NCBI GenBank assembly: GCA_051294905.1
Contig: CM119371.1
Span: 620,001 to 684,000, forward strand
DNA length: 64,000 bases
Source of the DNA: Botryllus schlosseri
Lineage: Eukaryota
Reading direction: 5' to 3'
Under the pieces are notes generated by a model. That model saw only the letters and a program-made list of their open reading frames with translations, was not told the DNA's origin and ran no database searches. The translations under genes were made by a program, and so were the position numbers. Shown here piece by piece: positions 1 to 64,000 of the stretch (positions are counted from its first letter, which is position 1; each line of letters begins with the position of its first letter).

Positions 1-527
1 TATTCTCGCTGAGCAGTTTCTGAAGTTCACAAAATTGAAGGTTTTGTTTCAACATCGGTCGCAGAACTGCATTTGCTTTCCACCTTGACATGTAGTTTTT
101 GAACCCATAGCTGACGAATGTCACAATAGGGCATACAATATCCAGAATCCTCAAAGTAGTTGTTGCAGCAGTTTTCTGTAGATAAATATAAGACAAATCC
201 ATCTTTGCATACTTTGTTGCATGACTGATTTTCATGCTACCACAGTAGTTGTATGATACCCTTTCAATCAGCACTATATACAGCGGTGCTTGTGTGCTAT
301 GGCACAATCTTTAGCTACCATGAGTCTTCCGGCAGTTCATGATCATAACGGAATATATCCCGATGACGTTCAACAATGTAATAACTCCATTTTGTGAGAA
401 GGTATTCCCAGTGTAGACTTGGACTTTGCGTCAGCTTGCATGTCGAGTTGACAGCTACCGTACCCACACACTTGTAGCCCGACCAATCAAATAAGAATAT
501 GCATACAAACATATACAAGTAACTTCC
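1..527 (-). pseudogene. Probable decayed exons of an extracellular Cys-rich (sushi/EGF-like) protein
   Basis: Segments preceded by AG acceptors translate to ENCCNNYFEDSGYCMPYC (~1-175) and to ...YSYLIGRATSV... / STCKLTQSPSL (~265-527). The latter resemble the sushi core and the inter-domain linker. Stops and frameshifts are present. Confidence 0.35.
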
Positions 528-1149
528 TGCAGTCAGAAAATTATATAGAAAGTTATATAAAAAGATATGTACACAGATAAAATGTATGATAATTATTATA
601 ACGGTGCCTCGACTATACAGTAGCCTACCGTCCTCTTTGAAATCATTCAAGATACATGCAGATTACAATCCATACCTTACTAAGGTAAACTAATAACATA
701 TAACAAGGCTATGAAATCCAGAATTTCTATATACAGTTACAACGAAACCCAAACCCATTCAACTCCTGCTTAAACTTCCCTTCCTTCAGCAGTTATCTTT
801 TCTCCAATATGATTGACGGAATCAATCATCTAGAACCACTGAGCCATATAAACAAAAGCGGTTAGTTTTTTTTCAACCAATGGTCTGTTCATGTAAATTT
901 GCTTTCAGTTTAAGAATTGTGAAAAAAACTTCGGCGTTATTATGGTGCTTTTCTATATGATTTAAACGAGAGACCATGTAAACAGCTTAAAAGTCAACAC
1001 CAAGGAGTGGTGATCAGTGCGTTAGGGATGCGTCATTTCTCTTGAGTGGGGCTCCATCAACTGTTCGAAATGTACTCCGTACCGTACAGTTTACTTTGTA
1101 TTATTTGAAGACCTCGAATATTGTCAAACTGCTCGTGCTGTCTGTGTTT

Positions 1150-1700
1150 CGTTTCTCCGTAATAATGGATCAATGAGGAAAGTCGACGTCTTGAGAGATA
1201 GCAAAGCAAGAGTGAAGTATGGAGAGATTGCATCCTGATTTATGGGACACTGCCTCTGCAATAATTGCTATGTTCAAGTGAAACATAACTTTTCAAGTGG
1301 TCCAATTCACCTTACAAATCATATCCGAAAGGCCAAGGATACAGCACAGTTGGAGATAAGTTTCTTCTCTTCCAATATACAAGTCGCCAAGACAACTACT
1401 GACCTGCTATTGGTCACTGGAGAGGAGATTTGGACAGCTATTGAGCGACATTCAGGATGGGGCTATTATTGACATTTTGTGTGACTCGACTATAAGCGTC
1501 GTGCTCAAAACTTTGAACTGATTGACCAAAGGTATTATAAGCATCAGCAAGTTTCTACTGAACAGGCCTTCACACATTGCAGCATTTGTGGGTACATGCG
1601 GATTATCTGCATCCAATATTGACCATCTGAGATTGTAAAATTCCATGGTTACAACTTGCTACTATCACTTCTTGATATTGGGTAATATGGTTAAATGCCT
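1150..1700 (+). pseudogene. Degenerate hAT transposase fragment (BED zinc-finger-like start)
   Basis: ORF 1242-1472 reads CLCNNC..VKH...SGPIHLTNH, a BED-like C2H2 pattern. Broken downstream frames resemble hobo/Hermes-type N-terminal sequence. Confidence 0.35.
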
Positions 1701-2173
1701 TATTGCTATATATGGCCATAGCCTAATAATCTGTCATTTTTAGTTTTCTTTTGATCCGAGATACCACTTTCATTTGCACACTTACTTTAAATTAGTAGCG
1801 TTGTTTCTTCGCGTTAACGTTCCTATAATTAAAAAATTCCAATTTTTGTTCTGTTTGTTTTTGTTCATTCCATAGATACAATTTGTGATCTTTTAGTGCA
1901 AAACCATATAAGCTCAGCTGTACAATTGATATTCTGCGATATCATTATTTGATAAGGATTTTTCGGATTCTTGTATGAGATTTTCGGATAATGTCGGATA
2001 GTTGGATGAGATTCTTCGGAGTCGGACGGATAGTTCCGCAGACACAAAAACTGTCGGACGGATTCGGATTCTCAAAAATCAACATCCGCTCATCACTGGT
2101 GTGCATACGCCGCTGGACATTAGAGGTAAAGCAATAGGCTTTCAATACCTTCTAACTTTGCACTGATTCACTG

Positions 2174-3455
2174 CCGAGGTGGTTAGTAACGAAGTACTTC
2201 TACTTTTTGGAAGTACTCAAGTAGTTTTCCTCTACTTCTTGTACTTACTCAAGTGGATTTAATTTTCTCTACTCCTACTTCTACTTCGTGATATTTGGTG
2301 ATCTACTTACTTACTTTTCGCTATTTTCAGTTTGTCAAGTAGAAGTAGTTTCACCCCCCCAATCCGAAATGTAGCCTGAGGAATTTCGGGGCTGCTTTCA
2401 CGAAGTACCAATATTTATTATTCATAAAAGTCAAGTAAAGCCAAGAATTTTTGTTTCGCATCGCGCACAGTAGTTATGTAGAGACAAATATGTTTTCACG
2501 AAAGTATCAGTGAATATAATTTGAGTACCGGATTGCTTGGTTCCGCTCACACCGCATTGTCGCGCATATCAAATATTTCATCACAGTAAATATGGCCCAC
2601 CACATTCCATTTGACACTATACCCTTTTGCAATCTAGCAATTACCTATCATATCGTAATCTAGCTGTAGCAGCCCATTACGTGCCTTGCTAATCTGGAAA
2701 ATCCAGTCCTTTGAAACTTTACACCTGTTTTAGCAGATCACCCTCGAAGCTTTATGGACGAATAAAGACGTGAAATATATTTTCCGCTTTTTAGAAGTGT
2801 TATTTGTATTTCACTTTCAATTGCGAATATCATCTTTGAGTTATAATTACTTTCAGTTCTTATGTCTGCAGAACATACATGTGGAAGCATAAAGCAAATG
2901 TAGTAACGCCTCTATTTTCCGACACCAAACATAACTTTTACAATCCACAATATTTTTATTAACGTATACTAATCGCGCAAAGTGATGAAACCGTGTCCGA
3001 TACAACTTCTACGTATTGCTCTTCGCCTAAAGTTGGGGCCTTATAATATGGGGCAGGGCGCCATGCAATGATATTCTCTAAAACGGCGTCCTCTAGTAAA
3101 CAATGGGTTAGTATCGCATTTTCATATCAATACTATAATTGGCATCCCATGATACGAAAGAATGCTTATTCTGTCGGAAATTGATACCTCCTGGGATTCG
3201 TCAATACAAATCAAGCTCTTCGCACCTTCTGCATAACTCAATTTGCAGCTTTTGACAGTCCATGCGAACGAATTAAGACTGTTTTCAAAACTACTTGCTT
3301 ACTTGAGTAGATTTAAAGTCAGTCAATGCTACTTCTACTTCAAGTAGTTTTCGGTGCCTTGTTGAAAAAGTACTTCTACTTGTACTTGATTAGATTTTTT
3401 CGTCGCTACTTCTACTTCTACTTGAGTAGCTTTCTTGACTACTTTGACCACCTCT
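2174..3455. mobile_element. Non-autonomous hAT-type element with CTACTT/AGTAG subterminal repeats
   Basis: Ends GAGGTGGT...ACCACCTC flanked by duplicated TTCACTG. The paralogous site at ~38955 has a single TTCACTG (empty site). Confidence 0.75.
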
Positions 3456-4643
3456 TCACTGTGCCATCCCTGAATGTTTAATGCCAAGCGGCAACCAACG
3501 CATATCAGTTTTACTAAACAGTTCTTATGTCTGACACGGTCGGGGATTGAGACACGACATAGCTGGCAAGCACCTGGCCGCGCCATCATTATGCTATCTT
3601 GTCTGTTAGGAGTTCACGGACCTTTAATTACCTCGAGCCGATGCATCACGGCAGTTCTTTTTAACAATGAGTCAGAAATTCCAACGTTACATATGGTAAT
3701 ATCCAACGATCATAATAATGTTTATTCCAATTACCCCTGACGAGTGTCAGCCTAACATATTCGAGTTCATTTCAATACACCGTATTCAATCGGTCAACGT
3801 TCCTGTTTACTACCATCAAAAGTCAGAACGTGCCACTCAATGTTTGCTTAATTCTGATTAAAATCATTGCCTCGGTCATAAATTACGCCATAAACTGATA
3901 TCACCGAATGCGACATCTAAAGCTTTTTATTGCTGATTGCCGTGTACTGTACACATTATGAGCAAGACGCTGCTCAACTAAAGTAAACATTGTTTGTGAG
4001 TGCTGTTGGACGAAACAGATATCAAACTGCATGCCATTGAACTAGATTGATATATATAGCTACTAGGGATGATGTAACCGCGAGGCTAACGCTCGCGATC
4101 TGTGTGTGAACCTGAGAAATTTAGAGGTTCACGTTCACAAACGAACCTTGGTAGGTTCTGCACTGTGAAACTTTTGAATATATTACAATTTTTAACATCA
4201 TTATAACATCTTTGGTAAAAATTCTTTGCATTACAATTTCGGGCCACTCTATGCGTGGCAATGGCACTGTCAGCATAACAAAAATCCACACTAAACTAGC
4301 ATGCACCTTGTCAATCTCAAAAATTTAATTTGCTTTGTTACAAAAGTTTGCTTGCAATATTCATATTTTCGTTTGTGAATATTTATTATCTCTCTGCAGT
4401 GAGCTTGGTCAGCAATCACACGACACATAGAGCGAAATCCGCTTCATGTAGGTAGTCAGCGAAGGATGCTTATTCAACCAATCAATGAAATTGATAGAAA
4501 GATAACATCATTGTCTGACGTAAAAATTCTAGCAGGCGTACGGAACCCATCTTGATTTGATATGTTTATTGTATCATAAAAACAAATCCGTGCGACTAGG
4601 GTGTTGTCTACTTAGTAATTTGTTAATGAGGTAATATCGGTAG

Positions 4644-5857
4644 CGGAGTTGGATCAATTGTAATTTGTAATCAAGCTGAATATAATTTTTTACATCATAT
4701 CAAGTAATTGTAATTGTAATTGAAGCATTTCTATTTTGTGTAATTGTAATTTATTGAAATTTTGCCGAATTACAATCTCAATTACATTGACAATCACAAC
4801 ATATAATAATTAGCCTATTTTTATCGATGTTCTATACGTGCCTCGTTAACTGGATAATTCAGCCATGCTAAACTGTTTGCCATACTTCATTGGCAACAGA
4901 AAACGTAGCGAATTACAATATAGGCTAAACCAGTGGTTCTCAAACTGGCGGCCGTGCCCCCTTGTTACGCGTGAAAGTATCTGATAGGAGGCGAGAAGCT
5001 CCGATAAATTGAAAAATTTCACCGCGCTTGCTGCGATTTACCTTCATTTCATAGTTATTGCTCTGTATATAGTACGAATTTCATATTGGAGAAGTCTCTC
5101 ATCAACAGTCATAACCTTCCATACCATCAAACTATCTGTAAGGATTTCCAACATTCTAGTTTCATTATGTGATATGACGATAAGGGAGGCACAAAATATT
5201 TCACTGTCATAAAAAAAAAGCTAAAAAAAAGTTTGAAAACAAGTGGGCTAAACTAAATCCTAATGTTTCAAAAATGGATAAACAGCAAATAAACTCTTGT
5301 GAAACCCGTGACGAACCATTTCCTACACCACGGTCATAGTTTTTCGTTTAAATCTCTGACCAGTACTGAGTCTTGTTGCAACAATTGCAAAAAGAAATTC
5401 CAGTTTTCAACCAAGGCTTCATCAAACTTGATCACGCATTTTTTAGAGATGTTATGCCAATCTTGACCAAATTTACTGGGGCCCGAAACTTTCCGCACCC
5501 CAATGTTCATCAAATACAATCTAACAGTTTTTGAGCAAGTGAAAATGTAAATGCGAACCAAAATTTTGTAATTCGTAGTTAATATCAGGAGCTTCTTTCC
5601 TTTTGCATTTAATTTATTTTAAACACTTTATCATTATCATCGTTATAGCTGACGACTTACCAATTACATTTAATTTGCCTTACTCAGCTTTGTGTATTGG
5701 TTTGACTATATTTCACTGCCGGTCTTATAATTGTAATTATAATTGTAATTGTCATTAATAACATGTTTAACAGTAATTGTAATTTGATATTTTTAGCATT
5801 GAGTAATTGTAATTGTAGGACTAATTGAGCTGAATTAATGTAATTGATCTAACTCTG
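4644..5857. mobile_element. hAT-type MITE with (TAATTG)n subterminal repeats
   Basis: TIRs CGGAGTTGGATCAATT / AATTGATCTAACTCTG; perfect 8-bp TSD ATCGGTAG (4636-4643, 5858-5865); empty site at ~41005. Confidence 0.9.
4931..5245. mobile_element. hAT-type MITE nested in 4644-5857
   Basis: Ends CAGTGGTTCTCAAAC / GTTTGAAAACAAGTG; 8-bp TSD GGCTAAAC (4923-4930, 5246-5253). Confidence 0.85.
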
Positions 5858-7429
5858 ATCGGTAGTAAGTATTACATCAACCCGTTTCACACTCCTCTCA
5901 ATATCAATGTAGTAATAGTGAGGCGCAGAATACATAGTCCGATCTGGCCTCGACCCTCAAGGCGTAAGCTTATATTCCCTTGCAAGTCCTTGTCGAAATT
6001 GTTGGCAAAGCAACGGAATATATTGATTTTATTGGATTATTATATCATTTGATTGCTTCGGTTCATACATTTGATGACGTTTAAAAAGTGTCGCCTGAGT
6101 CGTCGCTAGGTATGATGTACATTAATATATATCACTTCACTGAAATTGAGGGTTGGAATTAGCAATATAACGACGTCAAGTGAAATAAATTTCAGCTTCT
6201 TAAAATGCTTTACGTTTTGTTCTCCCGAAATCTCAAATCCGATCGCGGGTCGCAAAATATGACACCGAGGGCCGCATGCCACGTGTTGGTGACCCCTGCC
6301 ATATATCTCGAGTAATGGACCGACCAATGTATAGATATCATTGGTCGACATAATAAAAAAAGTCATAAATGAAGTGAAATCCACAATGCGAATGCTCAGG
6401 TGGGTCATTCGGTCCAATGGCGCTGAAAAAATTGACCTTTTTAAGGGTCAACACTAGAAAAGTACACCGGATGACTATGGCATAAAGTGGACAATCCGGG
6501 AGTCGAGCCGGAAATAATAACCTTTATTGTTATCCAACACAATAAAATTTTAGAAGCAGCAGTTTTCTAGTCCGACAATCTAATTTTTTTTTGGTTTTAA
6601 AAAAGTAATAGGTGTCCTCCTTTCCGGATCCCAAAATAAGGGAAGTCCACTGTTGATGGGGGAGGGGATTTTTCTGCGTTGGGGTGTCAAACCAGGTATG
6701 ACTGCTGAAATATGTTGTTTCAATTTATTCTGATCGCTATTCTTTAGAGATCACGCGATAGCTGAAAGCGATTCTGGAAGTCACGTCCTGACTCCACTGG
6801 ACCATGCAATGGTTTGAACACGGCTATCAAGGACCGTTTATTCCAGAGGTGGGCATAGTAGTCATTGTTGGTACTGAATAAGTAAAAGTAATGTCCTAAC
6901 AGTTCAGCTTAATGCGAGTTTAAATTTCCAAGTATTCTAGTATTATTTTGGTTGAAAAGCAACACGTACCTGGGTGTACTTTGTTACTGACCTACTCTGC
7001 GATGGTAGACATACCTAGGTCTTACTTTCTACTCCAATGGTTTTCAAGCGTGACCTATTCATCTTGTTAAATTACCATATTTTTCAAGCCCATTCATGAC
7101 CAACTATTATCTATTTTTCAGCCCTTATGCGCATCCTATCTACGTTCATTTCTAGTCCTGAAAGAAACAAGTGTGCATCGACCGAGGCTGCTGTGATTTC
7201 GATTGAAGCTGTTCTACTGACAATGATCCTACCTGCTACTGACTAAAATACACCGCGTCAACTTGCAAACTGTGTTTATTCATCCATACGGGGACAGGAG
7301 GCAGTGTAAGTATAAGACGACTAAACTACGGAAATATCGTAATCAAGTGATTACACAGTTAGTTATAAAGCAACCAGACGCGACTAGCAATATGTGGTAG
7401 CTTCGTAAACAGATATGACAGGTTTGCAG

Positions 7430-8560
7430 TTTTTGTGACTAGACTCTACTCGCGTCAATTTGTGAAATATGGTGTATAACCTGACTCGATTTGCGGCAAT
7501 TTGTGTATTGACTCGACCTGTACTCGAGTCAATGAGACTGACTCGACCAAGCCATAAAACTCGAGACTCGGATGGCCAAGACGGGCATTTAATTGTAACT
7601 TCGAAGAATAGTAAGCTACCACCATATAATACTTAAATATCAACCAAACAAAGTTGTAAAAACGCGAGTTAAGCAGGATTGAACCGAATAATGAGGTGCA
7701 AACACAATGAATTGGACTCAGACTCAATTATCAACACTGTGACTCGGCTTAAGCCTTTGAACTCTGACTATGACTCGGTGGTGAATTGAAAATGACTCGA
7801 CTCGTATCGAGTCAAAAATATGAAAGTAGAACTAACTTGTGACTAAGGACCTTGTGACTTGGTGAGAAGCATGAGACACAGCTTACGACCCAAGTGCAAA
7901 AATTAATAAAAGCGGCCTTGAACGAAAGGTACTGCTGATTTCGAAAATATAAATTATAATCTGGTCTGGACGCTGTAACGCACCCCAAAATTACCATGAA
8001 ATTAATAAAACTCGACATGGTTTGGCTGCGACAAAATGATCACATTAATGACCTGATATGGCTTTCATATTGTTCGCTACAAAACCCGAATTCAAGGTTT
8101 GCAATCAAGTCACGAGGTTCCGGGTCCCAATTCGATCTTACTTTTACAGTTTTACCTCGAGTAAGTCAAGTGAGTCATTTTCAATTCATCATCGCCTCAA
8201 GTTTGAGTATTGGTGCAGAGGGTCGAGTCCATGTCCCAGTCACTGTGTTCACAGTTCAGTCTAAAGTCCACGGCATGATCAAACCAATCTTTTACAACTA
8301 TGCTTGGGTGATATTTAATAACCAGTGTTCATAATATCCTGATTTTCATTATTCTTAACAATTTTTGACCCTAATTTTATTTACGAGTACTGATGGACGA
8401 AATTCCAATAATACCGAACTTTACTTTTTCTAAGTTAAAACGAAACTCCGTTTCGGCTGCTTGAGTTTTGAGTCATGTGACTTGGTCGAGTCAAGCGAAA
8501 TGACTCGACTCATATTCAGCATGTAAGAAATTGACTCTGGTCAAGTCGAGTCACCCACAC
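7430..8560. repeat. Decayed MITE copies rich in TGACTCGAGTCA/TGACTTGAC motifs
   Basis: Dense GACTCGA(G/C) palindromic motifs. Related segments occur at 43640-44720 and 60500-61000, and similar motifs occur in the elements at 11660 and 39941. Confidence 0.6.
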
Positions 8561-8869
8561 TCGAGGTATTTGTAGCTTCATATGATTTCCAATTGTGCCG
8601 CCACGTGACGTGCATGTATCAGTAGGTTGTGTGTAGCGTTGGGAGAAAAGGACAACTCCCAAACCAGTCGCACTTGGGACCATTTTGCGGGTACGTTTTC
8701 CACTCGTACCACAATTTTGCTGTTTTCGGTTTCGTATGATTCTTCATCGTTGGCTGTCATACGGACTTTGCCTTGAAACGGAAGTATAGTCGCATCTGAG
8801 GAATAGGTAGGTCGAATGTTTTTTCCCAATCTGCAATCCAGAGTTCTGTAACGTTCTCTGTCTTTTCAT

Positions 8870-9021
8870 ATGAGCGACTGAATATTCCGAGACTTTCTCT
8901 TGAAACTTGGCGATTTGGGTTTGATTTAACATTGTTTCATTCGACGAGTCAATTTCCTGCTCTTAGCTTCTGCTTTGAGAGAAATTTTGCTTTACGCTGT
9001 CCTTTGATTTCGAGAGCTTCC
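8870..9021 (-). pseudogene. RBM28: RBM28-like exon remnant following RRM4 (paralog ~44790-44942)
   Basis: Acceptor ttttag|G then EALEIKGQRKAKFLSKQKLR. The phase completes the Arg codon (AG|G) left by the ...LENR exon. The 3' boundary is uncertain. Confidence 0.5.
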
Positions 9022-10926
9022 CTAAAATGTAGAAATCGGTTGACTTGAGCGGGAAAAATAGCCCTCGTATCACAGTAACTTGATCTATTTTCTAAAATAG
9101 CACTAACTGTTGCGCTAGGCACAATGACCAGAGGACTCGCATCTGAAATCAGAATTAACCCTACCAATTTGAGTCAACTAGAGAAATTATTTGTCTCCTT
9201 ACCAATACGACTGTGCAGAATCAAGTATTACATATTAGGCTTCACACGCAGTGGATATTCGAGTATCACTCATTATGACGAAATCCCAGTATGTAAGATG
9301 TCAAAGTTCATATAGATACCTTTTACGCTACTACAAAGAATATAAGAATATATTGAAAAGAATATAATGTCTGTACTTTGATATTTAATCCACAATACCT
9401 AGCTCATTGCACTTTGTGACAATACTGTGGGTCGATCATGACTTAAGAAATATGTTAATCAAAATAACATTCATAGCTTTTTACTACATGTTCTGTAGGC
9501 TCCGATACGGCCAGTCGAGGTTTCAATGCTCCCACAGTTGAAAATACCGTCAAAACTATAATTCTCATTGTTCAATTACATTTCATAGGCAAGGAGCGAA
9601 AAAATATCAGGACTCCGAAAATTTCACTTCCCGACTCAAATCATTATATATATTATTCGAAGCAGATTCGAGTATTCGTATCATCGTGACCAGCCCTACT
9701 AACCAATATGTGTTCATTGTTCATTTATTAACTAAACTTATCATTTCGATCGTATTTCCACTGTGGAAGCCTTTCTGGAAGCCCCTGGAAGAAAACTTTC
9801 TTGGTAATATAACAGCATACAAAAGCTGTTGTACAAAACTACGTTAGCCGGAAGGAGATATCTGTAAACCCGCAGCATTTGCAATGAAATAGGCATGGTC
9901 GACAAAATACCATATCATTCTTAATATGACGTAGAACAGGCATTACATTCTTTGTGGTTGCATGAAAGGTACATATTTGCACTTTCCACATTTCCCACAC
10001 CCCTACGATGTCAGATGTAGTGGTACTTCACCAAACGCCTAATATTCGATTCATGGTCAAATCACTCAGCCACTCGATTTTCACAACCCTGCCAATGAAT
10101 ACTACAAGGAGATTGTCAGTAGCCATCAACTCTCACAAAACATCATGTTTCAATAATGAGTGTCAGTATCTCAAAATCTATTCGGGTGGCCAACCTGTTC
10201 TAAATCTTATTAAGAGCGTTTTCTTTCACATATTATTTCAGGCTTCACCGAGTATAATATGATTGGCTGGTATGCAGACTTGTACAAGCTACCGATCTAG
10301 TTAGTTGACGGTCAACTTGCGTCATCGTTTGACGTGAATCGTGATCCCGCGCTTTATTGTGTGATGTTCTTGCAGACATTTCTAGCTCAGACTCATCACT
10401 GCAGAGACTGGCGTGGCCAGGCTGTTAGGAGTTTACAGCTTCCCCATTTCAACTAGGACAAACTACTTCGTAAGCACAGACAGTTCCAAACAGAAGTGAA
10501 GATAGGTAGTGCAATTCTAACGTTATTTGGGAAAACACCTAGTTTGCATATGATAGGTCAAATTTGTTCAAAATTAGGATTTTGAAGGTCAAAAAATGTT
10601 AGTTTTGATTTTTTAGGTCACAATGTTTGGTTTTTTAGGTAAAAGAATCAACCTAGTCAAAACCATCCATGTCATCAAACTCTCCGTTGGGACTGCCAGC
10701 ATTCTGATTGCATTTGTGACATGACGATAATGGGGGCGCGAAATTTTTCACTATCAAAAAGGGGGCGTGTCAAAGAAAATTTGAGAAACACTGTTATAAA
10801 TCTAATTGAAGTTGCAAGTTTTGCAAAGAGAGTACGGATTTCTGAAATCTAGTAGTTTGTTGAAGTCTGGGTACAGCACCTGAATAGTGGTTTAAAAGTA
10901 CCGTAAGCATGAACAAGTCTACCAAC

Positions 10927-11039
10927 GTTTTCCTTACCAATCAGCGAGTCGATACAATTTGCCACTTTGTCGGAAGTGAGGTCTTGAATTAGACGAGACC
11001 ACATCCCTTGGTCATGCCAATGGTGGAATTGATGGCGAT
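10927..11039 (-). pseudogene. RBM28: RBM28-like RRM3 exon (RNP1), decayed
   Basis: ttcag|IAINSTIGMTKGCGLV*FKT.../KVANCIDSLIGKEN|gt; resembles RBM28 RRM3 ...HSKGCAFAQF...AAQKC. Confidence 0.7.
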
Positions 11040-11275
11040 CTGAATATAAGATGTCAAGAATGTGACAGCAACGTATTGAAATATATGAATATGTGCAGGA
11101 AAATAATGTACTTGCATCTGAGATCTGATGAGCATACGTACAACACACTTGATATCAAAAAGGAAGAAATTAGTTTCTCATTAAATTCAAGGTTTTGATA
11201 TTTGCCTTCGACTTCCACACACTTGCCACAAACACATTTTGAATTCATTTTCATGTTTGGATGACGGATATAGAG

Positions 11276-12955
11276 CAGTGGTCGGCAACCTCTGGATCAT
11301 GATCCCAAGTGGGGTCGCCTTAACTGTTCCTGGCCTCGCCATGACTCAACATATCTATTACTGTTTCAATTCAACAGTGAAAATCTACCAATAGTTTCAT
11401 GTTCTTGTTCTATGTTCAGTTTAGTTACAGTAAGTAGGCGTGCAGTACTGGCGTTCAATGGACGATGTTCAGCCAGATTGCTTTCTGTCTGAAGCTAGCT
11501 TAAAATTGCTGTCACCTTATCATATTTGTCAGTTGGTCAAATTGATACTGAGATGCCAACCATTAAGTATTGAGGCAAAGCTATCCATAGCGGCAAGTTT
11601 CCACCTCTGATATACAAGCGTGTTTGTGAAAGCACAGCCTGTCGTAGTGGTCTGGCGGACCGTGTTGAAATGACTCGGGTTATGTCTTGAGTTGAGTCAG
11701 ACTCGAGTCACCTTTTTTCGTATGACTTGATTTGACTCGAGTGACTTTGCAAAAATGACTTGACTTGACTCGGCGTTTCACAAATGTGGATTAACTGGAA
11801 GCAAAATTTACGAGTCAATTTCAAGTCATCAAGAAATCGGTTTTGCTAATAATCGCTGTATACGTTATTATTTGTTCGGATTGCTCTCGATACGTTGTTG
11901 TGACTGGTGAGAGCGACAAATCATTCATTCAATCATTTTGCGTTTTACTGAACGACCATTATTCTATAGCAAATATATTGACCGCTTACAGTGTGCGTTG
12001 TCGCAGTAGCAAAGTAATATAATAACAACAATGTCAATGATTGGTCAAAGATTGGTCAATGGTCATTGGTGCTAGGTGATAACCTTAACCAAATCTCTTA
12101 TTTGATCTAGCATTCAGAATTGAATTCGAATATACTTAACAAGTTTATATTACTAGTCAAGCATTGGCGTGAGCCTAATTTATATCTCATGGATAAGTAG
12201 TTAGGTAATGCTTCATATCAATTCGTTTCTGCTATCTAAGGTTTTCGGTTCACTATTTTGGCGGATAAATTAATGACTGCGGGTATACAACAGTTACTTC
12301 GTTTGACAGTACTATGCATTTGGGTGCTATACAACGCATTTTTCCATGTATATTCATCTCTATATTCATCCCTCGGTTTAAAATAAATGACGACTCAATC
12401 TGAATTTCGAACAGCTAGTAAAATGCAATGTGATGCCTTGTACTTCGAAAAGACAACTTGACTTGAATTGTGACTTGACTTGACTCGAGCCAAAATGCAC
12501 AATGAATCAAGATGGCTTGCGACTCGAAGGTAGTGACTTGATCCAAACACTGCTGGCTGAAGAGAGAGACATGGGATATTTTTCATTATTTTCCCATGTC
12601 TCAGCAACTACATGATACTGCAATAGAGTTGTGCTACACACAGATGGATAGCTTCGCGCAGCATAGAGGCAACTGGAATGGAACATGGCGGTATTTAAAA
12701 ATCATTTATTTGCAGATCCATTATGGTAGTTTTCTGAAGAAAATGGCTACAACCAAAATTTTTTCCACAATTTTATCTTTGTGCGCAGCGCAGTGACCAT
12801 TGAAAACAATCATTTTGGAATATTTTTGTACCACAACATTTCTCAATAACCGTTAAACGTTTTTCCCTATCAAAAAACAAAATGAGATAGCACGTAAATG
12901 CTGGTTTTATTTTCGTTTCAATTGGGGTCACCCATTATGAAGTTGCCGACCGGTG
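11276..12955. mobile_element. hAT-type MITE containing a nested TGACT-repeat MITE (11660-12552)
   Basis: Outer ends CAGTGGTCGGCAAC / GTTGCCGACCGGTG with degenerate TSD ATATAGAG/GTCTAGAG; empty-site paralog at ~18697. Inner TSD CTGGCGGA/CTGGCTGA. Confidence 0.75.
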
Positions 12956-13020
12956 GTCTAGAGTAGGTCAGCCCGCACAACACTGACAATTGTTTTGGCC
13001 GAATATTGGACCGCACATAC

Positions 13021-13165
13021 CTGGTCGTACGAGTCCGTCCCTGCCGAGATACAAATTCCTCTTGCCATCCTTCTCCTTCTTTTGCTTCTTCTGTTGATTT
13101 ATCATCCTTTCACGTCTGTCCACAGCTTAATTAACTCCAATCTCATTCCCGTCCAGGTTGTTGCC
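13021..13165 (-). pseudogene. RBM28: RBM28-like exon (RRM3 end and linker)
   Basis: ttgcag|GNNLDGNEIGVN*AVDRRERMINQQKKQKKEKDGKRNLYLGRDGLVRP(G)|gt; matches RBM28 LDGR..V.LAV...RNLYLAREGLIRAG. One in-frame stop. Confidence 0.85.
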
Positions 13166-13935
13166 CTGCAATGGTAGTCACATAGTCGCAAATATGTTTA
13201 CAGACAGACTTGTACAATAGAGGGGAATTTTTTGCAAATTTCATCGGCTTTATTGTCAAATCGTCAAGTTACCTTAAAAACCTTGCACAACAAATTTGAC
13301 TCCATTCCAACCAGTCGATGCCGCGGTCAGTCAAATTGGTCATTTTTTAATAGTAGTATTTACGGTGACCAATTTCGTCATACCGACATGACCCAAAATC
13401 ATATTCCAGGTATGCCTGACGAGGAAGGAATGTCTTTTCTACTTGTTTTGATCTTGGCAAGGGCCTATGGCGGAGTTTGGATGAAGACGTCGCCAGTAAA
13501 CGAAAAAAGGTATGACATGGATTAGCTGGAAATTAGTCCACGTCACTGAAATAGACACGTTAAAAATCATTTCATGGTCGAGTCACTCAGGTACTTGATT
13601 TTGACAACCCTATTCATGAGTAGTACAAGGAGAATGTCCATGGTCATCAACTCTCACAAAACATCATGTTTCAATCATGAGTGGCAGCATCTCTAAATTT
13701 ATTCGGGTGGCCAACAAGTTACAAATCCCATTGGGAGTGTATTTCTTCAAATACTTTTTCAGGCCCAGCCGAGTATAATATTATTTACTGGTATGCAGAC
13801 TTGTGTAAGCTACCAATCTGGATAGTTGAAGGTCAACTAAAACCTGGTTTTTGATTAGTTCAAGTTGTGGATTTTAAGTAGTTTTAGTTACAGTAGCGCA
13901 TTAAAAAAATAGTTGCCAATAACTGGAAAACTCAC

Positions 13936-14065
13936 GTCATCGTTTCGCGTGAATCGTGATACCGTCTTTGTGTTGTGTGATGTTATTGCAGCCATTTTTA
14001 GCTCAGAGTCATCACTAAAGAGACTACTGGTGGGGTATTAGGGTTTGAAAGCCTTCCCATTTTAA
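13936..14065 (-). pseudogene. RBM28: Probable RBM28-like C-terminal exon (other copies ~10321-10433, ~46183-46317, 55412-55541)
   Basis: AG/GT-bounded; starts LKWEGFQT, like RBM28 WTGFQT, followed in another frame by ..ITSH..; frameshifted. Confidence 0.4.
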
Positions 14066-14430
14066 CTAAAAACCCTCACTTTTAGAAGTGACGATTCTGT
14101 ATCCAATATTTCCTATCTCGTTAGCGATTCGGTAATTTGTATTATCAGTGCTGCCAATTATCGACAATCGACAGTGCATAGTGGTATGCGATCTGGTTAG
14201 TTAGTTGCAGAGCTTTATCAGCCCTGGTTCCAGTTACGCATCTCAAACACCCAGCAGTTTGTAGGAGTCTGTTGCTATATATTATTTAGGAAGTGGGTAG
14301 AGTTTTATCTTCATTGGCCGAATGATTATGATCAAGTGTTGTAAAGGAAAAATGATACCATGAAATGAAACAGAAAACGAGAAAAGGTAATGTCAAAGTC
14401 ACAAAATGTCAGCTTTGCTTGCAGTTTTAC

Positions 14431-14648
14431 CTGTTTTCCAATGAAATTCAACTATGGGCCTCTTGATCGGTACGAAGATGCCAGGATTGTCATCAAAACT
14501 TTTCGAAGCTTTTAAAGCGTGCTCGTGCTTGGTGATGTTAATGAATGCGTATCAGAGCGGTCTTCCGACTCCATCTTTGTTGAAAGTCGCCTCGAGAATC
14601 CACGTTAACTGCAGCATGTCGATCTTTGAATTGGGACAGGAGAAGCTT
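14431..14648 (-). pseudogene. RBM28: RBM28-like RRM4 exon
   Basis: ttttcag|KLLLSQF...[46 protein letters not shown]|gt vs RBM28 [44 protein letters not shown]. Confidence 0.9.
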
Positions 14649-16214
14649 CTGAAAACATAATGGAATCACTATATCGAAGTACTCCTCAGAGTAAACGAGT
14701 TAGTCACACAAAACGGCCAAAGACAAAATATGGAACAGCGCTTCTCTACCTTATCAGCTTGTGGAACGGTAAAATTTCCAAAAATCAAGGTCAAGACAGA
14801 ATGTAATGACGACAACAGCAGACAATTTGAAACCAAGAATCTTAACATTAATCAAATGAGAAATTTGCTACTGTCCGTTTGATATCACAGCTGTTATATC
14901 AGGTCTCATTAAATACTGTGAGAGACGGGATAAAACCAACAACTCACTTTTGACCATTTGGTGTATCTTAGAAGAAACGTGACCAAATGTTTGCCAGATA
15001 TATAATACTCTCAAACGTAGCTAATTTGATATTTTAGAATGTCCTCAAATTTCGGAAAGTATTTATGACTCATGACTGGTCTTTAACGAGTTGTAGGCTA
15101 CTTTCAAACATGGTACAGCACTTGAAGCATTTTTCGCTGAAGACTTCCAGGTTAGCATAAGGTATCGCCAGGTTAGAAAAGGTTAAGAACCACTGCTCTA
15201 GTCATTTAGTACACTATCTTGATGATAGCACTTCATAGAACACACACATATTTCAGCAGAGAGTTGTATGCAGTGATAATCAGTTTAACAATAGACTTGT
15301 GTGATAGCTATGAATGGAATTGTTTACATGACGGATCGAATATTCTCAACCGATGCTACTTGTTCTAGGTTCTTATTCCAGGACAGTGGTTCTTATCCTT
15401 TACTAACCCGGTGAACCGTTACATTAATCTGAACGCATTTGGAGAACCCCATATTTTCGGCAAGTCACTAATAAGCTACCAGGTAACACATCTAATACAC
15501 TACCGTACTATAGAATACGGGTCCACTGAATCAACTTTGCATTACCATCACTGTTGAAGGAAAAAAATCATATAACATGATGATCACACAATATATATTA
15601 CAGTAAGTGATTGAGACTTCTGCTGTATGAGTCTTGTTCAGAATGACTTGGACAACTAAATAATTCTGGTTGTTTGATTTCACTAATCATAGGAAAATGT
15701 CGGTAATATAATTCTAACATAATTAGTGAAATTTTTCTTTGCTCTAATTCTAATCCGATTTTTTAATTCTAATCTATTTTCTGGTTCATTTAGAATTGCT
15801 ACAGGAGAACTGTACCGTGCAAAACGAGTCGAGCATAGTGTACAGACATTTAGTCAGCATGCTTTGAAAATAAGGTCTGATATGATATGAACTGGACTTT
15901 GTTCCATGTCCATGCTTTTGCAAATTGAGTAATTCTAATTACAATCTAATTCGGTAAAACTGTGTAACCATGTCACTTGAAGTCTGGTCTAATTTGAAAA
16001 AAAAAATGGTCCAGTTATAATTTGAATTCTAGTCTAATTTGGAGAAGAAAAAAAATGTGCAGCTATAACTTTAATTCTAATCTAATTTCGAAAACCTGTG
16101 TAGTTGTCCAAGTCTGACTCATAAAACCCCTGGGGTAATCGTATGAGCCCCGGTTAGTGGGCACTGCTCAAAGGTAAAATACAAAGCATGCTAAAATTTG
16201 TGATTCTGACACAC

Positions 16215-16372
16215 CTTCAACTTTTTACCGTTCACACTTCTAGGAAGATTGTCAAAATAAAGTCAAGTTGCTGAGAGACATTAGGATTTTTTCTGTTTGG
16301 CCCGTTTGGCATTGTTGACCTTTTCACGTTTCTTCCATTCTATTGCGTTTAGACCTTTCGCGGCTCGCGTTC
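16215..16372 (-). pseudogene. RBM28: RBM28-like exon (linker and RRM4 start)
   Basis: gtag|(G)TRAAKGLNAIEWKKREK...DNLPRSVNGKKLK|gt vs RBM28 GTKAAEGVSAADMAKRE...HNLPKAVDDKQLR. Splice phases fit the neighbouring exons. Confidence 0.85.
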
Positions 16373-17269
16373 CTACACAAAAAAACCACAGCCGGTCAGT
16401 GTAGTCAGCATTGCAATTTACTACAAGTGTTAATCGGATGTGGCTACTTTCGATGTAGATTCTCGATTAGAGCAAAATGATTCACACAATACACAGGATG
16501 AATCTTGGAAACCATTTTCAACTATAACGACACAGGGGACTGTAATTCAGTAAAATAAGTGTTGTAACTTATCTCAAAACTACTCTGTACTTTTCAAAAT
16601 CAAAATGCAATAGTAAGTACCGTAGTTTGGTCGTGAAGTAGAAATGGAAGTAGTCTTAACATAGCCAATTTAATTAGTTACCGGAATACTAAGCAAAACA
16701 TACTAAACAGTTTTAGGAATCAAAATGGAGTCAAATGCCATCCAAGCGGAAGCAGTAATCTTCACAGCAAACAAAAACTCTATGTTGAGTGAAAATGAGC
16801 TTTCAAAGTTGGTATATAATAGTTGCAAAAATTAGGTAAAATACGGTAGTTGAGAATCACTGGGTGATATGAACTCAAACGGGAACTGTACTGCTCGGAT
16901 ACTATGATGATTAATTATGATAAAAATGTACGGGAATGGGTCTTTGATAAAAATGTGTTACATGATACCATGCCATACACTGCAGGTCCGTCAGATAAAA
17001 TACAATTTTATGCATCGATACGCTAGTGCAGTGCTTTTCAACCTTTTCGAAAACCATCAGCACTTTTTCTGCAAGATAAATTTCCTGGCAACAAACCAAC
17101 CGAAAATTGTTATACAAAAAGAAAAAGTAGATACTTAACAAGATTTTGTTTATATGTGCAAGAAGTAGGCGACTGGTTCAGGCAAATAAATGTCTCATTA
17201 AAAAAGCCACTCTATTCCGTAGTTTTGATTTCAACTATACTGCACTAAACCCTTTTCGGCGAAATAAGT

Positions 17270-18335
17270 GTTCAGTTTTGTACAAGAACTTCTAGTGCTT
17301 GGATATCCAGGTGTTTATAAGAACCATCCCGCACTCCTATCCAGTATACAGCGTCTTTCCCTTGTGCAAAAAAAGGTTTCCGACAAAGGTCTCACAACCT
17401 CCAGTTCGTCGAATGTCTGCAAAACCCGCATGTCTGTTTCAATGCTTCTGACATATGACTTGTAAAGTAAGCTCTAAAACTAACACGAAGAATAAGCCCA
17501 TATGAGCTGGATACCTTGTGATACGCTGATAAACAGTGACCTTGGATGCATAAAAACAACCTGCAAGAAATTCCACAAATTTTACCTGCATATTATCAGA
17601 CCAGTTAGGTGGCGTTGAGACTCAAAATTATACCATTTGCAACCCATACTTTGAGGAGCCGTGACCGGGACGGAATTTGCTTTAACTTGCAAGTGTGAGT
17701 CTGTGATGATGGTATGTATTACTATCATCGTGCCTCGTGCTAATCGAACCATTTTTACGAAAATATGATGATTTCCCAGAGAAATAAAGCAGACAGTCAT
17801 TTTTAAGTCATTAATCCCGCGTGTTGCAAGCTCAGACTCTGCTGATGTACTGTAGACTATACATGCCACTACACCCGGTTTTGTACCAGACTTTTACTAT
17901 GTAATAAATACAGCGCACAAACAGTAATTCACTACGGCTGGCGTGAGACAAAGTTATTGTAAAAGATACGAATAGGTCAAACACGTGTTTGCATTTACGT
18001 TTCAACGACCAAGGTTATGGAGCCATCGCACTCGAATTTCCTATCAGGTTTATTTGAATTATTCCACGCCACAACAAGTACGGTGACAATTATTCACTAT
18101 TTTAATTCGCATTCATCTGCACCACGTCTCTCATCCGCACTGCAAATTTTCCATCCGCACAAATGCGTACCATCCCACAGGTTAAAAGGCACTGCGCTAG
18201 TTCATTTGGTGGAGAACATCAAACTTTTGAATCGATTTATAAATTCGTAATGTATTTATCTGTGTCTTGTCATATCAGATTTCCTGCCCTACTTTGGTCT
18301 TGGCATACATCACAATTCACAATAATGTAATTGCT
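17270..18335 (-). pseudogene. Probable decayed sushi (CCP) and C-type-lectin-like exons (paralog ~58650-59740)
   Basis: Three exon-like blocks with fragments NLIGNSSA, TCKLKQIP, VTAPQ, YNFGSS (copy 2) and GHCL...FWIGVRD (copy 2 ORF 58670-58957). Many frameshifts. Confidence 0.35.
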
Positions 18336-18758
18336 GGACCAAACTTTTTAAAAGTAACCTACCTTTCAGCTACTTGAAGAATATTTATATGTGATTGTGT
18401 AACCAAAGAAGGCTTGTAAACCAAATTCGTTACATAATGACTCTACCTTTTGCAGAGATCTGTGAGTATGATTGAGTCAGGAGTCTGGAGTCTAGCCCAC
18501 ACCAAAGTTGGTGCCTTTTGAAAAGAAATCCAAGAATCCGAATCAAGTTAGTGCTTTTTAATAGAGCCACATACAACGAGTGTGATATCAAAAAGGCACT
18601 AGCAACTGTCTAATTGAAATGAGCCTCTGATATTTGCTTTCAAGTTGCACACTTGCCTTAAATACGTTTTAGGTTAATTTTGAATTTTGATGACTGGTCT
18701 AGAGTAGGGCAGCACCACAATACTGAAAAGCTTGTGTTGGATATTGGCCCTCGTGTAC

Positions 18759-18908
18759 CAGGTCGAACGAGACATTACCTGCCGCGATACGAATTCCTAT
18801 CGTTCTAAATTTCATGATTTCGAATCTACTGTTGACTGAGAATCCTTTTCATATCAGTACTGCTCACTGCTTGATACGTTTGAATCTCTTTCGCGTTCAG
18901 GATGGTGC
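18759..18908 (-). pseudogene. RBM28: RBM28-like linker exon, second more decayed copy
   Basis: ILNAKEIQTYQAVS...RNSYRGR*CLVRP(G)|gt; the flanks are also paralogous to those of 13021-13165. Confidence 0.75.
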
Positions 18909-20663
18909 CTGAAATGGCAGCCATAGATTTATTTACAGACACACTTGTACAAACTACCAATCTAGTTAGTTGGCAATCAACATGACGATATTGAAAAATC
19001 ATTACGGTAGTTTTCTGAAAAAAAAAGATACAGGCAAAGAATAGCTACGGCGAAAACTAATTAGAGGATAATCTTGCAAGGCTTCTATGAGGGAAATTGG
19101 CATGACAACAAGGAAAACAACCGGCATCACCGATACCAACCTTATTTTTGAAAGTTGGATAGTCTGTCATTTCATTTCACATTTCTCGCGGAGATGTATC
19201 TGTAATTGAGAAAATTACTTCTACTAATTATAAGTGACACCTCTACCAAATCTACTTTTTTAAACTACTCAATCAAGTAATTTTAAGACGTTTCCATTTC
19301 TACTTCCACTCCACAATAACTACTATGACTTTACGATGTAAGTAAGGCGACAGCGGCTTGGCAATCGATTTCCCTGCGCGGGGGATATTCTTGTTACCTC
19401 GTCGCAAAATGCCTCGGACAAACAGGTATTTTCAGGAGAACAATAAATTAGATTAGAATAAAAATGAGAGCATATGAACATTTCACAAATTAGATTATAA
19501 TTAGAACTGAAGATCATTTCACAAATTAGATCAGAATTAGATTACTTGAATTTCACTCAAATTTACTGGCACTGTAAATCATAATGACTTCTGTTGTATG
19601 AGTCGGGTGTGACCTAGCCTAACGTGAACCCTGAGACTGGCTCAGCATGGCTTGGACAAATAGATATTTCTAGTTGTCTAATTACACTGATTACAGCAAA
19701 ATGTCTGAAATTTCATTCTAATATAGTTTGTTAAATGTTTCATTGCTCGAACTATAATTCTGATCCAATTTCTTTTTTTTTGGAAAATGCTACTAGAGAA
19801 CTGTACGTGCAAAACGAGTCAAGGTTGGTGTAGAGACATTTGTCATTCCTATGTTTATGAGAATGTGGTCTGACCCGATATGAATTGAACTTGATTACAT
19901 GCTCAAGTTTTTGCGAATTCAGTAATTCTAATTCCAGTATAATTTGTTGAAACTGTATAGTAGGGTTGTCCAAAATTTGAAAAATTTCGAAAATGCTGCG
20001 TTGTAATGTCTTATTCTATAGATTATTGATTAAAAACATCAACAAGCCTGAAAGAAGCTCTCAGGAACGTCGTTAAGATTTCTTACAAAGCGTTTGAAAG
20101 TAGCCGTCTGCATGTGGGCGGGGAATCGATGAAGTGGGCGGGCAATCACGAACCTAGAATTTTGATTGGTTGGAACCTGTAATAATAAGCTACTGATTGG
20201 CTGAAATACTGATTTTGTGATCATTGCTGGTCACGATTTCGTTCTACTCTGTTGTGTTGGTTTGCAGCCATTTCTGTTCGTGGCATTGGCGATATGGTAA
20301 ATTGACGTTGTTAATGCTGCCATCGACAACAGCATAACGATCCAGTAATATATTTTCTACCTGAACACTGTGTATAACAGTTTTGTTACTTCTTGCACAG
20401 GAGCTTGGCCAATTAAGATAAGAATGAACTAGATGCATGCATCGTGCTACCTTCGAGCCTTCTAAAACATACCAGTTGACAACGACTGTAACTCATAAAT
20501 TGCAAACCAGTAGTCAATTTCTCCTTATGGCTTGTTATGGTAAGTCGACGTCTCTCTCTAAAACGATCGCATATTACACTTTTTATTCAAGATTTAACAA
20601 AGGCAAAAATGCTATTTACAAAAGGCATCATTAAAAAGTATATCGCAGGGTCAGTGTTGCAGA

Positions 20664-22986
20664 TCACTGGCCTTTGATAAGAGTAGACTTCCTGCTGTCT
20701 CCAAAAATCTTCCTATGCTGTTCCACAGCTTGAAGCAAACTGTCTCTTTGCTGTTCATTGTCAGTCAAGATTGCAGCATAGTCTGTGCTTAGCTTGACAC
20801 CTCTTTCTGCGGCATCATTAACGACTTTGACAGAACTAACGTAGCAATTCATTTTATTGAATGAATCTGAAAAGTGCCAATCATCAACCGGTTGACGCAG
20901 CCAATCCCCAGAACATTCAAAAACTTCAAATATGTACCACGACTGGGGCCCAATAAGGTCAGACAACTGTCCTTGTTGATCTGTATAGTTGCATTCAATG
21001 AGGGTGGGCCCCTTCTGAAACTGGAAGTTCGCTCTACTTGCAGGAGCGCCTTTGCCATATTTTCCCGGGTTTCCTTGCTTTCCGTCGGTGAAAACAAGGC
21101 GTATACAGCGGTTTCCTCAACAATATACCAGTCGTGCTTCAAAAGCTTTCGTGAAGCAGCTGTGGAAACTTGCTCATCATATTCCTTATAACTCAACATG
21201 TGCTGAACGAATCTCAAGTCATTACCAGCTGCATCACGACCAATGCTTGAATCTACCCACGCAGGGATATAAAAGAGAACCAAAAATAAATTGAAGCGGC
21301 GCAGCAGTTCAACTTCTTCAGATTTGTAATCTAATTGGTCGGCCCACATGAACATCTTTTGAGCATACAGAATTGTACCCATCCATCTCGCATGGTGTGC
21401 TGCACCAGGTTTGTGATGACGTATATCTTCATCTGCACCGAGAAGAGCAAGAGCATTAGTCACACATTGCTTGTAGTCATCCCGTGTGAAAAAATCTTTT
21501 CTGTTCAACAGTAGCTTGAACTTATCAACTATCATTGCAGCTCGTTCAGCAAAACATAGAGGAATAGTCAGAGTCTTGAATTGCTGTTCCCTGTCAAGAC
21601 TGCTCCAGTTCCTTTTAAGGTGGGCAAACCATGCATTCTCTGGTCCAGTTGTGGCCTTTCCAAATAAAGATTTCCAAACGTCTTTCACTACCAGCTCATA
21701 CACATGGTGCCGACATGCATGGTAGAACACCTTCCTTCCTAGAAGGTCTTCAAGAATCTTTGCCGCACCCTTCTTCCAGCCGCTGTTGCTTGCTGTAGTG
21801 TCAAAAACCAAAGCTGTAACAGCATCTTTTATATTCCAACTTTCAATTATGTTGAAAGTGGTTTCTGCTTGCGTCTGACCTGCAGCATTTTGCATCTTTT
21901 GAATGCCAAGTAGTTTTCCTTCTGAGTATTGAGGATGACAAGATAGGACAATTGACAGAGCCTCATACCGATTTCCTAATCTATCCTCTGTGAGCTTTCC
22001 ATCCAATGAATAGCAACATGTTGAGGTTTATTTTCTGCAAATTTTTCTGAAATATCCTTGGAAATTTCAAGACGATTTGTTTCCCTGGCTCTCTTTGTCG
22101 AAGATCTTGACAGAGAGAACATTGCTATGTCACCGCCACAAGCCGTAATAAATGCTCCGATCAGCATTGTTGCCTTGTTGTCTGTTATTTGCAATCGATC
22201 CAGAGCTTGGGACACATGGGTATTATTCATAATATTTTTAGGTGCCATCAGCTTAATGGCTGTCGAGGTGCCAAGACCAACATCAGCATCATAATCAGAA
22301 CTTGAACTCAAACTATCACCCTCTTTTGAAGATGAAGAAGATGCTAAAACAACATAGTCATCACTTGAGTCATGTTGAATGTTTTTAACAGTTCTATCCG
22401 CCATGGTTGCTGTTTTCTTTTCGATGTCTTTAGCGAGAATCTTGTCTCTTCCAAACATTATGCATTTGCGAGATTGCTGTTGATCTTCATAGAATGCAAT
22501 GTCTTCGAGCTTTCTATCACGTGATAGATAAATGTCATTTTGTATTATTGCTATCGCATCTGTACTTCCAATATCCCACAACTTGTCCAAATCTTCCGTG
22601 AATTTTTTCCTCTTACCCTTGGGATCACTTTCCCGTTTCATGGTCGCCTTCAGAAAAATATATTTTTTGTTCAGTTTTTCAAGTAATTTCACCGCATTTC
22701 CTTCAAGTATTGTGGCAATTCTCGCCATTTGCCACACTGTCATGACATCATGAACCACCACATTACATAGCTCACGAGTAGGGGTTGACTGAGGGCAATG
22801 GTCTTTCAGATGCAGAAAGTAACTCATTACCTCTCGCAAGGTTGGTAATCTCGAGCCACAGATGTAATCGCAAGCATATCCGACCAAGTAATGCTCAGAT
22901 CGAGATCTTGTTCTTCTCTGTGGCAAGTGCACAGTCTTCCGCCGTTTTACCTCTGCCATGACAGTAATATTTTTGCCTTCTATCAT
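20664..22986 (-). pseudogene. hATm-type transposase, ~770 aa, split by two frameshifts (~22006, ~20968)
   Basis: Three overlapping ORFs join into HW/DGKL, FDTTASNSG, ACRHHVYEL, PGAAHHARWM and VVNDAAERGVKL motifs. Confidence 0.88.
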
Positions 22987-23018
22987 AAATTACAGCTACG
23001 CCTAAAACATTTAAGTAA

Positions 23019-23360
23019 CAAGTGTTACATTACGACTATTAACTCACCAACCCACAATGCCCTTGTACATAACCACAACCACTACTAACAAAATCGACCT
23101 CATCAGAACAGAAAATGCTGCTGCAACTAAAACATTGAGCAAGGAACAAGTGTTGCATTACAACTATTGATGCATCAACCCACAATGCGCTTTACAAATT
23201 CCCGTCTCTACTAACAGACTCGACCTCCGCAAAACAGAAACTACTGCTACAACTGATACATTCGAAGAACCACTGTTACATTACTACTATTGACTCATCA
23301 AACCACAACACGCTTTTACAGTATTACAGCCGTCACCAACAGACTCAGCAGCAGCAAAAC
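23019..23360. repeat. About three diverged ~125-bp tandem units upstream of the transposase
   Basis: Unit starts CA(AG/C)TGTT(A/G)CATTAC..CTATT at ~23019, ~23147 and ~23271. Confidence 0.75.
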
Positions 23361-26300
23361 CTACTCCTTCTGTCAAACACGGTGAAGCACCCAAATCAGA
23401 GCTGACAGCCGCCGTCATCATTGAAGCATAACCGATTACCCAATCAAGAATCGTGGTTTCGTCATTGCCCGCCTAGTTGCAATTTCGCCGTCGGTGGCCC
23501 GCCCACTCTTTGGCAGCTACTTTCAAACGCTTTGTAAGAAATCTTAACGACGTTCCTGAGAGCTTCTTTCAGGCTTGTTGATGTTTTTAATCAATAATCT
23601 ATAGAATAAGACATTACAACGCAGCATTTTCGAAATTTTTCAAATTTTGGACAACCCTAATATACACATGTAGCCTTTGGCACCTGTGGGTCTTGGCCCA
23701 TTCTTCAAGAATCCCTGATCTAGCGGTACCTGTAGGTTCATAACACAACGACATGAAGCTGTGCGGTTACCAAGTTCAATGTTTGTCCCTGAGACACTGT
23801 GCTATCCTTTAATTTGTCGATATTTATATAGACCTGGTAAAATTTAAAGCTGAGCGATTGTCCCTACCAAACAATCGATCATGTAGGGTATGTACAATAG
23901 GACTGGTCAATAATTACTTTTTTTCTAATTTCACAGGCTAGGCCTATACTTGATGAAATTTTTAGCTTAGCTTTACCGTCTGCTGTGTAACCTCGACAAC
24001 AAACTAAACTTCAAATCGGTAAATTCTGTCCATGCTACTCCTATACCACTACCCTTACGTCAGGACTATCAGTCAGTATACACTGTAGCCCGAGTCTGAC
24101 GAGACGCATCAACGGAAACCAGATCGGACCCACTTGATCTGCGCATTACAAAAATGCAAAGTTGTAATAATCAAAGCGTGAATTGTCAGAGAAAGCCACT
24201 GAAAAAAAATCGCAACAATTTTCCGCTGTCCAGCAAAAGCAGGGTTGATTTCATCATATGGTTCGTAAATAATCTATCACATATTTCACAAAGTTATTAT
24301 CGAGTTTATAGGCAAAATATATTCGGTTTTGCTATGTATATGTTGAATTTACTTATACTGGCGTCCTATCATCATGTATTTCCTTGACATTACACGAAAG
24401 TAGAGCTTTCAACAGGAGGGTCACGAAGCTGTTTCTGGTGGATCGCGAAGAATTTCTCTGTGCAAGTTTTTTATTGCATTTTTCATATGTATCCAAATAT
24501 TCTCAAGGTTGGACGAGCAAATACACGTTCGCCTATAAATTATACTGCACCACTGGCGCCCCAAGCCACGTCCCTGTGCTGACGATAGTTCGTGAGCCAG
24601 GTTTTCGGGACAGTCATTTAGATTTTAGAGTGAAATACGTTATTGTGTATGCTTGAGACTTGAAATATATTATTTCCTTCAAATCAGTGGTTCTCAACCA
24701 GGGGTTTACGAAGCATTTTCACGGGGTCCGCGAAATCTCTAAATTTGCTCGGCCAATTTGGCATACTTAATGTGATATTCGTAATCAGCAACCCCGAAAA
24801 CCAAAGAAACTACTCCTAAATGTTCTGCGAATTTTTTTTTTTTTCATTCTGCTGACAATTGTGATTAATGAACATCAATCAATATTCGAACAATCGTACC
24901 ACAACCTTTCAACCACGAAACGAGCTCAATCCACAGAATCTAGTTGAACGAAAGTCATTCAGCGAGACCATTTGTTTGCTTTCGTAGATAACAGGGAATC
25001 GTACGGGCTGACGGAATTACATCGAACTTATTTATGTAGCAACTACACACGTGCAGTTGCTCCCGTAATGACCCAGATATGTACCAATTGATCTGCAAGT
25101 TTATTGCTTTTGAGTGAGCACACATTCAATATACATTGAAATATGAGGTAAATTATAGCAAAACAATGATTACAGTAATTATTTCTCAGCAACTATCTAG
25201 GCAATTACCAGATTTTGGGTTAGAACAGGTTTATGTATGTAACGTCGTCGTTGCTATTGATGGGCGAAATTTATAACCGATTCGGAATAGACCCGAATCA
25301 GTTGTGAATCTTGCGATGTCATATAATTCGAATAGGATATAGTTTCTCGAGAAACAGATGGTGAACCATGTGGTCCTAACCAAATCACCGATGTGGGTGC
25401 TCGAAGTTCGCTCTTTGAAAAAAGCAGTTTTTGGTCAATATCCGTGAATAACAATAGCCATAAATAACTAAATAGCTTAACTTGCATACTAGATAAGGAT
25501 TGTTTCCCCTCGAATTCATTTAAATTCATATCAAACGATAATTCCTGTTGCCTCACAGAGGAGACACGCTTGTTTTACAATATTTTGTCACACAAGATCT
25601 CTTTATGGTCGCTAATGCATGTGTCATTGAACTTTTGATCACGAACCCTACATAGTTTTGTGGGCAATTGCGCGTAGCCTACGCCCAATATTTCAGAGGC
25701 CAATAGCCGGAAGGTCATTACATCAAGCGCAACTGTATTTGCGCTATTCCATGTTTACAATTAGAAAACTAATAACACTCACGACGCCATTACCAGAGAT
25801 TTTTTTGGTTTTGTAGTTTCATGACCACCTATTACTTTTTCATGGATCCCGAAAACTAGTTTGCATGCCCCTGTGTGGTCGGTGAGTCCCATTTTCAGAA
25901 CCCTTGGTCTAATGCAATTTTCGTCATTTATTTTTTGGCCCACTTAAAATTTCTGTTCACGAAAAATATTGAAAGGTCGTGATTCGAATAAGCCGTAATG
26001 AAACTTTGACTATAACCCTGGGTAATTTCCCCTCTTAAAAAACTGTATCAGCATGCAAATTAATCGAACTAAAGATTTACCGAGACGTCAAGCGCGGAGT
26101 AAGCCTATTTTAATAATGGTGCTGGTATTGCGGTACCCTCCAATGAGTTATAGATATTTTCTGAGTTCTTCTGACCTGGGATACCCTGCCTGTTGCTTAA
26201 GTGATTTACACCATAACATTTATCTAAAACAAGAATATATCAATATTTCAATCCGCTATTAATCCGTGTTCCGGTAAATTAAAAGCCTAATGCATATTAG

Positions 26301-28557
26301 CACTGCAACTCATAGATAAACTCTGTCAACAATAACGCATATTGAGCAAGTCGTCAAGCGGCATAGCTAGACATATACTCTTTATTTGTTTCCGTTGATT
26401 TCCGAAGATTACATTGAAATGGGTGGGTTGAAATGGTACACATAATGTATGTGGCAAGTCCAAACTTTACAGTGGCGAATGATCGAAGTAACTCGAAATC
26501 CGTAATACGCAACAGTGAAGTTAGACCAGCGAATACGGTCTGAAATGATCACAAATTATTGAATGCTGGACCAAGTATTATCCAGCTATGTGGGCGGTGC
26601 GGCCACCCCCCAAGTCTTTGGTAACAACGAAGAGTACGGTGAAAAAAATTAGGCCATCGCCATTATGCTCGTAAGATCCACATCGAAACATGTAGGCCAT
26701 AAGATCATGAAATGAGCTCACTTTCATATTTAATTACGCATAAGTCATCGGACGGTACGTACCGTTTGTTTGCTTTCGTAAGATGGCAGAGTTAGAGTAG
26801 GGCAAAGGCTGAAATTGTAAAATAGCCAAAATTTATGGATGTGTTTAAGTCAACTATATTATGGAAATAATAGTGCGGTCGCACTCATATTCGCTCCAAT
26901 ATGTATGACATTTTTTCACATTAGCCTACGAGTTTTGAATCCGACGCTGATTATTATTGACTGTGTGCAAAGCAAGCATATACATTGACAATACACGGTG
27001 AATTTTTGCGATACAAGATTTGAGTAGGCATGCTGATTTCCCAGTAATTAATCCGACTACCAACGAAAATATTTTATGTGGTAAAATGTTTGTGCATCCT
27101 TCGGACATTGATATCTACAATGAATATAAATTCGTTAACTTGACTAGCTGTACATACGATTCAATCCACGTGGCAGAAAGTCACACATGTATGAAAAATG
27201 GCGTATACATTTATCTCAGTCAACGAGATATGTTGGAGCAAGAATCGGAACGACATAATTTGTTTGCTCCCGCTGATTTCGCGGCATTACGTGGACGTGG
27301 GCGGATTGACATTTTGCTACAGATTTATAATGTGACAACTTTGCAGCGTCGAGTTGACAGCAATTCAGAGTTCGTAACATAGACAAATTGATACTGCGAT
27401 TACGGAATGAAAACTTATCTGATTTTTGAAAGCGAAACTGAACATCACTGTCTGTGCTGGCAGAACGGCTGCCTTGATAATCTCTAAATTATTCAAATAG
27501 TAAAAAATACGACCAGGCAGAAACCAATGATGGATCACTAGAAAAATTTCGGATTTTTCAAATTATATGAAAATTAGAAGTATATAGCTGCGAATTTTTT
27601 TCAAACAAGACCAACATTTGAATAGTAGCTGCTATGTTGGTAATCCGAAATATTTTTTAAAAAAAGGTTCCAAGCCCGTGGTTGTTACACTCCGCATAAG
27701 TGTCAATTTCATGCACATAACCTGCGCAAGCATATAATGTAATAAAGGTAGTTTTCAAAACAAATGTTCGTTCTATAGGTATCACGGCATTAATATATAA
27801 TCGAGCATATCCCCCGTAACTTTATTATAAGTTGGAAACAACACAATTTCTCACTGGAAATTCGTCTGATAATTTACTGGTCGTGGCTTATCTTCAGACA
27901 ATACGCCTTTACGAGCTATCGTATTTTCTGATAGGCATATATGTTGCTACCATGTAAATTCTCAACTTAACGTACGCTATGCAAGATTGGCTTTCAACGC
28001 AATACGATAGTCGAGAGGCTCATCGGTTGCCTTTTCTAGAGCAAGCTGACCGTTATTTACTCACAATCTAGCAAACGTTCCGTTCTAATAAACTAGAGCG
28101 ATCGAACGTTCCGTTTATATGAGTCGATATAATTTCATGAAGTGGACCTCATCATCGAACTACCAATGCTTTGCGATTTCTTTTCATTGCATTTTTTTTA
28201 TTCTCAATTCCACTATTACAGATGTTGCGAAATATTTTTCATGAAGACGCATTACCAATTGCAGCTACGACTATGAGCACATGTTTGCTAGCTACTGCCT
28301 AATTTAATTTCATCGACAAATGTCATCATGATGTAAAATTCAACGTGTTCTACAAATAGCACGTGGATCATGAAATGGAAAATTATGTATGTCAGCAGGG
28401 AAGCATGCGAACCCCAAAAGCATCGGAGACAGTGTTGTCATGGCATAGTTTAGGTTTAGGTGCATCTATGTCAGTGTTTCTTAAACTTTTTCCAGTCGCG
28501 ATAACTGACTTTTATAGTCAAATATACCAGCATTATAAGCAGGGTTGCCATACCGTC

Positions 28558-28799
28558 TATTGCGACGCGGGAATCGACTTCTATATCGGACGAGCAAGCA
28601 ATCTTGTGAATCTCGCGATTTAACTATATTATGAACAAGCTATTCCGTATTGTATGTTCTGGACTGCTTGTATTTGAAACAGATGAGATTTGAGATACAC
28701 AACGCTTGCTAGTACCCATTGCCAGATTTAGTGTGCAGCAGACAGGATCCCGACACCTGATAAAGCGCCACTCATCGATTTCAGTGCCGCGTCGGAACA
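28558..28799 (+). repeat. 5' LTR (242 bp; lacks 163 bp present in the 3' LTR)
   Basis: TATTGCGACGCGG...CCGCGTCGGAACA; two mismatches to the 3' LTR over the shared part. Confidence 0.95.
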
Positions 28800-28809
28800 A
28801 TTCACAAGA
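28800..28809 (+). promoter_or_regulatory. Putative self-priming primer-binding site
   Basis: ATTCACAAGA directly abuts the 5' LTR and is the exact reverse complement of TCTTGTGAAT at 28602-28611. It has no TGG (tRNA CCA complement). Confidence 0.55.
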
Positions 28810-28958
28810 AGCCTATTTAAGCCGATATCTTCGATACGCTCTTCGATTCAGGCACCGCATGTGCAGTCTACATTCAAGGCTCTTCTGCCCTACGAAGAGC
28901 GATCGACCCTGCTCGTCACTAAATCTGTTAATACTTAAGGAGTTTCGTTACGTTTGAG

Positions 28959-29630
28959 ATGTCGTTTGTGAAATCTCCAACGGATTCTCACAAGTCTCCA
29001 ACCTTGGCACCGACCTGGAAGCCACTAGCTAAGATGACGGTCGACGATTTACGAGCCGAGTTACAAGTTCTTGGCGAAGCTACCAGTGGAAGCAAAGCTG
29101 TATTGACAGAGCGATTAAGAAAAATCCGCGATTCCAACAAACCCTCGCAAAAGAAAGAGTCGACGCCCTCTCCATTGAGCACCACTGAAAATCCATCTGA
29201 ACTGGTCATGCTTTTTCAGATGATGAAGCATCAGCAAGATCTCGATCGCCAGCAGCAGCAATTAGATCGTGAAGCTGATCGCCGGCAGCAGCAATTAGAT
29301 CGTGAAGATGCCGACCGCAAGTTTCAGTTGCAGCTTGAAGAGCTCAAGCAGAGACAGGTGCTGGAGCGTGAGGAAAGCGAAAGACGGTTTCAACTGCAAC
29401 TGGAAGAAATTCGGCAGAAGTCATTAAAAGACCAACTCAACTCGGGCCACCCATCGGCAAGTAACGGCGATCCATGTCTACCTGAGGTCATTATAAGAAA
29501 ATTCAGACGTATGCATGCCGAAGTTGTCGAGTCTTTGCAAGCGCTTGAAAATAAATATCGGAACCCCACCTCTTTCGAAGAGATCAACGTCTTCATACGA
29601 TCAGTAGATATAGCAATGACCGATCTCTAG
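28959..29630 (+). CDS. Gag N-terminal part: SAP domain and Q/E/R-rich coiled coil
   Basis: LAKMTVDDLRAELQVLGEATSGSKAVLTERL is a SAP consensus. Same frame as the downstream ORF, separated by a single TAG. Confidence 0.8.
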   Translation: MSFVKSPTDSHKSPTLAPTWKPLAKMTVDDLRAELQVLGEATSGSKAVLTERLRKIRDSNKPSQKKESTPSPLSTTENPSELVMLFQMMKHQQDLDRQQQQLDREADRRQQQLDREDADRKFQLQLEELKQRQVLEREESERRFQLQLEEIRQKSLKDQLNSGHPSASNGDPCLPEVIIRKFRRMHAEVVESLQALENKYRNPTSFEEINVFIRSVDIAMTDL

Positions 29631-29696
29631 ACATTCGTTGATGCCAAAATCGACCAGCTTAACGATGGTGATTTAAAGACTGAAATCGTTGATGGC

Positions 29697-32600
29697 ATGA
29701 GAAGTTCGAAAGAAATTTATCTGGCACACCTCCCTCTTGCCAAATCGAAATCTGCATCACTTAAAGCTGCCGAGGATGCCGAGAAAGCCGCCGGATCGCT
29801 CCCCAGTGGAATAGTGCCACCTACATTCAACGGCGACATTTTGACATTTCCCTCATTTTGGGAGTCATTCGAGCCGCTGGTTCACGAAAATCCAAAGGTC
29901 AGTCGGTTTTACAAAATTACTTATTTAAAGGCGGCTCTCAAAGGATCGTCATCCGGCCTTCTTAATGGGTTCCCTTCGACGGCCGTGAGTTATGAGCCTG
30001 CCGTGGACGCTGTCCTTAAAAGGTACGGGAAGAAACAAGCCATAGTGAGAAATCACATCAAAGACTTGCTGCAAGGTGAGAAAGTCGAATTTAAGATCGA
30101 TAAAGTCAGGAGGCTACTCGATGCCGCCACTGCAAAAAGGGCGATATTAACGCAGTATGACGTCTCTTGGGACCAACTGTTTACACAGGTACTCGAGTTT
30201 CAGCTGCCGGGTACGCTGCGCGAACGTTGGATCAGGAAAATTAGTCCTATGATCGATGACGATGAAGTTCCTGATTCCGATCTCTTGTTCGAATTTCTGA
30301 CTACCGAGTTGGCGACGATGGAGTCCTTGCAGTCGCAGAGTGGGCGTCGCCCTACTGACGCACGTGACAAGCCGCAACATAAAGATAAACTGACTAGTTG
30401 CGTTGCCGGTGAAGTTGAAAAATCGTTTTCTGCGCAATCCCTGGTAACGCAATCCGTAACGCCATGCTGTAGCTACTGCTCGAGTCCTCATATGTTAAAA
30501 TACTGTGACGAGTTTTTGAATTTGACTCCCCCCCAGCGAATGGCTGACTTGGTCATGAATAAGCCTGGAAAAGTATGTTTCAGATGCTTATCTCCGAAAG
30601 GGCATGAAGGTCATCCGAAGACATTCCACCAATGTAAGGAGCGTTGTTCCGTCGTGGGCTGTGGGAAACCCCACCACGAATTGCTACACGTTTCTGGGGA
30701 ACCATTGGGCGACGTCAAGTGTATGGTTTCAACCATTGGCAAGCCTCTTTCCGCCCCTGTTTTGCGAGATGCGGACATCGACACATTACTGCCCACTGCG
30801 TTAGGAAGCATCAACCACAATGGCGAAAGGAAACAGGTTAGAATCGCATTCGACTCTTTTTCCCAGAAGAGCTTTGTAACCCGTGGACTAGCAGATTCGT
30901 TGAAGCTAACGCCAACTAAAAGCGATTGCGTGGACATTAGTGGATTTGGAGGTAATTCTGCTTCAAGTGTTGTGGACGTTGTAAAATTCACGCTAGAGTC
31001 CACTGATGGCTTCGAAAACGTTAGTGTTGAGGCTTACGTTCAAGAAGGCGTGATTTGTGCGCCTTTAAGAAATGTAGATCTGTGCGCTAGTCAAATTTCT
31101 CACTTAGACGGTCTGAACCTTTCCGACCCCCTTCCAAGGAATAATTGGACCATTGATATTCTTCTCGGAGGGCGATACTATTTTTCGCTGATGCAGGGAG
31201 AGGTGATTAGTCCTGATGTTCCGGAAATGGGGCCTTATGCGATCAAAACTATATTTGGCTGGGTGTTGGCGGGTCCTTGCGTTAAACTGGAACAAGATAG
31301 GAGTAACACCTCTAGTTGTCTACTTCTCACAACTACACCAAATCACGATTCATTGAAGTCAGATCCATGGCAGTCGTTGAACGACAAGTTGGAAAGATTT
31401 TGGGATCAAGATAGCATCGGTATTTGTGACAAGAAGACTATTCCTACTGCAGAGGAACGGGATGCCGTGGAACAGTTCGAAAGGTCGGTTCAGTTTGACG
31501 GCTCTAAATACGTTGTTTCCTTGCCATTCAGACGTGACGTGCCGGATTTGAAATCCAATTACTGCGAGGCCTATTCAAGATTGCTTTCAGCAGAGAAGAC
31601 GCTGCGTAGGAATCCTGAGAAGTCGCGAAACTACGACGCCGCAATCATGGAATATGAGAAAAACGGGTTCTCGAGAAAATTAACTCAGGACGAGTTCGAA
31701 GAAATTGGTAAGCTCCCTCATTACTTTGTCCCGCACCACCCGGTATTCAAAGAATCCAGTACCTCCACTAAGCTTCGCATAGTATTCGACGCGAGTGCTC
31801 GAGATTGCCAAGGTATGTCACTGAACGACTGTCTACTCAAGGGGCCGAACTTACTACCTGATATTGCGTCAGTGTTACTTCGTTTTCGTACTCACAGGAT
31901 TGCGCTCAGCGGGGATATCAAAAAGATGTTTTGCCAAACAGGTGTTGTTCCAGACCATCAAAGGTACCAATTATATCTTTGGCGTAATTGTGACTCTACT
32001 CGACCACCCGATGTTTATGTTATGACCCGGGTTATGTTCGGCATTACCTCCAGTCCGTTTCTTGCAATTCATACCATTCTGCATTACTCTCGTTTGCAGG
32101 GAAAGGATGCGGAAATTTCGAACATAATTGAGAAAAACATGAACGTAGACGATGTTCATCTTGGCGGCGATAACGTTGACGAAGTACTCGCATTGCAACG
32201 CCGATTAGTTGATTTCTTTCGGGCAGGTGGATGGACGTTGGTCAAATTTGGATCGAATAGCCGTGAGTTGATCGAACAAATTCCGAAGCACGCACGATTG
32301 CCAAACTGCGAGCTGGATTTAGACGATGCTAAGTGTGGCGAAGCCTCTTCGTTAGGGCTGAAGTGGCATACTCTTGATGATCTGATGTATTGTAATGTGA
32401 CTCCAAAACTCTGCGAACAAGACAAATTGGTTACTAAAAGAACCATGCTGAGCAAAGTCAGTCAAATTTATGATGTTTTCGGGTATTTTGCAGCCTTTGT
32501 AGTTCGCGTCAAGATTCTTCTCCAGGATTTATGGAGAAAGAAATTGGATTGGAACGATGAAGTCGATGAAGTCACAGCCACCAAGTACCGTCAATGGACA

Positions 32601-34730
32601 GAGGAACTGGCCTCGCTTGAATCTATAAAGATACCAAGGTATCTATTCGTTGGGCTTCTTGGTTTGAAGAACATTCAACTCCACGGATTCGCCGATGCAT
32701 CTGAAGCCGCTTACGGCGCCGTCCTATACCTCAGAGCCATGGACGAGGAAGGTACAGTAGTGATTCGTTACCTGATGTCGAAAACGAGAGTCGCTCCTTT
32801 GAAAGCGATGTCCGTTGCGCGACTAGAACTAATGTCGGCACATTGTCTCGCTAAACTAGTTCGGTATTGCTTAGACGCTTGGTCCTCGGTTCTAACTGTC
32901 GACAACATTTATTTGTGGTTAGACTCGCAGATTGCTCTCGCCTGGCTCGCCAAGCCGAGTACATACTGGAAAACCTTCGTCAGAAATCGAGTGCAGGAAA
33001 TACATGATCTTGTCTCGCCGGACGCCTGGCGGCATTGCCCCGGTTGCGAGAACCCAGCAGACCTACACAGTCATGGCATGAGTCTCCACGACTTGAAGTC
33101 GAGTAGCGTATACTGGTATGGACCGCATTGGCTAGTTGAGGACGAGTCATGTTGGCCAACAAAAATTTTCCCTAACAATATGACTTTGGACGCCCCGTTG
33201 TTGGAAAGTGCAAGTAATGTCCTTGTTGCTCATATTAAAGATTCGGTTCCATTTTTTGAGAAAGATTACAGCGACTTCAACAAGATCGTTCGTATCACCG
33301 CGAGAATTCTTCGTTGGAAGAATCGCAACTTTTCGGCATTGGACCCGCATTGCGACGACGTCCTAATTGGACCGAATGAGTACAATCTTGCCAGAGATCA
33401 TTTATGGCGCCTCGTACAGCGATCCGAATTCGCAGGCGACTTCGACGATCTTCAAGGTGGTAAAGACGTGTCGCGTAAGTGCATATTTATCAACATGGAC
33501 CCTCAGTACGATGATGATCGCAAATTAATTGTAGCAGGAAATCGTTTGCTACTATCCGATTTACCGGAGTGTGCGAAACATCCCGTAATACTTCCTTCAA
33601 AACATTCTCTCGTCGAAAAATTCATCTTGCATGTTCATACTACGAATTCCCACTCTCCACAGGATACCACTATTGCAATCATCCGCGAGTATTACAGTAT
33701 TATCCATATTCGGGGCGAGGTTAGGCGAGCCCTACGTAAATGTATCACATGTCGACATTGGCGCACGAAACCCTTGACCCAGAAAATGGGAATACTGCCC
33801 CCAGAAAGAATTTGTGTAGCTCCTGCATTTTCAGAAGTGGGTCTTGATTTTACGGGACCCGTTTATATCGACACTGGTACCAAAACTATGCAGAAGGCGT
33901 ACATCTGTCTGTTTACCTGTCCCCACAGTAGGATGGTTCATTTTGAATTAACGAACAGTATGTCAACTGAAGAGTTCTTAGCTGCATTGAGACGCATGAT
34001 GAACCGAAGAGGTTGGTGCAGAGAGATAATCAGCGACAACCAGAAAACCTTTAAGAAGGCTGAGAAGCTCATCAGACTATCCATCCGTGCGCTATTCAAA
34101 GGTACTGCTGATAACGAAAAATTGCAGAAATTCATGACCGACAATGGTATCCACTGGAAGTACATAGTAGAGCGTGCGCCCCATCGCGGAGCGTTCTACG
34201 AGAGAATGAATCGCTCCCTCAAAGAGCCACTCCGGAAGATATTAGGTAAGGCCAGTCTAACCTACGTTGAAATGTATGCCGTACTTACAGACATCGAATG
34301 CGCACTCAATCAAAGGCCGCTGACCTATTTGGGAGCCGACTCCCGGAATCCGCAGGCTATTACGCCGGCTCATCTCTGCATTGGACGTCCGCTCGGTCAA
34401 CTACCGTACTTGCCTACACGCGCCAACATTACGAAGCGGTTCCGATATCTGCAGACACTGCTCAAACACTTTTGGACAAGGTGGAGCAAGGAGTATCTAC
34501 CTTCGCTGCTTCGACGAAACAAATGGAACATTCAGCAACGAGCCCCAAAGATAGGAGATGTTTGCCTTATTGCAGAAGACGGGCTAAATAGACCGAGTTG
34601 GCTCACGGCACGAGTCATCGATACGATTGAAGGCAAAGATGGCCTTGTAAGGACGCTCAAGTTGAAAACGGCAAAAAGTATATTGACTCGTCCCATTCAG
34701 AAAATTCATCTGTTGGAACCTGTTGACTGA
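29697..34730 (+). CDS. Bel/Pao Gag-Pol remainder: Gag core, Cys/His knuckles, aspartic protease, RT, RNase H, integrase
   Basis: PTFNGD..FPSFWESF; C..C...H...C and C..C.KPHHELLH; FDSFSQKSF and DILLG; PHHPVFK, KLRIVFDAS, SLNDCL.KGPNL, DIKKMF, FGITSSPFLA, NVDD; LHGFADASEAAYG, RLEL, NPAD; GLDFTGP, SDN, YER, GKDGLVR. Confidence 0.95.
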   Translation: MRSSKEIYLAHLPLAKSKSASLKAAEDAEKAAGSLPSGIVPPTFNGDILTFPSFWESFEPLVHENPKVSRFYKITYLKAALKGSSSGLLNGFPSTAVSYEPAVDAVLKRYGKKQAIVRNHIKDLLQGEKVEFKIDKVRRLLDAATAKRAILTQYDVSWDQLFTQVLEFQLPGTLRERWIRKISPMIDDDEVPDSDLLFEFLTTELATMESLQSQSGRRPTDARDKPQHKDKLTSCVAGEVEKSFSAQSLVTQSVTPCCSYCSSPHMLKYCDEFLNLTPPQRMADLVMNKPGKVCFRCLSPKGHEGHPKTFHQCKERCSVVGCGKPHHELLHVSGEPLGDVKCMVSTIGKPLSAPVLRDADIDTLLPTALGSINHNGERKQVRIAFDSFSQKSFVTRGLADSLKLTPTKSDCVDISGFGGNSASSVVDVVKFTLESTDGFENVSVEAYVQEGVICAPLRNVDLCASQISHLDGLNLSDPLPRNNWTIDILLGGRYYFSLMQGEVISPDVPEMGPYAIKTIFGWVLAGPCVKLEQDRSNTSSCLLLTTTPNHDSLKSDPWQSLNDKLERFWDQDSIGICDKKTIPTAEERDAVEQFERSVQFDGSKYVVSLPFRRDVPDLKSNYCEAYSRLLSAEKTLRRNPEKSRNYDAAIMEYEKNGFSRKLTQDEFEEIGKLPHYFVPHHPVFKESSTSTKLRIVFDASARDCQGMSLNDCLLKGPNLLPDIASVLLRFRTHRIALSGDIKKMFCQTGVVPDHQRYQLYLWRNCDSTRPPDVYVMTRVMFGITSSPFLAIHTILHYSRLQGKDAEISNIIEKNMNVDDVHLGGDNVDEVLALQRRLVDFFRAGGWTLVKFGSNSRELIEQIPKHARLPNCELDLDDAKCGEASSLGLKWHTLDDLMYCNVTPKLCEQDKLVTKRTMLSKVSQIYDVFGYFAAFVVRVKILLQDLWRKKLDWNDEVDEVTATKYRQWTEELASLESIKIPRYLFVGLLGLKNIQLHGFADASEAAYGAVLYLRAMDEEGTVVIRYLMSKTRVAPLKAMSVARLELMSAHCLAKLVRYCLDAWSSVLTVDNIYLWLDSQIALAWLAKPSTYWKTFVRNRVQEIHDLVSPDAWRHCPGCENPADLHSHGMSLHDLKSSSVYWYGPHWLVEDESCWPTKIFPNNMTLDAPLLESASNVLVAHIKDSVPFFEKDYSDFNKIVRITARILRWKNRNFSALDPHCDDVLIGPNEYNLARDHLWRLVQRSEFAGDFDDLQGGKDVSRKCIFINMDPQYDDDRKLIVAGNRLLLSDLPECAKHPVILPSKHSLVEKFILHVHTTNSHSPQDTTIAIIREYYSIIHIRGEVRRALRKCITCRHWRTKPLTQKMGILPPERICVAPAFSEVGLDFTGPVYIDTGTKTMQKAYICLFTCPHSRMVHFELTNSMSTEEFLAALRRMMNRRGWCREIISDNQKTFKKAEKLIRLSIRALFKGTADNEKLQKFMTDNGIHWKYIVERAPHRGAFYERMNRSLKEPLRKILGKASLTYVEMYAVLTDIECALNQRPLTYLGADSRNPQAITPAHLCIGRPLGQLPYLPTRANITKRFRYLQTLLKHFWTRWSKEYLPSLLRRNKWNIQQRAPKIGDVCLIAEDGLNRPSWLTARVIDTIEGKDGLVRTLKLKTAKSILTRPIQKIHLLEPVD

Positions 34731-34742
34731 CTACTGTCGGTC

Positions 34743-34759
34743 AAGGGGGGGGGGGAGGA
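34743..34759 (+). promoter_or_regulatory. Polypurine tract
   Basis: AAGGGGGGGGGGGAGGA immediately before the 3' LTR. Confidence 0.9.
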
Positions 34760-35164
34760 TATTGCGACGCGGGAATCGGATATTTCGGCGACAAGCATTT
34801 CGCGGCTAGTCGGTTTTCACGTCGGTCTTTACGTCCAATCGATTGATTGTTATTTAATTTGATTGGTTAATTTAATTGTCGCGGCGTCCGTTCTCGTTTT
34901 TCTTCATGTCTCGCGGTTCCTGTTTCATTTCTCGCCAATCGACTTCTATATCGGACGAGCAAGCAATCTTGTGAATCTCGCGATTTAACTATATTCTGAA
35001 CAAGCTATTCCGTATTGTATGTTCTGGACTGCTTGTATTTGAAACAGAAGAGATTTGAGATACACAACGCTTGCTAGTACCCATTGCCAGATTTAGTGTG
35101 CAGCAGACAGGATCCCGACACCTGATAAAGCGCCACTCATCGATTTCAGTGCCGCGTCGGAACA
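34760..35164 (+). repeat. 3' LTR (405 bp)
   Basis: Begins TATTGCGACG after the PPT, ends GGAACA before the TSD. Confidence 0.95.
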
Positions 35165-35699
35165 CCGTCCTTATTTCTAAGATTTGTCCTTATTTTGAAG
35201 GGCCACGTCTTAGAAAACTCGACTGTCCTTATTTCTAAGAAATGTCCTTATTTTCGACTTGCGTCCTTATTTTGTCTTATTTTCAACCACTACAAAACTT
35301 CGATCGTTTTCTTCTGGTATCTATGTTGCATGTTGCATAATATTCTAAAATTAAGCTTATTCGTCGAGATTTTATCACATAAATGAAAGGAACTCTCGTG
35401 ACGTACACACCACAAGATTTGACTTCTAAATGGTGAGATAGCTAGAGCAGTGAGTGGGGGTACAGCAGTTTCGGCTGTACCAAGCTACCGCAGCGGACGT
35501 CATTTTAACAGTAATGCCTGGCTATTGCTGTTTGGTGCACAGCAGAATAAGCTCAAGCTGTGGGGAAAGCCGCATTTATTGCGTAGTGAAAAAAGGCGCA
35601 GTGCAGTCGATACATTGGTTAAAGAGTAGTAAAGCTCTAAATCATTGATAAGTTTCTCCAAATTATATTGCACTTGCGCATATACTTTTAAATCTGATT

Positions 35700-36160
35700 A
35701 GTGAAATAAACAGGCGTAAAAACGTTTTTCGTGTCGATTATGAGAGAGAATTCAACGGTATCTAACGAAGATTGCAGGGCGAGTGTTTCCCACATAGCAA
35801 TATCTGCAATTGTGACATTAACGTGGAGGCCATAGGAGAGACCGCTATTTCAACTTACATTGATACCCCAAAACACAAGAAGTGTGTCATGATGAATAAT
35901 TTGAGCCAGTCAATGAATAATTTTTCCACAAGTCGATCAGCACCAACGACCTCAGACTACAAGGCAGCAGCTGCAGAGGGTACCTAGGCATTCTATACTG
36001 TCAAACACCAGCAATCATTCCTCACCAACGATTACACATCGCAATTGTTCGAAGCAATATTCTCCGATTCCAACATTGCAAATAAGTTTTCTTCGGCCAG
36101 GACCAAGACGACAAGCATTGTTACTGGAGTTGTTGCTCCATACGCTCAAAAATGATTTGT
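35700..36160 (+). pseudogene. hAT transposase N-terminal remnant
   Basis: NICNCDINV...KHKKC zinc-finger-like segment, then AAAEGT*AFYTVKHQQSF...IFSDSNIANKFSSARTKTTSIV. Truncated. Confidence 0.7.
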
Positions 36161-39116
36161 CTAAACTTGGTGTGCGGCCTTTTTCCATCTTGGTCTTAAC
36201 GAGGTGACGAAATTTTGTATATTTCTTTTTTTTTTTTGAGGGGGGGGGGGGGGCTGACGAAGTGCTGTTTCGGCCCTAAATCAAGGTAAACCTAGAACTG
36301 AGCTGTCGCGAGATCCATTAATCTCTTTCTAATAACAGGGAGTTGCTGGAGCAGATTGTTTCTGGTGAAAAGTATGGAATGTGATATGCAGTATATGTAC
36401 AAAAACGCTTTTTCATGCTAATTTAATTTTTTGACTGTCCTTATTTTTTGGTCCATGTCGATGGCAACCCTGATTATAAGTAATAGGCGTTGTTGATAGA
36501 CCACATAACACAAATCGATAATAAGAAAAGCGGATTTAATTTGCTAGATACAACTGTTTCCTCCATACAAGATTGTCTGGGAGGGGTATAACATTATTCA
36601 TAACTCATAGGAATATATGTCCCTTGTCCAGGCTCAGTTGGATGATATCGGCGATTTAATAGCCGGAGGCCCTTCCTTGCACGAACGCGCCGAGGATGGG
36701 TTCTCGACTTTTCTTATCTGCATGTTTGAATCAAAGTGCTCTTTTTAACAAGCTGGGATTCGGGGCCGAAAGCACACATAGCAGCAAACATTCTGCTCCG
36801 TATTTGATTGCGATGAATCCATACGTTTCTGTATTCTGGTTTATAGTTCCGTTTCGACATGGTTTGAATTTATCGACCTTGCTGTACTGATGCATTAGTA
36901 TGCTAAGCCGATAGCCGGAAAATAATTATCTACCTTTCTGTAAGGAATCAGGGCTAACACTACTACTGATGCGTTGGTATGTTAGCCCTAGTCACCTAGG
37001 TAGACAATTTCACCGGGCAATTGGTTTTCTTTGACCCAGTATGGCTCAATGACAACGTCGTGAAATTGCTGCATGACTGTGGTATTTGAGCATATAGTGT
37101 ATTTATAGAGGTTTGCTGCAAAGGACGGCAAATCGTAGACTGAATACAATTAAAAATCGCCGATCCGCTCGCGTACCATCGGACCAGGTCTTGCGTACCA
37201 CTAGTGGTACGTATACCACAGTTTGAGAATCCCTGATCTATGCGATATTTTCCAATTTATATAGTCATGACCCACTTTTCGCTTTTTAAATCTTCCGTTC
37301 CGTGCCTCACTTCTTGAAGATCTGCTAAAAGTATAGGAATACTAATGTCGGCATCACCTAAAAGTATGCCCAATGGTATATGACATTTAATAATGGGGAT
37401 ATTTCGGAACTGTTGTTTGGATTGTGTTATTCCAAAATGGACAATCTTGCCATTACTGCATATTGAAAAATTACCGATATACACACAGTAATTTAATTCT
37501 CTCTTAATGTGAAATTACAATGGTATGTGCGTGGCAAGCTAGGTAATCGCATGTGTATTCCGTCTTATGTTCCAAATACGATATCCATACGCATAGCTAT
37601 ATAACTTGAATGTTGTCATTTGAACTTATCTAACTACGTAATAATATAAATAATATATTTGAATATATGATCCGAGTATTCATCGAACTTCGTCTGTAAA
37701 TCAATTTGATTCGTTCAGTTGACGATAAGATAAGCGATTAGTAAACAGAGAATGCGGTTGCGACTTGATCGTAAAATGAGTTCCGTACACATAATATATG
37801 TTTGGCGTCGACTGATATATGGTTTGTTTGTTTCAGTTGACTGTGCAAGGTACCTTGGGGTGCATTGGTCGTCACGTTGCACATTGTACGCACTATCAAC
37901 CCACTTGGGAAGTCCAGACTTCGCGGTGTCTACTCCACTAAAAAGTGATTTGGAATTCTTGACGTAGGCTACAACAGCGAAGTTGTACTTACGATTTCTG
38001 TTTTAAAATGTCCCAGCTCACATGAAATTTGAACGAAACGTAAAAGTTCATTTGACTGATGTTTGTTCGGCGATCGATTATCTTAATTTAATACTCTTTA
38101 GTTGCGGAATGCTATTCCCAAGTCTGCTAACTTGTCCCATAAGCTCGCAGTCCCTTCCAAATTTTAAAGTCGACTTACCAGACTAATTTTGGTTTGCATT
38201 ACGCACCATAAACTTAGTTTGCTTCCACGAGAATATAGACAAAAAGGAACGTTCAACCAACATCTGTGTGCCAAAACGATGATAAGTCATTGATATTCGT
38301 GATGATGTTGTATAAGCACGACAGTAATGTGATATGCAATAAAAAATTAGCTGCTGACAATCATGCGCATCACATTGCAAAGGAGAAGCATGTCGCACGT
38401 CTGATACGCCGCAAATGAACTGCCACACTACGACGCCAAAATAAGATAGATTTGAATAGATGAATTATTACCATAGGGGTTCCCAAATTAGGGTAATGAG
38501 GTCGCTTTATTATTCTTTGGGGTCGGGGGAGACAAAAATTAAATACCGATGGCTATTACAAGAATTTCAATTAAGAATATGCTATCGGCGGCTCATTTCT
38601 GAATATTGTAGTTCATTTTTTAAATGAAAGAAAAATGACCTACGTGGAATGCGATCCAGGAAAACAAGGTATCATAACAGTCGAAGCGTCATTTTAAAGG
38701 ACCATCTAATATAACACAAGGTTTGTGCATTGTTATTAGAATTAAAATTTCGGGATCATGAATACCAATAGGACGGTAGTGCTATGTGTTAAAAAGTATG
38801 ATAAATACACAGGACACGCGCGAACGGCGCGGCCGAATAAGTCATATATCGTTATTTGTATTTCGCATGACGCCTGAATGCATGATGTGCATATGCCGCT
38901 GGACATAAAAGATAAAGTGATAGACTTTCAAGACTTTCTAAGTTTTGCACCAATTCACTGTGCCATCCCAGAATGTTGAATGCCAAGCGGCAAAGCTACG
39001 CATATTACTTCTTGTCTGACACGGTCAGGAATTGAGAGACGACTCAGCACTTGGACGCGCTATTATTATGCTATCTTGTTTACGCACCTCTAATAACCTC
39101 GATCCGATGCATTCAT

Positions 39117-39155
39117 GCATGACCATGACCATGACCATGACAATGACCATGACCA
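39117..39155. repeat. (CATGAC)n microsatellite
   Basis: About six hexamer units; not expanded at the paralogous position in copy 1. Confidence 0.85.
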
Positions 39156-39940
39156 GTGTCAACCTGAAATATTCGAGTTTATTCCAATACACAGTATTCA
39201 ATCAGTCAACGTTGCTGTTTACTACCACCAAAAGTGAGAACGTGCCACTGGATGTTTGCTTAATCCTGATTAAAACCGTTGCCTCGGTCATAAATTACGC
39301 CAAACACTGATATCGCAGGATTGCCGTAAATGTGACATCTGCAGCTTTTTTTTATTGTCGATTGCCGTGTACATGTACACATTATGAGCAAGAGGGTGCT
39401 CAACTAAAGTAAACATTGTTTGTGGATAGCGGTCGGACGAATAAGATATCAAATACTAAACTGCATACCATTAAATTAAATTGATATCTAGAGATCAGAG
39501 CTGCTACTGAACAAATTGTAACTGTAGACACTTTGACGTGACTAGAATTACCAGTTTATGCTACGTAAAGCCCTGAAAAATACTTTGGAACACTTGAGAC
39601 TTTTCACGTACCGCTAGACACCTATAAATTTTTCGAATGTAATGGGAACCAAAATAGCTATTGTGTTCATTAATAGACGTGTACAATTATGTTAAATTTG
39701 AATTCAACACAAAAATTATGTTGAATCTGAATACACCACAAAAATTGTGGAATGACTTCGAGCGAAGTCAACTGATAATCACCACACCACACCCGCCAAC
39801 TAAACTAACCCATCCATCGATAGATTCATAATACGATATGCACTCCTTGCAATCCTCACAAATGGGAGACTAAACCAAAATATCAACGATACGGTCGCAG
39901 ATAAATACATGTCATAGCAAAGTCAATTGCAAGTCTCCGG

Positions 39941-41650
39941 CAGTGTTGGGATGACTCGAGTCATGACTTGACACGCGCCACCTTTCTCGCGTGACTTGAC
40001 TTGACTCGAGTCACTTTGCTAAAATGACTTGACTTGACTTGACTCGGCGTATCAGAAATATGTAATGACTCGTGACTCGGAGCAAAATTCACGAGTCAAT
40101 TTCAAGTCATCAATTAATCGGTGTCGATAAAAATCACTGTATCTTGCATATGTTCGGATTGTTCGCGAAACGCTGGTGTAACCCGTGAGAGCGACCAATC
40201 ATTTTGATCGTGCATTTTACTGAGCTACCAAATAAATTGACCACAAACGAAGTGATCGAAGCTTACAGCTTACGTTGTCGTAAACCAGTAGTAAAGTAAC
40301 ATAATAGAAAATTATATACCTCTTGTTTTATTGATTTTGAATTCGAATATAGTTTATATACTCCTCAACCATTGGCGCAGGCTCGAATTGTATCATATCA
40401 ATATGTAAATGGGTAAAGGGTAATGTATTGCATCTTATCAATTCGTTTCTCTATTCTCTATTTTGGTTGGTAACTATAAACTGAGGCTACGTATGATCGT
40501 ATATGTGAGCGATACAGCGCCTTCTTGGGTGTATATTCGTTTATCGGTTTAAAATCAATGACCACTCAATCTGTATTTCAGACAGCTAGCAAAATGCAAT
40601 GACGTAATCATTAGGGATGGTGTGAACGTGAGGTTCACGTTCGTGGTCTATGTGTGGTTAACCTCGGAAAATTTGAGGTTCGCGTTCACAATAGAACCTT
40701 GGTAGGTTCTGCACTGCGAACCTTTTTCATATATTGCAATTTTCACTGCATTATAACATCTTTGGTTCAAATTTATTGACTTTCAACTGCGGGCCACTCT
40801 ATGCCTGATGTTGGCAGCATAAACATTCAACACTAAACGAGCATGCCCTTGACAATCTCAAACCAATCAATGAGATTGATATCGTCTTCTGATGTAAAAA
40901 TCTAGCCGGCGTACGGGGTCAATCTTGACTACATATGTAGACTGTATCATAAAAACCAAATCCATGCGACTGGGGTGTTGGCTATAATGCTGTATAACTT
41001 GCTAATCGGTAGCAAGTAGGCCTATATAGAAACCCATTTTACACTCTGCTTAATATCCATGTGGCAATAATCAGACGCCGAATACATTGTCCAATCAGGT
41101 CGAAATTGTTGGCGAAGCGACGCAAGATACTATGATTTTATGGGATTCTTATATCATTTGATTGCCGCAGTTGATACATTTGGCGACGTTTAAAACGTCA
41201 ATATGTAATTGAGTACTGAGTTATTATGTGGCCCAGAGTCGTCGGTCGGTATCGTGTACAGTAGATTAATATAGGCATAGGCAATCACCTAATAGAAATA
41301 TGGGGTTTAAATTAGCAATATGACGTCAGGGGACGTCACAAGGTTCACGTTCGTGTTCACACAGAACCTTTTAAAAAGGTTCACGTTCACACGAACCTGA
41401 ACCTTTCAGAGGTTCACACCATCCCTACCATGTCTCATACTTCGAAAAGGCAACCTGACTTTAATTTTGACTTGACTCGTGACTTGCCTTGACTTGACTC
41501 GACTTGACTCGAGTCACCTCCAAAAATCGAGTGACTTGACTTGACTCGAGTCACCTTCGAAAACCGATTGACTTGACTTGACTCGACTCAAAATGTGCAA
41601 TGACTCGAAATGACTCGTGACTCGAAGGTAGCGACTTGATCCCAACACTG
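39941..41650. mobile_element. hAT-type MITE with TGACT repeats, containing a nested element (40612-41427)
   Basis: TIR CAGTGTTGGGAT / ATCCCAACACTG with perfect TSD GTCTCCGG. Inner TIR TAGGGATGGTGTGAAC / GTTCACACCATCCCTA, without a clear TSD. Confidence 0.9.
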
Positions 41651-44600
41651 GTCTCCGGTGACAGTTAATTCGAGGAGTGCTGACCCTTCTTTGAAAAATA
41701 CAGTCTGGTAGAAAAGAAGGTCTGGTCATAGCAGTGCTTGAATCGTTTACTTTAACGAATCACTGAGGCACTAGAATTGTTCTGACCAGCATTTCTTTGA
41801 TGCGCGCTTTTCAGCTTCGCGTCCTAGTCAGCATGCATTCAACTTTGCTTCGATTTGACAATGTCTGCTTGGTATTTGGTAGTAGGCTATGTAGCAATCG
41901 CACGCCGTGCTTTTAGCAGAATTTCGCAGTATTCTGATTTTATCAGATACTGTTGATTGGGGTTACCATATTTTAGGGGTCGGCATTTCAAACCGGGTCG
42001 CAGACCCCTTTTAAAATTTCGTCCAGTCCGCGGGCCGTAAGGATATCATTTGGAGACAAAATATAGGCCATACAGTCTAGTAGTTACGTTTATAAAGCTT
42101 AGGTCAGTACACTGCTGCAATCTCAAGATATATTACGGGCATAGTTACCACAAAATAAGTAATAGTTCAATAGAGTACAGCAAAGATATCTTGATGTTCA
42201 ACGATTTTCGGCGAATCTATGGAATCGACATTGGGGTTTGTATTAGCTACTTTCTCCTCGTAACATTTGATATTGTTGGAAGGCCTAAGCCGTTTGTAAG
42301 TGTGTCGGTGTTGGCCATTGCCCGCCAAGGCAGTATGCCCGATGCCCAGCCCATTCATATCATCTGACTCTCGCTCGATGGTATGCTGATGTCATCGCCG
42401 AAGTCATTTCATTTAGTGAGAAATAGTGATGTTGGACACAGGAGAATAGCTTATTTTGAAACAACGAAAAAAAAAATATATTTTGAAACTGAAATAAATT
42501 TCAGCTCTAAAAATCTTTACTTTTTGTTCTTCTAAAATCTCAAATCCGATCGCGGGTCGCAAAATATGACACCGAGGGCCGCATGCCACGTATTGGTGAC
42601 ACCTGCCATAATCTCGAGTAATGGCCAGACACAACAAAAATAGTCATAAATGAAGAAAAATCCTCAGTGCGGGTACTCAGGTGGGTCATTCGGTCTAATG
42701 GGGCTTGGAAACTCGACCTTTTTAAGGGTCAACATCTGGAAACTACACCAGATGACTATGGCATAAAGTGAGCAGTCCGAGAGTCGAGCCGGAAAGAAGT
42801 ACCTTTATTATTATTAAACCCAATATGATTATAGAATCAGCAGTTTTTTAGTCCAACAATCTAAATTTTGCAGTTTTTAAAAAAGTAAAAGTGTCCTCCT
42901 TTCCGGATCCCAAAATATGGTTGATGGTGGAGATTATTCTGCGTTGGGGTGTCGAACCAGCTATGACTGCTGTAGTATGTTGTTTCATTTTTTTTCTGAT
43001 TGCTATTCTTTAGAGATCATGTGATAGCTGAAAGGGATACTAAATGTCAAGCCATGACTTTACTGGATCATGCAGTGGTCTGAACAGCGCTATTAAAGAC
43101 GGTTTATTCCAGAAGTGGGCATAGTGGTCATTGCTGGTATTCTAAAAGTAATATCATAAAAGTGCAGCTTAATTACGAGTGTAAATTTCGAAGTATTCTA
43201 GTATTAGTTTGGTTGAAAAGTAACACCTTCCTGGACGTACTTTGTTACTGACCAACTCTGCGAAGGTTGGCATATCCACCATTCCACCTGTCCTTCTTCC
43301 TAGTCCAATGGTTTTCAAGCGTGGCCCATTTATCTTGCTAAATTAGCAATTGTTTTAACCTTATCTGTTTCAGAGCCGTAATGCGCATCCTATCTGCGTC
43401 CCTTTCTTGTTCTAAAAGAAATAAGTGCGCACTGATGCCGCTGTGATTTCGACTAAAGCTATTCTACTGACAGTTATCTTCCCTGCTACATTACTAAAAT
43501 ACGCTGTGTCAACCAGCAAACGGTGTTTATTCATACAGACGGATACATCGTAATCAGTGTTTGCACAGTTAGCTCTAGATAAACAACCAGACGTGGCTAG
43601 CAAGATATGGTAGCTTCGTAAACGGTTATAAAAACGTTGCTAATGATTCGAGTCGCGAAATTTTAGTGACTAGACTTGACTCGAGTCAATTTTTAAAATA
43701 TGGAATAACTTAACTCGAGTTGCGGCAATTTGTGTATTGACTCGACTTGTACTCGAATCATTGCGCATTTCTCGACCGAGTCATAAAACTCGAGAGACTC
43801 GGACCGGCAGGACAAGCATTTTTTAGTAACTCCGATGAGTAGTAAGCTACCATATAATGCGGGGCATTAAATATCAACCAAACAGAGTTGTAAAATCGTG
43901 TGTTGAACGTGATTGAGCGCGGAAATGAGCAGGTAACACAATCACTTGAATTCATACTAGAGTCTCAACACTGTGACTAGAACTCATACCTTTTAACCCT
44001 GACTATGACGCAGACTCGACTCGGTGATGGATTTAAAATGACTTGACGTCACTCTAGTCAAAACTAATGAGGTGGAATTGACTTGTGACTCAAGACCTTG
44101 CGACTTGGTTGCAACCCTGCGATATGGCAATGTTTTATGATTTACGATTTGAATGCAAATTTTATTGAAATGAACAAAAGCTACCGCTTAAATGAACAAT
44201 TGTAAAAATCGACATGCTTTAGCACCAACAAAATGACCCAGTGCGGCATTCCAATTCTGCGCTACAAAGACATAATTCCAGATTTGTAATCAAGTCACAC
44301 GGTTCCGGGTGCCAAGTCAATTTTACTTTTATAGTTCTACCTCGAGCATGTCCAGTGAGTCATATTCAATGCATCACCGCCTCAAGTTCGACTCGTGGTG
44401 CAGAGGGTCGAGTCCGTGTCCAAGTCATTGCGTTCAGTGTTCAATCTAGAGTTCAAGACCGGTTCAGCCCTATTTTTCACAACTCTGATTGGGTGATATA
44501 AAATGCCTGGTGTTCATAATATGCAGAATTTCATCATTCTAAACTATTTTTGGCCATCATTTTATTCACAAGTGCTGATAGACGAAATACCAATAATATG

Positions 44601-45124
44601 GAACTTTACTTTTTTCAAGTTGCAAGGAAACACCGTTTCGGCTGCTTGAGTTTTGAGTCATGTGACTTGGTCGAGTCATACGAAATGACTCGAGTCATTG
44701 CCAGCATGTAAGAAATTGACTATTGAATAAAAATTGAATATTTTTCCCCTTCTGCAATCCAGAGTTTTGTAACGTTCTGTATTTTCATGTGAGCGACTTA
44801 ATATTCTTATGACTTTGTCTTGAAACTTGGCGGTTTGGGTTTGATATAACATCGGTTTCATTCGACGAGTCGATTTCCTGTTCTTAGCTTCTGCTTTGAC
44901 AGAAATTTCGCTTTACGCTGTCCTTTGATTTCCAGAGCTTCCCTAAAACGTAGGAATTGGTTGATTTCAACGGAAAAATAGCCCTCGTATCACAGTCACT
45001 TGATATATTTTCAGATATAGCACTAATTATTGGGCTAGGCACAATGTCCAGAGGACTTGCATCTGAAATTAGTATTAACTCTACCAATTTGAGTCAACTA
45101 GAGAAATTATTCCTCTCCTTACCA

Positions 45125-45559
45125 ATAGGGCTGTGCGAAATCGACTACGTGAGCGATTCGATATTAGGCTTCGAGCCCAGTGGAGTATTTAAGTATCACT
45201 CATTATGACGAAATACCTGTATGTTAGATGTCAAAGATCATATATATACCTTTTACGCTACTATAAATAATATCATTTATCACCAATACCTATCTCATTG
45301 CACTTTGTAATAATGCTGCGGGTTTATATGACTTCAGAAATAGCTTTGTACTACATGTTCTGTAGGCTTCGATACGGCAAGTCGAGGTTTCAATGCTCCC
45401 ACAGTAGAAAATACCGTCGAAACTATAATTCTCGTTGTTCAATTACATTGGCAAGGAGCGTATAGTATCAACACTCCGAAAATTTCACTACTCGACTCGA
45501 ATCGTTAGATATATTAATCGAAGCAGATTCGAGTATTCATATCATTGTGACCAGCCCTA
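45125..45559. mobile_element. TAGGGCTG-ended MITE shared by both duplication copies (copy 1 ~9206-9698)
   Basis: TAGGGCTG...CAGCCCTA flanked by CTTACCAA / CTCACCAA. Confidence 0.7.
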
Positions 45560-46800
45560 CTCACCAATATGTGTTCATTTATTAATTAATCTTATCGTTT
45601 CGATCGTATCTCCAATGTGGAAGCCTTCGAACTTTCTTGGTAATATAACAGCATACGAAAGCTGTTGTACAAAACTACGTTAGCGGAAAGGAAATATTTG
45701 TAAACCCGCAGCATTTGCAATGAAAAAGGCATGGTCGACAAAAAAAACTTATTATTTGTAACATGACGTAGATCCGGCATTACATTCTTTGTGGTTGCAG
45801 GAAAGATACATATTTGCACTTTCCACTATCCAATACCCCTATGAAGTCATAAGTAGTGGTACTTGACTCGACGCCTAATAATCGATTCATGGTCAAATCA
45901 CTCAGCCACTTGATTGTCACCAATGAATATACAACAAGGAGATTGTCAGCGGTCATCAACTCTCACAGGACATGATGTTTCAATAATGAGTGGCAGTACC
46001 GCGAAATCTATTCGGGTGGCCAACAAGTTCTAAATCACATTAAGAGCGTATTCTTTCACATACTATTTCAGGCTTCACCGAGTATAATATTATTGACTGG
46101 TATGCAGACTTGTGCAAGCTACCGATCTAGTTGGTTGACGATCAACTGACAAATGACTAGTTGCCATCAACTAGAAAACTTGCGGCATCGTTTAACGTGA
46201 ATCATGATCCCGGCGTTTTATCGTGTGATGTTCTTGCATCCATTTCTACCTCAGAATCATTACTGCAGAGACTGGCGTAGCCAGGCTGTTAGGAGTTTAC
46301 AGCCTCCCCATTTCAACTACGACAAACTACTTCGTAAGGACAGACAGTTCCAATCAGAGGTGAAGATAAGTAGTGCAATTCTAACGTTATGCGGGAAAAC
46401 ACCTAGTTTGCACATGATAGGTCAAATTTGTTCAAAATCATGATTTTGTAGGTCAAAAAATGTTAAAATTTAGATTTTTTTGGTCACAATCTTTGGTTTT
46501 TAGGTAAAAGAAACACCCTAGTCAAAACCATCCATGTCATCAAACTCTCTGTTGGTATTGCCAGCATTCTGATTGAATTTGTGACATGACGATGATGGGG
46601 GCGCGAAATATTTCACCATCAAAAAGGAGGCCGCTGTTTTAAATCTAATTAAAGTTGCGGGTTTTGCAAAGAGAGTACAGATTTTGGAAATCTAATAGTT
46701 TGTTGAAGTCTGGGTACAGCACTTGAATAGTGGTTTAAAAGTACGGTAAGCGCCTGAATAGTGGTTTAAAAGTACAATAAACATGAACGAGTCTACCAAC

Positions 46801-46913
46801 GTTTTCCTTACCATTCAGCGAGTCGATACAATTTGCCACTTTGTCGGAAGTGAGGTCTTGAATTGGACGAGACCGTATCCCTTGGACATGCCAATGGTGG
46901 AATTGATGGCGAT
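46801..46913 (-). pseudogene. RBM28: RBM28-like RRM3 RNP1 exon
   Basis: IAINSTIGMSKGYGLVQFKT/..KVANCIDSLNGKEN|gt; KGYGLVQF is an RNP1 octamer. Confidence 0.75.
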
Positions 46914-47649
46914 CTGAATAGAAGATGTCAAAAATGTGACAGAAACCTATTGAAATATATGAATATGTGCAGAAAATAGTGTACTTGCATCCAGGGCATG
47001 GTATGGTATGGTATGGTATGGAAGTAGGGTATGGTATGGAACGAAATTTCGGTATGGAATATGGAAGAGTGCAAGTATGGTATGGTATGGAAATTTCCCA
47101 AGTATGGTATGGAAGGTGTTTTCCATACTTCCATACTTTTCCTATACTTTGACAGTTTTGCCAGAACCATCACAATAATCCTACTTTCGATTTATCAAAT
47201 TGATTGCATGCCACAGAAAATCGCTCCGGGGCCTACGATAACTTACGGCCTTATATGGCACATTACACTCGCAATATCGGGGAGGCCGACATTCGCAAAA
47301 CAGACATCAGGGATTGCTTACGATTTCGCATCGCGCAACCAGATGCCTCCCTTTATATAAGTCTAACAAAGTCGTTTAACAGAGGAACTAGGTACTTTCA
47401 CGTCTTAAAACCCAAAGTTACTATTGACATCCTTGAAGATACAGTTATTCACTAATCACAGAAATAGGCTGTATAGCGGTACGGACCAAACCTGCTAATG
47501 TTAAGTATTTTATTGCATTGTAAAATCAATAAAAGTATGTAAAGAATAAATTGATATCGTTTTCACAAGTAACTACAGCAAAAACGAACACCAAGCTTAT
47601 GGTTATAAAGCTTCAACAACAAATTCGAGTAATCAAATGCATCAATTAA

Positions 47650-48796
47650 GCATATGCAAGCTATACCTGCTCAACTTCCGATTTTTAAAGTCCTTCACAG
47701 CATATTTTCTCACAGAGGCAAGCAATTTGCAATTGCTATTTTTGAGGACATTTTTGTCAATGTACCCAGCAACATAGTAGGACATCTCCTCACTGTCAGG
47801 AGATATAAGTCATCGAGTAAGTTCAATTGCCACATATTTAAAACGATCCAAATGAGCTGAGCTTTACACACAAACTTGATGTCCCCAGAAATTAATGTCA
47901 ATTTTCAGCATGGAACGGAGCAGTATTATCTTTTCAGAATTGGTAACTTCTGTTAAACCGACTAGAAACCGTCCCCCACTCATTTGCCTGTACTGCGAGA
48001 ACTATCTTTCAATTGATAGTTTCTTGCAGGGCGTATTAACGAAAAGAGAACTCGTCATTGCTAAGGCATTTTTCTCGCAATATTTAAAATGCTTTCACAA
48101 TGGATGGATGATTAAAAACTCCATTCTCATTGAGAGTAGCAATACACTCTAGTAATTCTTCCGCCTACCATCTTTCCTTAATTTCGGTCTCTGGCAGTGC
48201 CTCCACCACGATTGAAGAAGATTTTTGAAGAGATCATCATTACAACAATGCCTTTTTAAGTGACCGCTTTCATCTACTCCATAATATTTACCAGCGTGCT
48301 ATTGAACACCTTTCTGTAAGTACATCTCATCTATACCATCAACATTATTTCAGTGGAGATCCCGCCCTCTTCCTTCGTATCTCCATGGACTTTAAATGCG
48401 TCAACGCTCCATTTACTGTACCGAGACAGCGTTGACGTTGAGGGAAATGGAAACCTTCTTGTATGAATTCTATAAGCTTGCGCAGATGTATACCGAAGTA
48501 GGAGCGCAAAACGAAACTATTTCGGATGAATACGCAATATGAGCAACACCAAGTCTTGTAATATGGTGGATTTGGAAGCTCTTCCAGTAAATTGTTGTCG
48601 GATTTTTCGGACATTTTCGAGATATTTCGCTAAATTAAGTAAAGCACCAAACTTAGTCAGAGTAGCACTTGTTCCTTGTGTGAACCAAGGAAGCAGAGGA
48701 ACTTCAAATCATAAAATATAAAGCGGAATGACGAGACCTTTTCCCAGTTGTCAGATATCCTGTCTTACAACCATAAACACAACATTTGTTGGCCAT
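47650..48796 (-). pseudogene. P-element (THAP9-like) transposase remnant, internally deleted
   Basis: Ordered fragments MANKCCVYGCKTGY (THAP start), RFALLLRYTSAQAY..FPFPS, IDEMYLQKG, ER*FSQYRQMSGGRFLVGL and YYVAGYI. Confidence 0.85.
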
Positions 48797-49071
48797 TATT
48801 ATGCCTTAAGTCAAGCCTGAATTACTAAGTATATAGTCAGCCGAAATTCGCTGTCAGGAAGGCCGCATGAAATATCCTCATTAATTCTCGGCTGATAATA
48901 GTGGGCGCGCATAACACCGCAATATAATGAGTTATTTACCAACTGAATAAAGGTAGCCTACCTCACAGTTACAAGCTAGTCAAAACGGCAGCTAAACGTA
49001 ACTCAGTCGCCACTGCAATCGAACACAGTCGTTACTGTAGTTTTATAGCTAATCACGGCATGATTCCATAA

Positions 49072-51435
49072 CACTGGTCAACAATTTTTTTTTCGTTTCT
49101 TGTTGCATGAGATTTTTTAACTGATTCTACACAATTTTAGGATGCTGATTTCAAATCTGCAATCAGTTTCTTTATGCATGCTCTAGTTTTCATGCAATCG
49201 ACAATTTAATATTTTTTCGTTAGTGGCACATAGGCCTATTTAGTGCATAAATCTGATCTGCATCGAACACTTTTTATCCATCCAGCCCTTTTTCATTTGA
49301 AGGTCCTGGAATCATTTTGTGATATCTGTGGTGTATATAGTGTACACGCTTGTCTCGTCAAAGACGTAATATAACATCGTTCGTGAAGGGTGCCTACAGA
49401 GCTTACTTTGACATCCATCTTGGCGATCAAGATAGGAAATGGTCTCCACATGTTGTGTGCCATAACTGCGAAGAAATGCTCAGAGACTGGACAAAAGGAA
49501 AGCGGAAGAGTCTGCCTTTTGGCATTCCAATGGTGTGGCGTGAACCCCAAGATCACACGACTGACTGCTACTTTTGCATGGTAAATACAAAAGGTGTTGG
49601 CAGGAAGAGCCGACAAATGCTTTCTTATCCAAGTATACCATCAGCTATACGACCTGTTCCGCACTCTGATAGATTCCCTCCTCCAGTCTTTAGTGGTTTT
49701 ACATTTTCTGAAGATGTGGAAACTGAAGCAAAGGGAAGAGGTTATGGAAATGGAGTATAAAAGAACAGATACAGGATCTGAATCTGAACATTCTTCTTGT
49801 GAAACCAGAGTAGCTGTTCAGCAGTTTAATCAATCAGAACTGAATGACTTCGTACGTGATTTAGATTTGTCCAAGCAAGCAGCTGAGCTCTTAGCCTCCA
49901 GACTCAAGGAAAAACAGGTTCTGGATCAATCTGTAAAGGTATCCTTTTTTCGAATAAGAGAAGAACTCTTTCTTCCCTATTTTTCAGAGGAAAATAAGCT
50001 GGTATTTTGCAACGATATACCTGGTCTTCTCGGACAATTGGGTATCTCCTCGTATGATCCAGGAGAATGGCGATTGTTTTTGGATAGTTCCAAGCGCAGC
50101 CTCAAGTGTGTCCTTTTACACAATGGAAATGTTTATGGAGCTGTTCCAGTTGGTCACTCTACTGTCTTGAAGGAACGGCATGATGACATTACAACTGTTA
50201 TGGGTTTGCTTAGATATCATGAGCACAACTGGATCATTTGTGTTGACCTCAAAATGGTTAGTTTTCTGCTAGGTCAGCAAAAAGGATACACTAAATTCCC
50301 ATGTTATCTATGCATTTGGGACAGCAGAGCACTTGAAAAACATTGGACACAGAAGGAGTGGCCCTTACGTGAAACATTTCAAGCTGGCATGCCTCATGTA
50401 ACACACAACCCAATCGTAAGCAGAGACAAAATTGTTTTTCCGCCCCTGCACATCAAACTAGGTCTCATGACACAGTTTGTTAAAGCTCTAATTCCTGACT
50501 ATTAATCCTTTCGTCATCTTCTTCATACTTTCCCTGCTTTGTCATATGATAAAATTAAAGCAGGAGAGTTTAATGGACCACAGATACGTACACTTATTCG
50601 TAACCAAAACTTCATTCAGAAAATGAATGTCAAGGAGAAAGCTGCATGGCTATCTTTCGTAGATGTTATAAAGAATTTTCTTGGCAACAGAAAGGCTCCA
50701 AACTATGAAACACTTGTATCCAAGATGCTCTCAGGGTTTCGTGATTTAGGATGCAACATGAGCATAAAAGTACATTTCCTGTACAGCCATCTGGACAAAT
50801 TCCCTGAAAACCTTGGGGCTGTCAGTGATGAACAGGGAGAGCGTTTCCACCAGGATCTCATGACAGTGGAAGAACGCTACCAACGTCGGTGGGAGCGACA
50901 TATGATGGCGGATTATTGTCGGGGCATCAAACGTGACTGTCCTCAAAAAGCGTACAAACGCATAAGTTATAAGAGGAAATTTTTTCCAGGGTTGTACAAT
51001 AATTAAATTTTTTGCATCTTTTCATCGATAGCTTTAAGTTTATACTGTGGATTGTCATCGTTCTTTTCAATGTCATTTTGCAACAAAAACTCGCTTATTA
51101 CATGTATTTTACCAGGAAAAATGTTCTTTGTTACATTTTTTCAAACATTTGGTGCCAAATTGTCTGTAAATAGAATTGCTAGTGGTAACACAATCATTTC
51201 TGGGAACCTATTATTGTTTTGAGGTTGGCTATTCGACTATAAGCAAGAACGTCATTTGACAAATCATGTAATTTTTCAGAAAATTTGAATTTAGTAAAAA
51301 TAAAATAAAAAATCTGTATTTGCAAAAAATCTAGACCTTCCAGAATAAAACTAAGGTCAGATTTGGATTCAGCGCCCCCAAATTAGGTAAGAACAAGTGT
51401 TGGTAGAAATGCAACAAAATTTTTGTTGACCAGTG
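49072..51435 (+). mobile_element. Chapaev3-type (CMC superfamily) DNA transposon
   Basis: CACTGGTCAACAA / TTGTTGACCAGTG termini; 3-bp TSD TAA. The adjacent tandem copy (GATTCCATAATC at ~51663) shows the empty site. Confidence 0.88.
49300..51006 (+). pseudogene. Chapaev3-type transposase with frameshifts and one in-frame stop (50503)
   Basis: FCDICG, WSPHVVCHNC, PMVWREP..H..DCYFC, DSSKRSLKCVLLHNGN, DLKMV, LHIKLGL, SDEQGERFHQD. Confidence 0.88.
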
Positions 51436-54400
51436 TAATCGATAATAATTCAAACGCAGCGAATATATGGATAAAAATCTTTCCCTTAAAATGAAAGCCG
51501 TCTGCTAAACAGAGAACCACAATCGCAAATGCACAACGGTTAGCCGAGTAAAGGTAGCCTACCTCATAGTTATAAGCTAGTCAAAACGGCACCTAAACGT
51601 TACTCAGTCGCGACTGCAATCGAACACATTCGTTATTGTAGTATCATAGCTAGTCACAGCATGATTCCATAATCCACAATAATTCAAATGCAGCTACTAG
51701 CTCGAAATCTTTGCCTCAAACTGTAAGCCGTCTGCTATACAGAGAAGCCCAATCGCAAATGCACAACGGTAGCTGCGTAATGAGTACTATGGCTTCAAAA
51801 GGGAGTCGTCTGGTAGAAATCGAAAACAATCGCCGATGTCTGTTTTGCGAGCGCCGGCCTCCTCGATCTTGCAAGTGTTTTGTACCAGATAAGGCCGTAA
51901 GTTATCGTAGGCCCCGATCGCTCACTGTCTATGTTCATTGTTAATATCTCAAATTGTGATTCACGACTCACCCTTCCCGGTGGACATTTATTTGAAGACA
52001 GCAAAGTTTCGCGACGCACATATGAATGAAAATAATATTAATGATAATTATTCCGATTTAAATATCATAAAAATGAATGATATTTGACCGCGAGCGCGTT
52101 ACAAGTGCATTTGGCTTATCGTAACTCCCACTACGTAAATAACCAATGTAGTTTTAAAATCGTAGACTCTGAGAATGTAGAATTAATATGAGTATTTTCT
52201 TCAATTTGTTGAACTTGGAAATGATTTTCTGTGCTTGGGGAGGATGATCATCACGCAATATCTATTTGACAAAACCATCATTGTGATTCAAAAATATGTA
52301 GCTCGTCTTGGAGCGGCGTTACCATATGCCGGCCTACAACACGCATTGTAAGTTCATGAAATCTTGTTATTTCTAATATAATGGACAGAGGACACCTTGA
52401 TATGGCTAATAAAGCTAACGAGTGTGATCGACCCACATATTGTCGGGGAAAATAGACATTTGATTAGCTGTCGCAAAATGATTGTAGTGGTGTTAAATTA
52501 TATTTAAAGAAATATTCTCCAACCGGTGGAGAATATACCCCAATTGTGGGGAATTTAGGGCCTTCTGGTTGGGAAAAGAATCACTTTGGAAAACATATTC
52601 TTTACAGTTTACATTATTAACTTCGTTTATTAAACGTATGTATGAAATGCCGATCGTATATATCTATAATATTTCTTCGCTCATTTGCAATTCAGCAATT
52701 CGTATTATCCCTGCCTCCAATTAGCGAGAATCGAGTGGACAGCGGCACGCGATCTCCCTCATATAGTTTGTTATTCATTCGTATACGAAATGATGGTGTG
52801 ATTGAAATCACCTGATTCGTTGAAATAAAATTTTATATGTATATGAATATGTACTCACGGGAGATCGTGGAATCGCTAATTGATAGCATAGCCGGACTCG
52901 TTACTGAGGTAATGACATATTTCTTACTGCTCGAGTAATAGTAGCGTGCGACAGTGTAGGTTTATGGTGACTTATATCTACCATACGCATAAAAGTTCGT
53001 CAACACCAGGAAGTTTATCAGACCCATGCAATATATTCGGCATTTACACATGTAAAGTGATGCTATCTTGGCACATTTGAAAAAGATTCAAACCCTTCCT
53101 ATTTTTTCTGTCAGCTTACCTCACATATCCGTTTTACGGAGGCGCAACATTGCGTGTACGGTCACCAGTTCACTGCTCATTTATTTTATTGCGTGCTGTT
53201 CCATTTTGGGATCTTAACTTTCGCCAATAGCATGTCTTTACAAAAGAAATTCAATTCTAAAGTGTATAAAGGTTGGGAACCTATATCTTATAATTTGACA
53301 ATACCTTTGTGTTATGCAATTCTGTAGATGAGGTCACTGCTAGCACGTTACCACACTAGATTTACATGTGATGAGACTCTGTTGTGATTTCCAAATAATC
53401 CCGTGTGTATAGGCCTATATACGTTTTTACACCGTTGTCGACATATGATATAAAGAAACTGGGGATATCATTGGAGCATCGGGGCTGTATAAATGGATAA
53501 TCTCATCCAAAATATTTAGAATATATACACTGGAACATTTCCACACGTCAAAAATAGAATATCCCTTGAGAGGTTGGTCAAGTTGCGAAAGTATGGAAAA
53601 AGTATCAAATAGGGTATGGAAGAATGTTGCTATGGTATGGAAAATTGTCAAGTATGGTATGGAACGATTGGGCGGGTATGGAGTATGGAAGATTCTCATT
53701 CCATTCCATACCATACCATGCCCTGCTTGCATCTGAGTTCTGATGACCATGCGTACAACACACTTGATATCAAAAAGGAAGAAATAAGTTTCTCATCAAA
53801 TCATTTATTTAATCATTTTGCGTTTTACTGAACGTCCGTTATTCTATAACAAATATCCGTCGGTTTAAAATAAATGACGACTCAATCTGAATTTCGAACA
53901 GCTAGCAAAACGCAATGTGATGCCTTGTACTTCGAAAAGACAACTTGACTTGAATTGTGACTTGACATGACTCGAGCCAAAATGCGCAATGAATCAAGAT
54001 GACTTGTGACTCGACGGTAGTGACTTGATCCAAACACTGCTGGCTGAAGAGAGAGACATGGGATATTTTGCATCATTTACCCATGTCTCAGCAACTACAT
54101 GATACTACAATAGAGCATAGAGGCAACTAGAATGGAACATGGCGGTATTTAAAAATAATTATTTGCAGATCCATCATGGTAGTTTTCTGAAGAAAATGGT
54201 TACAACCAAGATTTTTTCCACGTTTAATTTGATAGCACATCATCTTTAGAGCGCAGTGAACATTAAAAACAATCATTCTGGAATATTTTTGTACCAAAAC
54301 ATTTCTCAATAACAGTTAAACATTTTTCCCTATCGAAAAACAAAATGAGGTCGCACGTAAATGCTGGTTTTATTTTCGTTTTAATTGGGGTCAGCCATTA

Positions 54401-54482
54401 TAAAGTTGCCGACCGGTGGTCTAGAGTAGGTCAGCCCCACAATACTGACAATTGTTTTGGCTGCCTATTGGACCGCACATAC

Positions 54483-54626
54483 CTGGTCGTAAGAGTCCGC
54501 CCTGCTGAGATACAAATTCCTTTTGCCATCCTTCTCCTTCTTTTGCTTCTTCTGTTGATTTATCATCCTTTCACGTCTGTTCACAGCTTAATCAACTCGA
54601 ATCCCATTCCCTTCCAGTTTGTTGCC
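54483..54626 (-). pseudogene. RBM28: RBM28-like linker exon (paralog of 13021-13165)
   Basis: GNKLEGNGIRVD*AVNRR...KRNLYLSR; same stop position as in copy 1. Confidence 0.8.
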
Positions 54627-55907
54627 CTGTAATAGTAGTCAGATAGTCGCAAATATGTTTACAGACAGACTTGTACAATAGGGGGGACTTATTTTCAAAT
54701 ATCATCGGCTTTATTGTCAAAACGTCAGGTTACCCTAAAAACCTTGCGCAACAAATTTGACTCCAATCCAACCAGTAGATGCAGAGGTCAGTAAAATTGG
54801 TCATTTTTCAATAGAAGTATTTACGGAGACCAATTTCGTCATACCGACATGACCCAAAATCATATTCCAGGTATGCTTGAAGAAGCAGGAATGTCTTTTC
54901 CACTTGTTTTGATCTTGACAAGGGCCTGTGGCGGAGTTTGGATGAAGACATCGCCAGTAAACGAAAAAAGATATCACATGGATTAGCTGGAAATTAGTCC
55001 ACGTCACTGAAATAGACATGTTAAAATTCAATTCATGGTCGAGTAACTCAGGTAGGCCTACTTGATTTTGACAACCATACTCACGAGTAGTACAAGGAGA
55101 TTGTCAGTGGTCATCAACTCTCACAAAACATCATTATTCAATAATGAGTGGCAGCATCTCTAAATCTATTCGGGTGGCCAACAAGTTACAAATCCCAATG
55201 GGAGTGTATTTTTTTCACATACTTTTTCAGGCCCCGCCGAGTATAATATTATTTACTGGTATGCGGACTTGTGTGAGCTACCAATCTGGATAGTTGAAGG
55301 TTAACTAAAAACTGTTTTTTTTGATTAGTTCAAGTTATGGATTTTGAAAAGTGAGTAGTTTTAGTTACAGTAGCGCATTAAAAAACTAGTTCCAATAACA
55401 GGAAAACTCACGTCATCGTTTTGCGTGAATCGTGATACCGTCGTTGTGTTGTGTGATGTTTTTGCAGCCATTTCTAGCTCAGAGTCATCACTAAAGAGAC
55501 TGCCGTAGGGGCGATAGGGGTTGAAAGCCTTCCCATTTTAACTAGAAACCTTTACTTACAGAAGTGATGATTCGGTATCCAATATTTCCTATCTCGTTAG
55601 CGATTCAGTGATTTGTATTATCAGTGCTGCCAATTATCGACAATCGACAGTGCATAGTGGTATGCGATCTGGTTAGTTAGTTGCAGAGCTTTAATGGTCG
55701 TGGTTCCAGTTCTGCATATCGAACACCAAGCAGTTTGTAGGTGTCTGTTGGTATATATTATTTTAGGAAGTGGTTAGAGTTTTATCCTCATTGGTCGAAT
55801 GAATATGATCAAGTGTTGTAAAGGAAAAATGATACCATAAAATGAAACAGAAAACAAGAAAATGGAATGTCAAAGTCACAAAATGTCTGCTTTGCTTGCA
55901 GTGTTAC

Positions 55908-56125
55908 CTGTTTTCCAATGAAATTCGACTATGGGCCTCTTGATCGGTACGAAGATGCCAGCATCGTCATCAAAACTTTTCGAAGCTTTCAACGCGTGCT
56001 CGTGCTTGGTGATGTTAATGAATGCGTATCAGAGCGGTCTTCCGACCCCATCTTTGTTGAAAGTCTTCTCGAGAATCCATGATAACTGCACCATGTCGAT
56101 CTTTGAATTTGGACAGGAGAAGCTC
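55908..56125 (-). pseudogene. RBM28: RBM28-like RRM4 exon (paralog of 14431-14648)
   Basis: ...[17 protein letters not shown]...KRPIVEF; AG/GT-bounded. Confidence 0.88.
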
Positions 56126-57706
56126 CTGAAAACAGTGGAATCACTTAATCGAAGTACTCCTCAGAGTAAACGAGTTAGTCACACAAAACGGCTACAGACA
56201 AAATATAGAACATCGCTTCTCTACCTTATCAGCTTGTGTAATGGTAATATTTCCAAAAATCAAGTTCAACACAGTGTGTAATGACGACAACATCATGCAA
56301 TTTGAAACCAAGAATCTGAACATTAATCAAATGAGAAATTTGCTACCGTCCGTTTGATATCACACCTGTTATATCAGGTCTCATTGAAGCCTCTCAGAGA
56401 CGGGATAAAACCAACAACTCCCTTTTGACCATTTGATGTATTTTGGAAGAAACGCGACCAAATATTTGCCAGATATATAATACTGTCAAACATCACTATT
56501 TTGGTATTTTAGAATGTCCTCAAATTTCGGAAAGTATTTATGACACATGACTGGTCTTTAACGAGTTGTAGGCTACTTTCAAACATAGTACAGCACTTGA
56601 AGCATTGTTAGCTGAAGACTTCAAGTTTAGCATAAGGTATCGCCAGGTTAGAAAAGGTTAAGAACCACTGCTCTAGTCATTCAGTATACTACCTCGATGA
56701 TAGCACTTCATAGAACACACACATATTTCAGCAAAGAAGCTGTGTCCAGTGACAATCAGTTTAACGATAGACTTGTGTCATAGCTATGAATGGAAATTGT
56801 TAACATGACGGATCTCGAATACTCTCAACCGATGCTACTTGTTCTAGGTTCTTATGCGAGGACAGTGGTTCTTATCCTTTACTAACCCGGTGAACCGTTA
56901 CATTAATCTGAACGCATTTGGAGAACCCCATATTTTCGGCAAGTCACTAATAAGCTACCAGGTAACACATCTAATACACTACCGTACTATAGAATACTGG
57001 TCCACTGAATCAAATTTGCATTACCATCACTGTTGAAGCAAAAAAAACATATAACATGATGATCACACAACATATATTACAGTAAATGATTGAGACTTCT
57101 GCTGTATGAGTCTGATTCAGAATGACTTAGACAACTAAATAATTCTGGTTGATTGATTTCACTAATTATAGGAAAATGTCGGTAATATAATTCTAACATA
57201 ATTAGTGAAATTTTTCTTTGCTCCAATTCTAATCCGATTTTTTAATTCTAATCTATTTTCTGGTTCATTTAGAATTTCTACAGGAGAACTGTACCGTGCA
57301 AGACGAGCCGAGCATAGTGCGCAGACTTTTGTCAGCGTCATGCTTATGAGAATAAGGTCTGATATGATATGAACTGGACTTTATTCCATGTCCAAGCCTT
57401 TGCAAATGGAGTAATTCTAATTACAATCTAATTTGGTAAAACTGTGTAACTATGTAACTTGAAGTTTGGTCTAATTTGAAAAAAAAAACGGTCCAGTTAT
57501 AATTCGAATTCTAGTCTAATTTGAGGAAGAAAAAAAAAACTGTGCAGCTATAACACTAATTCTAATTTAATTTCGAAAACCTGAAAATCATGTAGTTGCC
57601 CAAGTCTGACTCATAAAACCCCTGGGGTAATCGTATGAGCCACGGTCAGTAGGCACCGCTCCAAGGTAACATACAAAGCATGCTAACAGTTGTGATTCTG
57701 ACACAC

Positions 57707-57864
57707 CTTCGACTTTTTACCGTTCACACTTCTAGGAAGATTGTCAAAATAAAGTCAAGTTGCAGAGAGACATTAGGATTTTTTCTGTTTGGCCCGTTTG
57801 GCATTGTTGATCTTTTCGCGTTTCTTCCATTCTATTGCGTTGAGACCTTTTGCGACCCGCGTTC
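57707..57864 (-). pseudogene. RBM28: RBM28-like exon (paralog of 16215-16372)
   Basis: GTRVAKGLNAIEWKKREKINNAKRAK...NLPRSVNGKK. Confidence 0.82.
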
Positions 57865-60156
57865 CTACACAAAAAAACCACAGCCGGTCAGTGTAGTCAG
57901 CATTGCAATTTACTACAAATGTTAATCGGAAGGGGCTACTTTCGAAGTAGATTCTCGATTAGAGCAAAATGATTCACACAATACACAGGAAGAATCTTGG
58001 AAACCATTTTCAACTACAACAACACAGGGGACTGTACCTCGGTAAAATAAGTGTTGTAACTTATCTTAAAACTACTCTGTAGTTTTCAAAATCACAATAC
58101 AATAGTAAGTACCGTAGTTTGGTCGTGAAGTAGAAATGGAAGTAGTCATAACATAACCAATTTAATTAGCTACCGGTATACTAAGCAAAGCATACTAAAA
58201 AGTTTTAGGAATCAAAATGGAGTCAAATGCCATCCAAGCGGAAGCAGTAATCTTCACAGCAAACAAAAACTTCACGTTGAATGAAAATGAGCTTTCAAAG
58301 TTGATGATTAATTATGATATAAATGTACGAGAATGGGTCTTTGATAAAAATGTGTTACATGATACCATGCCATAGACTGCAGGTCTGTCAGATATAATAC
58401 AATTTTATACATCGATACGCTAGTGCAGTGCTTTTCAACCTTTTTGAACACCATCAGCACTTTTTCCGCAAGATAAATTCCATGGCAACAAACCAACCGA
58501 AAATTGTTATACAAAAAGAAAATGTAGATACTTAACAAGTTTTTTTTATATGTGCAAGAAGTGCAGGCGACTGGTTCAGGCTATTAAATGTCTCATTAAA
58601 AAGACCACTCTATTCCGTAGTTTCGATTTCAACTATAGTGCACTAAACCCTTTTCGGCGAAATAAGTGTTCAGTTTTGTACAAGAACTTCTAGTGCTTGG
58701 ATATCCAGGTGTTTATAAGAACCATCCCGCACTCCTATCCAGAATACAGCGTCTTTTCCTTGTGCAAAAAAAGTTTCCGACAAAGGTCTCACAAACTTCC
58801 AGTTAGTCGAATGGCTGCAAAACCCGCATATCTGTTTCAATGCTTCTCTCATATGACTTAGAAAGTAAGCTCCAAAACTAACATGAAGAATGAGCACATA
58901 TGAGCTGGATACCTTGTGATACGCTGATAAACAGTGACCTTGGATATATAAAAACAATTTTCAAGAAATTCCTCAAATTTTACCTGCATATTATCAGACC
59001 ACTTAGGTAGCGTGAAGACCCAAAATTATACCATTTGCAACCCATACTTTGAGGAGCCGTGACGGGGACAGAATTAGCTTGACAGAAACTTGCAAGTGTG
59101 AGTCTGTGATGATGGTATGTATTACTATATTCTGGCCTCGTGCTAATCGAACCATTTTTACGAAAATATGATGATTTTCCAGAGAAATAAAGCCGACAGC
59201 CATTTTTAAATCATTAATCCCGCATGTCGCAAGCTCAGACTCAGCTGATGTACTGTAACCTATACATGCCACTACACCCGGTTTTGTACCAGACTTTTTA
59301 GTAGGTAATAAATACAGCGCACAAATTGTAATTCACTACGGCTGGCGTGAGACAAAGTTATTGTAAAAGATACGAATAGGTCAAACACGTTTTTGCATTT
59401 ACGTTTCAACGACCAAGGCTATGGAGCCACTGCACTCGAATTTCCTATCAGGTTTATTTGAATTATTCCACGCCAGAACAAGTCCGGTGACAATTATTCA
59501 CTATTTCCATCCGCATTCATCTGCACCACGTCTCTCATCCGCACTGCAAATTTTTCCATCCGCACAAATGCGTACCATTCCACAGGTTGAAAGGCACTGC
59601 GCTAGTTCATTTCATGGAGAACATCAAACTTTTGAATTAATTTATAAATTCGTAATTTATTTATCTGCGTCTTTTCATATCAGAGTTCATGCCCTACTTT
59701 GGTCTTGGCATACATCACAATTTACAATAATGTAATTGCTGGACCAAACTTTTTAAAAGTAACCTACCTTTCAACTACTTGAGGAATATTTATATGTGAT
59801 TGTGTAACCGAAGAAGACTTGCAAACCAAATTCGTTACATAATGACTCTACCTTTTGGAGAGATCTGTGAGTTTAATGAAGTCTGGAGTCTAGCCCACAC
59901 CAAAGTTGTTGCCTTTTGAGAAGAAATCCAAGAATCTGAATCAAGTTAGTGCTTTTTAATAGAGCCACATATAACGAGCGTGATATCAAAAAGGCAATAG
60001 CAACTGTCTAATTAAAATGAGCATCTGACATTTGCTTTCAAGTTGCACACTTGCCTTAAATACGTTTTAGGTGAATTTTGATTTTTGATGACTGGTCTAG
60101 AGTAGGGCAGCACCACAATACTGAAAAGCTTGTGTTGGATATTGGCCCTCATGTGC

Positions 60157-60304
60157 CAGGTCGAACGAGACATTACCTGCCGCGATACGAATTCCTCTTG
60201 TTCTAATTTTCATGATTTCGGTTCTTCTGTTGACTGGGAATCCTTTTCATATCAGTACTGCTCACTGCTTGATACGCTTGAATCTTACGCGTTCAGGATC
60301 TTGC
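60157..60304 (-). pseudogene. RBM28: RBM28-like linker exon (paralog of 18759-18908)
   Basis: ..QAVSS...KRNSYRGR*CLVRP; donor mutated to GC. Confidence 0.72.
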
Positions 60305-61364
60305 CTGAAATGGCAGCCATATATTTATTTACAGACAGACTTGTACAAACTACCAATCTACTTAGTTGGTGATCAACTAACTACTACTAGAACTTACTAC
60401 CGATTAGTTAGTTCTAGTTGCGGATTTTGAAAAGCGAGTAGTTCTAGTTCTAGCTCATGTTGCGGATTTCATAAGGTTAGTAGTGAGTGATAGCTGGGTT
60501 CTAATGACTCGACTCGAGTCACGATTTTTGGTGAACCGACTGGACTCGAGTATTTTCTACAAATGCATAAAATGACTCAAATCGACTCGAGTTATTTCGT
60601 GCATTGACTCAACTTGTACCCGAGTCATTATACATGACTCGAACCAAGTCATGTGACTCGAGACTAGGACGGCCAAGACAGACATTTCATTGTAACTTCA
60701 TAAAATTGTTATGTAATCATATTATTGGTATTTCGGCTATCGGTCCTGATACTTGTAAAATAGGGTCAGGAACTGTTAGAATTGAGGAAGATTACGATGT
60801 TATGAATGCGGGCAATTCTATATCACTAGAGCACAGTTAAAAAAGTGGGTTGAATCGGATTGAGATCAAAACTTAACAGTGAACACAATGACATGGACTC
60901 AGACTTGACTAGATGTTGAATTGAAAATGACTCGACTTGACTCGAGTCAAAACTATAAAAGTAAAATTGACTTGTGACTCGGATTCTTCTGACTTGGTCA
61001 CAATCCTGAGTTCTAGTTGCACAATTATAAAATAAACAACTAGAAAACACGCGTTTTCCTATGAAGTAAATCATGATACCGGTGTTCTGTCGTGATAGGT
61101 TCTTGCAGTCATCACTACTGACAGGTGCATAGCCTGGGTTTGAGGGTCGAAACGCTGCCATTTGACCCTCGAAACCAGTTCCTATTAAAATGCAGTTTCT
61201 ATCTCATTTGCAATGCAAAGTTTGTATTATAATCAGAGTTAGATGTGTTTCATTTAGGCAGTATGGGATTTCCAAAGGCCGTTAGGTCTACATGTACTTG
61301 CAGTTGCGAGTGTTGCAATAGCCGCAATATTGAATTAAAAGTAAACACGGACACATCTACTTAC

Positions 61365-61445
61365 ATTTTCGTCTCAATTCAGCACGTTGACACAGTTTGT
61401 CGCTTCTTCCGAGGTCTTGAATTGGACGAGAGCACCATCTCTTGG
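61365..61445 (-). pseudogene. RBM28: RBM28-like RRM3 exon, 5'-truncated
   Basis: GALVQFKTSEEATNCVNVLN*DEN|gtaagt. Confidence 0.7.
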
Positions 61446-62014
61446 TTATTTTTCTCCGATTCAATTCCCGAAATAATCGTCTCTTGTCGATTCGGTCCAT
61501 ATTTCGCAAAATTCGCGGTCTTTTGTGGTATTTTAGACTAAAAATAAGGACAAATTGCCAAAAATGTGGAATTTTGGGCGAAGGGAGAACAGTTCTTGAA
61601 AAAGGAGGACAAATCCTTATAAATGTGGACGCATAGTTGGAAGTTTTCTACTTGAGAAGCCTTACTGACTACGTTGACCACCTCTGCATACCGTCCACTT
61701 TTCCACTTATTGTGACGTCAGGGTCAAAATTTGAGTACGTCACACATATATTCCTCACCATGTTAGTTATGAAAGCAGGCAACAATCTACACCCCCCAAG
61801 AAACGCGGACTGCAGATTTGTACGAACTACCAATCTGGTTAGTTGGCATTGAGCCAACTACTGGCTTATTTGAGTAGTTCTAGTTGTAGCTGCAAGTTTT
61901 GTAAACTGAGCAGTCTTAGTCTTAGTATCAAGTTTTGAATATCCAGTGGTTCGCACATGTCTGGCGGACTACTGACTAGCAATACAATGAGACACGTAAC
62001 AAAATAAGCTCTAC

Positions 62015-62150
62015 CTTGGCATAGAAAATCCGAGAAAGCTTCGGCCAAACCGTCTTCCAAAACATCGAGACAGATTTAGAACAAATACAGTCCGTACTTT
62101 GCGACCATCGTGAGACGTCTTGGAAGCGTGTTTCTTCTAGGACTTGACAA
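62015..62150 (-). pseudogene. RBM28: RBM28-like RRM3 first exon (RNP2)
   Basis: KKHASKTSHDGRKVRTVFVLNLS/DVLEDGLAEAFSDF/YAK|gt vs RBM28 [32 protein letters not shown]. Confidence 0.78.
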
Positions 62151-63280
62151 CTGAAAACAAGCAAGCACTGAAACCAAGCACACATAGCATGCGCTTGAAA
62201 TTGCGCTTACTGACTTCTTATGGGTGTATCTATCCATCCAATGTCGCCAACTATACTACTTCTGTAGCAATAATGCCGGGAATTATACCAACGCGAGAGA
62301 CACGGTGCATATTTTTGTTTCTTTATTCATATTATGTTGAATTGCACAAAATCGGGGCAGTTTCATGCTACCCGAAAGAATGGGTAAAGGGATACCGTTT
62401 TTTTTATATATACAGGAGACAACAGATGGAGATAGATGATAGACGTATCTCAATAATATTTTGTGATATCACGATATTGGTGGCGCAAAATTTATCACCA
62501 TCACAAAGGGGGTAGTGTCTAAAAAAGCTTGAGAGCCTCTGGTTTTGAGCAGCGGTTTCATCACATTTTAGAGCGCTACCAAATCTTGTGTTAGTTTACA
62601 TCTCACGACCTAAGCTGCGCGCATCATAAAAATGCATTTCTGACACAATTAAGCCTATGCAACGTTTTACGAGCATGTATGAATAAGACAAGATGCTGAA
62701 AAAAACACATTCAATATTAAAGAACATTTACTTTTTTTGAGTACTTGAGTAGACCTTTTCTGTTTCCAATCTACTTTACTATGTTTAGGCAGAACAAATT
62801 AATTTTTACAGCTTGGGATTTATAAACTAGAATGTGGTTTTGAGATAGGTTCCTAGCACTTCTATGTATAAATTTCCATAACGGTTTAAGTAGCGACTGT
62901 ATCAAGGTAATTAAATATATTTTCCAAAATGGCACCAATAATTGAAAATATTTCTGGGCTCATTTTCAATTCAGTAATTTGCATTATCAGTGGTGCCAAT
63001 AAGCGACAAGCGACAGTGTACAGCGACACACAATTTAGTTAGTTAGTTGCAGATCTTCAAAGGCCATTGTTCAACTTCTAGTTTCGCATCTCGAAAATCA
63101 GTAGTTCGTACAAGTTTTCTCATTTATATTAGTTTAAGAAGTGAGTATAGTTTCTTCCTCATTTGCTGAATGGTGATTTAGTATTGTTAACGAGGAATGG
63201 CGGCAGAAAATTAAACGGATATTGATAAAAGTTTATGTAAAATATAAGTTCACAAATCTCAGCATCACTTGAAGTTTTAC

Positions 63281-63517
63281 CTTTTTCCAATTGACAATTC
63301 AACTATTAGCCTGTCATTGGTCCAAAAATGTTGTTATTGATATTAAAACTTCTCAGAGCTTTCAAAGCGCGTTCGACTGTTCATGCTTGAAGTTGATAAA
63401 TGCGAATCATAGCTTTCTTCTAACTTCATGTACGTTGAAATTCTTCAGATCTCGCATCAGTCGAGATTCCGCGATAACTACACCTCGTCGATCTTTGTTT
63501 TGGAACAGGAGACGCTC
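63281..63517 (-). pseudogene. RBM28: RBM28-like RRM4 exon, third more divergent copy
   Basis: ERLLFQNKDRRGVVIAESRLMRDLK...KL*FAFINF.../ALKALRSFNINNNIFGPM. Confidence 0.85.
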
Positions 63518-64000
63518 CTGAAAACATGATGTCATCAGTTTAGCGAAGCACTCATAGAGTAAACGTGTTAGCCAATAGCAAAGAAAAGCTAGACAGTCGA
63601 ATCAGCCATTTCGAACAGTTTTGTTCTGCACCCTTTTGGCGAAAAAAAGGGATACACTGCTTTCTCTGAGTTAACCGGAAAATCAATTGCTCTCTTCATT
63701 GCTGTGCATAAAGGCATACAACGCATTCAAAAGACATCAGTGTTGCGGATTGCATTAATCGCTGCTGCTGTGTACAGCAGTAATTCACACGGATCGCACA
63801 AAGCGCACGTTAGTTATACCTCCTGGTTAGTTGTATGGTACGATATTTTCGATACCAGACCATTCAACAATTACTGTGTATTGTATTACGGTGTAACACA
63901 CACACACATATAGGGTGTAGTACTTTTCGATACCTACGACAATGCAACTAACTGCTGAACTGTCAAGGAAGAGTATTTAGCTTTTTTGTGTTTACTTTAG

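Follow-up and report, generated by a model that had tools for sequence, protein, structure and literature searches.

The element at positions 28558 to 35164 of the window (the whole 64-kb stretch of DNA that was analysed; features are on the + strand unless stated) is a Bel/Pao LTR retrotransposon. It belongs to a Bel/Pao family with many copies, of which it is a young one, and this family no longer has the tRNA-type primer binding site (PBS) seen in its relatives. The most likely primer of reverse transcription in this sub-lineage is the element's own RNA, a reading that is put forward tentatively, with confidence a little short of even. Self-priming had been proposed in an earlier note on this DNA. 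That proposal is supported by the exact match abutting U5, the multi-copy leader without a tRNA site, and the tRNA-type sites of the relatives. It is not supported by the pairing across the family, which in most LTR copies is broken by a C at position 28607.

The assignment to Bel/Pao is confirmed by Pfam matches to Peptidase_A17 (4.1e-45), DUF5641 (5.7e-28), and DUF1759 (4.2e-21), along with rve and Integrase_H2C2. ORF2 (29697 to 34730, 1677 aa) encodes a gag-like DUF1759 region, an aspartic protease, RT/Peptidase_A17, an integrase, and DUF5641, and 1586 homologues have the same sets of Pfam domains. The LTRs, the short target duplication, and the polypurine tract before the 3' LTR are also those of a Bel/Pao element. 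In the available text of the ICTV profile, the PBS of Bel/Pao (Belpaoviridae) is described as complementary to the 3' end of a host tRNA (PMC8742986), and no such site was found in the element. Pfam finds Pao-type domains only, with no chromodomain. The element is not a member of the Tf1/sushi group and at most works like one.

ORF1 (28959 to 29630, 223 aa) has a SAP domain (1e-08) and is in the same frame as the gag-pol ORF2, the two being split by a single TAG at 29628 to 29630. This TAG is either a premature stop in the window copy or a readthrough stop. The homologue P0007 (1986 aa) has SAP and gag-pol joined in one protein (BLASTP 2e-16 over ORF1). Together with the element, P0002, P0007, P0013, P0017, and P0022 represent a Bel/Pao clade in which an N-terminal SAP (DNA-binding) domain, followed by glutamine/arginine-rich repeats, is found upstream of DUF1759. 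The closest proteins share 45-58% identity with the element, several of them having a fused SAP, and the closest named hosts among the homologues listed are a limpet and a nemertean (41-42% identity). Elsewhere in the window there are three stop-to-stop open frames of 306 to 392 codons, at 20849 to 22989 (- strand) and 49585 to 50505 (+ strand), none of which has a Pfam match at E 0.01 or better.

The 3' LTR (34760 to 35164, 405 nt) is directly preceded by the polypurine tract AAGGGGGGGGGGGAGGA (34743 to 34759). It forms a direct repeat with the 5' LTR (28558 to 28799, 242 nt), with 99% identity between 28572-28799 and 34937-35164. The start of the element at 28558, as given in the earlier note, is upheld by the opening 19 nt of the 5' LTR (28558 to 28576), which are a 100% match to 34760 to 34778 right after the polypurine tract, and by the 5 nt target-site duplication CCGTC, present at 28553 to 28557 and again directly after the 3' LTR at 35165 to 35169. 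The LTR has the terminal inverted repeat TATTGCGACGCGG...CCGCGTCGGAACA. The 5' LTR ends at 28799, where the 5' and 3' copies cease to match after ...GGAACA. A misplaced LTR boundary was considered and is ruled out by the polypurine tract, the terminal inverted repeat, and the target duplication.

Compared with the 3' LTR, the 5' LTR is missing 163 nt of U3. This segment (34779 to 34941) is bounded by AATCG microrepeats and is found only in the 3' LTR. In runs X1, X8, and X22, the contig and read ends that hang loose upstream of 28572 have the 3'-LTR form, therefore the long U3 is the norm for the family. Since the public contigs and RNA reads carry the long U3, the loss of 163 nt is a deletion that occurred in the 5' LTR after insertion. 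There are only two substitutions between the LTRs (28631 and 28684), both on the 5' LTR. No second copy or solo LTR was found in the window.

At the position of a PBS, directly after the 5' LTR, is the 10-mer ATTCACAAGA (28800 to 28809). It is, as the earlier note had observed, the exact reverse complement of TCTTGTGAAT, the proposed self-primer, which is within the 5' LTR at 28602 to 28611 and is present as an exact match in the 3' LTR at 34967 to 34976. The T at 28611 pairs with the A at 28800, so that the end of the primer would be exactly at the U5 boundary, as had been claimed. The flanking bases on both sides are unpaired; thus the helix is 10 bp, with 28611:28800 as its last pair. The TATA-like CTATAT at 28581 to 28586, a putative promoter 20 nt before the LTR 10-mer, was found as described. 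The reported lack of a TGG for tRNA pairing also holds, there being none on the + strand from 28780 to 29004, which leaves the CCA end of a mature tRNA nothing to pair with near the LTR. Two features of the self-primed type are seen here: no site for a tRNA 3' end follows U5, and the site adjoining U5 complements the element's own LTR (10 out of 10).

The 10-mer and its reverse complement have three matches in the window; in 100 shuffles the mean was 0.36 and three matches were reached once. At 71 of 56,381 other window positions (0.13%), the local 10-mer has an exact reverse complement in the preceding 242 nt, and a match of at least 9 out of 10 is present for 79 of 6,000 sampled window positions (1.3%). 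Very many windows were screened, so a single chance match at 0.13% is not negligible. The 10-bp duplex is the best that can form between the LTR and the leader, at -11.1 kcal/mol. It is present in both the minimum-free-energy and the centroid folds of 28600 to 28830, where it closes the whole LTR-leader domain. This 231-nt fold is no more stable than those of shuffled sequences (z 0.18).

Copies of the family from two RNA runs and two DNA contig sets were aligned to 28400 to 29400. The word depth in X1 is 61 to 138 for the flank, 1,744 to 9,627 for the LTR, and 494 to 2,907 for the leader and ORF1, with about 1,030 to 1,870 over 28808 to 28875. With the LTR and leader so far above the flank, the family is evidently multi-copy and has many extra LTRs. 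One contig, with a depth of 278, spans 28777 to 28908 with 3 differences. No insertion at 28799 is among the variants listed, and no sister form with a TGG site at 28799 was seen in the run contigs. Six X1 contigs diverge after 28799 and have a mutual agreement of only 0.5, which is what DNA flanking solo or 3' LTRs would show. That the window copy alone has lost a normal PBS is ruled out, as the LTR-leader junction is multi-copy. The leader without a tRNA site is the family norm. Having multiplied without a site for a tRNA 3' end, the family must prime in some other way.

Relatives with DNA sequence available were 80 metagenome loci (the best 80 of 353 confirmed, from 571 pattern matches) and 10 MAG loci, with 26-43% protein identity to the element. 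A direct-repeat pair was found around pol at 34 of the 80 metagenome loci and 2 of the 10 MAG loci. Four pairs of less than 80 nt or less than 85% identity (L010, L028, L054, and L065) were dropped, and 32 were scored. There is a TGG within 0 to 6 nt of the repeat end in 18 of the 32, these 18 not being independent (12 are from one assembly, with one common site). For L038 and L084 the TGG is further on, the repeat alignment having stopped early, and a further class of 10 pairs is uninformative, with the repeat cut by the contig end. L009 and L010 have ...GTACA and then a TGG-type site, the LTR identity of L010 being 71%, and an upstream ORF of L009 is weakly SAP-like (E 0.075). L072 and L077 (about 9272) are the same old Bel/Pao copy in two assemblies, with LTRs 93% alike. 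Their post-LTR site is one letter off the TGG-type site of L038 and so looks like a decayed tRNA site. In all 32 relatives the longest complement of a post-LTR word (offsets 0 to 3) to the LTR of the same locus is 7 nt or less, versus 10 in the element. The relatives that could be reached are of the tRNA type, in line with the ICTV profile (PMC8742986) and with Achilles (PMC4580426), therefore the tRNA-less state of the element is derived. Among viral contigs, the alignment-pattern search gave 39 matches of which 0 were confirmed, and the protein query gave none. The 22-nt word at the LTR end had 0 matches in the genome contigs and 0 in the viral contigs.

The LTR 10-mer is polymorphic among the copies at its sixth base, 28607. 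Most have C, not T, at this position: 3659.9 of a depth of 5424.7 in X1, 89.7 of 89.7 in X8 (organism B), and 16 of 18 RNA reads in X22. The C mispairs with the A at 28804 and weakens the duplex from -11.1 to -7.2 kcal/mol, which is still the best LTR-leader duplex. No variant in 28800 to 28813, 28804 included, is among the variants listed (40 of 83). The listed variants include some with shares as low as about 20%, so that most copies are unlikely to have a change at 28804. The earlier note had suggested covariation as a check on the pairing, and among the copies the outcome is not favourable, with C at 28607 and no matching change at 28804 among the variants listed. In the general retroviral model, the primer is copied into the site in each cycle. 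We infer from this that a matching change at 28804 should be common.

The short contigs cannot link the LTR type at 28607 to the leader type at 28804, and the polymorphism can be read in two ways. It may be that the T-type LTRs, about a third of the LTR depth, belong to full-length copies with the leader, and that the C-type LTRs are mostly old or solo, which fits self-priming. Alternatively, the C-type elements may carry the unchanged leader, with a pairing of 9 out of 10 in most copies. In that case the match is near the 1.3% chance level and the perfect match of the window copy is due to one transition. The pattern in organism B, where all of the LTR contigs are C-type and leader contigs are present (depth about 9, low coverage), leans towards the second of these. 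At 28617, 28699, and 28776 every X1 contig differs from the letter found in both window LTRs, so the window copy is a member of a rare sub-lineage, or else other individuals were the source of the runs.

For self-priming to take place, a segment from the 5' end of the transcript or close to it (28602 to 28611, early R) would fold back onto 28800 to 28809 after U5. The RNase H of the element would cut after the paired stretch, and the freed 3'-OH at the exact U5 boundary would be extended into minus-strand strong-stop DNA, after which the strand transfers would run as in Tf1. Cleavage of the primer by RNase H has been shown for Tf1. For the element, we infer the presence of the 10-mer within the transcript, the RNase H cleavage, and the priming itself. 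The sole primer candidate visible in the sequence is the element's own LTR word, located where the end of a self-primer would be.

The block from about 28584 to 28622, which holds the LTR 10-mer, is kept in LTR variants that have a different upstream U3 (loose ends before 28584). The TATA-like motif is kept despite the differing U3 and may therefore be the core promoter. The usual spacing from TATA to start in metazoans is about 30 nt; counted from a TATA at 28582, it would lead to a start close to 28612, immediately beyond the 10-mer. The initiator-like CAATCT found around 28600 would suit the self-priming model, and is a weak indication. No pile-up of molecule starts that would mark the transcription start is seen among 38 RNA reads (7 from X24 and 31 from X22). 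Coverage of the LTR by X22 reads runs in both directions and breaks off at the LTR end, the pattern expected from 3' or solo LTRs.

Another explanation, possible and yet on the whole doubtful, is that priming from 28800 is by some host RNA that is not a tRNA 3' end. This could be an internal tRNA fragment, a 5' half of the kind used by copia, or a different small RNA, with the LTR match a coincidence sharpened by one C-to-T change. The majority letter at 28607 breaks the pairing, and 28800 to 28813 is invariant among the variants listed, as a site held by a host RNA would be. At 1.3% of positions chance alone gives a match of at least 9 out of 10, and copia lineages are known to use half-tRNA priming, according to the available text of PMC6317226. 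However, no candidate RNA was found, with no tRNA gene in the window or in 34 related loci and no Rfam family; the Rfam search of 28300 to 29100 gave only a chance-level lncRNA match (E 0.48). No report of half-tRNA priming in Bel/Pao was found in the literature covered, and for a copy whose LTRs are 99% identical, an exact match of 10 out of 10 next to U5 has a background frequency of 0.13%.

It is improbable that the pairing is real and acts not as a primer but as a structural or regulatory contact within the genomic RNA (leader folding, packaging, or control of initiation), with priming by another route. The closing of the whole LTR-leader domain by the helix in both predicted folds would suit such a role. 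Retroviral leaders, which use pairings between U5 and the leader around the primer site, are a precedent for it. Nevertheless, this gives no account of the primer, most LTR copies lack the intact pairing, and the fold is no more stable than the shuffles. There is a similarly slight chance that the complementarity is fortuitous and there is no dedicated site, the sub-lineage being either immobile or spread with the help of a related element (co-packaging, or template switching of strong-stop DNA from a tRNA-primed partner): the same runs do hold LTR variants with a different U3 and many LTRs beyond the full-length copies, and the window copy has the 163-nt U3 deletion in its 5' LTR and the in-frame TAG between the SAP ORF and gag-pol, but the junction of the LTR with ATTCACAAGA is itself multi-copy, no TGG sister form is seen at 28799, where the six divergent X1 contigs agree at only 0.5, and the window copy has LTRs that are 99% identical and a target duplication.

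Self-priming by the element's own RNA is therefore the reading that is preferred here. It may be, with somewhat less confidence than for self-priming as such, that a Bel/Pao lineage has swapped tRNA priming for self-priming independently of Tf1/sushi and of copia TAR, that the T at 28607 and the A at 28804 are a matched pair made by the copying of the primer into the site, and that co-evolution of primer and site is in progress. No report of self-priming in Bel/Pao was found in the literature covered, which is that outside the subscription journals.

In Tf1, priming by the element's own 11-nt 5' segment is established; for Tj1 and the Tf1/sushi group self-priming has been proposed, in the available text of PMC4600332. 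Like Tf1 and Tf2 of Schizosaccharomyces pombe and Tj1 of S. japonicus, the element is without a tRNA site. As in Tf1, a short site right after U5 (11 nt in Tf1 and 10 nt in the element) complements the element's own LTR downstream of the promoter, which is putative here, and the 3' end of the primer would sit at the U5 boundary. Unlike these Ty3/gypsy chromoviruses, the element has Pao-type domains and no chromodomain. The complementary stretch of Tf1 has been shown to be the start of the mRNA, whereas for the 10-mer of the element this is a prediction, and, unlike in Tf1, there is a central mismatch in the pairing of most copies of the family. Further predictions of self-priming concern the Tcn1 clade and the copia TAR lineage, the latter in a second superfamily (PMC6317226, available text). 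As described in that text, those predictions are likewise drawn from sequence for elements with tRNA-primed relatives; they concern whole clades with many families, unlike the one family considered here, whose own copies disagree.

In its gene content and order, LTRs, 5-bp target duplication, and polypurine tract, the element resembles the canonical Bel/Pao elements (Belpaoviridae, Semotivirus; Tas, Pao, BEL, and Achilles). It differs in having no tRNA site from Achilles, to which the available text of PMC4580426 assigns a tRNA-Tyr site. Like Drosophila copia and the plant elements Osser, Bryco, and Bianca, which are primed by tRNA halves, it has a site without an initial TGG. The copia site corresponds to an internal stretch of a known tRNA. 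This is also the case for the sites of Osser, Bryco, and Bianca, as given in the available text of PMC6317226.

If the self-priming reading is true, a known mechanism would extend to a third superfamily of LTR retrotransposons, and would thus have arisen in all three. This would argue that escape from host tRNAs is an easy step that recurs. Families of this kind would be overlooked or wrongly scored by annotation pipelines that demand a tRNA-type site. The family described here would be a many-copy animal family in which the primer and its site can be followed together.

Follow-up and report, generated by a model that had tools for sequence, protein, structure and literature searches.

Our data indicate that a lineage of Bel/Pao long terminal repeat (LTR) retrotransposons in Botryllus schlosseri probably primes minus-strand synthesis with its own RNA and not with a host tRNA. 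We found that the primer-binding site (PBS) of these elements pairs with a homologous segment of their own LTR in all six lineages, and self-priming in general is the best explanation of the pattern described below. To our knowledge, self-primed reverse transcription has been experimentally established only for Tf1-type Ty3/gypsy elements, and it has been predicted for a few plant copia elements. What would be new here is Tf1-type priming in the Bel/Pao superfamily, a reading that is well supported by comparison.

The element that led to this reading lies in a 64,000-nucleotide stretch of contig CM119371.1 (positions 620,001 to 684,000, GenBank assembly GCA_051294905.1), referred to here as the window; all coordinates are window positions on the forward strand. 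The retrotransposon spans 28558-35164 and sits between two identical 5-bp target-site duplications (CCGTC, 28553-28557 and 35165-35169); the LTR limits given in an initial annotation of this DNA, with the 5' LTR start at 28558, are correct. Sister elements bear 5-bp duplications of their own (ATGCC, GCTAG, and CCGAT). Compared with sister LTRs, the 3' LTR is full length (34760-35164, 405 bp, TATTGC...GGAACA), and directly 5' of it, here as well as in sister elements, is the polypurine tract GGTCAAGGGGGGGGGGGAGGA (34739-34759). Intact sister LTR pairs measure 405-411 bp. The 5' LTR (28558-28799) measures 242 bp, and with the 405-bp 3' LTR and intact sisters as references we found an internal deletion of 163 bp that falls between two AATCG words, with the junction in the AATCG at 28572-28576. 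The window copy is thus damaged, having lost most of the U3 of its 5' LTR. At its start (28558-28576) the 5' LTR agrees with the first bases of the 3' LTR (34760-34778), and a repeat search reports only the 228 bp that follow from the junction (28572-28799 versus 34937-35164, 99% identity).

The first open reading frame (ORF; 28959-29630) corresponds to the N-terminal portion of Gag and encodes a SAP domain (Pfam SAP, E 1.1e-08). An in-frame stop at 29628-29630 ends it in the window copy and splits it from the Gag-Pol ORF (29631-34730, 1699 amino acids); in some sister copies the frame of the first ORF continues for approximately 1,930-1,940 amino acids. Because Gag-Pol contains DUF1759, DUF1758/aspartyl protease, Peptidase_A17 (Pao), integrase, and DUF5641, we assign the element to Bel/Pao. 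The strong Pfam matches are PF05380 (E 4.2e-45), PF18701 (5.8e-28), and PF03564 (4.3e-21), and the rve, Integrase_H2C2, and DUF1758 models match weakly, below their curated cut-offs. Only Bel/Pao families were matched; a Ty3/gypsy Pol with an integrase chromodomain was not found. The Gag-Pol domain set, LTRs, short (5-bp) target-site duplication, and polypurine tract are those of canonical Bel/Pao elements (Tas, Pao, BEL, and Achilles). The differences are that their PBS is complementary to a tRNA, whereas the one found here is complementary to the element itself, and that Gag here starts with a SAP domain. An 18-nt tRNA-complementary PBS, a descriptive trait of Bel/Pao rather than a phylogenetic criterion, is absent from the window element. 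The closest public proteins are 40-55% identical and unnamed, and 5 of the best 120 listed carry a SAP domain. Among the matches listed, no named Bel/Pao protein, whether of spiders, corals, insects, or others, exceeds approximately 38% identity.

The PBS of the window copy, ATTCACAAGA (28800-28809), directly follows the 5' LTR and lacks the TGG start that would pair with the CCA end of a tRNA. It is the exact reverse complement of an LTR-internal segment, TCTTGTGAAT (28602-28611), the proposed self-primer, a second copy of which is present in the 3' LTR (34967-34976). The pairing comprises exactly 10 bp with no extension on either side, and the 3' T of the segment meets the first base after the LTR. 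Sequences and coordinates of the match, the missing TGG, and the position of the terminal pair at the U5 boundary had all been reported in the initial annotation, and each was confirmed here. A match of this length might be a chance or by-product inverted repeat without function, since a single 10-bp match in one copy is expected at approximately 1 in 5000. When the LTR segment was shuffled 5000 times with its dinucleotides kept, an anchored complement of at least 10 nt was obtained once for the window's own subfamily (subfamily A) and six times for a second one (subfamily B). The 15- and 17-nt versions of the complement found in other copies were reached in 0 of 5000 shuffles.

We searched the element's own 495-Mb assembly at the DNA level and scored and aligned the best 40 of 156 candidate matches. 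Subfamily A, which is 98% identical to the window, carries the segment and PBS TCTTGTGAAT / ATTCACAAGA, and subfamily B, approximately 90% identical, carries TCTTGCGAAT / ATTCGCAAGA, in which a T:A pair of subfamily A is replaced by C:G, a compensatory change. A protein search of the genome with the SAP ORF gave 99 matches, including families whose proteins are 36-51% identical to the window's first ORF, and eight 1.8-kb upstream regions of these diverged families were compared. Their LTRs and leaders show no nucleotide similarity to those of the window and were compared by anchors instead. Each diverged LTR has ...GCCGCGCAGAAACA as its last bases, and the bases after it pair with a segment of the LTR located 154-206 nt upstream. 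Lineage C (L061 and L064) carries TAATTAATTGTAAAT / ATTTACAATTAATTA, with 15 bp of pairing, and lineage C' (L062) carries TACTTAATTGTAAAT / ATTTACAATTAAGTA, which is compensatory with respect to C. Lineage D (L063 and L065) carries TTGTTATAAAT / ATTTATAACAA, with 11 bp, and lineage D2 (L066 and L067) carries CGTTGTAAAT / ATTTACAACG, with two compensatory changes with respect to D. One further copy (L068) combines the D segment with the PBS ATTTATAGCAG, so that two pairs are G.U wobbles. For C and D, the LTR ends were set from the match limits of 3' or solo LTRs, which lie at query positions 326-330 and 342-343, right in front of the PBS, and these ends are thereby independently confirmed.

Overall, we identified 34 distinct junctions with both partners (5 in A, 21 in B, 3 in C, 3 in D, and 2 in D2), which represent six lineages when C' is included. 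Perfect Watson-Crick pairing over 10-17 nt was found in 31 of the 34, two junctions depart from it by G.U pairs only (L011 and L068), and one contains a C.C mismatch (L059); the mismatch copy also has a stop in ORF1. The segment is missing at three further junctions in which the LTR is deleted or truncated (L006 and its inverted twin L007, and L021), and two loci match ORF1 and have no 5' LTR (L038 and L049). In all lineages the pairing ends exactly at the end of U5. Covariation in relatives, proposed in the initial annotation as a check, is thus strongly positive across the six lineages, and loss of complementarity in relatives, which that annotation had named as a finding that would speak against self-priming, was seen in none of the six.

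We next consider ordinary tRNA priming, whether by the 3' CCA end or, in the manner of copia-type half-tRNA primers, by a fragment from inside the tRNA. The published descriptions favor it: in the ICTV profile, Belpaoviridae are stated to be primed by host tRNA through an 18-nt PBS for tRNA-Arg or tRNA-Gly (PMC8742986), and the description of the Bel/Pao element Achilles gives a PBS for tRNA-Tyr (PMC4580426). Both agree with the statement in the initial annotation that Bel/Pao elements are normally regarded as tRNA-primed. Nevertheless, a TGG-type PBS was found at none of the 34 junctions and in no lineage. The six PBS versions coexist in one genome, i.e., with one tRNA pool, and they differ among lineages, each tracking its own LTR. 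A tRNA scan of the 64-kb window gave no tRNA genes.

A census of LTR ends across the genome points the same way. We used a pattern consisting of the LTR-end motif followed by ATT, 12 N, and H, and a version of it with TGG in place of ATT. At 73 places ATT comes after the LTR-end motif, and 63 of these have a recognisable family PBS: 7 of A, 17 of B, 4 of B with an extended PBS, 7 of C, 11 of D, 9 of D2, and 8 of a kind termed E-type here. The 10 other places look like 3' or solo LTRs with their flank. By comparison, TGG follows the LTR-end motif at 3 places, all different singletons. Sister copies with a normal TGG PBS, which the initial annotation had also listed as evidence that would count against self-priming, were found neither among the junctions nor in this census. 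Given the junction and census counts, which bear on tRNA fragments only indirectly, we judge tRNA priming of these elements to be very unlikely. The extended PBS at 4 loci, ATTCGCAAGATTGCTTG, has 17-nt complementarity and copies seven more bases from the upstream neighbours of the segment. The 17-nt segment of family C occurs 12 times in the genome, 11 of them inside LTR matches and 1 unassigned, and no separate host gene for it is apparent among these 12 occurrences.

Whether the two partners vary in concert was assessed in a formal alignment of 30 junctions, outside which were left L016 (near-identical to L013), L035, L043, and L059. RNAalifold finds the helix between PBS and segment de novo in these 30 sequences. 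Within its 10-bp core, all of the 297 alignment cells (100%) are paired; five of the ten pairs have changed on both sides, two on one side (wobbles), and three are invariant. RNAalifold also pairs an outer helix, whose 5' arm TATCGG (28584-28589) overlaps the CTATAT word discussed below and whose 3' arm CCGATA lies at 28822-28827. In this helix 94.2% of cells are paired and two of six pairs have changed on both sides; subfamily B keeps its paired ATCGG despite an altered CTATAT (TGTTAT or TGCTAT). With both helices taken together, 97.9% of cells are paired, compared to 32-44% when the partners are slid by 1-3 columns. The covariation score was reached by 0 of 500 shuffles and the number of double-change pairs by 5 of 500. 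These controls leave the relatedness of copies in place; independent events are few, approximately one per lineage split. A chance or non-functional inverted repeat was rejected as an explanation: the complementarity is conserved at a homologous position, with compensatory changes, in lineages whose LTRs can no longer be aligned, and we regard a fortuitous origin as extremely improbable.

These data suggest a scheme in which the genomic RNA would fold and bring the segment into pairing with the PBS, a cut would be made at the 3' end of the segment, and the freed 3'-OH would be extended through U5 and R. Plus-strand synthesis would then rewrite the PBS from the primer. Since U5 ends where the first base is added to the primer, the 3' T of the segment is the expected site of the primer 3'-OH. 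In the standard scheme of reverse transcription, plus-strand strong-stop DNA copies the 3' part of the primer, and in Tf1 primer changes are reportedly inherited by the PBS. We propose that segment and PBS change together because the PBS is rewritten from the primer during plus-strand synthesis, and that the 17-nt PBS variant arose because this copying can run further into the attached RNA primer. In the form of the scheme that we prefer, the primer would be a fragment of approximately 35-50 nt from the 5' leader of the same RNA. This form has, overall, a little less than an even chance of being correct; it takes the larger share of the confidence that we place in self-priming, and the smaller share falls to versions that use the 3' copy of the segment.

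The position of the transcription start bears on these versions. In B, C, D, and D2 a TATA-like word is located 64-89 nt before the last base of the segment, and an Inr-like word follows 27-36 nt further downstream. A start 33-53 nt upstream of the last base of the segment is likely in these lineages, and by these motifs that base would be +34 to +53 (+38 in some B copies and in C). Subfamily A lacks the upstream TATA, and its only TATA-like motif is CTATAT, 31 nt before the last base of the segment. At face value this word would place the start of A just after the segment, and the 5' copy would then lie outside the RNA. The initial annotation had noted the CTATAT at 28581-28586 as TATA-like; the word is present, but it is probably not a TATA box, since it is not conserved as one (subfamily B reads TGTTAT or TGCTAT). 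We reason that the segment is probably not the extreme 5' end of the transcript because RNA upstream of it appears to take part, as suggested by the 15- and 17-nt PBS variants, the covarying outer helix, and the TATA and Inr motifs. The primer segment is therefore probably internal to the transcript, unlike in Tf1, where the transcript's first bases prime, and unlike what the initial annotation had implied. The general reading of that annotation stands in that the PBS matches the element's own LTR, is not of the tRNA type, and covaries; what differs is the detail of start and primer. A bacterial promoter and terminator scan was also tried and discarded as not applicable to a eukaryotic LTR.

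A sub-case of self-priming must be weighed at this point, in which the segment's 3' copy would act as primer, either in cis, with the RNA circularised, or in trans, perhaps at the poly(A) cleavage site or close to it. The CTATAT of subfamily A, if used, would start the RNA just after the segment and leave only the 3' copy. Raw reads from four RNA runs were inspected on a sister LTR (L002:1200-2000) and gave 9, 3, 1, and 32 reads, with no pile-ups of starts or ends and no joints. In the single-cell run with 32 reads (X15), reads of one direction cover U3 until approximately 10-37 nt beyond the segment and are absent from there on, which is a hint only and one that agrees with a 3' end near the segment. 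Furthermore, TGTAAA or TATAAA forms the end of the segment in C, D, and D2, and in D and D2 the sequence after it is rich in T and G. Set against this, AATAAA and ATTAAA are both absent within 60 nt on either side of the segment in A and B, some RNA reads (few in number) extend at least 13 nt beyond the segment, and by the TATA- and Inr-like motifs of B, C, D, and D2 the segment would be part of the 5' leader. In addition, priming by the 3' end would require that the poly(A) tail be missing or taken off. Taken together, we consider priming by the 3' copy rather unlikely, and we return to the 5' leader fragment as the form of self-priming under discussion.

The predicted structure of the leader is compatible with self-priming and raises an alternative of its own. 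Folding of the region around the PBS had been suggested in the initial annotation, and in the fold run on 28583-28830 both the minimum free energy (MFE) and the centroid structure contain the outer helix and the 10-bp helix; the energy of this fold is, however, ordinary, with a stability no greater than that of shuffles (z = -0.34). Among unconstrained MFE folds of eight representatives, five form the long-range helix and three do not. The last 62 nt of the LTR are predicted to form a hairpin in all eight, ending 3-4 nt before the LTR end. In the window this U5 hairpin is predicted at 28750-28795, is also present in the MFE fold, has the outer stem CCGAC/GTCGG, and ends 4 nt before the LTR end. 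In A and B the outer stem is formed by CCGAC/GUCGG; lineages C, D, and D2 have UUCUGCGC/GCGCAGAA there, with differences on both strands at three shared stem positions. A crude, G.U-tolerant search for the arms of this stem chose alternative arms and was set aside. An Rfam scan of 28300-29100 gave nothing relevant, its only match being to a lncRNA model (E 0.48).

In retroviral leaders the PBS is surrounded by U5-leader and U5-IR stems, and it might be argued that the helix found here is likewise a structural or regulatory element of the leader, serving packaging, dimerisation, or masking of the PBS, with a host RNA annealing to the same PBS as the true primer. Such an RNA would need to fit all six PBS versions present in the one genome. 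The helix always stops exactly at the LTR boundary, which is not required of a structural stem, changes in the PBS go with changes in the segment, and the upstream neighbours of the segment are copied in the 17-nt PBS. A purely structural role with a host primer is improbable on these grounds, and self-priming remains the preferred reading.

Given these features, we compared the element with known self-primed systems. According to PMC7175516, the Tf1 transcript's first 11 bases anneal to the PBS and RNase H makes its cut between bases 11 and 12, and Tj1 of S. japonicus is read as self-primed like Tf1 in PMC4600332. Tf1 and Tf2 of S. pombe, Tj1, and the Tf1/sushi group share with the Botryllus element a PBS that adjoins the 5' LTR and is complementary to RNA derived from the element's own LTR, the lack of a tRNA PBS, and a U5 stem-loop (predicted here) that adjoins the PBS. 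Unlike Tf1/sushi elements, the element has Bel/Pao superfamily domains and no chromodomain. Unlike in Tf1, its segment is probably 24-53 nt inside the transcript, as judged from motifs, and not formed by the first bases; the pairing covers 10-17 nt and is accompanied by a covarying outer helix. By its sequence, then, the element would work like the Tf1/sushi clade without being a member of it. Self-primers have been described for Tf1/sushi, proposed for plant copia families, and predicted for the Tcn1 and TAR lineages, as summarised in PMC6317226. The plant Ty1/copia TAR lineage (Houba and Osr-1) and the Tcn1 clade resemble the present case in that self-priming outside the Tf1 clade was deduced from sequence alone; they differ in belonging to other superfamilies and other hosts.

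We found no published report of self-priming in Bel/Pao in the open full-text literature, a search that had subscription journals, the home of most early Bel/Pao papers, outside its scope. The initial annotation had supposed an independent origin of self-priming in this lineage; independence is not established, and the trait is common to at least six lineages in the genome. If self-priming is correct, the mechanism extends to a third LTR superfamily, in a form whose primer segment is probably internal to the transcript, and it would explain why PBS annotation based on tRNAs fails for such elements. The natural compensatory variants and the PBS-extension variant provide material with which the mechanism can be tested.

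A broader reading, which we put forward tentatively and hold to be possible rather than probable, is that a SAP-Gag clade of Bel/Pao has swapped tRNA priming for self-priming by means of an internal leader segment. The primer would be either a capped 5' fragment of 35-50 nt or the segment's 3' copy, the initiation complex would consist of the primer duplex, the outer helix, and the U5 hairpin, and the E-type units of the census would be fossils of plus-strand strong-stop DNA that had snapped back. If this reading is true, self-priming is recurrent in all three superfamilies of LTR retrotransposons, and the statement that Belpaoviridae are tRNA-primed would be corrected.

The E-type junctions form a small group of their own in the genome. 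At all 8 the LTR end is followed by ATTCGCAATAGTGCT... and, in the three that were examined, the sequence after the junction is the reverse complement of the 5' part of the LTR, running from the segment back through U3. One E-type locus was traced further, and neither of its flanks has a forward copy of the segment or Pol sequence. The forward LTR part that precedes the junction varies in length among the three examined (approximately 25, approximately 100, and at least 160 nt). One reading of these units is that plus-strand strong-stop DNA snapped back on the same complementarity.

Subfamily A, to which the Bel/Pao element in the window (28558-35164) belongs, has LTRs that begin with TATTGC rather than the usual TG and terminate in GGAACA; the two termini (e.g., 34760-34773 and 35151-35164) are imperfect inverted repeats of each other (TATTGCGACGCGG / CCGCGTCGGAACA). 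The copy in the window carries two kinds of damage: 163 bp of U3 are missing from the 5' LTR (28558-28799), deleted between two AATCG words, and an in-frame stop at 29628-29630 splits a frame that is uninterrupted in some sister copies. Since the 5' and 3' LTRs differ at only 2 of 228 shared positions, the insertion is young. We found a SAP domain (E 1.1e-08) in the N-terminal part of Gag (28959-29630). This domain is also present in 5 of 120 homologues among the matches listed and recurs in every diverged family of the genome sharing the self-complementary PBS; it may be a marker of the clade.

Some other copies in the same assembly are deleted or duplicated. Two identical copies (L006 and L007; C1:27140907-27141156 and C1:27148601-27148850), inverted relative to each other and approximately 7.5 kb apart, retain the PBS while their 5' LTR lacks the portion containing the primer-like segment, the LTR-internal stretch that pairs with the PBS. 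They are probably a segmental inverted duplication of a single damaged copy. Another locus, L010 (C4:27517012-27518164), carries two subfamily-B LTRs approximately 920 bp apart, start to start, and is an element with an internal deletion that retains LTR, PBS, and leader. Within subfamily B there is also a variant with 17 nt of PBS complementarity (ATTCGCAAGATTGCTTG), as if 7 extra primer bases had been copied into the leader. The variant occurs at four loci (C6:392293, i.e., L017/L040; C9:16795149; C14:511389; and C14:515072) and may therefore have spread after the change.

A genome-wide pattern census of the LTR-end motif followed by ATT identified a further class of junction, referred to here as E-type, at eight places; loci L069-L076 (C2:35191700-35193700, C6:11176400-11176915, and C10:13785660-13786170) hold such units. 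Snap-back of plus-strand strong-stop DNA, via the complementarity between primer-like segment and PBS, may have produced the units at these junctions, which would then be its fossils. Neither Pol nor a forward primer-like segment was found nearby at the single E-type locus traced outward. The forward LTR part differs in length among the three units examined (approximately 25, approximately 100, and at least 160 nt), and on C6 three junctions lie inside 3.4 kb in alternating orientations. Within each of the three examined units, the LTR end (...GCCGCGTCGAAACA) is fused directly to the reverse complement of the 5' part of the LTR, and the inverted part has its first base exactly at the primer-like segment and from there runs back through U3.
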